From assembly GCA_963803145.1 (NCBI GenBank), contig CAWDLW010000025.1, positions 100,655 to 164,654 of the forward strand: a stretch of DNA of 64,000 bases, given 5' to 3'. The notes below the pieces were generated by a model, which saw nothing but the letters and a program-made list of their open reading frames with translations, was not told where the DNA came from and did not search any database. The position numbers and the translations under genes are program-made. Positions 1 to 64,000 of this stretch are shown here, one piece after another. Each line of letters starts with the position of its first letter. Within the stretch, counting starts at the first letter, position 1. This stretch comes from Methanotrichaceae archaeon (GTDB lineage Archaea; Halobacteriota; Methanosarcinia; Methanotrichales; Methanotrichaceae).

Positions 1-1
1 G

Positions 2-295
2 GTCAAGACAAGAGGATATGGCGTTAACCAAGTCAATACTGGCTCGCAGTGCCCACTCTGCTGTACAGGCGTTCTTGAGGCCAATCTGAACAGCAACGTC
101 ATAGGCGTTGCCCATATCGGATGGCTATCCAGGGACCCGCTCGCAAACAGCCCGACTGCACTTAAGGGACGCCACGCAGAGTATGGCAGGTCCGTTGAGG
201 ATCTGACCGGTGTCTTCTCAATCGAGAAGTTCATCCAGCTCTGGGGCAACTCCACATGCGGCGCAATCAGCGTTGATTGGCTGCCTTGCGTGTAA
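2..295 (+). CDS. 5'-truncated MspA-like putative sheath protein paralogue (C-terminal 97 aa)
   Basis: Frame 2 reads ...CCTGVLEANLNSNVIGVAHIGWLSRDP...GRHAEYGRSVEDLTGVFSIEKFIQLWGNSTCGAISVDWLPCV*, nearly identical to the C-terminus of 2681..3412; not in the ORF track. Confidence 0.85.
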   Translation, partial: VKTRGYGVNQVNTGSQCPLCCTGVLEANLNSNVIGVAHIGWLSRDPLANSPTALKGRHAEYGRSVEDLTGVFSIEKFIQLWGNSTCGAISVDWLPCV

Positions 296-426
296 GCTTA
301 CCGCTAAATAGCCAATAGATTTATATAAAATAAAAGCTCCAGATCTTATCTGGAGCATATCTTACCTTTTTCAGGTAAGAAGGGATTTAAAACTAAACGT
401 CATACCAAATAGGGGGTGAACGAAAA

Positions 427-1218
427 ATGAAGGGAGTAGTAGCAGCGATTATTATCGCGGCTCTTCTAGCCTGCTGCGGCATTGTGGTGGCAACGCCACC
501 GATTATACCGCCAGTCCAGTTCGAGCAGTTCTGTGAGGATCAGAAGGTATCAGGAACAGGTGTAGTCGATGTGAGCACATCGATAGTAGATAAAAAGATA
601 GCTCTTGAATATTATAACACTATGGCCGGTGATGGTGACATAGAGCTTAATCAGGAGCATGCATATTCTCAAGATGCCGATAAGCTTAAGAGAAATATAT
701 CATCGGTCAACGGTGGAAACCAATCAGCTCTAAATCTATACGAAAATACCCAGCTTACATATTCGGGCCAAACACCCTTGACAGGTGGAAAATACCTCAA
801 CTCGAAGGAGTTCTATGGAGGAATTGGCGCCGATGTCCAAGAGATGTTCTCAGTAAATCAGATGGAGAAGCAGGAGACAGGGTTCTTCGCTTCAACAACG
901 CCCTACAATCCGCCTGGAACAACGCCAGAGGGTCTCATAAAGGATCTGAAGAATGCAGGACGAGACACAACAGCAGTTAATGAACTCATGACGACAAATG
1001 AGGGTGTCAATGTGCCGTCGCACCTGATAGGCATTGATACCAAGAACACATTCAACGGTACATGGGGCACTGATGCCAAGTGGCATAAGATATTCTACAA
1101 GGATATAAAGGCCCACGAGATGTTCACTGGACAGTTCGAGGCAGAGAAGACAATCAAGTTCCATGAAAATCCCGTGCCTGAGAACGAGCAGCCACCTTGT
1201 GCAGGCATAGATTGCTAG
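427..1218 (+). CDS. Secreted envelope protein, distantly MspA-like; paralogue of 28408..29199
   Basis: Signal peptide, GGGGTGA RBS, C-terminal PPCAGIDC; motifs shared with neighbours (SGTG; GGIGAxVQEMF; ExFTGQFEAEKTIKF). Confidence 0.8.
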   Translation: MKGVVAAIIIAALLACCGIVVATPPIIPPVQFEQFCEDQKVSGTGVVDVSTSIVDKKIALEYYNTMAGDGDIELNQEHAYSQDADKLKRNISSVNGGNQSALNLYENTQLTYSGQTPLTGGKYLNSKEFYGGIGADVQEMFSVNQMEKQETGFFASTTPYNPPGTTPEGLIKDLKNAGRDTTAVNELMTTNEGVNVPSHLIGIDTKNTFNGTWGTDAKWHKIFYKDIKAHEMFTGQFEAEKTIKFHENPVPENEQPPCAGIDC

Positions 1219-1252
1219 ACTTTGGACTAGCAATCGATTCTTTTTTTATTTT

Positions 1253-2437
1253 ATGGGGGTTAGTATGATAAGATTGATGACATTATCGATGTTAATTCTC
1301 ATAATGGGTCTGGCGTCTGCCACAGTCGAGGATTTGGGCAATAACGCTGACACAGGAACAGGCAGCATATTGCCCACTTCACTGATTACACCATCGCTTC
1401 CATCCATGCCTATACCAGCGCCCGACATATGCACATCCACAGGCTACTTAAAAGTCAATGTGGCGCTAACAGGCCCGCAATCTGAGAAAGATAAAGATTA
1501 TACAACTCAAGGAAAAAGCTTGACCTTCGTGGTGACTGTGGAGAACGATGGCTCATCAGATGCAAATGCCGATCTCAGCATAGATCCCGAGAGCTGTGCT
1601 CTCGAATGGTTTAGCTGGACTACATCGAGTCTGAAGATTCCATCAGGCTCATCACGCTCGGAGAATCTAGAAGTAAAACCCGATATTAACGCTGTCGCGG
1701 GTGATTATAGCTTCAAAGTAACTGCATCCGCAAAATGCTATAGATCAGGGTCAGCTGAGGCACCCTTCAAAGTACAGGATTACGATTATGCGTCTGAAAC
1801 TGCGATAAGCGGGACAGGCCAGTTCCAGCTCAATAAGGACATCAGCTCAATGGATACCGGTATCAAATCAAACAAGGATATCTCATTCAGCGGGAGCGCA
1901 GATGCTATTGTCAAGAACGAGTATCTAGTAGATCAGGCAAAGGGCCGGAACCCCAACTTCGAAGAGCAGGATGCAGTTGATAACTATATGGCCATTAACC
2001 CGGGAGATGCGTTTCTGGGAACGGAGAAGTTCAAAAGTTCTGCCATTTTCGGAGGAGTGGGTTCCACGATGACTGAGGCATATAACGTTAAGCAGATGGA
2101 GTTCAAGAACGCGGATTACAATCTGTACCAGACAGGATCACTGAAAAAGATGGCCGAGCTTAGAACAGCTGATAACTTCACTGGATACTATCTCATCGAT
2201 GCCAAGCAGACAATTCCCGGTCAGAAGAACCTGAAGGAGCATGAGGAGTACCTCGGATCCTTCGAGATAAACAGGAGAATACTCTTCAAAGATAAACCAA
2301 CAGTCACTACCACATGCGCTGATGGCCCTTGCACCGGCAGCACAAGTATCGCCAAACCGAACTTTCCCAGCCCATGTCTAAGCAGCTCATGCAGCAACTT
2401 CGCAAATAGCTTGAATGCCTTTTCGAAGTCTGCATGA
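1253..2437 (+). CDS. Secreted protein with an Ig-like N-terminal domain and a C-terminal domain related to 427..1218
   Basis: Signal peptide (ATG near 1265); FVVTVENDG...AVAGDYSFKVTA Ig-like pattern; AISGTG, GGVGSTMTEAY and EEYLGSFEINRRILF motifs; Cys-rich tail. Confidence 0.75.
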   Translation: MGVSMIRLMTLSMLILIMGLASATVEDLGNNADTGTGSILPTSLITPSLPSMPIPAPDICTSTGYLKVNVALTGPQSEKDKDYTTQGKSLTFVVTVENDGSSDANADLSIDPESCALEWFSWTTSSLKIPSGSSRSENLEVKPDINAVAGDYSFKVTASAKCYRSGSAEAPFKVQDYDYASETAISGTGQFQLNKDISSMDTGIKSNKDISFSGSADAIVKNEYLVDQAKGRNPNFEEQDAVDNYMAINPGDAFLGTEKFKSSAIFGGVGSTMTEAYNVKQMEFKNADYNLYQTGSLKKMAELRTADNFTGYYLIDAKQTIPGQKNLKEHEEYLGSFEINRRILFKDKPTVTTTCADGPCTGSTSIAKPNFPSPCLSSSCSNFANSLNAFSKSA

Positions 2438-2507
2438 GTTATATTTTTCTAAGAATTTTTCAACTATTTGCCGACCTAGCCAGCCTTTTGGGATGTATTT
2501 GTTGTAC

Positions 2508-2680
2508 TTTATATAGCAGCCACAAGCTTGAAATAGGTACCTGATTGTCTTAGCCTCGGGTGTTAGGGTTATCAGGAGAGGAGGTTCAGCCTGGTACGCC
2601 AGAACCATAAATCCGCCAAATAGGTTGGATTACAATATTCTGGGCTTATTATATCCAGGCCTAAAGGAGGTAAGTGTGGA
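2508..2680 (+). promoter_or_regulatory. TATA box and ~140-nt structured 5' leader of the MspA-like gene
   Basis: TTTATATA at 2508; hairpins 2540-2576, 2591-2602 (UACG loop) and 2610-2631; GGAGGT RBS. Confidence 0.55.
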
Positions 2681-3412
2681 ATGAATCAAAAGTTGGTTGT
2701 TCTTGCGATCATCATAATTGCCCTAGTGGGAACGGTGAGCGCTGCCAACTACATGTATGAAAAATCATCTGTAAAAGGCGTAGGTTACAGAAACCTGGAG
2801 ATTATAATCTCCACCCAAAGTGGCTTTGGCGGAGACAAGCTGGTGGAGAAGCAATCCGGATCGGGAAATGTGATAACATCGAATATCGAGGTTGAAGCAG
2901 AGAGACAGCTGAATCCTGACGGCAGCGCACTTGCGAATTGCAATTACGCAAATTCAATTCCAATGGACTACATTAACTTCACTTCGGATCAAGAGCTAGA
3001 GTACATGCCTGTCTCATATCAGACTGGAACATACGATCAGAAGTGGATAGATAAGCTATGTGTCCAGAACTACCAGATCGGCGCCGTCATGACAGAGATG
3101 TACACTCATGCAGAGCACCTGCAGAAGACAACTGAGGTCAAGACCAGATCTTACGGCACTCAGACAGCCACACCTTGCTGTACAGGCGTTCTCGAGGCCA
3201 ACATCAACAGCAACGTCATAGGCGTTGCCCATATCGGATGGCTATCCAGGGATCCGCAAGCAAACAGCCCGACATCGCTCAAGGGACGCCACGCAGAATA
3301 TGGCAGGTCCGTTGAGGATCTGACTGGTGTCTTCTCAATCGAGAAGTTCATCCAGCTCTGGGGCAACTCCACGTGCGGCTCAATCAGTGTTGATTGGCTG
3401 CCCTGTGTGTAA
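2681..3412 (+). CDS. mspA: Putative major sheath protein (MspA-like functional amyloid)
   Basis: Signal peptide; beta-rich S/T/N/G composition; AHIGWxSRDP..GRHAExGRSxEDLTGVFS..WLPC pattern resembles, from recall, Methanosaeta thermophila MspA; needs a search to confirm. Confidence 0.6.
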   Translation: MNQKLVVLAIIIIALVGTVSAANYMYEKSSVKGVGYRNLEIIISTQSGFGGDKLVEKQSGSGNVITSNIEVEAERQLNPDGSALANCNYANSIPMDYINFTSDQELEYMPVSYQTGTYDQKWIDKLCVQNYQIGAVMTEMYTHAEHLQKTTEVKTRSYGTQTATPCCTGVLEANINSNVIGVAHIGWLSRDPQANSPTSLKGRHAEYGRSVEDLTGVFSIEKFIQLWGNSTCGSISVDWLPCV

Positions 3413-3517
3413 ATAAGCTTAAATGAAAAACGGCTCCAGAATAAACTGGAGCTGCAATCCTTTTATGAAAAATGTTTCATAAGCCTAAAGCATCCGATCG
3501 TTCAGATGCATTTAGTA

Positions 3518-5752
3518 TTACGACCTATTAGTGTTATTTCCTGGTTCAAGACTCACGTTTATAATCCTGCCCTCAAGGACATCCTTCTCGCTTACGCTTA
3601 TATTCTGTGTTCTTATGCCTTTGTCGTTGCCAGAGAATATCATATATGGATCAAGGGCATGAGTCCCATATTTGTTCTCTGTGGAATAAGGAACCCTTAT
3701 CTCATACTTGCCGTCTCTTGGCGATCCCTCGTTAATATAATAGAACTCTTTGCCTTGATTGGAGGTCAAGTTCAGTAGTGCGCCTACCTTCTGATTGGGT
3801 GCTGTGCTCACCTTTATTAATGCGCCCGGAACATATTCGAAGATCTTTATCATACTATCGGGATTCTCAGTGCCAATAAGCGTAGGCGATCCATAAACCA
3901 GCCTGAAGTGCCCCATGCCTGCACCATTGAAAAAGTAAAGGCGTGCCATAGTCGTGTTCATAAGCTTCTGTGTGGGTGTGGCTTCAAAATCCGAGCCAGA
4001 ATCCTTAACCGATAAGTAGCTGGCGGGGTCCTCATTTGCCCAGGCTGCAATGCCAGGCAGCTTGCTGTAAAGCATATTATAGTCCACGAGAACATACTTG
4101 GATTTTTTCGCATCAAGCACTGCAGTTGAGGCCGATTCATCACTAGAGAGATAGAATTTCACAGAATCCGCCACCCCAGACTGGAAATTGTCTGCAATCA
4201 CCGGCCGCTTTGCGAGGTAAACCACCCAGTTTCCATAATCCCAGAAGTTCATAATGCCGTACTCAGGGGTTTTTTCGGGGTTTTCATAAAAACTGGTGGA
4301 ATTGCTGTTACTCTCAAGCCAGTTTAAGGACTCGTACCAATCACCTACTGTCTGTGGGACATTGCTTGTGAAATTCATGGTCTCAGATACGGTAGGCAAG
4401 ATCAAAAGCAATAGCAACACTGTAGCCAGGGCTTTCGAGGACTTCCCCAAAGCGTCACGTTTGCTAATTGCATCTAGTGCCCAGAAGAAGAGAACGCTTA
4501 TCAGTATTCCCATTGCAATTGTGGAGAGGTAGAGGAATCTTATCTGTGATACTGTCAGCAAAAGAGATGCAACTGCCCATGTTAGAATAAAGAGCTGGCC
4601 CTTCTCCTCCGCACCTTTTTGTTTGATATATATGGCTAGAACAACAAGCCCGACCAAAGAGAGGAGCAGGTTCAAGATAAGGTTCCAGCCCAAACTGGAG
4701 ACGAGCGAGTATGAGAACAGATTCCCGGAATTGGATAAGAGGGGTTCTGCCTCAGAGATCTTTCCGCTCATTCCCCCTGAAAAGAGAAAATCACCGCCTG
4801 ATTGAATGAGCGCACCCATATCAAATAAGCTGCCAAAGAGCCTGAAGAGAACTGTAATGGCACCGGCAATGGCTAATAGAGCCAAAGGGAAGATGGTCCA
4901 GTTAATATTCTTCTCGAGGCAAACTTTAGATATTGCGAACATAAGCAGCATTGCCACAATTGAAGCAGCTATTCCTACGAAGGATGGCAGGAGCCAGGGC
5001 GCATTCCAGAAAGGCAATGTGAAGATTAACGCAACTCCAAAAGCCAATAAAAATGTGGTTGCAAACTCTTTTGATTGTATCCCGCTCTTCAAATTATATG
5101 CCGTTTGAATGGCTACATAAACTAGAATTATCCCCAGATAGATATCTGCGCCCAACCATGTATAAGCCAGTGCAGCCATCATTATGCCTGAGACTATAGC
5201 GAAGACATTTCTCTTTTCTGTCCTTTTGAGGGCCAAAATCAGAAATAGAATAGAACTAAGGAAAAGCAAGACCTCTAGTCCATGATGATCAGTCGCACCA
5301 ATATCTGTTTTCGGTATATAGTAAGGAGATATTGCTGCCATGAATGCTGAAAAAAGTGCAATATTGCTGTTGAAGGCAGCTTTGGCCAAATAATAGACGA
5401 CTACAACGGCTACAGTCCCGATAACTACAGGAACCATAGCAGCTACCATCGCAATCCCGGGCGGTGTATGCTGGCCCAAAGCAATAGAAAACAATGCGGA
5501 TAGCTGATCGAAGAGGGGAGGCCACGTCAGGCTTAGGCCGTGGGGATAATTAAGATACGAATCGAACCAGAGTGTGTTGGGGAAGTGGTTTGCGGTATAT
5601 AAAATTCTGCGCATATGATAATACTCATCAGCACCATCCGGTAGAATGCCATTTTCCGTAAGGGAGTATCTTCCTGCAAACAACCTTAACAAAAGGCCCA
5701 GCAGGGCTACTGCCAACACTTCCGCTGGCTCATACCTTTTCGCACGGTCCAT
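3518..5752 (-). CDS. aglB: Archaeal oligosaccharyltransferase (STT3/AglB)
   Basis: Many TM helices; DEYYH, DHH, ISE motifs; FWDYG variant of WWDYG; C-terminal VKIFE-like strand. Confidence 0.93.
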   Translation of the reverse strand: MDRAKRYEPAEVLAVALLGLLLRLFAGRYSLTENGILPDGADEYYHMRRILYTANHFPNTLWFDSYLNYPHGLSLTWPPLFDQLSALFSIALGQHTPPGIAMVAAMVPVVIGTVAVVVVYYLAKAAFNSNIALFSAFMAAISPYYIPKTDIGATDHHGLEVLLFLSSILFLILALKRTEKRNVFAIVSGIMMAALAYTWLGADIYLGIILVYVAIQTAYNLKSGIQSKEFATTFLLAFGVALIFTLPFWNAPWLLPSFVGIAASIVAMLLMFAISKVCLEKNINWTIFPLALLAIAGAITVLFRLFGSLFDMGALIQSGGDFLFSGGMSGKISEAEPLLSNSGNLFSYSLVSSLGWNLILNLLLSLVGLVVLAIYIKQKGAEEKGQLFILTWAVASLLLTVSQIRFLYLSTIAMGILISVLFFWALDAISKRDALGKSSKALATVLLLLLILPTVSETMNFTSNVPQTVGDWYESLNWLESNSNSTSFYENPEKTPEYGIMNFWDYGNWVVYLAKRPVIADNFQSGVADSVKFYLSSDESASTAVLDAKKSKYVLVDYNMLYSKLPGIAAWANEDPASYLSVKDSGSDFEATPTQKLMNTTMARLYFFNGAGMGHFRLVYGSPTLIGTENPDSMIKIFEYVPGALIKVSTAPNQKVGALLNLTSNQGKEFYYINEGSPRDGKYEIRVPYSTENKYGTHALDPYMIFSGNDKGIRTQNISVSEKDVLEGRIINVSLEPGNNTNRS

Positions 5753-5822
5753 ATGGCCCGATAAGAGAGATCCATATATAAGAATATGGCTTCAATAGCT
5801 TGGATCGAAAAATGCTTAACGG

Positions 5823-7098
5823 GTCAGTTACCTGCTACCTAAAGGAAGCGGGCTTGCCTCCTGATTATATCGAGGCTTCAGAGAATACTGACGAATCCTC
5901 ACTAGCCCGAAGGCTAGTAAATCTGTTTCGAATGTTGAAGGCGGCATTGAGGTCTGCATGAATCGAGAAACCGCAATGAGGGCAAGAGAAAGCATGTCTG
6001 TTCCTATTTCCATGAAGGCCACACCTGGAGCATATCTTAGAGGTATTCTTGGGGTCAATCTTGGCTACGACGCCCTTTCCCTGCACCTTGTAGCTGACCA
6101 TGTTGAAGATCATGCCACGAGGCCAGACAGAGAACCGCCTATCCCATGCCTTAGTACCGTGCTTCCCTTGCTCAAAATCCAGATCCTCGAATACAAGAAC
6201 GCAATTCTCAGGAGCCCATTCGACAAGCTTCTTAGAAGCGCAGTTACAGAAGTCTTTTGTTCTACGAGATCGCTTGACTTTCAGCCGTTTGAGGGCTCGA
6301 GCAACACTTCGAGTATTTTTTCCCTCTGCCTTTCTTTGAGCAAGCTTTCTCTGGAGTCGTTTTATTGTCTTAGAAGTACGCCTGTTCTTAATTTTTCGAT
6401 CCAGACCGCTTATGAACAGCTCATTTCCATCAGCATCAACAGCTACAATAGCATTGGTTTCGTTGAGGTCGATTCCGATAGGATGAACTCCTTTAACATC
6501 AGGAAATTCAATCGTGTAGGCGACATAACCAACGAGCTTACCACCGAGATTCTTGACTATGATACTATCGAATTCAGTAGCATTATAAAACTCTTCGTTG
6601 AACGCTTCAGGGATAATATACTTAAGGTGCTTTCTACCGTCGATTGTGGAAATGCTCAAAATTCCATCCCTCATGAAGTTGGCATCTCTTCCTCTCTTTC
6701 CAACAAGGAAAAGAGCAAAAGGTCGATGCCAATTGAAAGGATGATTCAATGCATGTCCATTCTTCTTAGCCGAAGCATAAGCACCGGCAGTCAACCTAAT
6801 GCTAGTGCAAGTAAGCTGGCTGGAAACAGTTCCTTTGACAATATCATAAACTCTTCGATGCAGATCAAGAGCTTTGAGAGGTTTGCCAAAATTCCAGGCA
6901 GTTTTGGATATGCTATTGCATATCTGAGTGAAGCTATCGAGCGTATTGATGAGGGATTCATCATACTCGATAACTATCTGCAAGGTTTTTTGATCAAACA
7001 TCAATTAGAAGATACCACTATACGAATAAATACTTTACTGATATATGGAGGTGTGTAAGGCGCAATTTCTCCTTTTAAGGGAGTGATCTCCTTGTGCC
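5823..7098 (-). mobile_element. Non-autonomous IS200/IS605-type (IS1341-like) element carrying only tnpB
   Basis: Right-end-like hairpin GCAAGCCCGCTTCCTTTAGGTAGCAGGTAACTGAC after the stop; imperfect left-end-like hairpin ~7060-7098; no tnpA; boundaries approximate. Confidence 0.65.
5865..7004 (-). CDS. tnpB: RNA-guided endonuclease TnpB
   Basis: RuvC-I GIDLN, RuvC-II VFEDL, zinc finger CSRC..CPHC, RuvC-III ADLNAAFNI. Confidence 0.93.
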   Translation of the reverse strand: MMFDQKTLQIVIEYDESLINTLDSFTQICNSISKTAWNFGKPLKALDLHRRVYDIVKGTVSSQLTCTSIRLTAGAYASAKKNGHALNHPFNWHRPFALFLVGKRGRDANFMRDGILSISTIDGRKHLKYIIPEAFNEEFYNATEFDSIIVKNLGGKLVGYVAYTIEFPDVKGVHPIGIDLNETNAIVAVDADGNELFISGLDRKIKNRRTSKTIKRLQRKLAQRKAEGKNTRSVARALKRLKVKRSRRTKDFCNCASKKLVEWAPENCVLVFEDLDFEQGKHGTKAWDRRFSVWPRGMIFNMVSYKVQGKGVVAKIDPKNTSKICSRCGLHGNRNRHAFSCPHCGFSIHADLNAAFNIRNRFTSLRASEDSSVFSEASI

Positions 7099-8251
7099 GA
7101 CGATTATGGAACTACAACTGGAACGCGTGCCCCTTGTAAGCCTGATAATTCCTACCAGAGACGAAGCAAATGCTGTTTGCGAATGTATCCAGCGAGCTAA
7201 CGAAATCTTCGATGAGATTGGCATAGAGGGAGAGACCATAGTTGCAGATAGCTCCACTGATGGAACTGCAGAGATAGCCTCCTCCTGTGGGGCAAGAGTT
7301 GTCAAGCCTAAAAAATTGGGCTATGGGAATGCATATCTTGCTGGGTTTGAGCAGGCAAAGGGGAAGTATATCGTGCTTATGGATGGCGATTTGACATACG
7401 ATCCCAGAGAGATGAAGGGCATGCTTTCACTCCTTCAGAATGGCAACTTCGATATGGTCATTGGATCGAGGCTGAGGGGAAAGATAAGACCTGGAGCAAT
7501 GCCTGCACTCCATAGGTATATAGGAAATCCGTTCTTAACCTGGCTGTTGAATACGCTGTTTTACACTGGAATATCCGATGCCCACTGCGGCATGAGGGTG
7601 ATAACCAGGGACTCGCTGGACAGGTTAAATCTCAGGACCGGGGGAATGGAGTTCGCCTCAGAGATGGTGATCGAGGCATCCCGTAAAGGTCTAAGGATAG
7701 CAGAGGTTCCAATCACCTACTACCCACGCAAAGGCGAATCTAAGCTAAGTTCCTTTTCGGACGGCTGGAGACATATCCGATTTATGATGCTCTACAGGCC
7801 AGTACCCTTTCTTCTCATTCCCGGAGGAGCAGCCTTAGCATTGGGCCTAAGCCTGGCCATTGGAGTTCTGATGCAGGGTGGATCCAGAATGCACTCCTTA
7901 ATCCTGGGCAGCCTATTACTCGTAATAGGATACCAGATGCTCCTTGCAGGCCTTTACTTCGGCGCATTCGGTGAAGCCTATGGCGTATCGGGCAGATCCA
8001 AAATTATAAAAAAGCTAATGAGCTACCATTCTCTGGAGAAGGAGCTAGTTCTTGGTATGATATTGCTGGTGTTTGGCATTGTACTAGGAATAAAGGTTCT
8101 TCTAAGCTGGAGCGCCGTGGGATTCGGCTCTCTTGATGCTGTTCAAAATGCAATGATGGCAATGATACTATCCATTCTGGGGATACAGACCATTTTCTCA
8201 GGGATGTTCATAAGTCTGCTTCTGCTGGGCAATGGACCTGAGGAGGTTTAG
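7094..8251 (+). CDS. GT2 polyprenol-phosphate glycosyltransferase (DPM1-like) with C-terminal TM helices
   Basis: VSLIIPT, DSSTDGT, GYGNA, MDGDLTY, SDAHCGMR motifs; start probably ATG 7106. Confidence 0.9.
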   Translation: MPTIMELQLERVPLVSLIIPTRDEANAVCECIQRANEIFDEIGIEGETIVADSSTDGTAEIASSCGARVVKPKKLGYGNAYLAGFEQAKGKYIVLMDGDLTYDPREMKGMLSLLQNGNFDMVIGSRLRGKIRPGAMPALHRYIGNPFLTWLLNTLFYTGISDAHCGMRVITRDSLDRLNLRTGGMEFASEMVIEASRKGLRIAEVPITYYPRKGESKLSSFSDGWRHIRFMMLYRPVPFLLIPGGAALALGLSLAIGVLMQGGSRMHSLILGSLLLVIGYQMLLAGLYFGAFGEAYGVSGRSKIIKKLMSYHSLEKELVLGMILLVFGIVLGIKVLLSWSAVGFGSLDAVQNAMMAMILSILGIQTIFSGMFISLLLLGNGPEEV

Positions 8252-8277
8252 GGGGGATATCCTCCTCTGCGGCCAGA

Positions 8278-9401
8278 ATGAAAATCGCATACATCTACGA
8301 TGCTGCGTATCCCTGGGTCAAAGGGGGCGCTGAGAAGAGGATCTATGAGATCTCCCGTAGGCTTGCAGAGCGAGGACATGAGATCCATTGTTATAGCATG
8401 AAATGGTGGGAGGGCAGCAAAGATATCCTCGACGGGGGGGTATATCAGCATGGCATCTGCGAGCCCGTGAAACTCTATTCTGGAGAAAGGAGGTCGATTA
8501 AGGAGGCAGCTTACTTCGCCTCTAAGGTTCTCATTTCTATAGGCGATAATTTTGATATCGTAGATTGCCAGAATTTTCCATATCTTCCCTGCTTCTCGGC
8601 AAAACTTCTGTGCAGCTTGAATAGACAGGAGCTATTCATTACCTGGCATGAGGTATGGGGAGATTACTGGCATGAGTATCTTGGAAGGAAAGGCGCCTTC
8701 GGCAGGTCGATTGAATTGGCAGCTTCCAGGCTGACAAACAAAAACATTGCAGTTTCGAACAGAACCAAACGTGATCTGGAGGGATTGGGCTGCAGGTGCG
8801 TCCAGGTAGTTCCCAATGGCATAGATTTCGAGGGTATTGATAGGGTAAAGGCTTCTCGCAAGGAATCAGATATCGTTTATGTGGGGCGGTTAGTCAGGCA
8901 TAAGAATGTGGACCTGCTGATCAGGGCTGTACACCTTATATCAAATGAAGTCCCAGACATACGAGCGATAATAATGGGTGATGGCCCGGATATGGAGAAG
9001 CTAAAGGCTTTAACTCAAGATCTCAGTTTGGAGAGGAATGTGGAGTTCACTGGGTTTCTTGAGAGCTATGACGAAGCTCTGGCGTTAATGAAGTCCTCGC
9101 GTGTATTTGCATCGCCCTCGACCAGAGAGGGTTTTGGGATGGCAGCTTTGGAAGCGAATGCTTGCGGCTTGCCTGTTATAACTGTGAACCACAGAATGAA
9201 TGCTGTGTGCGATCTCGTGACTGAGGGCACAGGGCGGGTCTGTGAGCCATCGGCAAAAGCATGGCTGAAGCGATCTTGGAAGAACTAAATTTGAGGGAAA
9301 ATCTTAGCGCAAAATATATAGAGTGCGCGAGAGGCTATGATTGGGATGAGATATCTCGCCTTGCTGAAATGTTCTACAAGACAGGGAAATCCAGAGAATG
9401 A
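8278..9401 (+). CDS. GT4 glycosyltransferase with a frameshift at ~9255-9258
   Basis: GGAEKR and EGFGMAALEA motifs; track ORF stops at 9288 but the alternate frame continues MAEAILEE...YDWDEISRLAEMFY to TGA 9399-9401, overlapping the next ATG. Confidence 0.85.
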
Positions 9402-10096
9402 AACCACAATCCCTTTATCGTAGCGCGGAAAATGAGAACCGAAAGATTATCCTGAGTATGATCGAGGAGAACTCCGGAGCTAAAATTATTGATTTGGGCT
9501 GTGGGGACGGAAGCTTCGCAATAAAGATAGCGGAAAAAGCTATGGCAAAAGATATTTATGGAGTTGAATTTCTCAATGAAGCTGCCAGAGCGGCTAGAGA
9601 TAGAGGCATTCGGGCTTACAATGCAGATCTGAATGAAAGTCTCCCGTTCGAAAGTGGATCCTTCGATATTGTTCACGCAAACCAGATCATAGAACACCTA
9701 GTCAATACAGACACTTTCATTAAAGAAATTTACAGGATATTAAAGTTTGGCGGATATGTTGTGGTTTCTACCCCCAATCTGGCCAGCCTTCATAATATCT
9801 TTTCTCTTGTTTTAGGAAAGCAGCCCTTTCCAGCTCATGTAAGCAACGAGATCATTCTTGGGAATATCTTCAATCCAAATCATGGAATGAGGTACGGGAG
9901 TAAGGGCGAGGTTCATCTGAGAATTTTCACCCATGAATCTCTCAAGGAGTTATTCGAGTATTATGGTTTCAAAGTTGAAATGATAGTTGGGGTGGGATTT
10001 TATCCATTTCCCCGGACAATTGCCTCTATTCTATCCAGGATTGATGGAACTCATTCTGTGTACCTTACCATGAAAGCAAGAAAGGTAGAATCGTAG
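9398..10096 (+). CDS. Class I SAM-dependent methyltransferase
   Basis: IIDLGCGDG, LPFESGSFD, IIEHL, STPN motifs. Confidence 0.9.
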   Translation: MKPQSLYRSAENENRKIILSMIEENSGAKIIDLGCGDGSFAIKIAEKAMAKDIYGVEFLNEAARAARDRGIRAYNADLNESLPFESGSFDIVHANQIIEHLVNTDTFIKEIYRILKFGGYVVVSTPNLASLHNIFSLVLGKQPFPAHVSNEIILGNIFNPNHGMRYGSKGEVHLRIFTHESLKELFEYYGFKVEMIVGVGFYPFPRTIASILSRIDGTHSVYLTMKARKVES

Positions 10097-10274
10097 GAAA
10101 TAATGATTTTGATAGTAATTCTCCGACTTTGTGTTTATTTAGACAAGCATGTACAGAACCATTTCAAGAACTACGCTAAGCATATGCTGGCAAATCCAGA
10201 AATACTACGTTTGGGCCTGTAAGTATGTTTTAGGTAGCTTAAAATAGGGCGAGAACAGGCCTAAACTGGCCATC

Positions 10275-11405
10275 ATGAAGATATTGCAGACTCCAGTGAG
10301 GTTCTATCCTTACATAGGCGGGGTTGAGAATTATGTCTATAACCTGAGCAAGGCGCTGGTGGAGCTGGGCCACGATGTGACTGTCATCTGTGCCGACGAG
10401 CCCGATGGCTCTACAAGCGAGCAAATACACGGCATCAAGGTCAAACGGCTGTCCTATTTTGGGAAAATTGCCAATACGAATATAACCCCTGGACTTCCAC
10501 TTGCCATTCTGAAAGAGGACTTCGACATCATTCATACCCAGTTACCCACGCCATGGAGTGCTGATTGGAGCGCTCTTTTGGCAAAGGCCAAGGGAAAGCC
10601 TTTGGTTTTAACGTATCAAAATGACATTGTGGGAAGAGGGTCTGCAGGTATTATCGCTGGGCTTTACAACTTCACAGGATTACCGCTTCTGCTGAGGACT
10701 GCGTCTCGAATAATAATTACACAGCCAAATTATATGAATTCGTCAGCTTATTTAAAAAGATATAAAAATAAACTTAACGTAGTGCCTGTTGGCGTGGATA
10801 CTGATATATTCATGCCTAGTGTCATAGATGAGAAAAGAGCCAAAGGCGAAAAAGTACTTTTCTTTCTTGGATTATTAGATAGATTTCACAGATATAAGGG
10901 TCTCGATATCCTTCTCCAGGCTATGGTGATAGTGACAAGGCAGATGCCTGATGTCAAGCTGCTTGTCGGCGGAAATGGGGATCTTTTAGGCCATTATAGG
11001 GATGTTGCCGCTAGTCTGGGCCTTTCAAAAAACATAGAGTTTCTGGGGTTTGTGCCCGATGACATGTTGACGGAATATTATAACCGATGTGACGCCTTTG
11101 TCCTGCCTTCTGTATCTTCGGAGCAGGAGGGCTTCGGCATTGTTCTTTTGGAGGCAATGGCCTGTGAGAAGCCTGTGATAAGCACTGAGATCGTTGGTGT
11201 AGCAGATGATGTATTGAAGCTTAATACAGGGAGGATTGTTAAGCCGGGCGATATAAACGCACTGGCCAATGCCCTCCTTGAGATATTGGATGATGATGCT
11301 CTAGCGGAGGATATGGGACGCCGAGGGAGACGGCTTGTGGAGGAGAAGTATACCTGGAAGAAGGTAGGAAGGGATGTGCTGAGGATTTACGAGGAGCTTA
11401 TATGA
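10275..11405 (+). CDS. GT4 glycosyltransferase
   Basis: GGVE, YKGLDILL, EGFGIVLLEAMAC motifs. Confidence 0.92.
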   Translation: MKILQTPVRFYPYIGGVENYVYNLSKALVELGHDVTVICADEPDGSTSEQIHGIKVKRLSYFGKIANTNITPGLPLAILKEDFDIIHTQLPTPWSADWSALLAKAKGKPLVLTYQNDIVGRGSAGIIAGLYNFTGLPLLLRTASRIIITQPNYMNSSAYLKRYKNKLNVVPVGVDTDIFMPSVIDEKRAKGEKVLFFLGLLDRFHRYKGLDILLQAMVIVTRQMPDVKLLVGGNGDLLGHYRDVAASLGLSKNIEFLGFVPDDMLTEYYNRCDAFVLPSVSSEQEGFGIVLLEAMACEKPVISTEIVGVADDVLKLNTGRIVKPGDINALANALLEILDDDALAEDMGRRGRRLVEEKYTWKKVGRDVLRIYEELI

Positions 11406-12205
11406 GCCCGCCCTTAGTCAGCGTCGTAATGAGTGTATACAATGAAGAGAATTATTTAAAGGAGACTATAGACAGCATATTGAATCAGACCTTCTCGGAC
11501 TTCGAGTTTATTATCGTCAATGATGGATCTACTGATGGAACAGTCAGACTTTTAAATAAATATAAAGAAGTTGATAAAAGAATAAAGACGATCTCTAACC
11601 AGGAAAATATAGGCATAGCTGGATCAACGAACCGCGGCATAAAATATGCCGCTGGCAAGTACATCGCCATTATAGATGCAGGAGATCTTGCCCACCCCCA
11701 GAGGTTGGAGAGGCAGGCGAATTTCCTGGAGTCTCACGATGATGTGTTTATCCTTGGGACGCAAGGGATATGGATCGCTGAGGATGGCCGAAGGATCGGA
11801 GATTGGAGGATGCCCTTGAAAGTTGACAGCAAGGCACTTTATGGAATGGGTGGGGCGATTCATCCTTCGATCATGGCTAGAAGAGCCCTTTTTGATATTA
11901 TTGGATTTTACGATGAGGGACTTGTTATGTCGCAGGAGTTCGATCTTTATATGCGGTGTCTTGAGAGCGATCTAGGCATGGCCAACCTTGATGATGAGCT
12001 TGTCTCCATAAGGGAAAGAGAAAAGGGGATGACTCTAAGTCATTTGAAGACTATACAGAGGAACCAGCTAAATCTCAAAATAAAGTATTTGCCACGATTT
12101 ATTGGCGTTTGGAATATCTTCTATACCTTCAGAAGTTTTATCGGTTATATTCTACCCTCTTTTGCGCTTTCGAGAATAATCAGGTCCAATCGAAGATCTA
12201 GGTGA
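11402..12205 (+). CDS. GT2 glycosyltransferase
   Basis: VSVVMSVYN, NDGSTDGT, RLERQ motifs. Confidence 0.9.
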   Translation: MSPPLVSVVMSVYNEENYLKETIDSILNQTFSDFEFIIVNDGSTDGTVRLLNKYKEVDKRIKTISNQENIGIAGSTNRGIKYAAGKYIAIIDAGDLAHPQRLERQANFLESHDDVFILGTQGIWIAEDGRRIGDWRMPLKVDSKALYGMGGAIHPSIMARRALFDIIGFYDEGLVMSQEFDLYMRCLESDLGMANLDDELVSIREREKGMTLSHLKTIQRNQLNLKIKYLPRFIGVWNIFYTFRSFIGYILPSFALSRIIRSNRRSR

Positions 12206-13160
12206 GGCTCTGTTTAAGTTTAGAGGCAGCAGGCAGAACTCTCGATATTGCGATTTCCTTGGCAATGCTATTAAAGAAGTATGCCGAACAGAAAATTATT
12301 TTCAAAGAATCTAAGTTGCTTAGGGGGTTTGCTTTTATATAGCACGGGAAGAGCTGGATTGTAAAGTTAACCACTTGCCATATCTTTCGAGGCATGCCGA
12401 AAACGGGCGAATTAGCGATATCTATAGGAGTAATGACTTCATCTGATGGAGCATAACCCAGCAGCTTAGAGACCATCTTTTGTCTTATGCGAATTACAGC
12501 TCTATTTCTTGGCAGAGAGTTTAATGAACTGGCACATCCGTCCCAGATCCTATATTCCACCAGGGCTTCGCCTAAAACTGATATTTGAGTTACTTCGGCA
12601 GCTCGAACCCAGAGATCGTAGTCCTCTGCAGGCAGAGCTTCTTGATAATAAAAGCCCAGGTTTCTGATGATATCCATCCTCATCATGACTGTGGGATGGC
12701 TAATGCAGTTCTCAAAGTAGAGATACCATTTAATAATCCTTGGATCGGTAAATGAGCGAGCGACCTTTCTTAGCCTGCCTGCAGCGTCGATGTACATTAT
12801 CCAGGTGCCCAGTATGCCGATATCGGGGTGTCCCTCGAGATAATGGACCTGCTTCTCTAATCGTTGTGGCAGGCTCCGGTCATCGGCGTCCATGCGAGCG
12901 ATATATTTTCCTCTGGCCAAGCGGCAGCCCTGGTTGAGGGCTGGAACCAGACCGCTTCCCTCCTGGTAAACTACCCTTATGCGGGGGTCCTTGAGGCGAT
13001 AGAATTCCAGGATGGCATCTGTGCGGTCTGTCGATTTATCGGCTACTATTATCAGCTCAAGATCATGAAATGTCTGACCAAGGATGCTCTCAATAGCCTC
13101 CCCAAGATAGCGCTCGCAGTTGTATACAGGCATGACCACGCTGACAAGGGGAGATGACAG
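12198..13160 (-). CDS. GT2 glycosyltransferase (possible CTG start at 13160)
   Basis: VMPVYN, ARMDADD, AEDYDLW motifs; the frame extends upstream of 13139 as LSSPLVSV. Confidence 0.85.
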   Translation of the reverse strand: MSSPLVSVVMPVYNCERYLGEAIESILGQTFHDLELIIVADKSTDRTDAILEFYRLKDPRIRVVYQEGSGLVPALNQGCRLARGKYIARMDADDRSLPQRLEKQVHYLEGHPDIGILGTWIMYIDAAGRLRKVARSFTDPRIIKWYLYFENCISHPTVMMRMDIIRNLGFYYQEALPAEDYDLWVRAAEVTQISVLGEALVEYRIWDGCASSLNSLPRNRAVIRIRQKMVSKLLGYAPSDEVITPIDIANSPVFGMPRKIWQVVNFTIQLFPCYIKANPLSNLDSLKIIFCSAYFFNSIAKEIAISRVLPAASKLKQSLT

Positions 13161-14306
13161 CTATAGCACCTCCGAGGTTCTTCCGGGAGCCACATCTCCC
13201 TTCAAAATGGCATCGACAGGTTCTGATGGGAGTCCTATGTGCCGGAATATCAGATCAAAACGGTGGACATAAGTGTGCTCGTGCAGGGTTCGTTCGTACC
13301 CAGTCCTGGCTATGACTGCACGTTTCTCCTCATGCTCCAGGTAGTATCGAACCTTCCCCACAAGATCCTCCTTATCCTCAAAACATACCACATCTCTTCC
13401 AGGCTCATAATATTCCTCCAGATTTTCTGCACTGCCTGTTAGAGTGAATCCGCCACAACCGGGCACCTCAAAGTTTCTGCCTTTGATCTGATCTGCAAGT
13501 TGTATACGATCCGCCTCGGTGGTTTTATTCAAGGCGGATAGGCATCGTTTGCCTACGCTCTTGATTCCTGAACCAAAGGGCATGGTGTTCAGAGATTTTG
13601 AAATCAGGCCGCAGGCGGAGTTCACGGTGGGTGATGAGGCATAGATAGAGGCGTTGGAAAGGTTTAGATTGATCCGGCTCTGGTTGAATACTCTGATCAT
13701 ATCCTCTTGTGAGATCCTGCCCGACTCCCAGCCCGAACCCCATGCTTTGGCATCTATTCCTGCATCTATAAGGGCGTCGATGAATTCTCTTCTGTTCCCA
13801 TGAGGCTGGCCAACGAATGTGACATCATATTTCAATGGCAGATCCAGCTTGCGATAGAGAAATGTATTGCATGCCCACTGGCTTTTGATGACATTTTTAT
13901 AGCCTCGTGCAGCATACTTTGGCAGGGCGCTCTTTGCTGTTGTGATAACCCAGTTAAAACACGGCGCCCAATCGCAAGAGAAGTTATCGAAACGCCAATG
14001 GTCATCGCAAAACCAATTTATGGTAGTAGTATCTGTGCTCTTGGATATTTCCTTGATCACAGCCTTATCAAGCTCATCTTTGAAGAGGACGGTGAACATA
14101 ATATCCGGCTTCTCTGTCAGTACAACATCAAGCAGCCTGCGGTTCATCTCCTTCTTGCCGTGCTCCTGCATAATGGTCATGAAGTCGAAGTAAATGATGT
14201 CGTGGCCCATATGCAGTAGAGAATGATAGAAGTTATAGTGCTCAAAGCTGTAGCCACGGTCGGACTGGCCATAATCATATTTCAAAGCAGCATATAGAAT
14301 TCTCAA
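13161..14306 (-). CDS. CgeB-like glycosyltransferase (Glyco_trans_1_2)
   Basis: WFCDD, DVTFVG, SRINLN, KGRNFEVPGCG, EHTYVHR motifs. Confidence 0.85.
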   Translation of the reverse strand: MRILYAALKYDYGQSDRGYSFEHYNFYHSLLHMGHDIIYFDFMTIMQEHGKKEMNRRLLDVVLTEKPDIMFTVLFKDELDKAVIKEISKSTDTTTINWFCDDHWRFDNFSCDWAPCFNWVITTAKSALPKYAARGYKNVIKSQWACNTFLYRKLDLPLKYDVTFVGQPHGNRREFIDALIDAGIDAKAWGSGWESGRISQEDMIRVFNQSRINLNLSNASIYASSPTVNSACGLISKSLNTMPFGSGIKSVGKRCLSALNKTTEADRIQLADQIKGRNFEVPGCGGFTLTGSAENLEEYYEPGRDVVCFEDKEDLVGKVRYYLEHEEKRAVIARTGYERTLHEHTYVHRFDLIFRHIGLPSEPVDAILKGDVAPGRTSEVL

Positions 14307-14374
14307 TGTGCGCTCCTTCTCTTTGCTGTTATGCTTATTTCTCTATCAGGGTTTTAGGATGATTCCAAGACATA

Positions 14375-15364
14375 TTATTGAAAAACACCCTTTGCATATT
14401 CAAAGATATGACGTACCTTTAAGAATGGATTGATAAAGGCAGATTCCGGCTTGAGTACAACTGTCTCAATAGAAGTTGAAATCGGTTCCATTTCATTGCA
14501 TATGTGTGCAAGCATAGGAAATAGGTTATACCGATCAAGCACTAAACGCTTAGCATCTATTATATCTTCTATCGATCTTTCATAGGTTTTATTTTTAATA
14601 AGTTCTTCGATAACAGATATTGCTTGATCTGGATTATCGATAGAGATCGAAGTAAACGATCCTTCTGGGAAATAGTTAGATAAATTTGTGCATCCATAAT
14701 AAATTGGGTAAGCGTGGGCGAGGAAGGCATCAGAGATTTTTTCAGTCCAATAATCCGCAATACTACAGTTCTCCAAGGCAATATGGTACTTGTAGGGATA
14801 AATCGCGTCCCATTTATCCGGTATGGGATTAAACCCCCTTCCAAAAATATCAATACTAGACCCGAAGTGCGATTTTAACCTATCTACGAATTGAAGACGC
14901 AGCCTGTGGCCAGGCGTTTTTGATTTGGATGAACATATAACGGATAAAAGCTTGGTTTTATGAACTTCTTTGAGATTTTGGAAGTAATCGTAATCTAATT
15001 TAGCGATATTTTCTCCTTTCGGCATTCGAATGACACCTGCATGCCATGGTTGTGATTGTTGGCTACGAATAACATGGGGATGGTTTATATTAGTTTGACA
15101 GGTAATAACAGTGCTGAATTGTGCCAGAAAGCCAGGAGAATATCTTTTTACGGTCGGAGGCTCACCGGTTATAAGGATGATATTTTGCGGAGGACAGCGA
15201 GTGCTTTCTTCTGTTTTCAGACCCTCATAAACTATCCAATAATCGCACTCGGGAACTTCATCATTAACAAAGAACTTGCAATCTCCCCAAATACCATTTG
15301 AGCCTGGAGTTTGCCGTATTACAGGCCAAGATGTGAATGGATCGGATAATTTTATGCGAGTCAT
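14375..15364 (-). CDS. GT10 alpha-1,3/4-fucosyltransferase-like protein
   Basis: YKYHIALEN..DYWTEKI.DA......PIYYG motif. Confidence 0.85.
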   Translation of the reverse strand: MTRIKLSDPFTSWPVIRQTPGSNGIWGDCKFFVNDEVPECDYWIVYEGLKTEESTRCPPQNIILITGEPPTVKRYSPGFLAQFSTVITCQTNINHPHVIRSQQSQPWHAGVIRMPKGENIAKLDYDYFQNLKEVHKTKLLSVICSSKSKTPGHRLRLQFVDRLKSHFGSSIDIFGRGFNPIPDKWDAIYPYKYHIALENCSIADYWTEKISDAFLAHAYPIYYGCTNLSNYFPEGSFTSISIDNPDQAISVIEELIKNKTYERSIEDIIDAKRLVLDRYNLFPMLAHICNEMEPISTSIETVVLKPESAFINPFLKVRHIFEYAKGVFQ

Positions 15365-15452
15365 TTAAATTCCAGTTTATTAAAGTGAGTTAAGACTGTA
15401 ACGCTTACAAGTATATAATTATTTGGAGAGTTATTACATTTTGAAAATAGCT

Positions 15453-16322
15453 TTAAAATACAATTTTAATATTCCGTAGTACTCGGGAACCGAGTTCGTA
15501 TAATATACATTTGATGTTTAAAATATGATAAAGCCTATATTTGTCGGCAGTATGATTAGGATCTGTGAATTCCTTTGCTATCTGGCCGCCGGACTCACTG
15601 CTCCCATTATAAAAAGATCCTGTCCACTTATCCAAATAGCTCTTCCAATCTTCTCTTTCTCTTTCAGCATTAGACCTTCGTAAAAATGGATCTGCGTGAG
15701 AATAGTGCTCAACGTAAGAATCAGGGGAATCTACAATACGATATCCCTTTTCCCATATTTTTAGACAAAGGTCGCCGTCTGCATAATAAAAGTGGTATGT
15801 TTCTTCATCTATGAAACCAATATCTTCCAGAGCCTTTTTTAAATACATTCCATGATTAACGAACATCTTATTACCTAATGTCAATCCTACCCAATATTTC
15901 CCTTTCTCTGGCCAATGACGCCAATAGAATGCTAAAGCGCCGACTTTTTGACCTGCATTGATTTTTTCTTCAAATAAATTATATCCGTTTATTATAGATC
16001 CAGGTACGATAAGGCAGTCATCGCTTAACATACATATGTATTTGCCATGAGCGCATTTGAACCCAAGGTTCATAAAATATCCCCATGGCTTGCGATCTAA
16101 TTTCTCACCTTTCCATCTTCCACGATTATGCTGGATGATAGTAATGATATCTTTCTGTTTCATTAACCATTTCAAGGCTCCATCAGTCGATCCACCATCC
16201 ACGATGATCATCTCGTGGGGGATTGATTTCAGCTCATCTCGAACGCTTTCGATGGTAAGCTTTAGAAGTTTAGAACGGTTATAGCTGCCAATTACGACGG
16301 AGATTATTGGTTTAGTTTCCAT
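15453..16322 (-). CDS. GT2 glycosyltransferase
   Basis: ISVVIGSYNR, VDGGSTDG, LSDD, ADGDLC motifs. Confidence 0.88.
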   Translation of the reverse strand: METKPIISVVIGSYNRSKLLKLTIESVRDELKSIPHEMIIVDGGSTDGALKWLMKQKDIITIIQHNRGRWKGEKLDRKPWGYFMNLGFKCAHGKYICMLSDDCLIVPGSIINGYNLFEEKINAGQKVGALAFYWRHWPEKGKYWVGLTLGNKMFVNHGMYLKKALEDIGFIDEETYHFYYADGDLCLKIWEKGYRIVDSPDSYVEHYSHADPFLRRSNAEREREDWKSYLDKWTGSFYNGSSESGGQIAKEFTDPNHTADKYRLYHILNIKCILYELGSRVLRNIKIVF

Positions 16323-16417
16323 CCTTCCTCATTAGATAGGCTTACTCTGCTATTGGATTATTTATACGTGCTATCTTGCCATATATAGAAACCTGATTTG
16401 GATAAGAACAAATAGGT

Positions 16418-17197
16418 TTATGCTTTCTTTCTAAACCAGAAGCATCCGCATCCATACGTACAGGAATCGGCGAGCGCTCTCGGGGCGTTTCGTATAAGGC
16501 CGCCGATTTTAGGATCATCTGGGATTAAAGCAAATTCAATCAAATCCGTGTCTGAAAAATAACTTAGAATTTGATCATATGAGTATATTCTATGGGCATT
16601 GAACATTATCTTCGGCATTTTCCCCAGAGGAACTACGAAAAGCAAATTACCTTCCCGAGATAGTACTCTTTTTAACTCAGATATAGCTCTTAAATCACCA
16701 TCTGGATTTAAGGGGTCCCCGTATCTTCCCAAACCCACATGTTCCACTACATGCATACAGGATAAAGAATTAATGCTTTCATTATCAAAGGGTAATTTAA
16801 GAAGATCTGCAGAGCCTGTATATAGATTATCTAGGGATAAATCCGTACGGCGGTAATCATAGAACTTGATTGGAATAAACGCGGAAACAATAGCGCAGAA
16901 ATACAGTGTAGAAGAGATATCTACATGAAATGCAGGTTTAGTCTGGGATAAGATTCTGGCAGCCCATGCTGCATGATAGACATAATGTCTATCAAATTCG
17001 GTCATTGATGTTTTTTCTGTAAGGCATGGATACCAATCACTTTGTCGAAGCTGAAATCGTTGCTTAGTGTTAATGGACAACGATTTAAATTGGTAATAGT
17101 CTTTTATAAAAGGGCAATAGGCGATATTCTTGCGTAGCCGCAGATATAGCGATGCTAATACAGTATCCTTGAAGGCAGATTTAATATTATCGCACAT
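16418..17197 (-). CDS. DUF268-like methyltransferase-fold protein
   Basis: FDRHYVYH, SCMHVVEHVGLGRYGDPL, FNAHRIY motifs. Confidence 0.8.
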   Translation of the reverse strand: MCDNIKSAFKDTVLASLYLRLRKNIAYCPFIKDYYQFKSLSINTKQRFQLRQSDWYPCLTEKTSMTEFDRHYVYHAAWAARILSQTKPAFHVDISSTLYFCAIVSAFIPIKFYDYRRTDLSLDNLYTGSADLLKLPFDNESINSLSCMHVVEHVGLGRYGDPLNPDGDLRAISELKRVLSREGNLLFVVPLGKMPKIMFNAHRIYSYDQILSYFSDTDLIEFALIPDDPKIGGLIRNAPRALADSCTYGCGCFWFRKKA

Positions 17198-17342
17198 TTT
17201 AATATTATTATAATATTTACTACGAAGGTTTTTCGGTCATCATGAGGGATATGAAATCATGTATCGATTGGGATTATCATTCGCATTCGCACTCCTTTAT
17301 ACAACCACATGTATGTTTAATACATCGACATTTACATCTACT

Positions 17343-18656
17343 TTAGCACCATTTTTTAATGATATCCTTGTACCAACATAAATAATCATTGACCTGCTTG
17401 TCCAAGTTAAATTTATTATTAACCACCTTTGAGCCATTGTATCCCATTTTATCGGTCAAACAGTCATCTTGCAAAAGTTCCAAAATCTTATGGCTCATTT
17501 CCGTTGAATCCCCTTGCGGTACAAGAAAACCTGTATGGAAATCATCTACTTGTTCAGGTATGCCACCAACAGATGTTGCTACGACGGGTGTTCCACACGA
17601 TAAAGCTTCAAGTATAGTATTAGGAAATGTATCTGCTCGTGCAGCATGAATATATATATCCGCAGATTGATAATAACGTGCGACAATTAAAGGGTCTTTT
17701 TGATAATCAATAAATTGAACTCTTGCTGATCCTATCTTTTCTGGTACGCTATTCTCACCCAAAGCAATGAATAAAATATCTTTTTTATATGACGACTTTG
17801 CAACCAGTGAAATAGCCTTTCTCAGTGTTTCGTAATCCTTCCATATATTTTCTTTTAATCCTGCAGCAGCAAAGAGAAGTATTTTGGTTCTTTGAGGTAG
17901 ACCAAGTATCTCTCTTGCAAGCGTTTTCTCGGAATGGTTGAAGATCTTTCGATCTACTCCATTAGGTATCACCTTTGATTCCACGATAGCAGAAGTTAGC
18001 ATAGAGCTTTTTACTTTGCTCATTAACCAACTGCATGGGGTAGTTATATAGAGCCTGCTTCGAGCATAGATATTGCGTTTAAACATCCAATTATGCGCGG
18101 TAGAATCATGCCTGATCGAGGGGTTAATTTTAAGATCTGGACATTTTCCACAACCGCACATCCATCGTTCACATGAAAAAAAGTGCGCGCAATGACCAGT
18201 CAGCATCCAGGCATCATGGAGCGTAATCAATACCGGAACCTTATGGCTAATATGTGGTAATATGCGAAGATCGAAATATCCTCCATGAAGGTTATGACAA
18301 TGAAGGATATCAAGATCTTCTAGCCTTGAACTGAGAAAAGTGTTGCTACCAGGAAAATCAAAATCCTCTCGCCCAATTAATATCTTCGAACATCGATAAG
18401 GTTGACCGATCCATTTTAAACTTGGAAAATTTGATGAATAACCTAGATTTAACCAAATACGTGCCCAAGTGCTACGAAGATTATCGTTTGGTATTTGTAA
18501 TACATCTTTATCATCGCTTGTCTTATTTCCAACTGCAAGATAAGACTTATAGCCTTTTTGACGATACGATTGAAATAAGCTATAGGCTACCTTCCCAGCG
18601 CCCCCTACGGTATCTAGAGCATTTACCTGTAGGACGCTTAGGCTGTGGTTATCCAT
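17343..18656 (-). CDS. GT4 glycosyltransferase (WcaC-like)
   Basis: GGAG, HNLHG, TLHDAW..TGHC, DTFPNTILEA motifs; start moved to ATG 18656, overlapping the upstream stop. Confidence 0.88.
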   Translation of the reverse strand: MDNHSLSVLQVNALDTVGGAGKVAYSLFQSYRQKGYKSYLAVGNKTSDDKDVLQIPNDNLRSTWARIWLNLGYSSNFPSLKWIGQPYRCSKILIGREDFDFPGSNTFLSSRLEDLDILHCHNLHGGYFDLRILPHISHKVPVLITLHDAWMLTGHCAHFFSCERWMCGCGKCPDLKINPSIRHDSTAHNWMFKRNIYARSRLYITTPCSWLMSKVKSSMLTSAIVESKVIPNGVDRKIFNHSEKTLAREILGLPQRTKILLFAAAGLKENIWKDYETLRKAISLVAKSSYKKDILFIALGENSVPEKIGSARVQFIDYQKDPLIVARYYQSADIYIHAARADTFPNTILEALSCGTPVVATSVGGIPEQVDDFHTGFLVPQGDSTEMSHKILELLQDDCLTDKMGYNGSKVVNNKFNLDKQVNDYLCWYKDIIKKWC

Positions 18657-19722
18657 AAAACCAGTATCGTAACCTATGGGCAAATTCATCACCGTTCCAA
18701 TCTCGAACCAAAAAACGAGGGAGATAATACAGATCGGATTGTTGGGTAACAGGGGCAGCAAAATTAGCGCATCCTCTAGAATAACCAGCATCCATAATTA
18801 ACTGAACTATATTTCCTCTGGCATCGCTTTCGATCCCATATGGATAGGAAAAACTCTTCACTTTATTTCCAATTAGTTTTTCAAGGTATTTTTTACTCTC
18901 GAAGATTTCCTTTCTCTGGGCTTCTTTAGGCATCTTTAAAAGCATTGGATGAGTGACACTATGAGACCCTATCTCTATCAAACCACTGGAATTTAATTTC
19001 TTTATTTCTTCATTTGCTAGTGCTCTATAATCCTTACGCCCATATCGTGAAGCTCCAGACCATTCAATCAGTGTTTCTATCACTTCTTGTTGTTGTTCTT
19101 CCATTAAAGGGAGAAGCAAATGATGGAGATCGAGATATGTTTTTTGTCGAAGATTGGGTTTTGAGTGCATAGTGACATTCCACGAAGGCCTGAAATCTTG
19201 TATTTTATAACCATCACTTAGGTCTGTTTTTGATTCCAAATGCCTATTTCCGTCATTAAGCTTCCAGTGATAGCTTTTGCCATCAATAACGAGATTAAGG
19301 TCTTTTGGGAGATTCTCCTGTAGAAGCAAGATTCTTTCTAACTCATCCCACCAAAATTCTCTATTACTGCCCACATAACCAGTTGTAACAAATACAGTTG
19401 CACGTATACAATATTTCTCAAGAAGTGGTTTAGCATTCCACAAATTATCTACATAGCCATCATCGAAAGTAATTGCAACAGAGTGCTGTGATATGCTCCC
19501 TGAAATGATATCTTGGCCTAATTTAGCTAAGCTTAATGGCTCGTAGTACTGCTGAAGGATATTTAGATGTTCTTCAAAATGCCGAGGTGTTACGCTAAGT
19601 AATTGCGGATCATTCCTTAAATTTGCTACCCTATGATAGGCCAAAATAATCGTATGACTTGGTTTTTTCCCTTGTATCTTATTCATAAAATAATTTAATT
19701 TCTTAAGCGTGGGTAAATGCAT
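18649..19722 (-). CDS. Polysaccharide deacetylase (CE4)
   Basis: LAYHRV, ITFDDGY, GSHSVTH, FSYPYG motifs. Confidence 0.9.
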   Translation of the reverse strand: MHLPTLKKLNYFMNKIQGKKPSHTIILAYHRVANLRNDPQLLSVTPRHFEEHLNILQQYYEPLSLAKLGQDIISGSISQHSVAITFDDGYVDNLWNAKPLLEKYCIRATVFVTTGYVGSNREFWWDELERILLLQENLPKDLNLVIDGKSYHWKLNDGNRHLESKTDLSDGYKIQDFRPSWNVTMHSKPNLRQKTYLDLHHLLLPLMEEQQQEVIETLIEWSGASRYGRKDYRALANEEIKKLNSSGLIEIGSHSVTHPMLLKMPKEAQRKEIFESKKYLEKLIGNKVKSFSYPYGIESDARGNIVQLIMDAGYSRGCANFAAPVTQQSDLYYLPRFLVRDWNGDEFAHRLRYWFYG

Positions 19723-19725
19723 AGG

Positions 19726-20454
19726 TTATCCGCTCTTAGGTTTTATAGCACGGATAGTAATTAATACTTCATAATTAGGATCGTTATATTCTAATTCTTC
19801 TCTGAGAAGTTCTTCGGTAGCCAATCCATGTAGGGACGAGATAGCAACAAGCACATTTCCGTATGATCGGACCTCGATATTTTTAGAAGGAAAATATGCC
19901 TCAAAAAGCCGTTTTGTAGATAATGTAGTAAACCTCCAGTAATCTCCCCATCTATCCATATCATAACGACTGATTTGGCAAATACCAGGGACCGTAGCTA
20001 ATAATACCCCACCAGGTTTTAGCGCAAAATAACTATTCTTTATCGCAGAACTAACGTCATAAATGCAAAGCAATGTTTGAGTAAGTATCATGCAATCAAA
20101 TACATCCTTTGGGATGCCCTCCCCCGTCGCTAGATTGCCGATAATAGTAGCTTCTTCATTGCTATAATCGGCATGGAGTATATCGATATGATCTATTTGT
20201 TTACCTCCAAATTTTCGTGAGTAATAATCATCGGCAATTTCCAATACATTTCCTCTGATATCATCTGAATGCTCTGCTAAAAATTTTTCGATATAATATC
20301 TTCCAATAGGCGTTCCACGATCATAACCAAAAGCTGTACTAATAGGTTCTAATCTACGCAAACTTCCAAAACGAATAGTTTGCGAGCGATGGATATAATT
20401 GCCCAACAATTTCTTTAGATGATTTGATTTTGATAGAAAATTACATCGGTCCAT
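19726..20454 (-). CDS. Glycan-associated SAM methyltransferase
   Basis: FGYDRGTPIGRYYIE, LKPGGVLL, DYWRFT motifs. Confidence 0.8.
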   Translation of the reverse strand: MDRCNFLSKSNHLKKLLGNYIHRSQTIRFGSLRRLEPISTAFGYDRGTPIGRYYIEKFLAEHSDDIRGNVLEIADDYYSRKFGGKQIDHIDILHADYSNEEATIIGNLATGEGIPKDVFDCMILTQTLLCIYDVSSAIKNSYFALKPGGVLLATVPGICQISRYDMDRWGDYWRFTTLSTKRLFEAYFPSKNIEVRSYGNVLVAISSLHGLATEELLREELEYNDPNYEVLITIRAIKPKSG

Positions 20455-21787
20455 AATTTATAACCTTAGTTTTCATTTTTGCCAATTCCCTTAGCATCCA
20501 GTCATTATCTTCAATTATTTTCTCATTCACATTAAATATTTTCGCACAAACAGTGTTATAATCATTTTCTATTTTCTTTACTGACTCGATGATCTTATCG
20601 TTGCCACAATCTTGCAAATCGATTGCAATATTAGGGCTGCCGTAGAATTCAATTAAACCTTCGGATTTATACTTATAATAGGAGCCTGAAAATAAAATGA
20701 TTGCTGGATGGCCTTGGGAAAGAGAAAATACATGAATATGATAGCTTAAGCCAAGTGAATATTTTGCCTTTCCCACAGCACCTTTAACGATACAAACGTC
20801 TTTGCACAAAGGCGCAATGAGCAGACGTTCTCGATGCGACATAAGGCTCTTAATTAAGGATCCATAATCCTTATCCCGACCGGAATGTTCATGATAGCTC
20901 ATCGGGAAAAAAATAAAATAATGGGGAACACTTTCAGCTATAATATCCAAGATCTCAGCGAGCCTTGCTGCCATGTGTGTTGTATCTTGAGTATAATCGC
21001 TTGAACGAAAATGGGTAGCAATATAAGAAGCACCATCTGGAAGCCCGCTATCATGAAGCAGTTTTTCTATAGCCTGCTCATTACCGGTAGGTAAGGTAAG
21101 TGCTTCGTCGCCTACTATTTTATAAATGACGTTTTCAGGCTTCTCTCTTTCGACTATCGATTGACTTACAGAATGGTCGCGAAAAGAGAGAAGATCTACA
21201 TTGGAAAAAGCTTTGCGCATCATTTTTTGAGCCCATTCTGTCTTCAGAGGTCCTATTCCTTGGGAAGATATGGCAATTATTTTCACATATGATTTCGCAA
21301 ATGTATATAGCCAACATTTGTATATAACGCCTGTGAGCCAAAAATCATTGAAATCAGCAGCACCAACGCCATAAAAAATGTCGCACGTCTTTATCAGGGA
21401 CAAAAAGCTTTTTAAATCGTTACTACTGGTTGGCGGCAATCCTGAATTTAGCAAGTATAATCTTAAATTTAGCCACTTAGAAGCTAAAATTAACGAAGTC
21501 GCATAATCAAATATATGTAAATTGCTTAGTAAAGGCATCTTGCGTATAATTGCAAATGGTAAATCAAAAATATTCCCCCATTTGATAAGTTCCTTATACG
21601 GAGAGGGCACTTTGATTACTTTAGATAGACCTTGGGGTAATGGATTACTGGGTACATATGGCAAAACAAATTCGCATGGGCCTAAATATTTATCCAATCT
21701 TAACAGTGCATTAAGAAGCATGGCTTCATCACCGAGATTGCCATAGGCTTCACCATGATCTACATAAATTCTTAGTTTTTTATCCAT
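20441..21787 (-). CDS. Polysaccharide pyruvyl transferase family protein
   Basis: YGNLGDEAML, QGIGP, SFRD..S, SYH motifs. Confidence 0.8.
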   Translation of the reverse strand: MDKKLRIYVDHGEAYGNLGDEAMLLNALLRLDKYLGPCEFVLPYVPSNPLPQGLSKVIKVPSPYKELIKWGNIFDLPFAIIRKMPLLSNLHIFDYATSLILASKWLNLRLYLLNSGLPPTSSNDLKSFLSLIKTCDIFYGVGAADFNDFWLTGVIYKCWLYTFAKSYVKIIAISSQGIGPLKTEWAQKMMRKAFSNVDLLSFRDHSVSQSIVEREKPENVIYKIVGDEALTLPTGNEQAIEKLLHDSGLPDGASYIATHFRSSDYTQDTTHMAARLAEILDIIAESVPHYFIFFPMSYHEHSGRDKDYGSLIKSLMSHRERLLIAPLCKDVCIVKGAVGKAKYSLGLSYHIHVFSLSQGHPAIILFSGSYYKYKSEGLIEFYGSPNIAIDLQDCGNDKIIESVKKIENDYNTVCAKIFNVNEKIIEDNDWMLRELAKMKTKVINYGPM

Positions 21788-22703
21788 AAGCCTTCCGCGC
21801 AATACATGTTATTTCGGGAGTAATTTCTAAGCTTTCACACAGATTTCGTATAAGTGGCAAACTTAAAATTTTTCCAAGTGCGTGCTGGCTAATAATTCCA
21901 CGGGTAAACCTGAAAGGAATAAGATAAGGATCTATATTTATTTCAATATACTCTGATCCATTTGCCTTTCTGCAAATGCAGATATCATTAAATCCAACCA
22001 TAGTTAAGTATTTTCGTAACTTGCTAGGAGTTATATAATTTAAGAGATCATTAAATTTAGTAGGTCGCCTATATAGGTATAATGCAAATCGAGATATCTT
22101 CTTACCTAGAAATAAAGGCAAAATAGTACCATAATGCCCCTCATAGGGATAAAGATAATTGGGACATTGTATGAATAATAAACCCCCGGGTTTCAAAACT
22201 CGGTAGCATTCAGAAAGCATCTTTAAAGGGTTATTCACATGCTCAAGGGTTTGAAACGAAATTACAACGTCAAAAAAACGATTAGGGAATTCCAATTGCT
22301 CTCCTTTTCCTGGTTTAATAAGCTCAGTGGATAATCCATTTGAAGATAAAACTCGATGTGATATTTTTATAGATTCCTGATAGTTCCCCTCGCTAGGTTC
22401 TATTCCTATGCAATTTAATCCAAGCATATTTCCTACAGCCGTGAACATCCCAAGGCCGCTACCTATCTCTAGATAAGATAGGGTTTGAGGATTATCGCTT
22501 GACAGCAAACTAAAAATCGTTTGCCACTGATTTTTGCGTATATTAAGTGACCAATATGCGCAAAGGCTGCTCTCAATCTCCTTTAGTCCTAGAAGTCTGG
22601 CCAGAGTAGTAGCGATCTCTTTAGACGCTACTAATGAATCCTTGGGGATCAAGACCTCATGGTTACCCACTTTGCCGACGATTAGATCCTCCATGTAATT
22701 CAC
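21780..22703 (-). CDS. Class I SAM methyltransferase
   Basis: LEIGSGLG, FDVV..FQTLEHV, VLKPGG, PYEGHY motifs. Confidence 0.87.
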   Translation of the reverse strand: MNYMEDLIVGKVGNHEVLIPKDSLVASKEIATTLARLLGLKEIESSLCAYWSLNIRKNQWQTIFSLLSSDNPQTLSYLEIGSGLGMFTAVGNMLGLNCIGIEPSEGNYQESIKISHRVLSSNGLSTELIKPGKGEQLEFPNRFFDVVISFQTLEHVNNPLKMLSECYRVLKPGGLLFIQCPNYLYPYEGHYGTILPLFLGKKISRFALYLYRRPTKFNDLLNYITPSKLRKYLTMVGFNDICICRKANGSEYIEINIDPYLIPFRFTRGIISQHALGKILSLPLIRNLCESLEITPEITCIARKAYG

Positions 22704-23710
22704 TTCTGTTCAAAAGAGCTTATGCACGCTTTGGCTAGCCTGGCGCATTTCCAAAAGCCCCGTGCTACGTCAAGAGTTTCAATACAATCGCGACATATTG
22801 CGGGCCACTCGAATTTATTTTCTAATTGGGCCTTACGCTGCCTTATCATCCGCTCTGAATTGAAGATCTTTAAAGGCGATTCATTTTTTATATTGCCTGC
22901 AGGATAATTTGAGTCGTAATCTTCGCAGCACATTTTCACTGTCCCGTCCCAATCAAATAAGAGTACCTCCCAAATATATCTGCAAGGCCATTGCTTTTTC
23001 TCCGTCCTGCTTCCAAAGATACCCCAGTTTATCCAGGGAGGAATTGCAATTGAATCTACCTTCTCAGACCAATATTTGCTAAATTCTTTAATCTCGCTCG
23101 AAGAACAGATGTCCGTAGGAACAAGCGAAACTTGCACCCAAATAGGGGATCCAGCCTCATCGTTTTTTGCCAAGAAATGCTGAACATTTTGTATAGTTTT
23201 TTCATATGGAAGTTTCATAACAGCCTCATAAGTTTCTTTTCGGAAGGCGTTTAGACTTATGGTTACCTGATCTATGCCTGAAGAAATCAGTTCAGAGGCT
23301 CTATTTCCGTCTAATAAACTAGCATTGGTATATATTCCAACTTTAGCTTCGTTGAATGCCTTTTTTTCATAAAGGATTTTATCGGCAAGCTGTTTGTCTA
23401 TCAAGGGCTCTCCAATACCTGCATGAGTTATTAAGGAAATTGGTGCACAAGTCTTCGCTACAGCATCAACTATTGTTCTGTGAACCTCCATGCTCATGAT
23501 TCCCTTTTGACGTTTCATACTCCGCGAAGGACACATTATGCATTCAGCGTTGCAATAGTTTACAGTCTCTATTGCTAACTGCCTGGGTAGCAACTCAAAA
23601 TTGCCGTCAACCTCTTTATTAATTCTATCTTCTAACATCATATCAGAGACAAAAGGCAATTCTGAATCCACTACCAAATCACTAATTGCTCTTAATATTC
23701 GTTTTGGCAT
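22700..23710 (-). CDS. Radical SAM/SPASM(Twitch) protein
   Basis: CNAECIMC, GEPL, C-terminal CRY...CCED...CRDC. Confidence 0.9.
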   Translation of the reverse strand: MPKRILRAISDLVVDSELPFVSDMMLEDRINKEVDGNFELLPRQLAIETVNYCNAECIMCPSRSMKRQKGIMSMEVHRTIVDAVAKTCAPISLITHAGIGEPLIDKQLADKILYEKKAFNEAKVGIYTNASLLDGNRASELISSGIDQVTISLNAFRKETYEAVMKLPYEKTIQNVQHFLAKNDEAGSPIWVQVSLVPTDICSSSEIKEFSKYWSEKVDSIAIPPWINWGIFGSRTEKKQWPCRYIWEVLLFDWDGTVKMCCEDYDSNYPAGNIKNESPLKIFNSERMIRQRKAQLENKFEWPAICRDCIETLDVARGFWKCARLAKACISSFEQK

Positions 23711-23727
23711 AAGAGTAATTACTCAGA

Positions 23728-24981
23728 TTATTTAGCGAGATTTTCATGCGTCCAGTTCAGTTTCGGGCAAACAACCCCCCAGCCTCTTTGCATGGGATCT
23801 ATTGAGCCGGTGGCGATCACATCAAAACTAAGGCACTCATGGGCATAATGATATGCTTTAACATTCGGGATAACTGCTCCCAGATCCACATGGTACCTTC
23901 CAGGCAATAAGAAGTGTCCCGGGATTTCTACATAAGCTCGGTAAGTTCCAATATTCTCAAATGGTTGTTCATTATTCGTATCATCTCTATCTGCGGTGAA
24001 TATTATTCGTATGCCAAGATCGTTTTTAAGTGCCACTGATATAGTTAACCCTCGCGGGATTTCTTTTATAGAATATTCTACGCCTATAAAAAATGAATGC
24101 CGAAAATCAATGTTTGAGGAGATTTGGTGATTATTATCTAAAACAAAGCAGCTAGTAATAACTACATCGCTCGGCTCTAACGGAGGATGTAATTTCACAA
24201 CACCTTGCTTTTGTGACCGTGAATGCAGATATTCACTTACAACTGATTGAGTCTCATCAAGGATTATAGCTTGACCTTTATCTAGCCATAAAGCGCTACT
24301 ACATAAGCTGATAATCGCACCCATATTATGGCTCACAAATAATACAGTCCGCCCTTCCTTTGCCACCGTTCCCATTTTTCCCAGGCACTTCTTCTGGAAC
24401 GCCGCATCTCCTACTGCTAAGACCTCATCAACTAGCAGGATCTCTGTGTCCAGGTGAGCAGCCACGGCGAAGGCAAGCCGTACATACATACCACTTGAGT
24501 AGCGTTTCACAGGGGTATCTAGAAACTTCTCTATTTCCGAGAACTTTACAATTTCATCGAATTTATCATCTATCTCCTTCTTTCGCATGCCAATGATAGA
24601 CCCACTGAGATAGATATTCTCTCTTCCTGTCAGCTCAGGGTGAAATCCTGTGCCCACTTCCAGCAGTGATCCCACGCGACCGTAAAGCTCTATATAGCCC
24701 TCTGTTGGCATGGTGATGCGTGAAAGGATCTTGAGCAGAGTACTTTTGCCAGCGCCATTCCTTCCGATGATACCTACTACCTCGCCCTGCTTTACATCGA
24801 AGGAGACATCCTTTAGAGCCCAGAAGTACCGATCTTCATTCCCTTGCTGGCAATTCAGCTTCCTAAAGGGCATAACAGCTAAGCTAGTGATTGCATCTCG
24901 AAAAGTCTTGTAGGGCTCCTGCTGGCCTATACGGTAGCGCTTGCCCAAGTTTTTAATATGAATCGCTATATTTTCTACCAT
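23728..24981 (-). CDS. wzt: Glycan-export ABC transporter ATPase with C-terminal Wzt_C domain
   Basis: GRNGAGKST, YSSGM.VRLAFA, LLVDEVLAVGD, VSH motifs. Confidence 0.92.
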   Translation of the reverse strand: MVENIAIHIKNLGKRYRIGQQEPYKTFRDAITSLAVMPFRKLNCQQGNEDRYFWALKDVSFDVKQGEVVGIIGRNGAGKSTLLKILSRITMPTEGYIELYGRVGSLLEVGTGFHPELTGRENIYLSGSIIGMRKKEIDDKFDEIVKFSEIEKFLDTPVKRYSSGMYVRLAFAVAAHLDTEILLVDEVLAVGDAAFQKKCLGKMGTVAKEGRTVLFVSHNMGAIISLCSSALWLDKGQAIILDETQSVVSEYLHSRSQKQGVVKLHPPLEPSDVVITSCFVLDNNHQISSNIDFRHSFFIGVEYSIKEIPRGLTISVALKNDLGIRIIFTADRDDTNNEQPFENIGTYRAYVEIPGHFLLPGRYHVDLGAVIPNVKAYHYAHECLSFDVIATGSIDPMQRGWGVVCPKLNWTHENLAK

Positions 24982-25410
24982 CTACACCACATTAACGGAA
25001 ATAATCCTTATCATTGAAGCTAAGCAATGAAAATGAGGGCTAATATTCAGGTTACCCAGCTGAATAATCTACTTTAGTTACGTCTAATGATATTTACTTC
25101 TTTATCAATATATCTATAATATAATAGTATTACAAAGCAATATACCATCCGCGGTTATCTTTCCGGCCCTCTTATCATCCAATCAATTCAGTACCGGCAA
25201 CCTCTAATTTACTCTATTTCCTTCCTTCAAAGCCTTGTATAAATATCTTTCTTTGCCGGAAAGATAATCTGATGTGTAGATGAGCAACTATCTGCCGATA
25301 CTTGCCTTTTCGCAGGAGTTATGCTACTTGCATAAATCCTACTTAACAACTGCAATTATTCTAATTTAGAATAAGCCTATGAGCTCCATTAGGAAAAAGG
25401 GGGATCCCGA

Positions 25411-28036
25411 TCAGGGTGTCACATTAATCGTCACGGGGTTACTCCAGGGGCCATATCCATCCTTATTCCAGGCATCGATATACCAATTATATTGGCCGCC
25501 TCCGAGCAATATAGAGGGAGTAACTTGGCAATTTACCCCATTGAATACATCATTCTCTTTATACCACTGATTAATGGTTGTTCCTGAGGGTGCATCCACT
25601 CGCAAGTTATACCATAACGTTCCAACTACGTTGCACCAATTGTAAGTTGGCTTTTGAGTGGTTATTGTACCGGACGGTGATATTAAAGTTGCTACGCCAG
25701 GAACACCGCCTTGAATACTAAACGACATAGGGTCGCTCCAAAGGCCATATCCATCCTTATTCCAGGCATCGATATACCAATTATATTGGCCACCTCCGAG
25801 CGATGTAGAAGGAGTAACTTGGCAATTTATCCCATTGAATACGTCATTCTCTTTATACCATTGATCAATGACTGATCCAGAGGCTGCATTAACCCGCAAG
25901 TTATACCATAATGTTCCGGCTACATCGCTCCAGATGAACGTTGTTGTCAGTGCATTTGTTTGACCCGTTGGTGAGATCAAAGTAGCTTTGCCAGGAACAC
26001 CGCCCTGAATGCTAAATGACATGGGGTCACTCCAAGGGCCATATCCATCCTTATTCCAGGCATCGATATACCAATTATATTGGCCACCTCCGAGCGATGT
26101 AGAAGGAGTAACTTGGCAATTTATCCCATTGAATACGTCATTCTCTTTATACCATTGATCAATGACTGATCCAGAGGCTGCATTAACCCGCAAGTTATAC
26201 CATAATGTTCCGGCTACATCGCTCCAGATGAACGTTGTTGTCAGTGCATTTGTTTGACCCGTTGGTGAGATCAAAGTAGCTTTGCCAGGAGCACCGCCCT
26301 GGACGTAAAATGGCACGGGGTCACTCCAGGGGCCATATCCATCCTTATTCCAGGCATCGATATACCAATTATATTGGCCACGTCCGAGCGATGTAGCGGG
26401 AGTAACTTGGCAATCGATCCCATTGAATACATCATCCTTTTTATACCACTGATCAATGACTGTACCTGTGGGTGAATCTACTCGCAGGTCATACCATAAG
26501 GTTCCATCCAAATTGCTCCAGTTGTAAGTTGGCATCTCAGTGGTTATTGAACCGGATGGCGATATCAAAGTAGTTTTGCCAAGTGTCAAAGGATACAGCA
26601 GCATTACTCCAGCTATATCTCCATTCCCAAGCGTTCTCTGCACATCATTATAGGCGTTCATTATCTGGCTATAATCTGATTTGCGTGCGTCGCTGGAAGG
26701 TAAGGTATATAAATCTCCCAAACCTATTGTATGGCCCAGCTCATGCAAAGCGACGCCTTGAACATCCAAAGAATCGCCAGAGTGATAGGGCGTGCCATCT
26801 ATGCCTGTCGTTGACCAGGGATATGCCGTATTGAGGCTTACATCCGACTCGTACGCCGTCCAGTACCCATTAACTATCGGAGTATCATACCGTGTCCGTG
26901 TATAGGCAAGGGCTGAAGGAGCATCCGAGAGGTATTTCCAACCTACGACATTATATCCGTCATATGGGTTATCTACGCTCTTGCTCGGATCGATAATCAC
27001 AGTATTACCATCTGCGAAGAGGTTCTGGGCCACAGCATCATCCCAGGTATTTGCTGCATTAGCAATGGCGGTCTGGGCCTGCGTTGCCGTTAGCCCTGTT
27101 CCCGGGATAAGGCCATTATTATCATCCTTCAAGTAAAGCTGAATTTTTGGATCGAGGGTATTCCAACGCCATCCTGTCAATGCATATGATGAGGATGAGC
27201 CTCCTTGTGCCTGAGTCGCTACCTGGTCCATGCATCCCAGATCATTGGCATCGAGGCTTGCTGCATTCATCTCAAATGTTCCCATGCCGTCTGATACAGC
27301 TCTCAGCCCCTGCATAGATACGCCTCCGCCATTCTGTGCAACCTGCTGTAGATCTTCATCATGCATCCAGGTTACGCCATCGGTCGCCACATTTCCGTCC
27401 AGCTTAGCATCGCCGATTGTAGTCGAACTCAGCTCTGCCGTGAGGGTTCCATCTCCAAGGAAATTTCCGTTTGCAACCATTGCCTTATCCTCAGAGTAGG
27501 CGCCCGATCCCACGTAGCCCATTAGACCAGCCATACCGGTATTCTGGCTTGCTGTTACTCCTTCTTCCGCTGAGACGCTTTGCGATGATGAGATAACGCC
27601 TCCTATGACGCATGCCTCCTGATCTGCCGAGACCAGGGTCTGTGTACCTTTTAGAGATAGGGACACATCGCCTCCTCCAATCACCTGCTGGTTTAGGCTT
27701 GTGCTATCAGGTGAGGCCGCTGCGGAAGTGGATGCAATGAAGGCCCCATTGCTCAGTATTGTGTTATCAACAGACGAGTCCTTTCCGCCAATCCGTTGGC
27801 TAATGGAATTCTGGCCTGAACCGCTTGCTTCGGAGCTCTCGGATATGGAACCTGAATTCAAGGTGGCCAATGCATTCAAAGATGTGGAATCATCCAGATT
27901 ATAGGTCATAGAGGAGGAAGTAGCGCCCCCACCGCCTCCTGAGGTGCAGCTGACTGATATAGATGAGACAGGAGCAATAAGGATACTTAGAAGCAGACAG
28001 CGATAGGATCAGATGGAGGAAACGTTTAGGCAGCAT
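25411..28036 (-). CDS. Secreted metzincin (M10/matrixin-like) protease with four C-terminal Ig/FN3-like repeats; signal peptide frameshifted near 28000
   Basis: HELGHTIGLGD plus SQIMN Met-turn; in-frame CLLLSILIAPVSS upstream of 27909; ATG 28036 lies in another frame. Confidence 0.8.
25415..26580 (-). repeat. Four intragenic ~294-bp (98-aa) tandem repeats
   Basis: CCAGG anchors at 25697, 25991 and 26285; the middle two copies are near-identical. Confidence 0.93.
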
Positions 28037-28194
28037 AGGTCGATCAGGCTTGGGATATATCTGGCAGCGTTTAAGGATATCGCTATGTACACAAATTATT
28101 CGATACGTAGTCAAAAATTTTCCTAAAAATCAAGTATATTTATGTTTATGCGCATATTTGAATAACCTACTAATCCGTTCTCTTCACGTATAAT

Positions 28195-28270
28195 CTATAG
28201 AAGTCCATCCGGCTCCGGGGCAACTGCATATATGGCACTATCAGCGTTGACTGGCTGCATTGCATCCAAT
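28195..28270 (+). pseudogene. Decayed 3' remnant of an MspA-like gene
   Basis: AGAAGTCCATCCGGCTCCGGGGCAAC...ATCAGCGTTGACTGGCTGC aligns with 225-292. Confidence 0.8.
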
Positions 28271-28407
28271 TGGCGGCTGACTAGATGGCCAATAGATTTA
28301 TATAAAATAAGAGCTCCAGATCATATCTAGAGCATATCTTACCTTTGGGTAAGAAGGGATCTAAAACCTAAAGCAAAAAGTCATACCAAATAGGGGGTGA
28401 ACGAAAA

Positions 28408-29199
28408 ATGAAGGGAGTAGTAGCAGCGATGCTAATCGCGGCTCTTCTAGCCTGCAGCGGCATTGTGGTGGCAACTCCACCAACTATACCGCCAGTACAA
28501 TTTGAGCAGTTCTGTGAAAATCAGAAAGTATCAGGAACAGGTGTAGTCGATGTGAGCACATCGATAGTAGATAAGAAGATAGCTCTTGAATACTATAACA
28601 GTATGGCCGGTGACGGCGACATAGAGCTTAACCAGGAGCATGCCTATTCTCAGGATGCCGATAAGCTCAAGAGGAATGTATCATCGGTCAACGGCGGAAA
28701 CCAGTCCGCTTTGAATCTATTCGAAAGCACTAAGCTTACATATTCTGGCCAGACACCTTTGACAGGTGGTAAATACATCAACTCAAAGGAATTCTATGGT
28801 GGAATAGGTGCCAATGTCCAGGAGATGTACTCAGTAAATCAGATGGAGCAGGATGAGACTGGGTACTTCGCTTCAACGACACCCTACAATCCGCCTGGAA
28901 CAACGCCCGAGGGTCTCATAAAGGATCTGAAGAACGCAGGACGAGATACTAACCTAGTTAACGAGCTCATGACAACAAACGAGGGCGTCAATGTGCCGTC
29001 GCAACTGGTAGGCATTAGCACCAAGAACACATTCAATGGTACATGGGGCACAGATGCCACTTGGCATAAGATATTCTACAAGGACATAAAGGCCCACGAG
29101 AGCTTCACTGGACAATTCGAGGCAGAGAAGACAATCAAGTTCCACGAGAATCCAGTGCCTGAGAATGAGCAGCCACCTTGCGCAGGAATAGATTGTTAA
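28408..29199 (+). CDS. Secreted envelope protein, close paralogue of 427..1218
   Basis: Same length (263 aa), very high visible identity, conserved upstream region. Confidence 0.88.
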   Translation: MKGVVAAMLIAALLACSGIVVATPPTIPPVQFEQFCENQKVSGTGVVDVSTSIVDKKIALEYYNSMAGDGDIELNQEHAYSQDADKLKRNVSSVNGGNQSALNLFESTKLTYSGQTPLTGGKYINSKEFYGGIGANVQEMYSVNQMEQDETGYFASTTPYNPPGTTPEGLIKDLKNAGRDTNLVNELMTTNEGVNVPSQLVGISTKNTFNGTWGTDATWHKIFYKDIKAHESFTGQFEAEKTIKFHENPVPENEQPPCAGIDC

Positions 29200-29599
29200 A
29201 AAATCTAACCACATATTTTTTTTATTTTTTAGCTTCCGCTCGATCTGCTTTCGAATATCGTCTTAATGACTGCTAAGTTTCCTACTCGTGCATGAAAGTT
29301 CACGAGGACTAACAAAGATGATTTAAACTGGTCTCCTATTCAGGAGTGTATTTATTATCGGAAGCGGCTATATACTCCTCAATAGACTTCTCAATGCGTA
29401 GATCCGCATTCTTAATGGAATCCTTGTAATCTTATATTCTCGTAATTGGCTCTGGCTTGGGGTATTTCTGATTTCGGCTAATATCTTAGCTCATATATTC
29501 ATCACCAATTTGGCCGCCTTGGCACACGGATTCATTGGCATATGATCATGACGCTTTTGGGGGTTGCTTTTATATTTTGCATGTAAATTGGCATTTATG

Positions 29600-29756
29600 C
29601 AAGATAGGGATTTTAGATTATATAGATCTCCTGCGAGCACTTTGCATTATCCTTGTTTTGGAATGGCATCTTCAGCCGTTCAGGTTTATATCAACTATTC
29701 CGAAGCTACTTGTGGCGGGATTTGATTTCCAATATTTAGCTTCGTGTTTAGTTTAG
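29600..29756 (+). pseudogene. N-terminal remnant of an acyltransferase-3 gene
   Basis: LDYIDLLRALCIILVLEWH matches the AT3 D.LR...H motif seen in 38657..39901. Confidence 0.5.
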
Positions 29757-29941
29757 CATTAGCAACGATATTTGGAAAGACTTACTTAAAACAATATTAT
29801 GTCAGTTAAACGTCATATTCGCGCAATTTGAATAAATACCCCCGTGGCCTGCTAAAGTTAATTCATGGATGTAAAAGGCTTCTGAATAAACCGAATAATT
29901 GCAAATCCTATATCTTCGAATAACCAAGCTCCAGAGTTCTT

Positions 29942-30796
29942 GTGTATATGTTTGCACTCTACTGCTTTATCGGGGACGAAAGACTGATATTCCCACAACG
30001 ATTACAGATGCGCTTATTAGGATATCGGTCCTGGAAGTATAATTTCTGGCTTGAAGAGAAAATAGGGATGATGATTATGTTGCGCCAAATAAGAAATGGC
30101 ATTTTGAATTATAGATATATTCGATTTAATAATATGAAATATTATTATCATATATTACGTGAGGAAAACAGGTCGTTTAAATATCCGCCTAATAAAATCA
30201 AAAAAATTCCTATAAATTTAGCTAAATTGCTTAAAATGAAATCTATGATTAAGTCAAAGAACAAACTTCACATTGGTTGTGGAGATATAAAGCTTATCGG
30301 TTTTATAAATATAGATAATTATCGCACAAATGCTACTGATTTATCTTGTAAAATAGAAGATCTGCCTAAGTATATACCTAGTAATTCGATAAAGATGATA
30401 TACATTTGTCACACACTAGAACATTTTTCAAAAAACGATTCGATAAACGTGCTGAAGATGTTCTACGATTTTCTAGAGCCTGGGGGCGAATTGAGGATTT
30501 CTGTTCCAGATCTCTGCAAATTAGCAAGTATTATAAAAAGTCAGAAGCTAACGTTCGAGAACCAGAGGCTGATACAAGGAATTTTAGCGGGTGGACAAGA
30601 TACTAAATATAATTATCATAAATCGATATATTGGTCTGGTTTGCTTCAAAGTATTTTGGGAGAGATCGGGTTCAAAGATATCGCTGAGTATCCTTGTTAC
30701 CCGCATTTTATGGGTGATATAAAGGATGCATCGTCAACAGCAGGGACCGTGGAATTTGGGAAACTGATAAGTCTCAATATTATGGCGATAAAGTGA
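29942..30796 (+). CDS. SAM methyltransferase-like protein
   Basis: KLHIGCG..GFINID, HTLEHF, LEPGGELRISVPD motifs; AT-rich; true start probably downstream. Confidence 0.8.
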   Translation: MYMFALYCFIGDERLIFPQRLQMRLLGYRSWKYNFWLEEKIGMMIMLRQIRNGILNYRYIRFNNMKYYYHILREENRSFKYPPNKIKKIPINLAKLLKMKSMIKSKNKLHIGCGDIKLIGFINIDNYRTNATDLSCKIEDLPKYIPSNSIKMIYICHTLEHFSKNDSINVLKMFYDFLEPGGELRISVPDLCKLASIIKSQKLTFENQRLIQGILAGGQDTKYNYHKSIYWSGLLQSILGEIGFKDIAEYPCYPHFMGDIKDASSTAGTVEFGKLISLNIMAIK

Positions 30797-31088
30797 TGAT
30801 CCTATAATATATTGAATAACTATTTTAGATTGGCAAGCAATCTATCAAGAACTTTATTTAATATCTTATACATAGCTGAAGATAGATTCTTTTCCCAAAA
30901 TGCAAAACCGAATAATCGATCTTTATCCCGAGCAGATCTTAAATTCTGATATGGTCTGATTGTAGCCTCAGGACACCTCCTGATTTATATGAGCACAGCA
31001 TTTCTACCACATAGATACATATGACCTATCGGCATAGGACACGACTGATCGAAAGCTTTTTTATTTCGAAGCTCTTTCAATATCGGGA

Positions 31089-31349
31089 ATGAAAGAGGAA
31101 ACTAAGGTAGCAGAGAACAGGCTCCAGCAGATCAAGGATAAGCTTGACCTTGATGAGATCGGCGATATAGACTTGGCCGTCCCATCCGTGAATTTACAGG
31201 AGTACATAAGAGTCCTAAGGCTTGCCAGGAAGCCATCCAGAGAGGAGTTCACTATGATCGCAAAGGTCTCAATGGCAGGCATCGGCCTCATCGGCTTGTT
31301 AGGCTTTACGTTATATGCTCTGCTGACTGAGCTTCCAAAATCGCTTTAA
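31089..31349 (+). CDS. secE: Protein translocase subunit SecE/Sec61-gamma
   Basis: EYIRVLRLARKPSREEF motif plus one TM helix. Confidence 0.92.
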   Translation: MKEETKVAENRLQQIKDKLDLDEIGDIDLAVPSVNLQEYIRVLRLARKPSREEFTMIAKVSMAGIGLIGLLGFTLYALLTELPKSL

Positions 31350-31409
31350 AATATTTGCTCTTTTTCAGAGCTTACTTTAGTTTATTTGCTGGCTTTCAGT
31401 TTATTCAGC

Positions 31410-32549
31410 TTACTTCTGCGTGTTTTTAGCATCAGCTTTATTCAAGGCTCTCAGAGTGGCCCCAAATTCAGATTCAACTATGGAGTTCACGCCCATTGTT
31501 TTAGGATGGAGATCAAGCTCAACGATGACGTGATGGTGCCCTGCATCGCGCATAGGCTTTACTTGCCTTGGACCATTGGTAACAGAAAAGATCTCCATAC
31601 CCCGTAGAGCTGAAGAGGGAATTGCATGTGGCACTCCAGAGAGCACTACAAAATCATATGGTCCGTGCTCTGATATGAAGCGCGCTACTGCATCGCCAGC
31701 TATCGGATATTCATCAAGGCCGCCTATTAGATCCGATTTAACGCCTCGATTCTTGAGATCGCGGGCTATATTGCTTGCATCCCTTCTAACTTTGGGGAGT
31801 CCTACAGTATCATCCAAGTTGGCAAGAGTATCCACAGCGCCGCCGGATACCTCGAAGACAGCAGATGTAATATCAGCGAACATATAGGCAGTCTCCTTTT
31901 TAGCGTTCAGGATATTGAGCCCACGTTTTCCCTGCTTTATCAGGCTTAGCAATTTAGATGCGGCCTCGAATTTTAGATCTCCATGTTCGGGAGGCAAATA
32001 CTCGCCGGATGCAGCTCCATAGAGTTTCTCAACCTCTGTCGCCTTCTCAAGAAGCACCTTTTGCCGCTCAAACTCTGCATCATCGATTATTCCCTTATCT
32101 CTGGCAGCCTCGAGGGTGATGACTACACCACGCGTGTTATCGCGATAGCCTGCATGCACCTCTACCTCCAGGACAGGTATATCGAGATTAGCCTCTAGAA
32201 CCGCCTGATGGAGATCTTCTCCTATAATCATGCTGCTGCATGTTCCTGAGACGGCAATAAGCCTTGGATCGAAGAGCTCCTTTGCCCTTTTAAGAAGCCT
32301 TGCCAGGGATTCCTGGCCTCCAAAAACGAATCCTGCCTCATCCAAGGCGGTGGTCAGCACTCGCACTCCATCCTCTTCCAGAAGTCGTGCATGCTTGAAG
32401 CAGCAGCCGCTCGGCCCATGGAGTATAATTACATCTACACCAAGGTCACGCAAAGTATATAGAGCTGCAACTATTGAGCTGGGCCTGGGATGCAGCACCT
32501 GCGTTTTCTGAACAAAGCTTTCCATTTTATCACCTGAAACATTTAACAC
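31410..32549 (-). CDS. cfbD: Ni-sirohydrochlorin a,c-diamide reductive cyclase, catalytic subunit
   Basis: [44 protein letters not shown] motifs. Confidence 0.93.
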
Positions 32550-33792
32550 ATAAAAGCAGCTTATCTAGCCCCGAGATAGAACGGCGTGCCAGAGCCTCTC
32601 CTGTTTTTAAGTCATGAGCCTTCTCTGCCCTAAGCTCTTTTGCCCATGGCTCAAGCCTCCTTCCAACCAAAACCAGAAGATCAATCTTACCCCTATATTT
32701 TGAAAGAAGCTCTACCAGGCTTGGAATATTCATCCCTTCGCATACCGTCTCTGCCTCTTCGCCTACAACGAGGCAAACCTTTCCGTCCGTTATAAGGTCC
32801 AATACATGTTTGACATCAGAGACCTTCAGTCCTGAGTTCGAGCTATCGTAGACTGTGATGCCTGAGGAACGAATGACTTTCATCCTGCCGCTTATGCCAT
32901 CGAAACCCTCAAGCGCATCAGTGATCTCCCTTATGGAGAAGCCTGCACAATATGCAGCTGCAGCAGATGCCGAAATAGCTGTCTCATAGCTTTCAAAATC
33001 CAAGTCCTCTCCCAAGGCCAATTGAGCCTTATCATATCCAATACAGATCTCATTTGGCCCGGCAATAGTATAACCATCATTGCCGAAGGAAATGTCAGAA
33101 GAGATCTTAGCATTTGTATTTGCAATAATCTTAGAGCCGGGCTTCGCCAAAGAAAGCATCTGCAGCTTGGCGGTGCTCGCCCACCTTGTGCCCCCGGCTA
33201 TCCTATAGTCTCCAGAAAGACTTGTTAGAATCCCATAATCCGCGAGCCCAGTTCCTCCTAAGGATATCTCACATACCAGGGCTTCTGCTTCATGAGCATC
33301 AGCAGCCTCGACGGCGTGTATAATATTTGCCGGAGTTATGCTGAGGCCTGTCTGAAGGGTCTTGCTCGATCCATTCGACCATAGCTCTAGCCCACGTGTA
33401 GTATGCGATATCACTTTCATATTTGAGGAGATGATCCTGGACAGCAGAAGTGAGGTCGTTGTCTTGCTATGAGTGCCAGTGACCTCGAATATCCTTAGGC
33501 CTTGTCTAATGTCATCTCTTAGGAGTTCGCCCACTGCCATGTGGTGGGTAATTATCCTCTTGCATGATCGCCTTGCCTCTGCAAGAGCCGGATTTTCAGG
33601 CGAGAGGTGTACAGGTGCAACCACAAGATCAAAGCCTAAGATGCTTCTAGACTGGTGGTAGACCTCAAAAGCTGAAGCATCAATGCCTGATCTACACATC
33701 CGCTGCGCTATCGTCGAAGCGCCATGGATGGTATCGAGTACAGCTACCTTAGAGCTTCCTCTGCACGTCTGCATGCGAGAATTGCTATGCAT
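32530..33792 (-). CDS. cfbE: Coenzyme F430 synthetase (Mur-ligase-like)
   Basis: [34 protein letters not shown] motifs; located between cfbA and cfbD. Confidence 0.9.
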
Positions 33793-34136
33793 TCATCCAC
33801 GCCAAGAGGCTCGGCACAGATTATCTCTACATCAGTTCCATTTATCTTCACCAGCCCCCTCCTTTTCTGTTCATCTACACCCAGCTCTCTTGGAATGTCC
33901 TCACGGGTATGAACCCCATGCGCAAGGAAGAGCGGCAGTGCTATAATCTTCTTCACATTGGTTCCCTCAAAACTCTTTAAGCCTTCTGGGATATCTGGCT
34001 GGTTCATATTCAGGTATGCGGTCCTGACAGGCCCCGTATGGTTCTTCCTTATCATCTGAGCAAGAGATTCCACAAGATCTCTATTATAGGGCAGTGTTGA
34101 TCCATGCCCAAGCACAAGTAAGCCTACATCCTCCAT
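33744..34136 (-). CDS. cfbA: Sirohydrochlorin nickelochelatase (CbiX-S type)
   Basis: GHGS, PLFLAHGVHT, EPLG motifs; start moved to ATG 34136. Confidence 0.9.
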   Translation of the reverse strand: MEDVGLLVLGHGSTLPYNRDLVESLAQMIRKNHTGPVRTAYLNMNQPDIPEGLKSFEGTNVKKIIALPLFLAHGVHTREDIPRELGVDEQKRRGLVKINGTDVEIICAEPLGVDECIAILACRRAEEALR

Positions 34137-34243
34137 AGAAACACCGATGTTACCTTTCTCCTCTGTCGTGTTAACGAGGACGTTGGAGCCATAAGTAATA
34201 AATCCTTTCCATGAATCAAATAAGGCAATAGTGGGAAGAGCAT

Positions 34244-34765
34244 ATGAATAATCCCGGAAGTGCAGGGCCTGTCTGCTTATTGATAGCACTTGCGATTTTG
34301 TTTTTGCTTCCGGCACCTCGAGCCTATGCCGGAGACGTATTGCTAACAACGCAGCAGGCCTTCGGTCTGGATAGAAATACAACCCTTGTGATAGAGGATA
34401 CGGATTCACCACAAGGAGTAATTTGGCTTAAGCTTTACAGCAGAAATGAGACAGTCGATTCAGCAGTGATTGGCCTGGGAGAGCATCTAAGCTATGCTGG
34501 AAAGAATATTACACTTTACAAGATCTATTCAGGTAGCGATATTGACCTAGTGGCATTAGAGATAGAAAATGAAACAACGAGATCCTCTAAAGGGTATGAT
34601 AAAGCATCGACTACAAATATGACCCATAACATCGACTCTATTGCGAATCCTTTGGCCCATACTCTTTTAGTGCATGCTAGCGATAGCAGTACTATCACTA
34701 ATACTACAAATAATATACTCTTCAATCGCTCAGATAAACAAATTATCGGCCAAAATGCTTCTTAA
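34244..34765 (+). CDS. Secreted hypothetical protein (possibly S-layer-domain-like)
   Basis: Signal peptide; LVIED...GVIWLKLY...VD pattern; several N-glycosylation sequons. Confidence 0.55.
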   Translation: MNNPGSAGPVCLLIALAILFLLPAPRAYAGDVLLTTQQAFGLDRNTTLVIEDTDSPQGVIWLKLYSRNETVDSAVIGLGEHLSYAGKNITLYKIYSGSDIDLVALEIENETTRSSKGYDKASTTNMTHNIDSIANPLAHTLLVHASDSSTITNTTNNILFNRSDKQIIGQNAS

Positions 34766-35315
34766 AGATCGATGGCAGCTCTTGGGGCGTCTCGATCACA
34801 AAGATATCCTCCATTCTTCTGAGCTTCGTTACGTTCTCTGCATCTTCTTTCCGTATCCTGAGTTTCATATCGCTCCCATCGGGAAGCTTTGTGGTTATGA
34901 TGCCCTCTTTGTAATCGCAGGGCATTATATATGTGGGAACAAAGGCCTTCTGTGCCATGATTGCAGCGTTTGAAAGGAGCGAGTCTGCCAAGCCCAGAGA
35001 TATCTTGGCAACTGTGTTCGAAGTAGTTGGCGCGAGCAGAAGGAACTCATACCTCTTGACCTGAAGCTGGCCTGCCAGGAAAGGAGCATTGGCATTGATC
35101 TCAACCCAGACCTTATCGAAGCTCTTTTCCAGATCATTGAAAAGCTTATAGTACTTTATCACCTGATCGCCGGCTTTAGAGACGAAGACGCGAACATCCA
35201 CGATATCCTCATACTGCTTTTGAAGTTCCTTCATTATCTCCACGGTTTCAACAATTCTGTCTCCACTGCCTGTTATCCCCCAGGCGATCTTTCTGCGTGA
35301 TCCTTCCTTAGCCAT
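34743..35315 (-). CDS. afpA: Archaeoflavoprotein AfpA
   Basis: IAWGITGSG, ANAPFLAG, TSNTVAKI, LRIRKED motifs. Confidence 0.88.
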   Translation of the reverse strand: MAKEGSRRKIAWGITGSGDRIVETVEIMKELQKQYEDIVDVRVFVSKAGDQVIKYYKLFNDLEKSFDKVWVEINANAPFLAGQLQVKRYEFLLLAPTTSNTVAKISLGLADSLLSNAAIMAQKAFVPTYIMPCDYKEGIITTKLPDGSDMKLRIRKEDAENVTKLRRMEDIFVIETPQELPSIFKKHFGR

Positions 35316-35341
35316 GATTTAAAGTTCCTCCTACGGAATAA

Positions 35342-35935
35342 CTATTTTTCCATCTTACTGCACATCTCAAGCATTTCCGCAAATCTCTTAACCGTTTTTC
35401 TCAGGCTCCGCAATCCCTCCTCATCATTTTGAACTCCTTCAAGAGTATCCTTGGACCAAAATGTCGCCCCCAGATTTGCGCCGAAAAAACCGCCGCTCAC
35501 AGGTATCATGCCATTGAGGATATAGAATGTATGTATCTGCTGTATTGCAATCTCCTGACCGCCCATACGATCGCCGCCGATGGCTATGGCCATGCCGACT
35601 TTGTGCCTGAGCGCCTTCGGATCTGCGGCGAGCGATGCCCTTGTCCTATCTATGATAATCTTTGTCTGGGCGCTAAGGCTGCCGTTGTAAACTGGCGTGG
35701 CAATCACAAAGCCCTTTGCCTCTTTTATCAGAGGATAGAGCTGATGCATATCATCCTTTATGATGCACTCGGCATTCTTAAGGCAGTAATCGCAGTGCTT
35801 GCATGGGCTGATATTCTTGCCGTGTGCAGAGAAAAGCTTGGTCTGGATGCCCTTTGATTCAAGCATCTTCAGTGCCTCCCCCAATACATATTCGGTGGCT
35901 TGCTTGCGGGGGCTGCCGGATATTCCCAGTATCAT
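35342..35935 (-). CDS. Iron-sulfur flavoprotein (Isf)
   Basis: ISGSPR, CKHCDYC....EC, ATPVY, GGQE motifs. Confidence 0.88.
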   Translation of the reverse strand: MILGISGSPRKQATEYVLGEALKMLESKGIQTKLFSAHGKNISPCKHCDYCLKNAECIIKDDMHQLYPLIKEAKGFVIATPVYNGSLSAQTKIIIDRTRASLAADPKALRHKVGMAIAIGGDRMGGQEIAIQQIHTFYILNGMIPVSGGFFGANLGATFWSKDTLEGVQNDEEGLRSLRKTVKRFAEMLEMCSKMEK

Positions 35936-36006
35936 GATAATAAAAGCAATCCCAAGCTATTTCAGATTTGTCAAAAATGGGGAGAAGTCATATGCCTATA
36001 CGCCTC

Positions 36007-36195
36007 TTAGATGCGCTGGCGGATCATCTCCTCGACCTCTGACGGTGTGGTATGGAAGACCTCGCCTAGGATCTCCTTTGCAGTTTCAAGCTCAAGGACT
36101 GTTGTATCGATCCTACGGCAGCGCAGGGGTAATATCTGCTGCCGCTTCGGTGAAGGCCGCACCAGCTGCTCAAGAACTCCTCCCATAGCACGCAT
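36007..36195 (-). CDS. Small hypothetical protein
   Basis: 62-aa helical ORF, co-directional with isf, AT-rich TATA-like upstream. Confidence 0.5.
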   Translation of the reverse strand: MRAMGGVLEQLVRPSPKRQQILPLRCRRIDTTVLELETAKEILGEVFHTTPSEVEEMIRQRI

Positions 36196-36324
36196 ATGGG
36201 ATATATAAGCATAAATACTTTACCGCTGAAATTGATAGCAGCAAATGGTTTTTAGCCTTATTGAATGTATGTATAGGATATAAAGAAAATCCTAATAATA
36301 GTACGATAAATTGCAGATGCGCGA

Positions 36325-36475
36325 ATAAGAAGAAGATGCAATCGAGGCTTACAACAGTGCTATCGAGCTGGAGCCTCTATTGACAGAAGCCTGGAATGAC
36401 AAATGCTTGCTCTCAAAGTGCTCATGCGAACTATAGGAGATAATGCCATAACTTCCGAGGCCAAAGAGCCGGAAG
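36325..36475 (+). pseudogene. TPR-protein remnant
   Basis: DAIEAYNSAIELEP..EAWNDK followed by a frameshifted LALKVLMRT...AKE. Confidence 0.6.
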
Positions 36476-36536
36476 AATCCTTGACTCCTGAGATTCTTCC
36501 GGACAGTATAATCTCATATTACACAATTCTTCAACT

Positions 36537-37454
36537 TCATTCTTCAGGCCAGTATATCCCTGATCCCAGGAACCATTCGTCGTTTATTTTCGTCACATAA
36601 TCCAGCTTGAGCTTAGGATTCATATTCTCTGCTGGGTCCTTGTAAATAGCGTAAACGAATCCCTCACCTCTCTTTGCCACATCTGATACATCCTGGACTG
36701 GATATGCGCCGTTCTGGTCTTGGATCTCAAGGCGGTTGGTCCCGATCAGCTCAGGCTCAAATGGCAAAGCCAGGGTGTTTCCTTTGAAATCGTAGGCGTA
36801 GACATAGCTGTCTCCTCTGACGAATTCTCCATTTCTATCGTTAAATGTTTTCAGAGCCGCATCTTTAGTATTGTTCAAAGCAAAGTCTTTTGCCCTATCT
36901 ACGAATGCTACGAGATCTTCCTTGGTTGTATTGTTGAAGGTAGGAGCCTGGCCAGGCAGATAAACGCCAGCTCCCAACCACAATCCTTCATCCACTTTCT
37001 GCACATAGGTTAGCTTAAGCTCTGTTGCGTTAGAATGAGCAGGATTGGGCCAGGTGTAATACGTGAATCCCCCTCCTCTTTTAGCCATCTCTAGCATGTT
37101 CCTGACAGTAGCAACGCCATTGGAATCTGTCACATTGAGCGCGTTTTTTCCAATCCCGTCAGGCATGTACGGATGTGCCAAGCGGGTTCCATTGAAGTCA
37201 TAGGCAATTATGTAAAGTTCTCCTCTCACAAACTTTCCTTTGGGATCGTTGAAGACCTGTAGCGCCTTATCCTTGCCATTGGCTAGGACGAACTCTTTAG
37301 CTTCATTTACAAAGGCGATCAGCTCTTCTTTTGCATCAGATTTTAGTGTATATGCACTACTATTGTTTTCATCAGCCGCCGCCCAGCCGATCAAGGATGT
37401 TCCCAGAAGGACAACTGCTAAAGCAACTGCTAAAATAGCCTTAGTACTTCCCAT
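36537..37454 (-). CDS. Secreted tandem Cache-domain (sCache_2-type x2) protein
   Basis: Signal peptide; two FND..G.FVRG..Y..AYDF.G..LA.P...GF..Y...P...KL.YV.K...W.GxG repeats. Confidence 0.85.
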   Translation of the reverse strand: MGSTKAILAVALAVVLLGTSLIGWAAADENNSSAYTLKSDAKEELIAFVNEAKEFVLANGKDKALQVFNDPKGKFVRGELYIIAYDFNGTRLAHPYMPDGIGKNALNVTDSNGVATVRNMLEMAKRGGGFTYYTWPNPAHSNATELKLTYVQKVDEGLWLGAGVYLPGQAPTFNNTTKEDLVAFVDRAKDFALNNTKDAALKTFNDRNGEFVRGDSYVYAYDFKGNTLALPFEPELIGTNRLEIQDQNGAYPVQDVSDVAKRGEGFVYAIYKDPAENMNPKLKLDYVTKINDEWFLGSGIYWPEE

Positions 37455-37829
37455 ATGTCATCTCTCCCTCAAGTAGTTCTAACGGCTCATGTTCAGAATC
37501 ACATCTATTTAAACTTCTCTTAAAGCGATGTGGGATGAAGCATTCTTCAACTTAGACATTTCTCTGCAATATGGGGAACAAAGAATATGGAATCCTCAAT
37601 TTTAAAAGAATATTTCTACCAATAACGAGCTTGTGGCATTCCTGGCGTGAACGCTCTAGGGTGCAGAATGCTAGCCCTAAACAGATACAGAATGATGGAT
37701 GCTGAATAGCCAGCTGAAGGCTAAAAACTGAAAGTATATCCAACTTTGTGTTATTACAATACATTTGTATTATATAAAGTTCTTCGTGTGAAGAATGATA
37801 TCTACTGTTAGTGGCATACAAAGTACGGA

Positions 37830-37848
37830 TTAAGTCATAATGACTTAA
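37830..37848. promoter_or_regulatory. Perfect 9-1-9 palindrome, candidate operator
   Basis: TTAAGTCAT-A-ATGACTTAA between divergent genes. Confidence 0.45.
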
Positions 37849-37882
37849 CTTTTTAAAAATGTTTTAAGACCATAACATAGAT

Positions 37883-38596
37883 ATGTTTATTAAGCTGAGA
37901 GTACAATTGCCCGTTGTGGGAGGTATGATTATGAGATTATTAGCTTACTTAGCGTTGCTTATACTATTCTCTCTAGCTTCGGCAAATTCTCAAACGATAA
38001 CTGCAGGGCCGTATAATATATCGTTCAATCCAAATACATCTAAAAATTATACCATCGACATCATGCCTCCCCTCGAAGAGAACAATGTTACCACATACAC
38101 AACCCTGGTAGATTTTCCTGATGGGACGAGATCAAATATTATAATTTTCGATATGAAGGTTCCAGTGGATGCCACTATAGAAACTCTTAAGCAGATAACT
38201 TATTGGAAAGAGCTCTATCAAATTGCCGTTCACGAATTCTTAACGGCTTATGTTGAGTTAGGCACAGTCGATGGAAAAGAGGCTATGATCGCCTATGGAG
38301 AGCTGAACAATAGCAAAAAACGCCTATTATGTAGATACTTCCTGGATAGTAAGAAGTTCGAGAACAGCTCAGTCGCTGCAGGATATATAGAGGTTCAGGT
38401 AGTCAACATGGTTCCCTCAAATTCCACTGAGGGCATGGACATAGCTAAGAGCCTACTTAACACAATACACGTTGAAAAGGCTTCCAGGCCCCAGTCAGGA
38501 GCCATAGCCGAGGCTGCGCCGGATCAAAATATCGAAGATTACAGCAGTGCTATAAAAAACAAGCATGATTCCGACGAAAGGTGGGATTTATGGTGA
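37883..38596 (+). CDS. Secreted hypothetical protein
   Basis: GGAGGT RBS before ATG ~37926/37931; signal peptide; GPYNISF. Confidence 0.7.
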   Translation: MFIKLRVQLPVVGGMIMRLLAYLALLILFSLASANSQTITAGPYNISFNPNTSKNYTIDIMPPLEENNVTTYTTLVDFPDGTRSNIIIFDMKVPVDATIETLKQITYWKELYQIAVHEFLTAYVELGTVDGKEAMIAYGELNNSKKRLLCRYFLDSKKFENSSVAAGYIEVQVVNMVPSNSTEGMDIAKSLLNTIHVEKASRPQSGAIAEAAPDQNIEDYSSAIKNKHDSDERWDLW

Positions 38597-38656
38597 GCAT
38601 AAGATTATTTACCTCACTTTTTTCAGCGCCAAAATTGAAAACTTCTGTGCCGTGAT

Positions 38657-39901
38657 ATGCATATGATTCAAGAGTTTTCCGGACAGAGCACAGTAGAGAT
38701 GATGCCTGAATTAAAAGTGCCTTCACTGGAGAACTCCTCTACTAAAGTAAGCTCTTCTCCCAGCGTAGAACATAAAGCCAAAGGGGATAAACTGTATCAT
38801 ATCGATGCATTGAGGGGTATCGCTGCTCTCAGCATCCTTTTCTACCATATGTCTGGCCGGATGGTATCCCTTTTCGGTCAATATCCCTTTCAAATGTTAC
38901 CTGATCGATTTATTGGCCTGAATATGGCCAGCCTGCCTTTGTTTTTCGTCATAAGCGCTTTTACACTGTATTTGTCGCTGGACAATAAGTCTGGAGAGAA
39001 AAATAGGTTCATCAAGTTCTATATCCGCAGATTCTTCAGGATAGCTCCTCTTTTCTACCTTTTGCTGGTCTTTGTAGTGCTCGATGGTATCATCCAGAAT
39101 AGGGCGCCCTCGTGGCTGGAAATACTCTCGAACTTCTCCTTTACATTCAATCTAGTACCGGAATATTCAGGAAGTCTCACTATTGGCGGCTGGACAATCG
39201 GGGTTGAGATGCTCTTCTACCTCTTTTTGCCGTTGATCTTTCTTAAAGTGAATAATATCAAGAGATCTATCCTTTTCTCTATCGCCGTATATTATTTATC
39301 ATCAGCAGGTAGGCAATTTGAAGGTATGATCTTTGGAGATGCGATTGTAGATCAATATTGGCATTTTAATCTTTTCCGTTGGGTATTTGCATTTCCTGTA
39401 GGAATTTTATGCTATATGGTTTATAAATATTACTTGCCCAAGATTAAAAGCGAATACCTGATCCCAGCTGCTGTTTGTATGTTTTCGTTATCAATGATCA
39501 TAGTGTTCTATTTTATTGATAATACTGCTTTAAATATAGCATTGTCTGAGCGGTTCGAGCCGTTAGCTAAACTGACTTATATGCCAACCATGGGGCCGAT
39601 AGCCTTTTGTCTGCTGATCCTCTCCCTTTCTTTATTCTCTAATCGATTAATTGTAAATAGGATTACCCGATTCTATGGAATGATTAGCTATAGCATCTAT
39701 TTAGTTCATCCATATTTGATGGAGCTCTTGGAACCAGTATATAAATACGTCTATGTCCATACCATAATCTCCACCGATCTCAGCTTCTGCCTCTGCGTGC
39801 TTCTGACTCTTATGATAGCAACTCCTGTTTCGTTGCTTACTTATCGCTTTATTGAGGCTCCCGGTATGATGCATGGAAAGAAGATCATTGCGAGGATTTG
39901 A
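38657..39901 (+). CDS. Acyltransferase-3 (OafA-like) membrane O-acyltransferase
   Basis: IDALRG, FFVISAF, RRFFRIAP, WTIGVEMLFY, SYSIYLVH motifs. Confidence 0.92.
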   Translation: MHMIQEFSGQSTVEMMPELKVPSLENSSTKVSSSPSVEHKAKGDKLYHIDALRGIAALSILFYHMSGRMVSLFGQYPFQMLPDRFIGLNMASLPLFFVISAFTLYLSLDNKSGEKNRFIKFYIRRFFRIAPLFYLLLVFVVLDGIIQNRAPSWLEILSNFSFTFNLVPEYSGSLTIGGWTIGVEMLFYLFLPLIFLKVNNIKRSILFSIAVYYLSSAGRQFEGMIFGDAIVDQYWHFNLFRWVFAFPVGILCYMVYKYYLPKIKSEYLIPAAVCMFSLSMIIVFYFIDNTALNIALSERFEPLAKLTYMPTMGPIAFCLLILSLSLFSNRLIVNRITRFYGMISYSIYLVHPYLMELLEPVYKYVYVHTIISTDLSFCLCVLLTLMIATPVSLLTYRFIEAPGMMHGKKIIARI

Positions 39902-39981
39902 GATAGCTCTCTTAGTTGTAGGGCAGATTTCAATTATCCTTGATCTCTTAAATAATATATGGAGGTGCTATGCAATGTCTC

Positions 39982-40140
39982 CTATGCGATGTCTCCCCGG
40001 AACTCCCGGATCTGAATATAAAAATCCACGCATTCCTCCAAAGAGCAATTTAGCCAATACCGATCGGCGAGGATCCTTCTCCATTCCGCCATTTTTGCAA
40101 CTTCATTCCGTCCTTCGATGCTATTCAGGTTCAGTTTCAC
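39982..40140 (-). CDS. Small 52-aa ORF missing from the track
   Basis: GAGGTGA RBS (40146-40152), GTG start; MKLNLNSIEGRNEVAKMAEWRRILADRYWLNCSLEECVDFYIQIREFRGDIA*. Confidence 0.5.
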   Translation of the reverse strand: MKLNLNSIEGRNEVAKMAEWRRILADRYWLNCSLEECVDFYIQIREFRGDIA

Positions 40141-40519
40141 AACTATCACCTCTTAATAGGGCGCTTATGCTCGCTTTATCCTCAGCCTGCCCAGAAGGCA
40201 CCTACAGACGCCGGGCGGGAACTGAAGTATGTTAGGCAAGCTCATGTAAGCGTGAACTGGGCCATCTACTGAAACGGATCTTCTACCAGGGACCCACCTC
40301 CGCAAGGCTATGGACCGAAAAAAATTGAGCCATTAATAGCCTGTAAAACTAATACTAACATATATCTATTATATTAAAGTATCGAGTGGATAATATTAGG
40401 GCATGTATTGGTTAATGGTATTTATTCGAAATCTAAAACTTGTGCAGTCATGTGTTACACACTCTTATATCTTGTTAGGTGTGTTTCTTTGTTAAAACAT
40501 TATAAAGTGCAGCTTAAAC

Positions 40520-40622
40520 CTTTTCAAAGAGCATTGAGAAATCACAACATCGCATAACGAGGAGGGAGGCAAAAGTCAAGAAGTAAAGACAGGCTAACGA
40601 ATATACATCGACTTTTGCCTTA
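40520..40622 (-). ncRNA. Candidate small RNA
   Basis: 11-bp stem 40567-40577/40610-40620 extended by G-U on the minus strand; TATA-like ~25 nt upstream; CUCCCUCCUC tail. Confidence 0.3.
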
Positions 40623-40846
40623 TACTATACGCGAATCGTCGATATATGAAGTTGGCGCCTGCTATAAGATCGATAGCGAATTCTATATGCGGAAATAATC
40701 GGAAAACAAGCAATCGAGTGCCATACGAGCAAAGAGCTAAGATCAATTAGAACATTTGGCTGGCCTAAACTCTTCATATTGCCCTGGAATAGGCCGAAAA
40801 AGGGGGAGATGCGGTCACACTTCTGATGCTAGCCATTTGGCATAGA

Positions 40847-41425
40847 TCAGCAGGAGGTTGCTGGGGAAAAGTCAGATCCAAGAAGGACCTTTACTCCCAT
40901 AGCTTCTTGTACGCCGTCTGCATCAGATGAACATATGGCGCCACCAGTTGCGATATATCTCTTCACATATCCCCAACCAACATCGATTTCTCTCGGCAAT
41001 TTAATGCATTTCGGCAGATGGTGGTGCTCTTTGTTCTTGGCTACCTGGCATCCTCCGCCAGTCTCCTTTCGGCGAGCACATCTGAGGTTGCAGGCAGCTA
41101 CAGTTTTCAGCAGCACTTTACCAACATCGATAGTGACTGGGGGATCTAATACACTTCGAGCGTACACGGTAACGGCCATAGCAAAGAAGGATAAGTTCTC
41201 TATTGTTCCCTCGGACCACCTCTGGGATAAATAGTTCATAATCTTCGGCTTAATCTCGATCTCAGCTTGCTCCACAAGGGCGCGATAACCTCCGGCAGTG
41301 GGCATTAGCAGTACTTGATCGAATTCAAACACTTTCATTGTGGCCCTGCGATCTACTAATTGAACAAGCAGACGACCGTATCTTTCGGTGTAATCTTCCA
41401 TAATCGCCCCCTCAGTGTGTCGCAA
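40847..41425 (-). CDS. Hypothetical protein with a Cys/His cluster
   Basis: GAGGGGG RBS before ATG 41401; CNLRC...C...HHH..C. Confidence 0.6.
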   Translation of the reverse strand: MRHTEGAIMEDYTERYGRLLVQLVDRRATMKVFEFDQVLLMPTAGGYRALVEQAEIEIKPKIMNYLSQRWSEGTIENLSFFAMAVTVYARSVLDPPVTIDVGKVLLKTVAACNLRCARRKETGGGCQVAKNKEHHHLPKCIKLPREIDVGWGYVKRYIATGGAICSSDADGVQEAMGVKVLLGSDFSPATSC

Positions 41426-41620
41426 ATACTGTCCGATATTCTTCTATGATGGAGATTATAAACCTTTTTACATGTGATTTCTTATGCACTCTAAATCCAT
41501 CTCAGAACACGGCTTTACAAAGATTGGAAAAATTAAACTTAGGGGAGATTGCCTGCTTCGTCTCCTCAGAATGATGCTTCTTGGGACCATTCTGCATTTT
41601 TGGCTTGCTCAATAGTCTGC

Positions 41621-42580
41621 TCAATAACAAGATTTTCTATCAGCTTCGATGCGTAGCACCTTAGCATCTTTCTCTTTTGACGATCCCTTATCAGGCCTCT
41701 TCCTCTCCCGCACAGCTCTGGCGCCCTCCTCAGGCTTGATTCTTGATCCAAACCTTTCTGCATATACCCGTGTGAACTCAGCGCCCATGAGGAAGATCTG
41801 AGTCGAGTAATAAATCCAAATCATAAGTATCACAAGCGAGCCTGCGGCACCATAGGCAGATCTCTCTGCGCTATAACCAAGGTATATCCCTATCAGGAAC
41901 TTGCCTGCAATGAAGAGCAGGGCAGTGACTGCAGCCCCTATCCAGACATCACTCCAGGTGATCTGGGCATCAGGTACCACCTTGTAGATAATTGCAAAGA
42001 GGAAGGTGATGACGGCGAAGGATATGATGAAGTTGACGGCGCTAAGAAAGACCATGTTCTCTGGCAGATGCGCGTCTATGAAAGTCCCAAAGGCCGATAA
42101 GGCTGCATTGACCACCAGAGATACAAGCAGTAGGAACCCTATGCCCGTTATCATGCTGAGTGAGAAGAAATATTCCCTGATGGTGCCAAAGATGCCCCTA
42201 TCATTCCTAGGCATCACATCCCATATGTCATTTAATGAATCCTTAAGCTGAATGAACACCTCAGCAGCTCCATAGAGCAGGACGATGATGCCAACGATCT
42301 CAAATAGAGTGTTATGGCCGGGCATGGTAGCATTCTCCATGACCATCTCTATGGCGTCTGCCCCATCTCTGCCCACTAGGCTATGGATGGTGTTTACGAT
42401 CTCTTCTCGGACAGCCGGTTCACCGAAGGCAAAGCCTGCAATAGCTGTTACTATGACCAGAATAGGTGCAAGAGATAATATGGTGTAGAATGCCAGGGCT
42501 GCAGCAAGCCTGGATGCCTTATCATCGCTCCAGTCATGGTAGACCTTAATCAGCATCTTCCACAGGGCTTTAGGGCTCAT
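41621..42580 (-). CDS. YihY/BrkB family membrane protein
   Basis: AAALAFY..LSLAP, LNDIW, YGAAGSLV...WIYY....GAE motifs. Confidence 0.9.
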   Translation of the reverse strand: MSPKALWKMLIKVYHDWSDDKASRLAAALAFYTILSLAPILVIVTAIAGFAFGEPAVREEIVNTIHSLVGRDGADAIEMVMENATMPGHNTLFEIVGIIVLLYGAAEVFIQLKDSLNDIWDVMPRNDRGIFGTIREYFFSLSMITGIGFLLLVSLVVNAALSAFGTFIDAHLPENMVFLSAVNFIISFAVITFLFAIIYKVVPDAQITWSDVWIGAAVTALLFIAGKFLIGIYLGYSAERSAYGAAGSLVILMIWIYYSTQIFLMGAEFTRVYAERFGSRIKPEEGARAVRERKRPDKGSSKEKDAKVLRIEADRKSCY

Positions 42581-42738
42581 CCATCTGGGGAAGGCGGGAA
42601 ACTCATAAATACTTTTTCAAAGTTGGCTCATCACTTACCATGATTAACTAACCTTTGCCCGCGACTCACGTCTTTATAAGTGTTGAATGCCAATAGCGGT
42701 ACTTGAGCAAAATCATGTAGACTCTTGGAGGGAATACC

Positions 42739-43428
42739 ATGAGAACTCTTAAGCCATACTTGATGCTAATAGTCCTAGTCATAGCAGTATGTTTCTATGG
42801 TGCTCAGGGGCAGTATAGTATGCCCTCAATGCCAGTTTCAAGTAGCCATATCAGCGCTCCCATACAAACTTTGATTGTAGGTAAAACACCGGCTACTATC
42901 TATCTTGGCTCTCAGCAGCAATCAGTACCCAACTCGCAATACCAGACAAATGCCAATAATGCAGGCCCGTCCTTATGGATACAAGGAGATGGAGGTTGGA
43001 TACAGTATGCCACAATTCCTCAAGGATCAGCAGTGACGCTTATAGCGGGCTCTCCAACAGGGGGCAGCGGATACCTGAGAGAAGTACTCAATGGAACGGC
43101 ATATAATTACAACTTCTACTTCTATCCTCACAGTCAGCTAACCTTCTACGGTGATGCAATTGGGCAGCATGTTCTATCATATACCCTAAACGGCCAGTCG
43201 AGCAACCAAGTGACTATAGATGTGACAGCCTACGTGTCACCTCAATACTACAGAACACCATATGGTTATCGTGCGCTATATAATTATCCTACACCTGGCT
43301 ATTATCCGCAGAGCTATTATTATTCGAAGCTTCCTTATTCAAGCTATAAATATCGGAGGCATATGTCTCCGTTTTATGGTGGATATAGCTGGAACTATTC
43401 GAACTATCCATGGTTGAATGCACCCTAG
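42739..43428 (+). CDS. Secreted protein with a Tyr-rich tail
   Basis: Signal peptide; SLWIQG..WIQYA..P.G; F.GD..G.H...SNQV.IDV; Y-rich C-terminus. Confidence 0.7.
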   Translation: MRTLKPYLMLIVLVIAVCFYGAQGQYSMPSMPVSSSHISAPIQTLIVGKTPATIYLGSQQQSVPNSQYQTNANNAGPSLWIQGDGGWIQYATIPQGSAVTLIAGSPTGGSGYLREVLNGTAYNYNFYFYPHSQLTFYGDAIGQHVLSYTLNGQSSNQVTIDVTAYVSPQYYRTPYGYRALYNYPTPGYYPQSYYYSKLPYSSYKYRRHMSPFYGGYSWNYSNYPWLNAP

Positions 43429-43466
43429 GTCCGTAGAGACCTAATTGAGATTTAGAAGGTACAATA

Positions 43467-43742
43467 ATGGTAAAAGATCCTGGATTTGGTTACAGAGTCG
43501 TAGCAACCGTAACGGATGTTAAAGGAAAATGCAATGTTTGCCACGAGGTTGGAGAAACTTTCGAAATAAGTATCCACAATGCGAACAACCTATGCGGATC
43601 ATTCTATCACAATATTTTCCCCAGTCTACAAATGTTTCAGTTTGGCGGAAGCATGCCGTGGTGGCAAGGAGACACCATACAGCTGCGATGCCCGGATGTG
43701 AAAAATCAGGTGACCATAAAGCTGGAACGGTTTAAAAGGTGA
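43467..43742 (+). CDS. TIGR04076-like small protein
   Basis: VKGKC...HEVGE.F, LC, CPD..N.V..KLER pattern. Confidence 0.75.
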   Translation: MVKDPGFGYRVVATVTDVKGKCNVCHEVGETFEISIHNANNLCGSFYHNIFPSLQMFQFGGSMPWWQGDTIQLRCPDVKNQVTIKLERFKR

Positions 43743-43911
43743 TATCTTAGCTGTTTGGTTTTTTCAATCAAAGAATGTTTCGTAGATTTGGTTAAATCGA
43801 ATTGAGACAGTTCTATAAGATTGGGCTTCTAGCTTGCCTATTGCCTATAAAGAAGCTCCTATACCAAAAGATACGGATAAGAGTTGCCTGTTACCCAACC
43901 AAAAACTAATC

Positions 43912-44970
43912 TGTAGAGTCCCGAATGTTTTGACTTTATATACTCGGTCTCTACTTTTAGGTTCTATCTCTAACATTTAATTCAGTCTCCATACGATCGA
44001 GAAACATTTTCAGCTTGCACCCTTCTGGTAGCCTGGACCAGAAAGCACTATCTGGCGTCTGAAGATACCATTTTGTATCGAGCGATTCATGGAACCTAAC
44101 AGTGTTATACCAATCCATGAAATTGTCAAAATTATCGAACCTAGACCTGTTCTTTTGGTATGTATCATTCCATTTTTCGAATTTGCCATTTGTCTGAGGG
44201 TGTTTGACTCTCGCTTTAATATGGACTATTTTATTATCCTTAAGGAAGTTCTCAAATCTGCTATCGGCCTCTCCCTTTTTATCTCGTTTATTGGCATAGA
44301 ACTGAGTTCCATGATCAGTCATTACCTGACTGATTCCCGTCAGCCATCCAAAGTTATCCAGCGCCTCCTGAAGGAGCATGATACTATTCTCAGTAGTTTC
44401 TGCATCGAACTCTCCGCCTGCGAGAATTCGCCGCGAACTATCATCAAGAACTGCACATACCTTTTTTCCATTGAGCTTACTGGTATGCCAGTCCAGATGT
44501 ACCAGTGTCAGGCTGTGCTTGCGTTCCCACCTGACCCAAGGTTTTCTACGCTTCGCTTTATTACGGTTTACTTTAGCTTGGCCATGATTCAGCAGAACCT
44601 TGTGAATTGTGTTGTGAGGGATATGTTTTCCGTACTTGAATTCTATGATCTTTTCAAGACGCCTTGCCCCCAAATTTTGCTCTTTGTTGGTTTCTAATAT
44701 CAATCTCTCTGATTCCTCATCAACATCTTTTTTCTTACGTCCAAATTTGTTAATGTTTAGGGGCATCTTGGTTTTCATCCAATGCATCCAGACTCGCTTA
44801 ACGGTTGACTCGCTGACTTTCATCTCAGCAGCGATTCTTTTGGTGCTGATGTTACTGGTTTTAGCTCGGATTATGTACCGGATCTTTCTTTGTGTTAGCT
44901 TTACAACCTTATTCTTCTTTCCCATGCCCCTTTGGTGGGTATATAAAGTCAAAGATTTCGGGACTACACA
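43912..44970 (-). mobile_element. IS481-family insertion sequence with 15-bp target duplication
   Basis: TGT...ACA ends, ~32-bp imperfect TIRs; AACCAAAAACTAATC at 43897-43911 and 44971-44985. Confidence 0.9.
43957..44925 (-). CDS. IS481-family DDE transposase
   Basis: HTH; HLDW, LDDSSR, TDHGTQF, HPQTNGKFE motifs; ATG at 44925 inside the TIRs. Confidence 0.9.
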   Translation of the reverse strand: MGKKNKVVKLTQRKIRYIIRAKTSNISTKRIAAEMKVSESTVKRVWMHWMKTKMPLNINKFGRKKKDVDEESERLILETNKEQNLGARRLEKIIEFKYGKHIPHNTIHKVLLNHGQAKVNRNKAKRRKPWVRWERKHSLTLVHLDWHTSKLNGKKVCAVLDDSSRRILAGGEFDAETTENSIMLLQEALDNFGWLTGISQVMTDHGTQFYANKRDKKGEADSRFENFLKDNKIVHIKARVKHPQTNGKFEKWNDTYQKNRSRFDNFDNFMDWYNTVRFHESLDTKWYLQTPDSAFWSRLPEGCKLKMFLDRMETELNVRDRT

Positions 44971-45308
44971 AACCAAAAACTAATCTATAAACCTAAAATA
45001 TGTTAACACTATCCTAGGCAAAGGATTCATAGCCGTCTATGATGCGTGCATAAAGATAGGGATAAAAATCCATCGTCTGGGCTATTATTTCAGATATGAT
45101 TCATATTTGCCGAAGATTTTCTGTATCACTTTCTTGTAAATCTTCCCAATAATGCCAAGAGGATTTTTACGGTCAAAACCATTTTTATGATCTTCTTTAT
45201 AAATCCAAACATACTCTAATTCACCAATCACAATTATCAATACCCACACATAAAAACCTTTGCATATGATCTTTGTCTAATCTAGGTGATGATTCCACTC
45301 CTTTACGT

Positions 45309-45785
45309 TTATGCACTGCCAATATATCGAACGTGTTTCTGACGCTCCGCCCTCACGGCTTTCCAAATAAGATCCTTAACTTCGCCGGGATTCTTGACAT
45401 CGGTTAATTTCATTTTGGAGTCCTTATCATCTGTTGATATAATGTCGATATCACCAACTCCTAATGCGCGATCTTTGAGCCCTTGAATCAGCTCTAAGTC
45501 TTTTATGCGGATAAGCTCAATCTGTTCTTCCCTTTTGCCGATCACTCCGGTTCGAACAATTAAGCGAAGATTCGTTAGTATGTAAGTAGTGGCGTTGAGA
45601 TGTGCCTGATTTTTCATCCTGGCCTTTAACCCGTCAGGCTTGCCTTTCCAAATTATGTTCTCTTCGATGGGAGTCTTATTTATTTTATTCGATTTAACCG
45701 GTTTACCTGCGATACGCTGGCCGCAAGCAGAGCAGAACTTGCTTCCTTCTTGGCATTTATTGCCGCAGCTTGGGCAGAATGGCAT
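45309..45785 (-). CDS. Zinc-ribbon plus bacterial PH-domain protein
   Basis: FCPSCG...FCSACG; Y.LTN.RL...G......I.L.RI. Confidence 0.82.
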   Translation of the reverse strand: MPFCPSCGNKCQEGSKFCSACGQRIAGKPVKSNKINKTPIEENIIWKGKPDGLKARMKNQAHLNATTYILTNLRLIVRTGVIGKREEQIELIRIKDLELIQGLKDRALGVGDIDIISTDDKDSKMKLTDVKNPGEVKDLIWKAVRAERQKHVRYIGSA

Positions 45786-45916
45786 AATTAAGGCTCTTCT
45801 CTGGTATATAAAACGTTAAGGATGTAAAGAATTCAACTTTTATCGAAAGAAACCGCAGTGATAATAATTTGATATATTAATATTTTTTATAAATATGCTG
45901 GGAGAGAAAATCCCTT

Positions 45917-46453
45917 TCATCTCCCATAGGTTGCTATCGCTTGACCTTGCAAAATGATATGTCCGTTCATGGCATTTTCCAGTTCAGATTTATTTGACCC
46001 AGGCTTAAGATTAAGCACCCTATCTAGACCATAGACGTTCAGTAAATACCTGTGAGGCATTCCTGGTGGAGGACATGGTCCTATATACCCAATCTTTCCT
46101 GCCCCGTTTGCTCCTTGTACAGCCTTGATAGGCGTTGTAACATTCGTGACGGTCGGTATATTGGCAGGTACTACATTCACAGGCGGTAAGTTCCATATTA
46201 CCCAGTGAATAAATGTACCATTGGGCGCATCAGGATCTTGTAAGATCATCGCCATAGATGTGATGTTGGATACAGCATTTAAACCGGAAATCTCGACTTG
46301 TGGAGTGGTATTCAAGCCGTCGCAAGTATATTGTGCGGGAAACTGGCTGAACTCTAGATTAACCGTTAAGTTTTCCATACTCTTTGACGATCCTTCTACC
46401 AAAAACCCTGATAGGATAATCGCAGCAATCCCAGCTATCATAAAGAGTTTCAT
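45917..46453 (-). CDS. YbhB/YbcL (PEBP) family protein, secreted
   Basis: YTCDG, DPDAP, FIHWV, GYIGPCPP, HRY motifs. Confidence 0.92.
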   Translation of the reverse strand: MKLFMIAGIAAIILSGFLVEGSSKSMENLTVNLEFSQFPAQYTCDGLNTTPQVEISGLNAVSNITSMAMILQDPDAPNGTFIHWVIWNLPPVNVVPANIPTVTNVTTPIKAVQGANGAGKIGYIGPCPPPGMPHRYLLNVYGLDRVLNLKPGSNKSELENAMNGHIILQGQAIATYGR

Positions 46454-47214
46454 ATGCTATTATCTCCTTCAATCATTTATAAGTGTTTATATGAATTTCT
46501 TACATTTTCAGCGATGATTTTCTATGAGTATCTCAGCAATATTTCCTGGATCTACGGATCTGACCTCGTAACCTCAAAACTTCCTGTCTTTTAGAAATCG
46601 GCAAAATTATAAGAAGAATTTACAAAAAGGGGTTAGACAGCCCTCAGATATTTAGAAGCTGTTACAGTTGTAACAAATATTAGCATTGCGACAGATCGGT
46701 TGAATTTGGCAGAGCTTAACAAGGGCTTTACAAAGGCTCCGCTGAAACTTCCATTTCGCTTCCCAAAGACAGGATCTGTTAACTCTCGTAAATCCTATGC
46801 TAAGCAGTTGATTTCCTGGCGTCGTATGGTGCGTGTATTTCATCGTTAATTCTGTGGCCGTCCCCTTTGGATATCATTAAAGATGTCATAAGCCCCAGAG
46901 GAAATGGGTGGCTATTTTATGGGTTTTTGTGCTCTGGCTTGAGCCCTTTGTCTTCTTTCAGCTTGTTTTTCTTGCTTCTTATCCAATCGTGGCGTATTTC
47001 CCGTTTCTTTCTTGAAGAGGTTTATCAAGATTGATCCCTTCTGCTATCTAACGATTAATAAGTTATAATAGGCCTACATGTATTTAGTTTATTCCCTTAG
47101 TTGTCTGGCATCATTGCCATGCCTAACCAGCTCTGTGCTCATTAGATGATATTGCTCTAAATTACTCGCTTTATTTCCCATGAAAAACCTTCCTCAATTA
47201 AAAGAAATGGGGTG

Positions 47215-47832
47215 CTATCCACCCCCTACCGAATGTCTATTCTTCAAGTGATAAAAGGCGTCTACGATAGCAGCCACTCCATCCTTCAATCGCTCATCTT
47301 TGGATAGATAGAGGAGGTCCCTTTTGACTGGTTTTGATGTATCAGTAGTGCATTTGTTATCTTGATATAGCTCTTGATTGATCAGCAGATGATAAATTAT
47401 TGTGATTAATTTCCGTGCTAAAGCAGTGATCGCTACATTGTAACTCTTTCTGGCCGATAATCTATGGAAGTACCTTGAGAGCTTGTTCTTGTTATTTCTC
47501 ATCTTAGCTATCACTTGAGCTATCTCGACAAGCATAGTTCTGAGACTCTTGGACCCCTGTTTCGTAATACCACATTGCTTCTTTTTCCCTGCAGATTCGT
47601 GTAGTCCAGGAACCAATCCACACCATTTAGCGATTTGTTCTGGGGTTTGGAAATCGCGATAGTCACCGATTTCTGCCAAGATGGTCGACCCTGATCTAAA
47701 ACTTATTCCTGGAATTGACATAACTATTGCCAGATCTTTAGCGCTTTTCTGAAATCTGCTAAGCACTTCAAGACTTGTTTTATCTATCTTCTTTTTCAGA
47801 AGATCAAGGAGCTCTAGATTATCCTTAACAAG
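47215..47832 (-). pseudogene. IS110 recombinase C-terminal half
   Basis: SIPGI, ILAEIGD..DF, GLVP..HESAG (catalytic Ser), ALARKL motifs. Confidence 0.9.
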
Positions 47833-47840
47833 CATTCTCT

Positions 47841-49065
47841 GGTCGTGTATGCGTTCCGATGAAATAGTTATATGTTTATAATGATACATTCTTTAAAAGG
47901 GATGTATCAAAAATGTCTGATATTACATTGTCCGATTACTGGTGCCATCATGAAGGCTGCCAGGATTATGGCATAAACGATAAAGGCAACATAGTGATAA
48001 AAGATCACTATGGAAAGAACAACCGTGCGCTCTTGAAGTGTAGAACATGTGGTCATTGTTTCAGCGAGACTCGCGGAACAATATTTTTCGGTTTAAGCAC
48101 ATCAGATGAGGAAGTCTTAGATGTCCTGGCCCAATTGGTAGAAAAAGGCAGTATTCGTGGTGTTGCAAGATCTACAGGTCATGATAAAAATACAATCTGC
48201 CGATGGCTCAAAAGGGCAGCGGATCATTGCAAAGAGGTCAATGATTACTTCCTGAACCATCTTCATCTTACACAAGTGCAGATAGATGAAATATGGTCAT
48301 TTTGTAAAAAAACAAAAAAATGTAAGTAGCTATGACTCAAAAGACGTTGGTGACGTATATAGTCTGACAGCAATAAATGCTGAATCAAGGTTACTAATCT
48401 GCCATCATGAAGGTGGCCGAACTATAGAAGATGCAACTGCCTTATTTAGTGACTTAGAACATAGACGGGCGACAGGCACACCTCTTCCGGTATTCGTTTC
48501 CGATGATTGGGATCCATTTTCCAATGCCCTCCTTGAAGTCTACGGTGTCAAGGAGACGCCTGAATACAAAGGACTAGGCAGAAAACCAAATCCTATACTT
48601 GTTCCTCCTCCTGACCTTAAATATGCTCAAATTGTGAAAAATAAAAAGAATGATGAAGTGGTTAACACATTTGAACGGATTGTATATGGTGACCCGAAAG
48701 ATGTGCTTGAACTGCTTTGCCCAACATCGAAAGAACATATCCAGACATCCTACGTCGAACGAATGAATCTCACTTTCAGGAATTATCTGGCCAGGTTTAT
48801 ACGTGAGTCTATGAACTTTAGTAAAGATAGGCAAATTCATACCGGCGCAATAGACTTTTTCCAAGCTTGGTACAACTTCGTTAAGCCGCATGATTCTTTA
48901 AAAATTGAGATAAACCTTGACATGGAAGAAGTGGGATTCGCTCTGAATCCTAAAAAATGGATCCCTCGAACGCCTGCGATGGTTGAATTGATTACCGACC
49001 ATATTTGGACTATGAAGGAGTTAATGACTTGGAGGATCCCATTTCAATAGGTCACATACACAACC
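47841..49065 (+). mobile_element. IS1-family insertion sequence
   Basis: GGTCGTGTATG/CATACACAACC TIRs; TSD CATTCTCT/CATTCTCG (7 of 8 match). Confidence 0.85.
47913..49050 (+). CDS. IS1-family transposase (InsA/InsB-like), probable programmed -1 frameshift
   Basis: Zn finger plus HTH, QIDEIWSF, then slippery A7CA7 at ~48305-48319; SDDW and VERMNLT in the second ORF. Confidence 0.85.
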
Positions 49066-49707
49066 CATTCTCGAAGTATCATCAAGACCGTTTGCAAGAG
49101 CCGCTTTGATGACGTCTCGCTTTTTCTTGATCTTCTTTGAAGTGATTCTGTCCAGGATCGAGTCTGCATCCTTGCCTTCAACCAGGCCATCCAAGATAAT
49201 CCTGCCTGATTTTCCAAAGGTGTCTGAAATACAAGAACTCAGCTTTATGCCGCAAAGTGCCAGATACTTATGAACTCTGTTTCTAAGTTGAGTTTGAGTC
49301 TTTATATATCCTGATCTGGCACGGGTCATCATTCTGAGGGCTCGATCCTCATTGGAAAAGACTCTTGATCTCTTGATTTTGCCATCCAAGCAGTTACCTG
49401 CAATCCTCTTAGCGTCATGAGAATCCGACTTATCCCCTAGAAGTCCTTTGACCATCCATGGATTTGCTACAATTGTATCAATAGAGGGACTCAGGCAATC
49501 GTATACTGGAAACCAGTAAACACCTGTAGCTTCGAATGCTACTTGCTCGCAATTATTGGCTATGAGCCAATTCCTGAATCTCTCTAGCTCCGAACGAGTC
49601 GTGCCAAACTGTTCCTGGATTTCAGTCCCATCTGCATCTTCGATCGTGGCTACTATGAGATCTTTATGGACATCTGCTCCGCAAACTCTATTTCTTCGTT
49701 TGCCCAT
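49066..49707 (-). pseudogene. IS110 recombinase N-terminal DEDD half
   Basis: GADVHKD, FEATGVYW, KSDSHDA motifs; joins the C-half in frame (419 aa) once the IS1 is removed. Confidence 0.9.
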
Positions 49708-49720
49708 ATATGTCGCTATC

Positions 49721-49873
49721 CTGATATGGGCAGATGATTAAGATTAATCCCTTATAGGGGGTAATTTCCCATGCGCGTTCAACGACGCAGCCCCGTATTC
49801 ACGGGATTATTGGCCAGTTTTAGCCGCGAGATCATGATCTCAAAAATAAAGCTGCCTTCACTGCCCATATCAG
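49721..49873 (-). ncRNA. Bridge/seek-RNA-like guide of the IS110
   Basis: 13-bp closing helix; internal loops match both target flanks and one donor end. Confidence 0.75.
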
Positions 49874-50140
49874 ACTAATCATAGTTGGCCATGAATGTGA
49901 GGTTTTTCATCAGCCACGTATGACCCTTAAGGGTCATGGGCGTTTTAGCCCTATGAAGTTAGAACCTTTTTCAAGCATTGTTTCGACATACAAATCCTCC
50001 GATATATGGGCACAGATTATAGGGCACATTTCCATTTTAACAATTATAGAGAAATCCTGATATATCCCATAAGACATGTAAGAGGAGAAACAATAAGTAA
50101 TAGGTATTCGAAAATAACTTTCTTGCTTGGAGGGAATCCC

Positions 50141-50527
50141 ATGAACTCAAAGAGTAAATGGCTTATAGCAATTATGGTTGTATTGCTATTAGTTACCTCA
50201 GTGATATCGGCGGGGAGTGGTTTAAGTTTTTATAAAGTGGATTGGGGCAACCCGCACCAAAGAGGGACTTCGACTTGGATTACTATTTACGTTAATAATG
50301 ACAATTATCATTCAGTATCCAGTACAGCCGTTTTGCAGCTTAAAGTTCCTCTTTGGTATACCAGAGTTTTCCTACAAAACTTTACGGTTTTTGGATACGC
50401 AAAAGAACAGCCCGTACAAATCAACTTCACGATTGACCGAAGTTGGCCGACAGGAGATTATAATGCCCTAGTTAGCATACCTTCACTAGGTATAGATGGA
50501 CTAAATGGAGTTATTACGGTAAAATAG
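50141..50527 (+). CDS. Secreted small Ig-like hypothetical protein
   Basis: GGAGGG RBS before MNSKSKW; signal peptide. Confidence 0.65.
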   Translation: MNSKSKWLIAIMVVLLLVTSVISAGSGLSFYKVDWGNPHQRGTSTWITIYVNNDNYHSVSSTAVLQLKVPLWYTRVFLQNFTVFGYAKEQPVQINFTIDRSWPTGDYNALVSIPSLGIDGLNGVITVK

Positions 50528-50747
50528 TAAATTAGATCAATAAATAATTCCAAAGTTTCCTATTTTTTAATTGACTCAATATATTATGGTAAACATTGAA
50601 GACTGGATCAGGCCTTAGCTAATTGTTCTAGCCTCAGGTGCGAAAAATCACAGAGGCCATTTAAATGTTCCAAGCGAATGGTAACGCTTAGCTATCTGAC
50701 ATCTGCCATATCTCTTCTATCAGGTCATAAAGCTCACGCCTTCAAGG

Positions 50748-51905
50748 CTATTCCCCATAAACCGGCACATGGAACACGATTTCTAACCTGGTTCCACCAA
50801 TGCCGTCCAGCTTGATGCTACCATCAATTTGGTTCATCACTGCGCTCACCAATTGTAGGCCCAGAGCGTTAGACTTTGCCAGATCTTTTTTGAATCCAAT
50901 TCCATTATCTTTGATAACCATTCTAAAGCCTTTTCCGCCATCGGAGTGGAACTCTATGTTAATCTCGCCCTTTCTGTCTCCAGGGAAGGCATGCTTGAGA
51001 GAGTTTGAGACCAGTTCGTTAATTACAAACCCGCAAGCTACGGCAGTATCTACTCCAATCATTATCTTATCAACATCAAGATTCAGCTTTATTCTGTCAT
51101 GGCGAACGTTATACAGCTGGTAAAGACTATCGACTAAGCTCTTTACATACTCTTCCAGATTGACCTTTGTCAGATTTTGAGAGTTAGACAGCTTATCGTG
51201 GACTATAGCCAGAGATTTAACCCTGTTCTGGCAATCCTTTATTATGTCCAAAGGCCGCTCATCAATTGCCCTTTTGGATTGAAGATAAATCAAAGAAGAG
51301 ATCACTTGCAGGTTCTTCTTAACCTTGCAATGAACCTCCCTGAGAAGAACCTCCTTCTCCGCCAAGGACATATTGAGCATCTCCTCTGCTCTCCTCCTCT
51401 TGATGATCTCCATTAGAAGAATTTCATTTGTTTTAGCGAGCTCCGCGGTCCTTTCATAAACCCTTTGCTCGAGTTCCGCAGTGTAATGGTCGGTCAGATT
51501 AGTGATGACTGTGTATGAGCCCGTGACTTTACCTCCTTGCCAGCGAGGCGTTCCGGTGATCTGGGCATAGATCACCCTGCCATCTGACCTGATTAATCGG
51601 ACCTCGTAGGCGGTAGTCTCCCCAGTTAGCTGCTTTATTCTAGCATCATTGAGAAGCTCAAGATCCTCGTTATAAGCGAAATCATCCAAGGACTTACCAA
51701 TTAGATCCTCAGCAGAATAACCAACTAGTTTAGCAAAGGCTGGATTAACATAGTCAAAACGCCAATTTTCCCCCGTAACCAGTAAACTCTGGCCGACAGA
51801 TTCTACAATATGGTTGGCGAAATCGAAATCTAAAACGGGATTTAATCCCATAGGTGCTTGTGGACCGGATGGAGTTATACTATCAGTGCCACTATCCGAT
51901 TTCAT
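50748..51905 (-). CDS. PAS plus HisKA_2/HATPase_c kinase-like protein with a degenerate H-box
   Basis: PAS (YVNPAF..LVGYS), EVHCKVKKNLQ, NELVSNSLKHAF, DNGIG, LGL motifs. Confidence 0.88.
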   Translation of the reverse strand: MKSDSGTDSITPSGPQAPMGLNPVLDFDFANHIVESVGQSLLVTGENWRFDYVNPAFAKLVGYSAEDLIGKSLDDFAYNEDLELLNDARIKQLTGETTAYEVRLIRSDGRVIYAQITGTPRWQGGKVTGSYTVITNLTDHYTAELEQRVYERTAELAKTNEILLMEIIKRRRAEEMLNMSLAEKEVLLREVHCKVKKNLQVISSLIYLQSKRAIDERPLDIIKDCQNRVKSLAIVHDKLSNSQNLTKVNLEEYVKSLVDSLYQLYNVRHDRIKLNLDVDKIMIGVDTAVACGFVINELVSNSLKHAFPGDRKGEINIEFHSDGGKGFRMVIKDNGIGFKKDLAKSNALGLQLVSAVMNQIDGSIKLDGIGGTRLEIVFHVPVYGE

Positions 51906-52283
51906 AATTATTACCTCATGTTCCTATTCATAGTGATTCATTTTCTTATTCAAATACCCATCGGATTTCCCATTTATAAATTTAATCCTTTTTGTAGAAA
52001 TGATTTTCCTAATAAGGTTAAAAACTAGGGCATTGTTATCCGAAAAAGGGCAAAATACGCGATATATAATGATGAGGATAGCAAAATTTTGATATATTTA
52101 AATAAATAGCTGATGGCTTCTTTACATGCTAGATTCCTTAGCCTGATTGGGTATCAACATCTGCTACACTCTACGATACATCCGCTTTAGTTCAATAGCG
52201 AAAATTGTCTATAGTTTCACTCATTGCCCCCTGCCGCACTGCCTCTGTCGCTTCATAAGCTGTATTATCTCTTTGCTCTATTT

Positions 52284-53012
52284 CTAACTGCTCTGCCTGG
52301 AGAACGGCAGAGGCGTCATCAGGGGAGATGCAGTATTTGGTGCTGCATTGGCTCCGCTGAAATCGAAGGATCCCATAAGCTCTCTGGCATCAGCCTCGAA
52401 CTGAGAATAGCTATCCGCTTGAGAATAGAATGTGAGTACAAATGCCTTATAATCCTTTATCGTGTACTCCAGGAGTATCTCGTAGGGTGTGCCCTCATTG
52501 CTAATAGTGTAGAGCATCTCCTTTGCAGGGAGGTTTCCAAGGGAAACATCGCTCTTTGAAAGGAGCTTGAAATCCTTGTAGGAACTTTTTAAGTTGCTTG
52601 TAATGGCGCTTGTGTATTGATCCAGGTTTATGGCCTGGTTGGAGGGCAGAGGTTCTACCTGGACCGTTATGTAGTTCGTGGGATTATCCATATTTCCTCC
52701 CGGAGCCAGGAAGCCCACCACCATGTTCATATTATTGGCTTCAGCTTCTTTGGAGATCCAGCCTTCTGGATATTTAATGCTGAATCCGTAGGTCGAGTTC
52801 TCATAGGTCCCAGGGCTTGACTCGACAGGTACAGTCCCTGAAGTATTTGTAGATTCGCTCTGCGTTATCTCCTGGGAAGCGGTCGATGTAGTACTTCCGC
52901 TAGGCGGTACGGGGCAGGGCTGGGAGGCGGCACATGCTACGAGAAGGCTTAGAATGATCGAGATTAAGATCGTAAGCCTGTATATCCTATTAGTTTCCAT
53001 AATGGTCATCAT
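52284..53012 (-). CDS. Secreted PsbP/DcrB-like protein
   Basis: Signal peptide, S/T linker, YENSTYGFSIKYPEGW. Confidence 0.75.
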   Translation of the reverse strand: MMTIMETNRIYRLTILISIILSLLVACAASQPCPVPPSGSTTSTASQEITQSESTNTSGTVPVESSPGTYENSTYGFSIKYPEGWISKEAEANNMNMVVGFLAPGGNMDNPTNYITVQVEPLPSNQAINLDQYTSAITSNLKSSYKDFKLLSKSDVSLGNLPAKEMLYTISNEGTPYEILLEYTIKDYKAFVLTFYSQADSYSQFEADARELMGSFDFSGANAAPNTASPLMTPLPFSRQSS

Positions 53013-53161
53013 AGTTAATATAGGAAAGTCTTTCTTCTTAAGCGTTCTCTGATTCAGGGTGTCCCTCTAATTGGCGATGGGACCCAAAGTTTGAAAAGCA
53101 GATGGAAGAGCTGGCAGAAAAAGCAGAAACCACGTGAATATGCAGCCTCCGATCGCACCCT

Positions 53162-53785
53162 TTAGTCATTATCCTCAATTGCCTGGACTACCCCTCCCCA
53201 ATCTATCGTGTTTTTCACTATTGCAAACCCATGTCCTTCTTCGCCGATCTTTTTCAGAGCTACAGCAGCACTTAAATGTACATTGCAATCTTTATCATTT
53301 GAGAGCACCTGGAGCAACGGCGTTCTAGCTTTTGAGTCTCCAATCTCTCCAAGAGCATCAGCAGCTCCCTCTCGAATTGAGCTATTTCCGTTTTGGAGTG
53401 CCTGAATCAATGGATCTATTGCAGTTTTTCCAATTGCTGTGAGAGCTTCTGTAGCTGCTGCATGAACATTACTATCATTGTCCCCTAGCGCCTGAATCAA
53501 AGGATTGATAGCTTTGGGATCGTCTCTTTTTCCAAGTGCCCATGCAGCTTCTATTTTGACGTTGTAGTCTTTGTCTGCCAAAGCCTGGATCAATGAGTCA
53601 GTAACTCTGGAATCATTGCTACTTGTGAGAGCCTGTATAGCGCTTATTCTGACTTTGCTGGTGTCGCTATGTTTGAGCTGCTGAATATAATTATCGATGG
53701 TGGTATCCTTTGTATGATCCTGCGCCAGAGCAGGTGCAATAAGTAGTGTTATCAGAATAAAGCTAAATATAGGATTGCGAATCAT
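53162..53785 (-). CDS. Secreted HEAT/PBS-lyase repeat protein
   Basis: Signal peptide; repeated PLIQAL.D....V...AA.AL. Confidence 0.85.
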   Translation of the reverse strand: MIRNPIFSFILITLLIAPALAQDHTKDTTIDNYIQQLKHSDTSKVRISAIQALTSSNDSRVTDSLIQALADKDYNVKIEAAWALGKRDDPKAINPLIQALGDNDSNVHAAATEALTAIGKTAIDPLIQALQNGNSSIREGAADALGEIGDSKARTPLLQVLSNDKDCNVHLSAAVALKKIGEEGHGFAIVKNTIDWGGVVQAIEDND

Positions 53786-54171
53786 TTTGCCTCCATTAAT
53801 CTTGAGATAAACAGGAAATATCAAATATTACCGTCTCCTAATGTCTTCTCAAGAATTAAACAGCGATTGTTGCTCTCCAATACATCAGGTGCTATCAATC
53901 TTAACTCATGTAGAATCTCCCTAAGCTCAGAGCTTGAATCTGCCATGGTCATATTCATCACCAGTTTCTCTTTATGGGATATGCCGTTTACAGTATAAAT
54001 TAATCATAGAAGAAAATGATCTAATACTACTTCAGTATTTTTCATAAGTAGCTGTCAATGTATTTACTGTTCATAGAAGCTTGACTATTCAGCCCTTAGG
54101 AATTAGGTATATGCTAAATGCAATTTTAATTTGTTTTCAGATCATCAATTTGGCCTATACATATTATTATA

Positions 54172-55253
54172 GGACTTACGCATTTGCCGGAACTTTCTTA
54201 TAATATGGAGTTTATATTAAATGAGAAATGAGCTGGAGAAAGAGGCATTGAATCCGGCTAAATGCGATGATCTAGATTACATTCACTTTCTAATTGCATC
54301 GATGGATGTTTTTTCCTGCACCGAAGCAGCTAGATGTCAGTTACCACGGGAAAATAATCCATCACATGATGCATTTACCCGTCTATTACAAAGACAGCCT
54401 CCTGATACGGAAGCGTTATGGGATGAGGTTAAGAAATTCATCGGCACCCAAGACTGTTTCTTAATTCTTGACGATACAACATTGGACAAACCCTATGCCA
54501 AAAAGATGGATTTAGTCTATCCCCTTTGGAGCGGAAAGCATCATAAAGTAGTAGAAGGAATCAATATTACTACATTGCTTTGGACGGATGGGACTCCAAT
54601 AATTCCAGTTGATTTTCGAGTCTATGATAAAGATACTGATGGCAAATCAAAGAACAATCATTTTCGCGATATGTTGAGTAAAGCAAACGAACGTGGATTC
54701 AAGCCTGATTTTGTTCTTTTTGATAGCTGGTACTCTGGAATAGATAATCTCAAAGCATTAAGGAAATTCGGTTGGCATTGGTTTACTAGGTTGAAGAAAA
54801 ATAGATTAGTAAATCCTGATGATACTAAGAATATACCAATTGAGGAAATAGAGATCCCACCACAAGGCAGAATTGTGCATTTGAAGGCTTACGGTTTTAT
54901 AAAAGTATTCAAGATTGTCTCCGATGATGGTGACATCGAATACTGGGCGACTGATTCATTGAAAATGAAAGAAACGAGGCGAAAAGTATTAAGTAAGCAT
55001 TCTTGGAAAATCGAAGAATATCACAGAGGGATTAAACAATTCTGCGGAGTTGAGCGCTGTCAAGCAAGAAAAAGTCAGTCTCAGAGAGCACATATCTCTT
55101 TCTCTATTAGAGCATTTCTCAGATTGGAGCTAAATCGACTTATCAAGGGCATAAGTTGGTTTGAAAGTAAGCGTAGAATTATTAGAAACGCTATTAGCAC
55201 ATACAGAGAATATCCCGATTTCTTATGGTTTATGGGCTCAACTGCGTAAGTCC
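54172..55253 (+). mobile_element. IS701-family insertion sequence
   Basis: GGACTTACGCA/TGCGTAAGTCC TIRs flanked by TATA on both sides. Confidence 0.88.
54221..55249 (+). CDS. IS701-family transposase
   Basis: SHDAFTRLL, LDDTTLDK, FDSWY, WKIEEYHR..KQ motifs. Confidence 0.92.
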   Translation: MRNELEKEALNPAKCDDLDYIHFLIASMDVFSCTEAARCQLPRENNPSHDAFTRLLQRQPPDTEALWDEVKKFIGTQDCFLILDDTTLDKPYAKKMDLVYPLWSGKHHKVVEGINITTLLWTDGTPIIPVDFRVYDKDTDGKSKNNHFRDMLSKANERGFKPDFVLFDSWYSGIDNLKALRKFGWHWFTRLKKNRLVNPDDTKNIPIEEIEIPPQGRIVHLKAYGFIKVFKIVSDDGDIEYWATDSLKMKETRRKVLSKHSWKIEEYHRGIKQFCGVERCQARKSQSQRAHISFSIRAFLRLELNRLIKGISWFESKRRIIRNAISTYREYPDFLWFMGSTA

Positions 55254-55300
55254 TATATTTATCAGGCATGAGAACATAAATCGGTTTTTATGGTGGAATA

Positions 55301-55998
55301 ATGAACAAGTCTACAATCTTCGCTATTATTGGTCTATCCATCCTTGCGTTAGCTATGGTGGCCGTATTGGGATTCAATGGATATTCAGAGCAAGACTCAT
55401 CGAAAATGATAAAGCTGCCAAAGCCCGATACAAATGGCAGCATATCAGTAGAAAATGCCCTGTATGAGAGGAGATCAATCCGCAGCTTTGGGAAAGATGG
55501 CCTTACCTTAAATGAGGTCTCCCAGCTTCTCTGGGCTGCTCAGGGAGTAACAGATAACAAGGGCCATCGCACTGCACCGTCTGCAATGGCAAAATATCCT
55601 TTAGAGGTTTATCTCTTAGCCGGTAACGTGTCCGGCTTGCCCCAGGGGGTATATCACTACATACCCCAGAACCATAGTCTAACCGTTGTTAAACAGGGAA
55701 AGATCGAGGAATATTATAATGCTTCTGCAGGCTTCGAGGGCTGGATAAAAACAGCGCCTGCCATTTTCATTATCACTGGAGAAATGAATCGCACTAATAC
55801 AATTCCGGGTCAGGATTTGAGCCGATGGGTCTATATCGAAGCAGGAGCGTCGGCTGAAAACCTGCTTCTTGAGGTTGTATCTTTAGACCTAGCATCTCCT
55901 ACACAGCAGGATTTAACGCAAATAAAACTACAGAACTCCTAGGGCTATCTCCGAGTGAAGTGCCTATAGGAGTTTTGCCCGTAGGGAGAAAGGCATAA
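55301..55998 (+). CDS. SagB-type nitroreductase family protein, frameshift near 55897
   Basis: RRSIR, RTAPSA.A.YP, EAG...EN; alternate frame YTAGF...LLGL...P....PVG ends at TAA 55996-55998. Confidence 0.85.
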
Positions 55999-56029
55999 AC
56001 CCTGGCCTTTCTTATTTCATTAAATATGA

Positions 56030-56599
56030 CTAAAACGAAGTTAATGCTGCATCTAAATAAAGATTGTAAATAATAATAGAGGCAACTGAGAGCGGAATCG
56101 CAGACTTCTTGATCCAGATGGGTATGCCATGAACATTCGTGGTTAGCTTATAGCCTCTTCGTCTCAGAACAGCCCTGACAGAATCGCGATCAACTCCGAT
56201 TCTATTGGCGATACGTCCTATTTCCGATTTGTCGTAAAATTGCATCTGCCTTGCTTCATACTTCGAGACATACTCCTCAAGAGATGCAATCTTTTTTGTA
56301 AAATTCACACGTTCGCCCTCGCGGCTCTTCCAGATCTTTCGGCCATGGCCGTTATTGATCAATTGATAGCCAAGCCTTTTCAACTCTGAGCGTATGCGCT
56401 CGGGAGATAGGCTGAAATGATCTGCTATGCATTGGATCTCTCGATGATCATAGATTTGAGATCTAAATTGGCTGCTGTTTGAGAGGTAAATTTCAAGATC
56501 TACTGTAGCCCTTTCGGTATATTGGGTTTCCGATGTCCCACTATGTAAGCTAAATCTTTGGCTGCTATTCATGCTCTCCCCATGTGTATGATACTTCAA
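56030..56599 (-). CDS. Hypothetical protein with two tandem HTH-like modules
   Basis: YD..EI..IA......R..L...GY.L..N.HG..IW occurs twice. Confidence 0.6.
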   Translation of the reverse strand: MKYHTHGESMNSSQRFSLHSGTSETQYTERATVDLEIYLSNSSQFRSQIYDHREIQCIADHFSLSPERIRSELKRLGYQLINNGHGRKIWKSREGERVNFTKKIASLEEYVSKYEARQMQFYDKSEIGRIANRIGVDRDSVRAVLRRRGYKLTTNVHGIPIWIKKSAIPLSVASIIIYNLYLDAALTSF

Positions 56600-56827
56600 T
56601 GGTTATTATGGGTGACGAGGGTATAGAAAGCCAACGTTATAATGGCCCTCTGTATTCAGCAGATGCTGTGAACAAGCCACCGAATGTTGTCAACCTGTGA
56701 CACCAGGTTTGGTTTACAATGGAATTAGAGGTATAAAAGATTTGGCGTCATGTAAAAGGTTAAGAAGAGTGCCACCGGACATAAATAGATACAACAATTC
56801 AAAATGTGAGAGGATATAAATGCATGG

Positions 56828-57505
56828 ATGAGAGTGTCACAGACCATGCATTTCCCCAATTACGATGAAGAGATCCGCCAGATCCTACCTTATTACGATT
56901 CATTTCACCAGGAGACCATCAACCTAGTTAAGGCAGCGCAATCGAATCCTAAGGTCTGGCTGGATACAGGCTGCGGCACAGGTACTTTTGTGGAAAGAGC
57001 CTTGGAGTATTTCCAAAATACTGAGTTCATTCTTGCTGATCCATCTGTTGATATGCTGAAAGAGACAAAGAAGAAGTTATCCGGAAAGGATAGGGTAAAG
57101 TTCTTGGTGCCCATTTCCACTCAAGACCTATCTACAGGGGATATCGGAAGCTTTGATGTAATTACAGCCATCCAATCGCACCATTATCTGACAAAAGAGG
57201 ACAGGATCAAGGCCACCAAAGTATGTTATGATCTATTGAATGAGAGCGGCATGTATGTGACCTTTGAGAATATCAGGCCGTTCACAGAAATAGGGACTAA
57301 GATAGGCAAAAGGAATTGGGAGACCTTTCAGCTTTCTAAGGGTAGAGATTTGGAGACGGTCGAAAACCATCTCAAGCGATTTGATACGATGTTCTTTCCC
57401 CTAACAGTTGAACAGCACATTTCCATTCTAAGAGGGGCGGGATTCAAAACGGTTGAACTGCTCTGGTTCTCTTACTTGCAGGCAGGATTCTATTGCGTTA
57501 AGTAG
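56828..57505 (+). CDS. Class I SAM methyltransferase (CmoA-like)
   Basis: YD..IR...P.Y, WLDTGCGTG, FDVITAI..HHY motifs. Confidence 0.85.
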   Translation: MRVSQTMHFPNYDEEIRQILPYYDSFHQETINLVKAAQSNPKVWLDTGCGTGTFVERALEYFQNTEFILADPSVDMLKETKKKLSGKDRVKFLVPISTQDLSTGDIGSFDVITAIQSHHYLTKEDRIKATKVCYDLLNESGMYVTFENIRPFTEIGTKIGKRNWETFQLSKGRDLETVENHLKRFDTMFFPLTVEQHISILRGAGFKTVELLWFSYLQAGFYCVK

Positions 57506-57720
57506 AAAATTGCCGACTGCAAACATCTTCTAATTTACCAAATTAAAAGCAAATTCATGAAATATTTCACATTAAAGGGAACTTATAGCTTCCTATAAGA
57601 AAGATAGAAAGGGAGGTCGATAAAATCCCTTTATTCTGGACTGCCCTTGAATCTGCACTAGGGAGTTGGACTGCTCTCCTATTCTACTTGTCAAATTGGC
57701 ATTGAGCTATCAATGAGCGG

Positions 57721-58335
57721 CTAAGCTTCGGAGATAGTGGTATTTTCTGTGTACTCAGATTCACCTGAACTTGTCACCGTCGAGGACACCGCTATAGTAA
57801 TAACCTTTGTTGAGGTAGCGCTACCATCTCCACTGCAGCCTGTATCTATTGTGCTACCATCTCCACTGCAGCCTGTATCTATTGTACTACCATCTCCACT
57901 GCTGCCTGTATCTATTGTGCTACCATCTCCACTGCTGCCTGTATCTATTGTGCTACCATCTCCACTGCTGCCTGTATCTATTGTGCTGCCATCGCCACTG
58001 CTACCTGTATCTATTGTGCTGCCATCGCCACTGCTGCCTGTATCTATTGTACTACCGGATCCATCATCAATTGTACCGATGCTATCGCCGGGATTGGTAG
58101 GTCCGGTAGGATTATTGTTAGTAGGAATTAATATGCTGTTGGCTGAGTAGATATCGAGGTTCTCAAACCCTGGGATTGTTATATCGAAGGGTGCTACAGG
58201 ATAATCAATCGCAGGAAACTTATATGAGATCTGATTGCCGATGCTTATCGTAGTTGATATATCGGTTACAGCAGATACGCTGTTTAGCAATAAAAGTATG
58301 CTAAGAGCAAGTAGCATTAATATCATTGATTTCAT
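57721..58335 (-). CDS. Secreted Ser/Gly/Asp/Thr-repeat protein
   Basis: GGAGGAG RBS, signal peptide, 7 x GSTIDTG(S/C)SGD. Confidence 0.75.
   Translation of the reverse strand: MKSMILMLLALSILLLLNSVSAVTDISTTISIGNQISYKFPAIDYPVAPFDITIPGFENLDIYSANSILIPTNNNPTGPTNPGDSIGTIDDGSGSTIDTGSSGDGSTIDTGSSGDGSTIDTGSSGDGSTIDTGSSGDGSTIDTGSSGDGSTIDTGCSGDGSTIDTGCSGDGSATSTKVITIAVSSTVTSSGESEYTENTTISEA
57819..58056 (-). repeat. 33-bp coding tandem repeat, 7 copies
   Basis: CCTGTATCTATTGT recurs every 33 nt. Confidence 0.93.
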
Positions 58336-58590
58336 TATTCTCCTCCCATGATATACTCTACGATAATATTGAGATAGTTGACGATATAAGGATAATAGAA
58401 ATTATATTACGTATCTTATTTATGATAGTATGATAGCCAAGTTGCATATAGCTGCCAAGAGGCTGAGTGGCATCTCTCTTGAAGTACATGCAAAAAGGGA
58501 GAAACCGGAATATAGGAGTTAGGCATTATCCGTAAGAATAGCAATGAGGTACTAGAAGTATAAAGTGCCTATCGATGATGGTGATATGGA

Positions 58591-58815
58591 ATGACTGCAG
58601 TTTGGAATGGAAAGGCGCCTGATAGATGTGCGGAGTGCAACCGGAAGATCGACAAAGTATTCTATGATGCAAAGATCGCTGCCTGCGAGGGGTTCAGGCA
58701 AATGCAGGTCTGCGAGCCGTGCTTCGAGCGCAGCAAAATGCTTGGGCGGGGGCTGGGCGATAGGTATGAGCGCGATAGCACAGGAAAATATATCATGACT
58801 CAAACGCCCAAGTAA
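58591..58815 (+). CDS. Small zinc-finger-like protein
   Basis: GGTGA RBS; CAEC...FYDAK...CEPC......GLG..Y. Confidence 0.6.
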   Translation: MTAVWNGKAPDRCAECNRKIDKVFYDAKIAACEGFRQMQVCEPCFERSKMLGRGLGDRYERDSTGKYIMTQTPK

Positions 58816-58865
58816 ACCCTTTTGGAAAGCAGCATCAGGGATTATCCAGATGGCGTTAAGGAAGA

Positions 58866-58910
58866 GATTGTACTGATTGTACTGATTGTATTGATTGTAT
58901 TGATTGCATT
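58866..58910. repeat. 9-bp tandem repeat, 5 copies
   Basis: GATTGTACT x2, GATTGTATT x2, GATTGCATT. Confidence 0.9.
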
Positions 58911-58918
58911 AATTCCAG

Positions 58919-59338
58919 TTAACTTTGTCTGAACCTTCTGGGATATCTCTGGCTCAGCACTCCATTCAAGATCACAAACTCACCTACAAAGAGCGACTCA
59001 GAGATCTTAGTTGTCTGCTTTTTGTCTTCCATTGGAAGAACCACCTCACCGTTAGATGATTTCGATAATGCGTCGAGAGATCTTTTATCTAGAGCTACAA
59101 CTTCGAAGGGTCTCCTCATAAATAGCGGCCAGGAATTATCTTCATCTAGCTTGGATATCAATACCTTATCTGTAAAAGGCACAAGATCTGTGTTATCTGC
59201 CAGAGCATCTCTGTTCAGACCAACTTGGCCTGGCTCCAGATCATAAGATCTGCCGCCGATTGGTGCGACATACCAGTGCCTAACGGTCTCAACAGGGTAG
59301 GGATATCGACCTCTTATACACTCCATATTGCTCGCCAT
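58919..59338 (-). CDS. Hypothetical protein
   Basis: 139-aa ORF with AT-rich TATA-like upstream. Confidence 0.55.
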   Translation of the reverse strand: MASNMECIRGRYPYPVETVRHWYVAPIGGRSYDLEPGQVGLNRDALADNTDLVPFTDKVLISKLDEDNSWPLFMRRPFEVVALDKRSLDALSKSSNGEVVLPMEDKKQTTKISESLFVGEFVILNGVLSQRYPRRFRQS

Positions 59339-59533
59339 ACATTATAAGCTTAATTATTATACCATCAATTATTTCTACGCTTTATAGATGTTAACTGGTT
59401 AGGAGAGATGAACTAACATAACGCTAATCTGACTTGACAAATAGGCAGCCATTCAGATTAAGCCGAATCATATTCCTATAATATATTTATATTTTGGGCA
59501 ACAACTTATAGATGGAGTTAAGAGAAGGTCAGT

Positions 59534-59779
59534 ATGATAAAAGTTGAAGATAAATCCTTGGATTTTTCGCTGAAGGATCAAAACGGAAATGCGTTCAATC
59601 TATCTGAGCAGACAGGAAAGTACGTACTGCTCTCTTTTCATCCTCTAGCCTGGACATCGGTCTGTTCTGGCCAGATGAGGTCGCTTGAGGAGAACAAGAA
59701 GACTCTTGATTCGCTGAATGCGGTAGCTGTTGGAATCAGCATTGATTCAGTGCCCTGCAAAAAGGCATGGGCAGAATGA
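59534..59779 (+). pseudogene. C-terminally truncated peroxiredoxin (AhpC/TSA)
   Basis: DFSLKDQNG, FHPLAWTSVC, GISIDS; stops at 81 aa. Confidence 0.75.
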
Positions 59780-59811
59780 AATAATAGATACGATAAAGAA
59801 ACTGTGAAATA

Positions 59812-60648
59812 GTGATTCATTCTAAAGCTCGTCTACAGCCGGGACCTTCTTCCCGACAGGATAGAGATAGGATGCAGAAAGATATCATCCAAAGGGTAGC
59901 CGATGGCATAGATATCAATGGAACAAAAGCCTATGCTAAAAGTATAAGATCATGCAGCCTTAGAGGCGCTCACAGCCTTGAGATCTACCTTAAAGATGGC
60001 ACTGCTGAGGTAGGCGTTTTTTGCGTGGCAATCTTTCCTGGAAGGGAGCCCTATTACAGGCCTTGGATTGATATATTCTGTGTAAAAGATCGCTTAAATT
60101 TGAGGTCGCCCGGCGGAGACTATCACGACTATTATGATTATTATGACTCAGATATCGAGGATGCCCTTCTCGAAGCTTTCTGTAGCGCTTTAGGCCCAGG
60201 CGAGAAGATCTTCATCGAATACTATTACGATCACGAGACTTCGTATGGACTTGCGATGGGGATTCCGCCCGTCCTAAGTCGCCAGGGCCACAAGCTCTTC
60301 AATCTAGGTTTCACATGGTTCAAGGATTGGTACTTCTCAGAGGGCGGTCACGAGGGCGGACAGAAGCTTCAGGGTGAGAAGCCGCTGGACAAGTCCGCGA
60401 AAATGAGGCATCTGAGACGAATAAGGAACGAAATCCAATCATTCGTTGAGAACACCAGAGACGAAAACACTGAGGATGATAGCCTGATGGATGATGGCAG
60501 CACAAAAAGGGATGGACGAAAATACATCCTTAGGGCAAGGGAAAGGGCAAAAGAGATCTTAGCCAGGATCGATGCTGAGCTTAATGAAAGCTATGACACG
60601 GCCGTTCCTGGAAAAGCTACCCTTGTTTATCAAGGATGCCCCCCATAA
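59812..60648 (+). CDS. DUF1122-like protein
   Basis: GR.PYY.PW, IFIEY..D.ET, GFTWFKDWYF.EGG.EGGQKLQGEKP motifs. Confidence 0.8.
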   Translation: MIHSKARLQPGPSSRQDRDRMQKDIIQRVADGIDINGTKAYAKSIRSCSLRGAHSLEIYLKDGTAEVGVFCVAIFPGREPYYRPWIDIFCVKDRLNLRSPGGDYHDYYDYYDSDIEDALLEAFCSALGPGEKIFIEYYYDHETSYGLAMGIPPVLSRQGHKLFNLGFTWFKDWYFSEGGHEGGQKLQGEKPLDKSAKMRHLRRIRNEIQSFVENTRDENTEDDSLMDDGSTKRDGRKYILRARERAKEILARIDAELNESYDTAVPGKATLVYQGCPP

Positions 60649-61528
60649 TCTCAGCTGCCTTCTGGCTCTTTTGATCTATTGGCTCGATATCTATTTTTTC
60701 AGCAGACGCTACGCCAACGCCTAACGATGCTGCGCGGGCGATTTGCTCCTGGTCGAAGATTCGCCCCCTGGATACTTCAGGCGTTGTGCCGTAATAGCGC
60801 AGTAATGCCACTCCCACAGCATCAAGTGCAACCCTATCAATGCTCGCCAAAAGCAGCCCCGGCTCGACCAGCGTTCCTCTTTCAGGTCCGCCGCTGGAGA
60901 AACCTAAAGAAGCATCCATGAGGACCACATCGGTTTTGTAGAACTTATTGATCTCTGCGATCATTAACCTCTGATCGGGAGAGGTGTGCAGTTCCCTCAT
61001 GTAATCGTAATGGGTTCCGGGAGGCCTTGCAGCCACAATGCCGACTGAGTTTTTTAGAGACATAGTGAAATGCCCGCCAAACCTATGCGTTTTAAGGCAG
61101 CAGGTTTGAACGACCTTATCAGCTTCCCTGAAGACTCTGGCGATCTTGAAGCCGCGCTGCCAGTGAAGATCCTCCGCCGGTATATCCACCCAGCCATCAA
61201 GATTCAGGGCATCAAGGTCTATCAGACCGAATCCCAAGCTTTGAGAGAGATCTACGACACCCCGGTTTCCGAGAACCCGCGGGGTATAGCCCATTCCGCT
61301 TCTCTCGGCCATGATGACCTGAGCCGATGTTTCAGCCTTCAGAAGCTCTACTATTGTCCTTAGAGTTTCAATATGTGTTGATGCCGGAAAGGGATCATCG
61401 CTGTTGTAGTTTGCCTTCAAAGCCACGACTCCCTCTGTCCTCAGATCGAACTCCTCAAAAAGCCTCTTGATTCCCTGGGATCTATCAGATGTATCTGCCA
61501 AAAAAACCTTTGATCTACCCTGCTCCAT
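60617..61528 (-). CDS. DUF362 family protein
   Basis: LKANYNS, LKTH..GG.FT.SLKN..G, DRVALD motifs. Confidence 0.85.
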   Translation of the reverse strand: MEQGRSKVFLADTSDRSQGIKRLFEEFDLRTEGVVALKANYNSDDPFPASTHIETLRTIVELLKAETSAQVIMAERSGMGYTPRVLGNRGVVDLSQSLGFGLIDLDALNLDGWVDIPAEDLHWQRGFKIARVFREADKVVQTCCLKTHRFGGHFTMSLKNSVGIVAARPPGTHYDYMRELHTSPDQRLMIAEINKFYKTDVVLMDASLGFSSGGPERGTLVEPGLLLASIDRVALDAVGVALLRYYGTTPEVSRGRIFDQEQIARAASLGVGVASAEKIDIEPIDQKSQKAAEIMGGILDKQG

Positions 61529-61571
61529 AGTAATAATAGTATCTACATGCTATAAAAATTGTATCAGATTA

Positions 61572-62042
61572 TCAGAGCTTATTCTCCAAAGACAGAAGAT
61601 GGAGCCCTGTTTTTTCATCGAAAACCCTCTCGGCGCTCAGGCCTGAGAACTCGAATAAGACAACTTCGACTATCAGGTAGGCCAATGCTCGCTCTCTAAC
61701 ACAGCCTGTTAATGCTTCGCACCCCCTTCCCAGAGATGAATGAATATGAATCCTCGATCCGCCTGAGGAAGGATAGATGGTAGCCATGCCGAAAACCTCC
61801 CATGCGCTATTGAAGCTCTCGAAGTGTGGTATGGGAGGTATCACAGGGGCTTCAGGGCCGGTCACCATACGGCCGTCACGCAGAGCTCCAATGAAAAGCG
61901 CCATACATGACGCGATTTTCTTCTCTTCAGCAAATCTTTGAACTGATGCTATCAAATCCTCGTCGTTATCCAACCTGAGCACGAAGACTCTGCCTAGATT
62001 GCCCTCAGAGTATTGCATAAACCATTCCAATCCATCATGCAT
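61572..62042 (-). CDS. PPC/DUF296 domain protein
   Basis: RLD..EDL, IGAL, HIH..LG motifs. Confidence 0.82.
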   Translation of the reverse strand: MHDGLEWFMQYSEGNLGRVFVLRLDNDEDLIASVQRFAEEKKIASCMALFIGALRDGRMVTGPEAPVIPPIPHFESFNSAWEVFGMATIYPSSGGSRIHIHSSLGRGCEALTGCVRERALAYLIVEVVLFEFSGLSAERVFDEKTGLHLLSLENKL

Positions 62043-62065
62043 AAATTGTATCTATATAATTCGGT

Positions 62066-62300
62066 CATGAGCATAAGATTCCAGATCCTTGTTGCCATCG
62101 ATGAACTTCAAATTGAACTTAAACTTATCGATCTTCCATCCCTGTAGTTTCCTACCTGGTGATGCACCGCCTTTAGTTTCCCAAGTCCAGTATCCCATCC
62201 ATCGACAATCTGCTGTGGCGTGAGCAACGCCTGCTCGCCTCCAGACAAGGATGTCATATCAAACAATACATCCTCGGCAAAGGTGTCCTTGACCTTTGGC
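62066..62300 (-). pseudogene. Internally deleted SnoaL/NTF2-like gene remnant
   Basis: FAEDVLFDMTSLSGG...IVDGW..GL....AVHHQVGNY then, in another frame, WKIDKFKFNLKFIDGN. Confidence 0.55.
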
Positions 62301-62657
62301 CCTCTGGAGCAGTTTCTCCAGTACGCATCTTCTCCATCTGCTGGTTATGGGTTTTCCGCACCTGCCCTCCAGAAGATAAACCTGGCCCGGCCGTGTCTTT
62401 AGATAATCCCTTAACTCCTGAATCATTCTGGGCGAAAGGACGATGCTTTTGCCGCAGGCTTTAAGCATCCCTTCTCCAAGATCAATATCTGAGACTTTAA
62501 TGCCGATCAGACCCTCAATCATCAGGCCTGTTTCTAAGAGCAGCAATATTGCCACCCTATCGAGACCTGATGCCGAATCAAGCAGCCTCTTACATTCCTG
62601 ATGTGTAAGACACTCTGAATTGCACACGATTGATCGATCCAACTTAAGGATTATCAA
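62259..62657 (-). pseudogene. Truncated tyrosine-recombinase-like fragment
   Basis: LT..E...LL....DR....LLLETGL.I..L..IK..DIDL; catalytic Arg replaced by Met; no HxxR or Tyr box. Confidence 0.6.
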
Positions 62658-62664
62658 CTATGCG

Positions 62665-64000
62665 TCACGGCGAAAGCATATATACCACAGTAATATCACC
62701 CGGCGACGCGTTCCTTTCGATCCTCAGCGGTAGATTAAACTCGGCTGGCTTGAGGCAGCAGAGAGATTCGCGGTCGCAGTAGTAGCCTACAATCTCTATT
62801 TTGAGATCTGCATTGCCTTTATCCTTAATCTCAATAGGAATGTAGTAACTGAAACTATCATTATCCTGACGCTTGGATGCGGAAACCGCTATTATATCAG
62901 GGTTCTCTGAGCTAGTGCTGATCTGCTGATCCGCATCTTTATTCCAATGATATCCTTCCGGAAGCATGAGCTGGAAGTATATCCCTTTGGACTCAGGCAA
63001 AATGGATCTCTCGGTGAGTTCGATGACCTTCTCAGGCCGCTGCTTTTCCGAAGTCTCAAAGTTTATTGTGGACACACTTCCTGTCTCGGGATTGTAGGCT
63101 CTGACGACGTGGTTGTTTGTATCCGCTATGTAGAATATCCCATTCAGGACCGCCAAATCGTTTGGCTCATTCAATCCTGCGCTCAGGGCATTGCCATCTT
63201 TCCGTCCCATGGAACCGGTACCAACGAGCGTAGTTACGTCCCGGAGACCGAGATCGATCTTCTTAATCTTATGGTTATAGCTGTCTGCTACATAAAGGGC
63301 ATTATCATAGTAATGAACGCCTATAGGATGCTGAAGTCTCGCATCTGCAAAGGGCCCATCGATATCTCCGAAGATAAAGAGGCCTTTGCCGATCAGCGTA
63401 GTAACAACATCGTTCTCCACACCTCTGATCGCAGAGACCTCGCTGTCAGCGAAATAAATAGATTTACCATCGGTAGTTATGCCAGATGGCTGAGCAAGAG
63501 ATGCACTACACCTAGGCCCATCCAGCAGCCCCTCTGCTTCTGAGCCAGCATAGGCTTCAATATAAAGATCAACTAATTCATCTTCCATAGCTGAAGGCGC
63601 CAGCCATCGAATATAGAGATGGTTCCCTAAAATCGTCAGATCCCAAGGGGAGTTCAATGAGACCTCGGATCCTTTGCCGCCATTCTGCTTGGAGGACCCT
63701 TTTTCTCCTGAACCCGAGATTGTTGCGACGGTCTATCTTTTAAGTCTGCCTTGCGAATAAGTGTTTTCAGTATCAGCCACATAAAGGCAGTTCCTCAATG
63801 AATCAAAAGCGACACCTTGCGGCCTGAAGAAGCTTGCCTCTGAAAATCTGCCGTCAGCTCTACCCTGCTCTCCTGAGCCTATGATGTCTGAAACCTTGCC
63901 ATCAGGATTCACTACCATTATTCTATTATGGCCCGAATCGGAGATGAATAACCTCTTTGATGCTGGATCGACATCGATCTTTCCTGGAAATCGCATGAAG
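62665..64000 (-). CDS. NHL-repeat (NHLRC2-like) protein, 5'-truncated, with several single-base frameshifts
   Basis: RFPGK, LFISDSGHNRI, PQG, YVADTEN, SPWD, AQPSG, LQHP motifs; indels at ~63590-63770. Confidence 0.82.

Follow-up and report, generated by a model that had tools for sequence, protein, structure and literature searches.

The window analysed here, a 64,000-nt stretch of a Methanotrichaceae genome, carries on its minus strand, at positions 47175-49945, an insertion sequence of the IS110 family whose DEDD/Ser recombinase is, in our assessment, very probably aimed by an RNA made from the element's own 5' non-coding leader. This element is one of nine copies in the genome. An earlier note on the same DNA had proposed such an RNA-guided system, and our analysis supports that reading through covariation across dozens of natural guide variants. 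Comparison of related loci establishes the RNA family and its secondary structure, and shows that three of the loop strands change in step with the flanking DNA and with the element's right end; production of the RNA, its binding by the recombinase and recombination through a circular donor would follow by homology with IS621 and with the seekRNA systems. The mix of features claimed in the note is real: the RNA lies upstream of the gene, the inverted repeats are subterminal, the core is AA and the geometry is about 7+2 / 2+5. The unusual point is the occurrence of a seekRNA-type guide order together with an upstream RNA.

The element, its recombinase and its insertion sites

Both domains that define the IS110 family are present, an N-terminal RuvC-like DEDD domain and a C-terminal Tnp domain with the catalytic Ser. 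The recombinase scores 250.6 bits against the NCBIfam model NF033542, "IS110 family RNA-guided transposase" (cut-off 140), matches IS621 with E = 1.4e-12 and its catalytic residues aligned, and shares 25% identity with IS5075 over 292 aa (77.8 bits). In the window, the gene lies in two pieces on the minus strand (49707-49066 and 47839-47215), split by an IS1-like insertion of 1233 nt. The 5' part (49066-49707) encodes the RuvC-like domain (PF01548, 67.6 bits) and the 3' part (47215-47839) the Tnp domain, with the catalytic Ser in a HES motif (PF02371, 83.4 bits); both align to IS621. The DEDD residues and the Ser, described in the note as intact, do align to those of IS621 (CGAD, FEATG, KSDSHDA and HES; IS621 residue numbers from PMC11208158, the PDB chain numbers being taken as shifted by 2). 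The note had also rebuilt the gene to 419 aa. This length is right, as read from intact sister copies such as L002:1744-3003; the window copy itself is interrupted and was not rebuilt. Interrupted by the IS1-like element, it cannot make the recombinase and is dead. The nested element (47833-49065, plus strand, including one copy of a 7-bp duplication) contains open reading frames at 47913-48329 and 48286-49050 and matches PF03400 at 25.9 bits (cut-off 24.1), with NF033558 below its cut-off. Its end sequence was found at 12 other places, and contigs from three DNA runs skip it, joining 47832 to 49066.

The two junction strings pointed out in the note are in place, GCTTTATTTCCCATG at 47168-47182 and CATGGGCGTTTTAGCC at 49935-49950. 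We set the register of the core by comparing the nine copies and other lineages, which places the dinucleotide common to both junctions (AA on the minus strand, TT on the plus strand) at 47175-47176 on the right, with its second copy at 49944-49945 on the left. Read in element orientation, the right-flank half of the target is ATAAAGC (47168-47174, minus strand), complementary across 9 contiguous nt, core included, to the target loop's 5' strand, and the left-flank half is GGCTA (49946-49950, minus strand), identical to the 3' strand of the same loop. The target thus comprises about 7+2 nt on one side and 2+5 on the other. The right end (47177-47190, minus strand) consists of a CATGGG terminus and an 11-nt inverted repeat, AGGTTTTTCAT, kept in all copies. 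The partner of positions 47180-47190 is the internal repeat at 49900-49910 (minus strand; ATGAAAAACCT, read directly in element orientation), and the pair recurs with changed letters in other lineages. Subterminal inverted repeats of the form CCCATGA / TCATGGG are found near both element ends. The left terminus, ACGCCCATG, occupies 49935-49943 on the minus strand, and an 18-bp palindrome, ATGACCCTTAAGGGTCAT, lies at 49920-49937; other lineages keep the hairpin with different letters.

The natural target of the element is an intergenic repeat. The repeat found no match in Rfam, and we rejected it as an attC-like or otherwise structured element, its fold being no better than that of shuffled sequences (z = +0.30). 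Thirteen matches to tyrosine recombinases occur in the genome. The 14-nt empty allele that the note had derived from the junctions was not confirmed: the 14-mer gave no hits in the same genome or in the fetched related loci, and in two genomes of the same genus the loci diverge at or before the site, with no empty allele found. Across the element family, target sites differ widely from lineage to lineage and each is mirrored in the element's own loops (...GGCTA-AA, ...CCCT-AA, ...GATTG-AA, ...TGCGG-AA and ...CACAG-AG). One lineage sits at the 3' end of CRISPR repeats. A natural self-target was observed at L045/L046, where one copy is inserted in the leader DNA of another, directly after the guide's flank-plus-core sequence. 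The genome contains mcrA, a gene that methanotrophic archaea carry too; it is plausible that the host is a methanogen.

The predicted leader RNA and its candidate guide strands

The candidate bridge/seek-like RNA corresponds to a leader of 153 nt (49721-49873, minus strand), and our covariance model R1 scores 145.2 bits at exactly these coordinates. The 13-bp closing helix is as the note claimed, formed by CTGATATGGGCAG (49873-49861) with CTGCCCATATCAG (49733-49721), and ends 13 nt before the ATG of the recombinase gene (49707). The leader folds at -61.7 kcal/mol (z = -4.13), as well as which none of 200 shuffled sequences folds. In 67 of 69 related loci, model R1 finds a full-length, sense-strand leader ahead of the recombinase gene (52-166 bits); the model also matches 8 of the 151 sampled genomes of the phylum, counting G000, and detects exactly nine leaders in the element's own genome, equal to the number of element copies. 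Against Rfam covariance models the leader gave no match at E values up to 10; two chance hits were obtained elsewhere (E 1.8 and 8.7). R1 gave no hit in IS5075, nor in the nearest homologue carried on a plasmid (Alicyclobacillus, 35% identity).

In 58 leader sequences, 89.2% of cells are paired and compensatory (two-sided) changes occur in 31 of 34 pairs, a level reached by none of 500 shuffles, with slid controls giving 9-13 such pairs; these shuffle counts overstate the significance, since the loci are mutually related and the model itself served to fit alignment A3. The closing helix shows compensatory changes in 12 of its 13 pairs among the 58 relatives, the hairpin that splits the target loop (49828-49841, minus strand) in all four modelled pairs, and the donor-loop hairpin (49774-49789, minus strand), paired in 100% of the 58 sequences, in three of five. 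One modelled helix is unsupported (57.6% paired), and two folds of the donor module, one with long-range P3/P4 pairing and one with local hairpins, fit about equally, neither being clearly better. The RNA scaffold is more conserved than the protein, with near-invariant stretches remaining at 45% amino-acid identity. No RNA sequencing run is listed as containing the element. Run X20, guessed to be RNA, was rejected as transcription evidence: it yields only contigs of a relative, covering 49427-49741, and cannot show transcription.

All loop strings reported in the note are found on the minus strand: GCUUUAUUU (49852-49844), the hairpin (49841-49828), GGCUAAA (49825-49819) and CAUGGGAAA (49773-49765). 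In the target loop, the 5' strand, GCUUUAUUUUU (49842-49852, minus strand), is the complement of the core and right flank. The 3' strand (49816-49827, minus strand) reads GCGGCUA-AA-AC-U and comprises the left flank, the core and two handshake-like nucleotides that equal the first two of the left end; this identity holds in 41 of 46 cases, including TC, AG, GA, AA and TT variants. To measure covariation, the longest match of each guide to its own flank was compared with matches of other elements' guides over 10000 permutations, and both strands match their own flanks far better than those of other elements. For the 3' strand against a 50-nt upstream window, the mean is 7.61 for own flanks versus 4.64 (64 insertions, 38 guides), and for the 5' strand, taken as its reverse complement and compared with the right junction, it is 5.43 versus 3.62 (58 insertions, 35 guides), no permutation reaching the observed value in either case (0/10000). 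The two wrong-sense controls were null (9126/10000 and 6728/10000). By chance, a 9-nt match of a 5' strand to the right-junction window appeared in one of 1972 pairings with another element's guide, and a match of at least 9 nt for the 3' strand in 36 of 2368. The 5' strand does no better than background (longest match of at most 4 nt) in 23 of 58 insertions; in the repeat-borne representative copies L002 and L005 its longest flank match is 3 nt, and 9 nt are reached only in the window copy.

The donor-loop 3' strand (49762-49773, minus strand), CAUGGG-AA-AUU-A, joins the right end, the core and the start of the right flank. It matches its own right end better than that of other elements (8.00 versus 5.96, 0/10000 permutations) and changes with it, AUGGG accompanying CATGGG and AUAGG accompanying CATAGG. 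The first nucleotide after the core of this strand is the first right-flank nucleotide in 41 of 56 cases, and both nucleotides agree in 14 of 56. The note had found no clean match to the other donor half, and neither did we: in a search of the leaders of 45 unique loci for sense and antisense matches to the core plus left end, only matches of 4-6 nt appeared. These lie mostly inside the closing helix, of which the best recurrent 6-mer is itself part, and they were rejected as guides together with one 8-nt match in L023. Both ends of the element, the two strands of the closing helix and the donor strand all contain motifs resembling ATGGGC/GCCCAT.

Taken as a mechanism, these observations would correspond to an RNA of about 153 nt, enclosed by the 13-bp helix, that carries two modules. 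The first, the predicted target loop, comprises a short stem at its base, an internal loop and a hairpin at the far end. Its 3' strand repeats about 5 nt of the left flank together with the core and so would pair with the bottom strand; the AC that follows equals the first two nucleotides of the left end and corresponds, in placement and in logic, to the handshake guide of IS621. In the second module, one strand reads as the right end (AUGGG), then the core and the opening nucleotides of the right flank. The putative geometry is in effect that of the IS621 bridge RNA with both DNAs turned round, while the RNA precedes the gene, an IS110-type arrangement.

Relation to known systems and alternative readings

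As described for IS621 (PMC11208160, PMC11208158), the element combines a DEDD plus Ser recombinase with an RNA specified by the left end, on the 5' side of the gene (here 49873-49721, ahead of the ATG at 49707). The accounts of that element likewise describe an internal loop split by a hairpin, a 5'-side guide that is long (about 7+2) and a 3'-side guide that is shorter (2+5), two handshake nucleotides 3' of the short guide and an intergenic repeat as natural target. The guide order, however, is mirrored here, the 5' strand reading the right flank and the 3' strand the left flank. Unlike in IS621 as there described, the 13-bp helix encloses both modules, subterminal inverted repeats are clear, and a guide is recognizable for the right end alone, with none for the other donor half. 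The protein is also longer (419 versus about 326 aa) and only distantly similar, and neither R1 nor Rfam joins the RNAs in a common family. The guide order is that reported for the seekRNAs of IS1111-type elements (ISEc11, ISPa11, ISKpn4 and ISPst6; PMC11187229), in which the complement of the top strand stands 5' of the match to the bottom strand and the two matches overlap in the target. The antisense reading that the note regarded as unusual is therefore observed but not new. Subterminal inverted repeats (7-17 bp as a criterion of that group) and site- and orientation-specific insertion are further likenesses to the elements described there, whereas their non-coding region and RNA lie downstream of the gene and their transposases are of about 340 aa. 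The present element has no more than about 40 nt downstream of its gene (stop codon 47215-47217, right end 47177). According to the same source, 'a few' IS1111 members have an upstream region. Insertion into repeated, non-coding sequences is shared with bacterial elements: repeats are targeted by IS4321/IS5075 and by further IS1111 members (cited in PMC11208160), and IS1000 of Thermus, also of the IS110 family, has 32 bp at its end identical to a CRISPR repeat, for which the available part of that account gives no RNA explanation (PMC6352166). The latter case parallels the one lineage of the present family that sits at the 3' end of CRISPR repeats.

That the recombinase protein alone recognizes a fixed site, the loop matches being coincidences in A/T-rich sequence, seems to us extremely improbable. 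The core region is an A-run and registers are consequently ambiguous, but lineages use quite different sites, each mirrored in their own loops, and the permutation tests contradict chance matching (0/10000). Scarcely more probable is a leader that merely acts as a structured 5' UTR controlling translation or stability of the recombinase mRNA, with the flank likeness a relic of the element's formation. The position of the leader directly upstream of the start codon, 13 nt from the ATG, and the lack of a listed RNA run containing the element would suit such a role. Against it, loops and flanks vary together over 35-38 guide variants and solely in the correct sense, the scaffold is better conserved than the protein, and homologues of solved structure are described as using such RNAs as guides (PMC11208160, PMC11208158).

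A more serious alternative, though still an unlikely one, is that the RNA guides only the choice of target and that recognition of the donor ends falls to the protein, by way of the subterminal inverted repeats and the hairpin at the left end; AUGGGAA would then resemble the right end as a by-product of end-like motifs repeated within the element. The failure to find a left-end guide, the recurrence of ATGGGC/GCCCAT-like motifs at the left end, closing helix, donor strand and right end, and the conservation across lineages, with changed letters, of an inverted repeat of 11-12 nt and a terminal hairpin all point this way; Siddiquee et al. (PMC11187229) also indicate that end recognition may differ in IS1111-type elements. 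However, the donor strand covaries with the right end (0/10000 permutations) and in 41 of 56 cases the nucleotide following its core agrees with the right flank, as expected for a donor-loop handshake guide.

Recognition of the ends and significance for archaeal IS110 elements

We tentatively raise one step further, which we would not ourselves bet on: throughout the phylum, this archaeal clade may use a hybrid recognition, in which the RNA would read the target and the right end only, and recognition of the left end would fall to the protein, acting on the hairpin at that terminus and on the inverted repeats. Insertion would then need no more than agreement on the left-flank side (flank, core and handshake nucleotides), and such half-site targeting could let some lineages colonise the conserved 3' ends of CRISPR repeats whatever spacer comes next.

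The known mechanism is unchanged by the present findings, and their interest is thus moderate. In the available part of a recent preprint (10.1101/2024.06.21.599552), archaeal IS110 recombinases are only counted (662 homologues), their RNAs not being described. The bridge and seek RNAs characterised so far, as far as these accounts go, belong to bacterial elements, and archaeal members may already be among the RNAs predicted for ISfinder elements in the supplements to PMC11208160 and PMC11187229. With its 35-38 natural guide variants, the conserved archaeal RNA scaffold is in effect a reprogramming table prepared in advance. Because features of the IS110 and IS1111 groups are combined in one element, the finding bears on the evolutionary move of the RNA between element ends. 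For archaea that carry mcrA, a group short of genetic tools, it also yields native recombinases that are candidates for programming. For the lineage found in CRISPR repeats, a safe harbour or an attack are possible reasons for the choice of site; if the hybrid reading were true, such lineages would be RNA-guided parasites, or disablers, of CRISPR arrays.

The leader and the recombinase gene

The IS110-family element at 47175-49945 of the window (minus strand) carries, upstream of its recombinase gene, a leader (49873-49721) that we predict to be a conserved structured RNA. In line with the fold read from it in the earlier note, the leader folds with z = -4.13. In 67 of 69 loci, a covariance model built from 18 leaders matched a full-length leader in sense orientation upstream of the gene (52-166 bits); its 16 antisense matches all scored 25.8 bits or less. 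The model gave exactly nine matches in its own genome and matched 8 of 151 sampled genomes of the phylum, the source genome counted; a search of the leader against Rfam returned nothing. Across 58 leaders, 89.2% of cells pair, and both sides have changed in 31 of 34 pairs; the relatedness of the sequences and the fitting of the alignment to the model bias these figures towards structure. None of 500 shuffles reached the observed two-sided changes, and slid controls yielded 9-13 such pairs. Compensatory changes affect 12 of 13 pairs in the closing helix, 4 of 4 in both the basal stem and the hairpin of the first loop, and 3 of 5 in the second-module hairpin, which is 100% paired; one further modelled helix was unsupported (57.6% paired in the 58 leaders).

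Direct reading of the window recovered every string cited in the earlier note at its coordinates. The recombinase gene is split into a 5' piece with the DEDD domain (49707-49066, minus strand; PF01548, 67.6 bits) and a 3' piece with the Tnp domain (47839-47215, minus strand; PF02371, 83.4 bits). Between them lies a plus-strand IS1-like element of 1233 nt (47833-49065; PF03400, 25.9 bits, cut-off 24.1; match to NF033558 below cut-off), with a 7-bp duplication and an end sequence found at 12 further places in the genome. It contains two overlapping ORFs with an A-run between them, suggesting a putative frameshift site. The uninterrupted gene, with 47832 joined to 49066 and seven shared letters, occurs in contigs from three DNA runs. 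The source genome (51 contigs) holds nine copies of the IS110 element, which over the 5' part are 97.6-99.6% identical to the copy in the window. An intact copy encodes the 419-aa recombinase that the earlier note had reconstructed, and the catalytic residues reported there as intact (D, E, D, D and the Ser of HES) align to those of IS621 (E = 1.4e-12, 50.4 bits); IS621 residue numbers follow the available text of PMC11208158, with an inferred offset of 2 in PDB numbering. The protein matches the NCBIfam "IS110 family RNA-guided transposase" model at 250.6 bits (cut-off 140). The recombinase itself is matched at E <= 1e-30 in 111 of 392 genomes belonging to the class, the source genome counted. 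The latter carries mcrA, and the host is therefore a methanogen or a methane-oxidising relative.

Guide strands, flanks and element ends

As the earlier note had expected, the target loop covaries with the flanks: each lineage has its insertion site written in its own leader. Left flanks ...CCCT, ...GATTG and ...TGCGG are matched by 3' loop strands (49816-49827 in the window) ...CCCU-AA-AC, ...GAUUG-AA-AC and ...UGCGG-AA-AC, where AA is the core, and right flanks TGTGGGA, ATCCGTGC and ACGGCGG accompany complementary 5' loop strands (49842-49852). Scored against the 50-nt upstream window, the 3' strand had an own mean match of 7.61 versus 4.64 for other guides (64 insertions, 38 guides); the reverse complement of the 5' strand against the right-junction window gave 5.43 versus 3.62 (58 insertions, 35 guides). 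Neither own mean was reached in 10000 permutations, and in the wrong-sense controls 9126 (3' strand) and 6728 (5' strand) of 10000 permutations did so. In another genome with three adjacent copies (L045/L046, G363:C12), one copy lies inside its neighbour's leader DNA, exactly after the guide's flank-plus-core sequence, and has destroyed the neighbour's target loop. This amounts to a natural self-targeting event, expected if the flank-plus-core sequence defines the target.

The donor strand of the second module (49762-49773), YAUGGG-AA-AUU in the source genome, reproduces the right end and the core and changes with that end, for example CATAGG with AUAGG (own mean match 8.00 versus 5.96 for others, 0 of 10000 permutations). 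In 41 of 56 cases, the nucleotide that follows its core is identical to the one that opens the flank (shuffled mean 26.8, 0 of 5000), and 14 of the 56 agree at both nucleotides (against a shuffled mean of 6.9, 4 of 5000). In 41 of 46 cases, the dinucleotide that follows the core in the 3' target strand is identical to the one with which the left end begins; variants other than AC among those agreeing are TC (4), AG (2), GA, AA and TT. These post-core nucleotides sit where IS621 has its handshake guides and follow the same logic, as described in PMC11208158. The earlier note had found no clean match to the other donor half, and the outcome was the same here: among 45 unique loci, none yielded a strand that complements the left end.

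In element orientation, the left junction reads ...GGCTA-AA-ACGCCCATGA... and the right junction ...TCATGGG-AA-(flank). Subterminal inverted repeats (CCCATGA/TCATGGG) lie near both ends, an 11-nt inverted repeat (49900-49910 with 47180-47190) links the right terminus to a position about 35-45 nt in from the left end, and an 18-bp palindrome (49920-49937) lies at the left end. The 11-nt repeat and the palindrome are both retained in other lineages with changed letters. Protein binding and a junction promoter are two candidate roles for them.

Insertion sites in the genome and in CRISPR arrays

Of the eight copies whose two flanks are both visible, seven share one insertion position, as does the contig-end copy, within a repeat at least 110 nt long that is the IS's preferred target. 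This repeat is present at about 80 places in the source genome (86 BLAST hits with one flank, 61 anchored copies), has no match in Rfam and folds no better than shuffles. Neighbouring repeats often lie 1-2.7 kb from one another, flanked by small cassette-like genes, PIN-domain and antitoxin-like ORFs among them (for example L083, C8:431000-441500; L084, C23:45000-58500; L085). One repeat copy adjoins, in opposite orientation, a miniature derivative of about 70 bp (L010:1503-1572; G000:C8, near 285880-285950), in which the left-end start, with its hairpin and internal repeat, is fused to the right end, without leader or gene. At the site of the window copy, the left half resembles the repeat and the right half does not. 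A search for the empty 14-mer allele proposed in the earlier note gave 0 hits, and at this site the sequences of the two same-genus genomes part. In a same-genus locus orthologous to window positions ~47120-50080 (L087, G288:C100), a tandem repeat with a 9-nt unit replaces the insertion-site region.

One lineage of the family, comprising relatives at 62-66% amino-acid identity (L015, L016, L020, L042, L043, L046, L047, L050-L052), inserts directly after the conserved 3' end ...ATTGAAAC of CRISPR repeats, and its 3' loop strand is GAUUG-AA-AC. Ten of its 17 insertions fall within CRISPR-like arrays (period 72-76 nt) extending to either side of the element, where a spacer therefore forms the right flank. 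The 5' strand matches the flank at background level (<=4 nt) in 23 of 58 insertions, and in the repeat-borne representatives L002 and L005 of the source genome its longest match is 3 nt, versus 9 in the window copy. Together with the missing left-end strand, these weak matches and spacer flanks suggest a dominant role of the left-flank side in target choice. Half-match recombination is the subject of a preprint (10.64898/2026.08.31.748434) that may be relevant here.

Relation to IS110 and IS1111 systems

Archaeal IS110 recombinases are already known, with 662 homologues given in the accessible part of a preprint (10.1101/2024.06.21.599552), and both 2024 bridge-RNA and seekRNA papers, in their available text, state that the family occurs in archaea (seekRNA: PMC11187229). 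Among the papers listed by literature searches, we found none that describes an archaeal bridge or seek RNA and none that accounts through an RNA for IS110 elements sitting in CRISPR repeats, which leaves absence unproven. In Thermus IS1000, an IS110-family element, 32 bp of the end are identical to a CRISPR repeat, according to the excerpt available of PMC6352166.

The recombinase is distant from both reference groups (IS5075, 25% identity over 292 aa; IS621, 50.4 bits). In the archaeal element, the long 5'-side guide reads the right flank and the short 3'-side guide the left flank, which is the IS621 geometry with the DNA turned round. As far as the available sections of Siddiquee et al. (PMC11187229) go, IS1111-type seekRNAs have exactly this guide order and the IS110 type the opposite one; the RNA lies downstream in IS1111 and upstream in IS110, and a few IS1111 members do have an upstream non-coding region. 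The archaeal element shares its guide order, subterminal inverted repeats and 11-nt repeat with IS1111, and the RNA upstream of the gene with IS110; it therefore combines IS1111 traits with an IS110-type RNA position.
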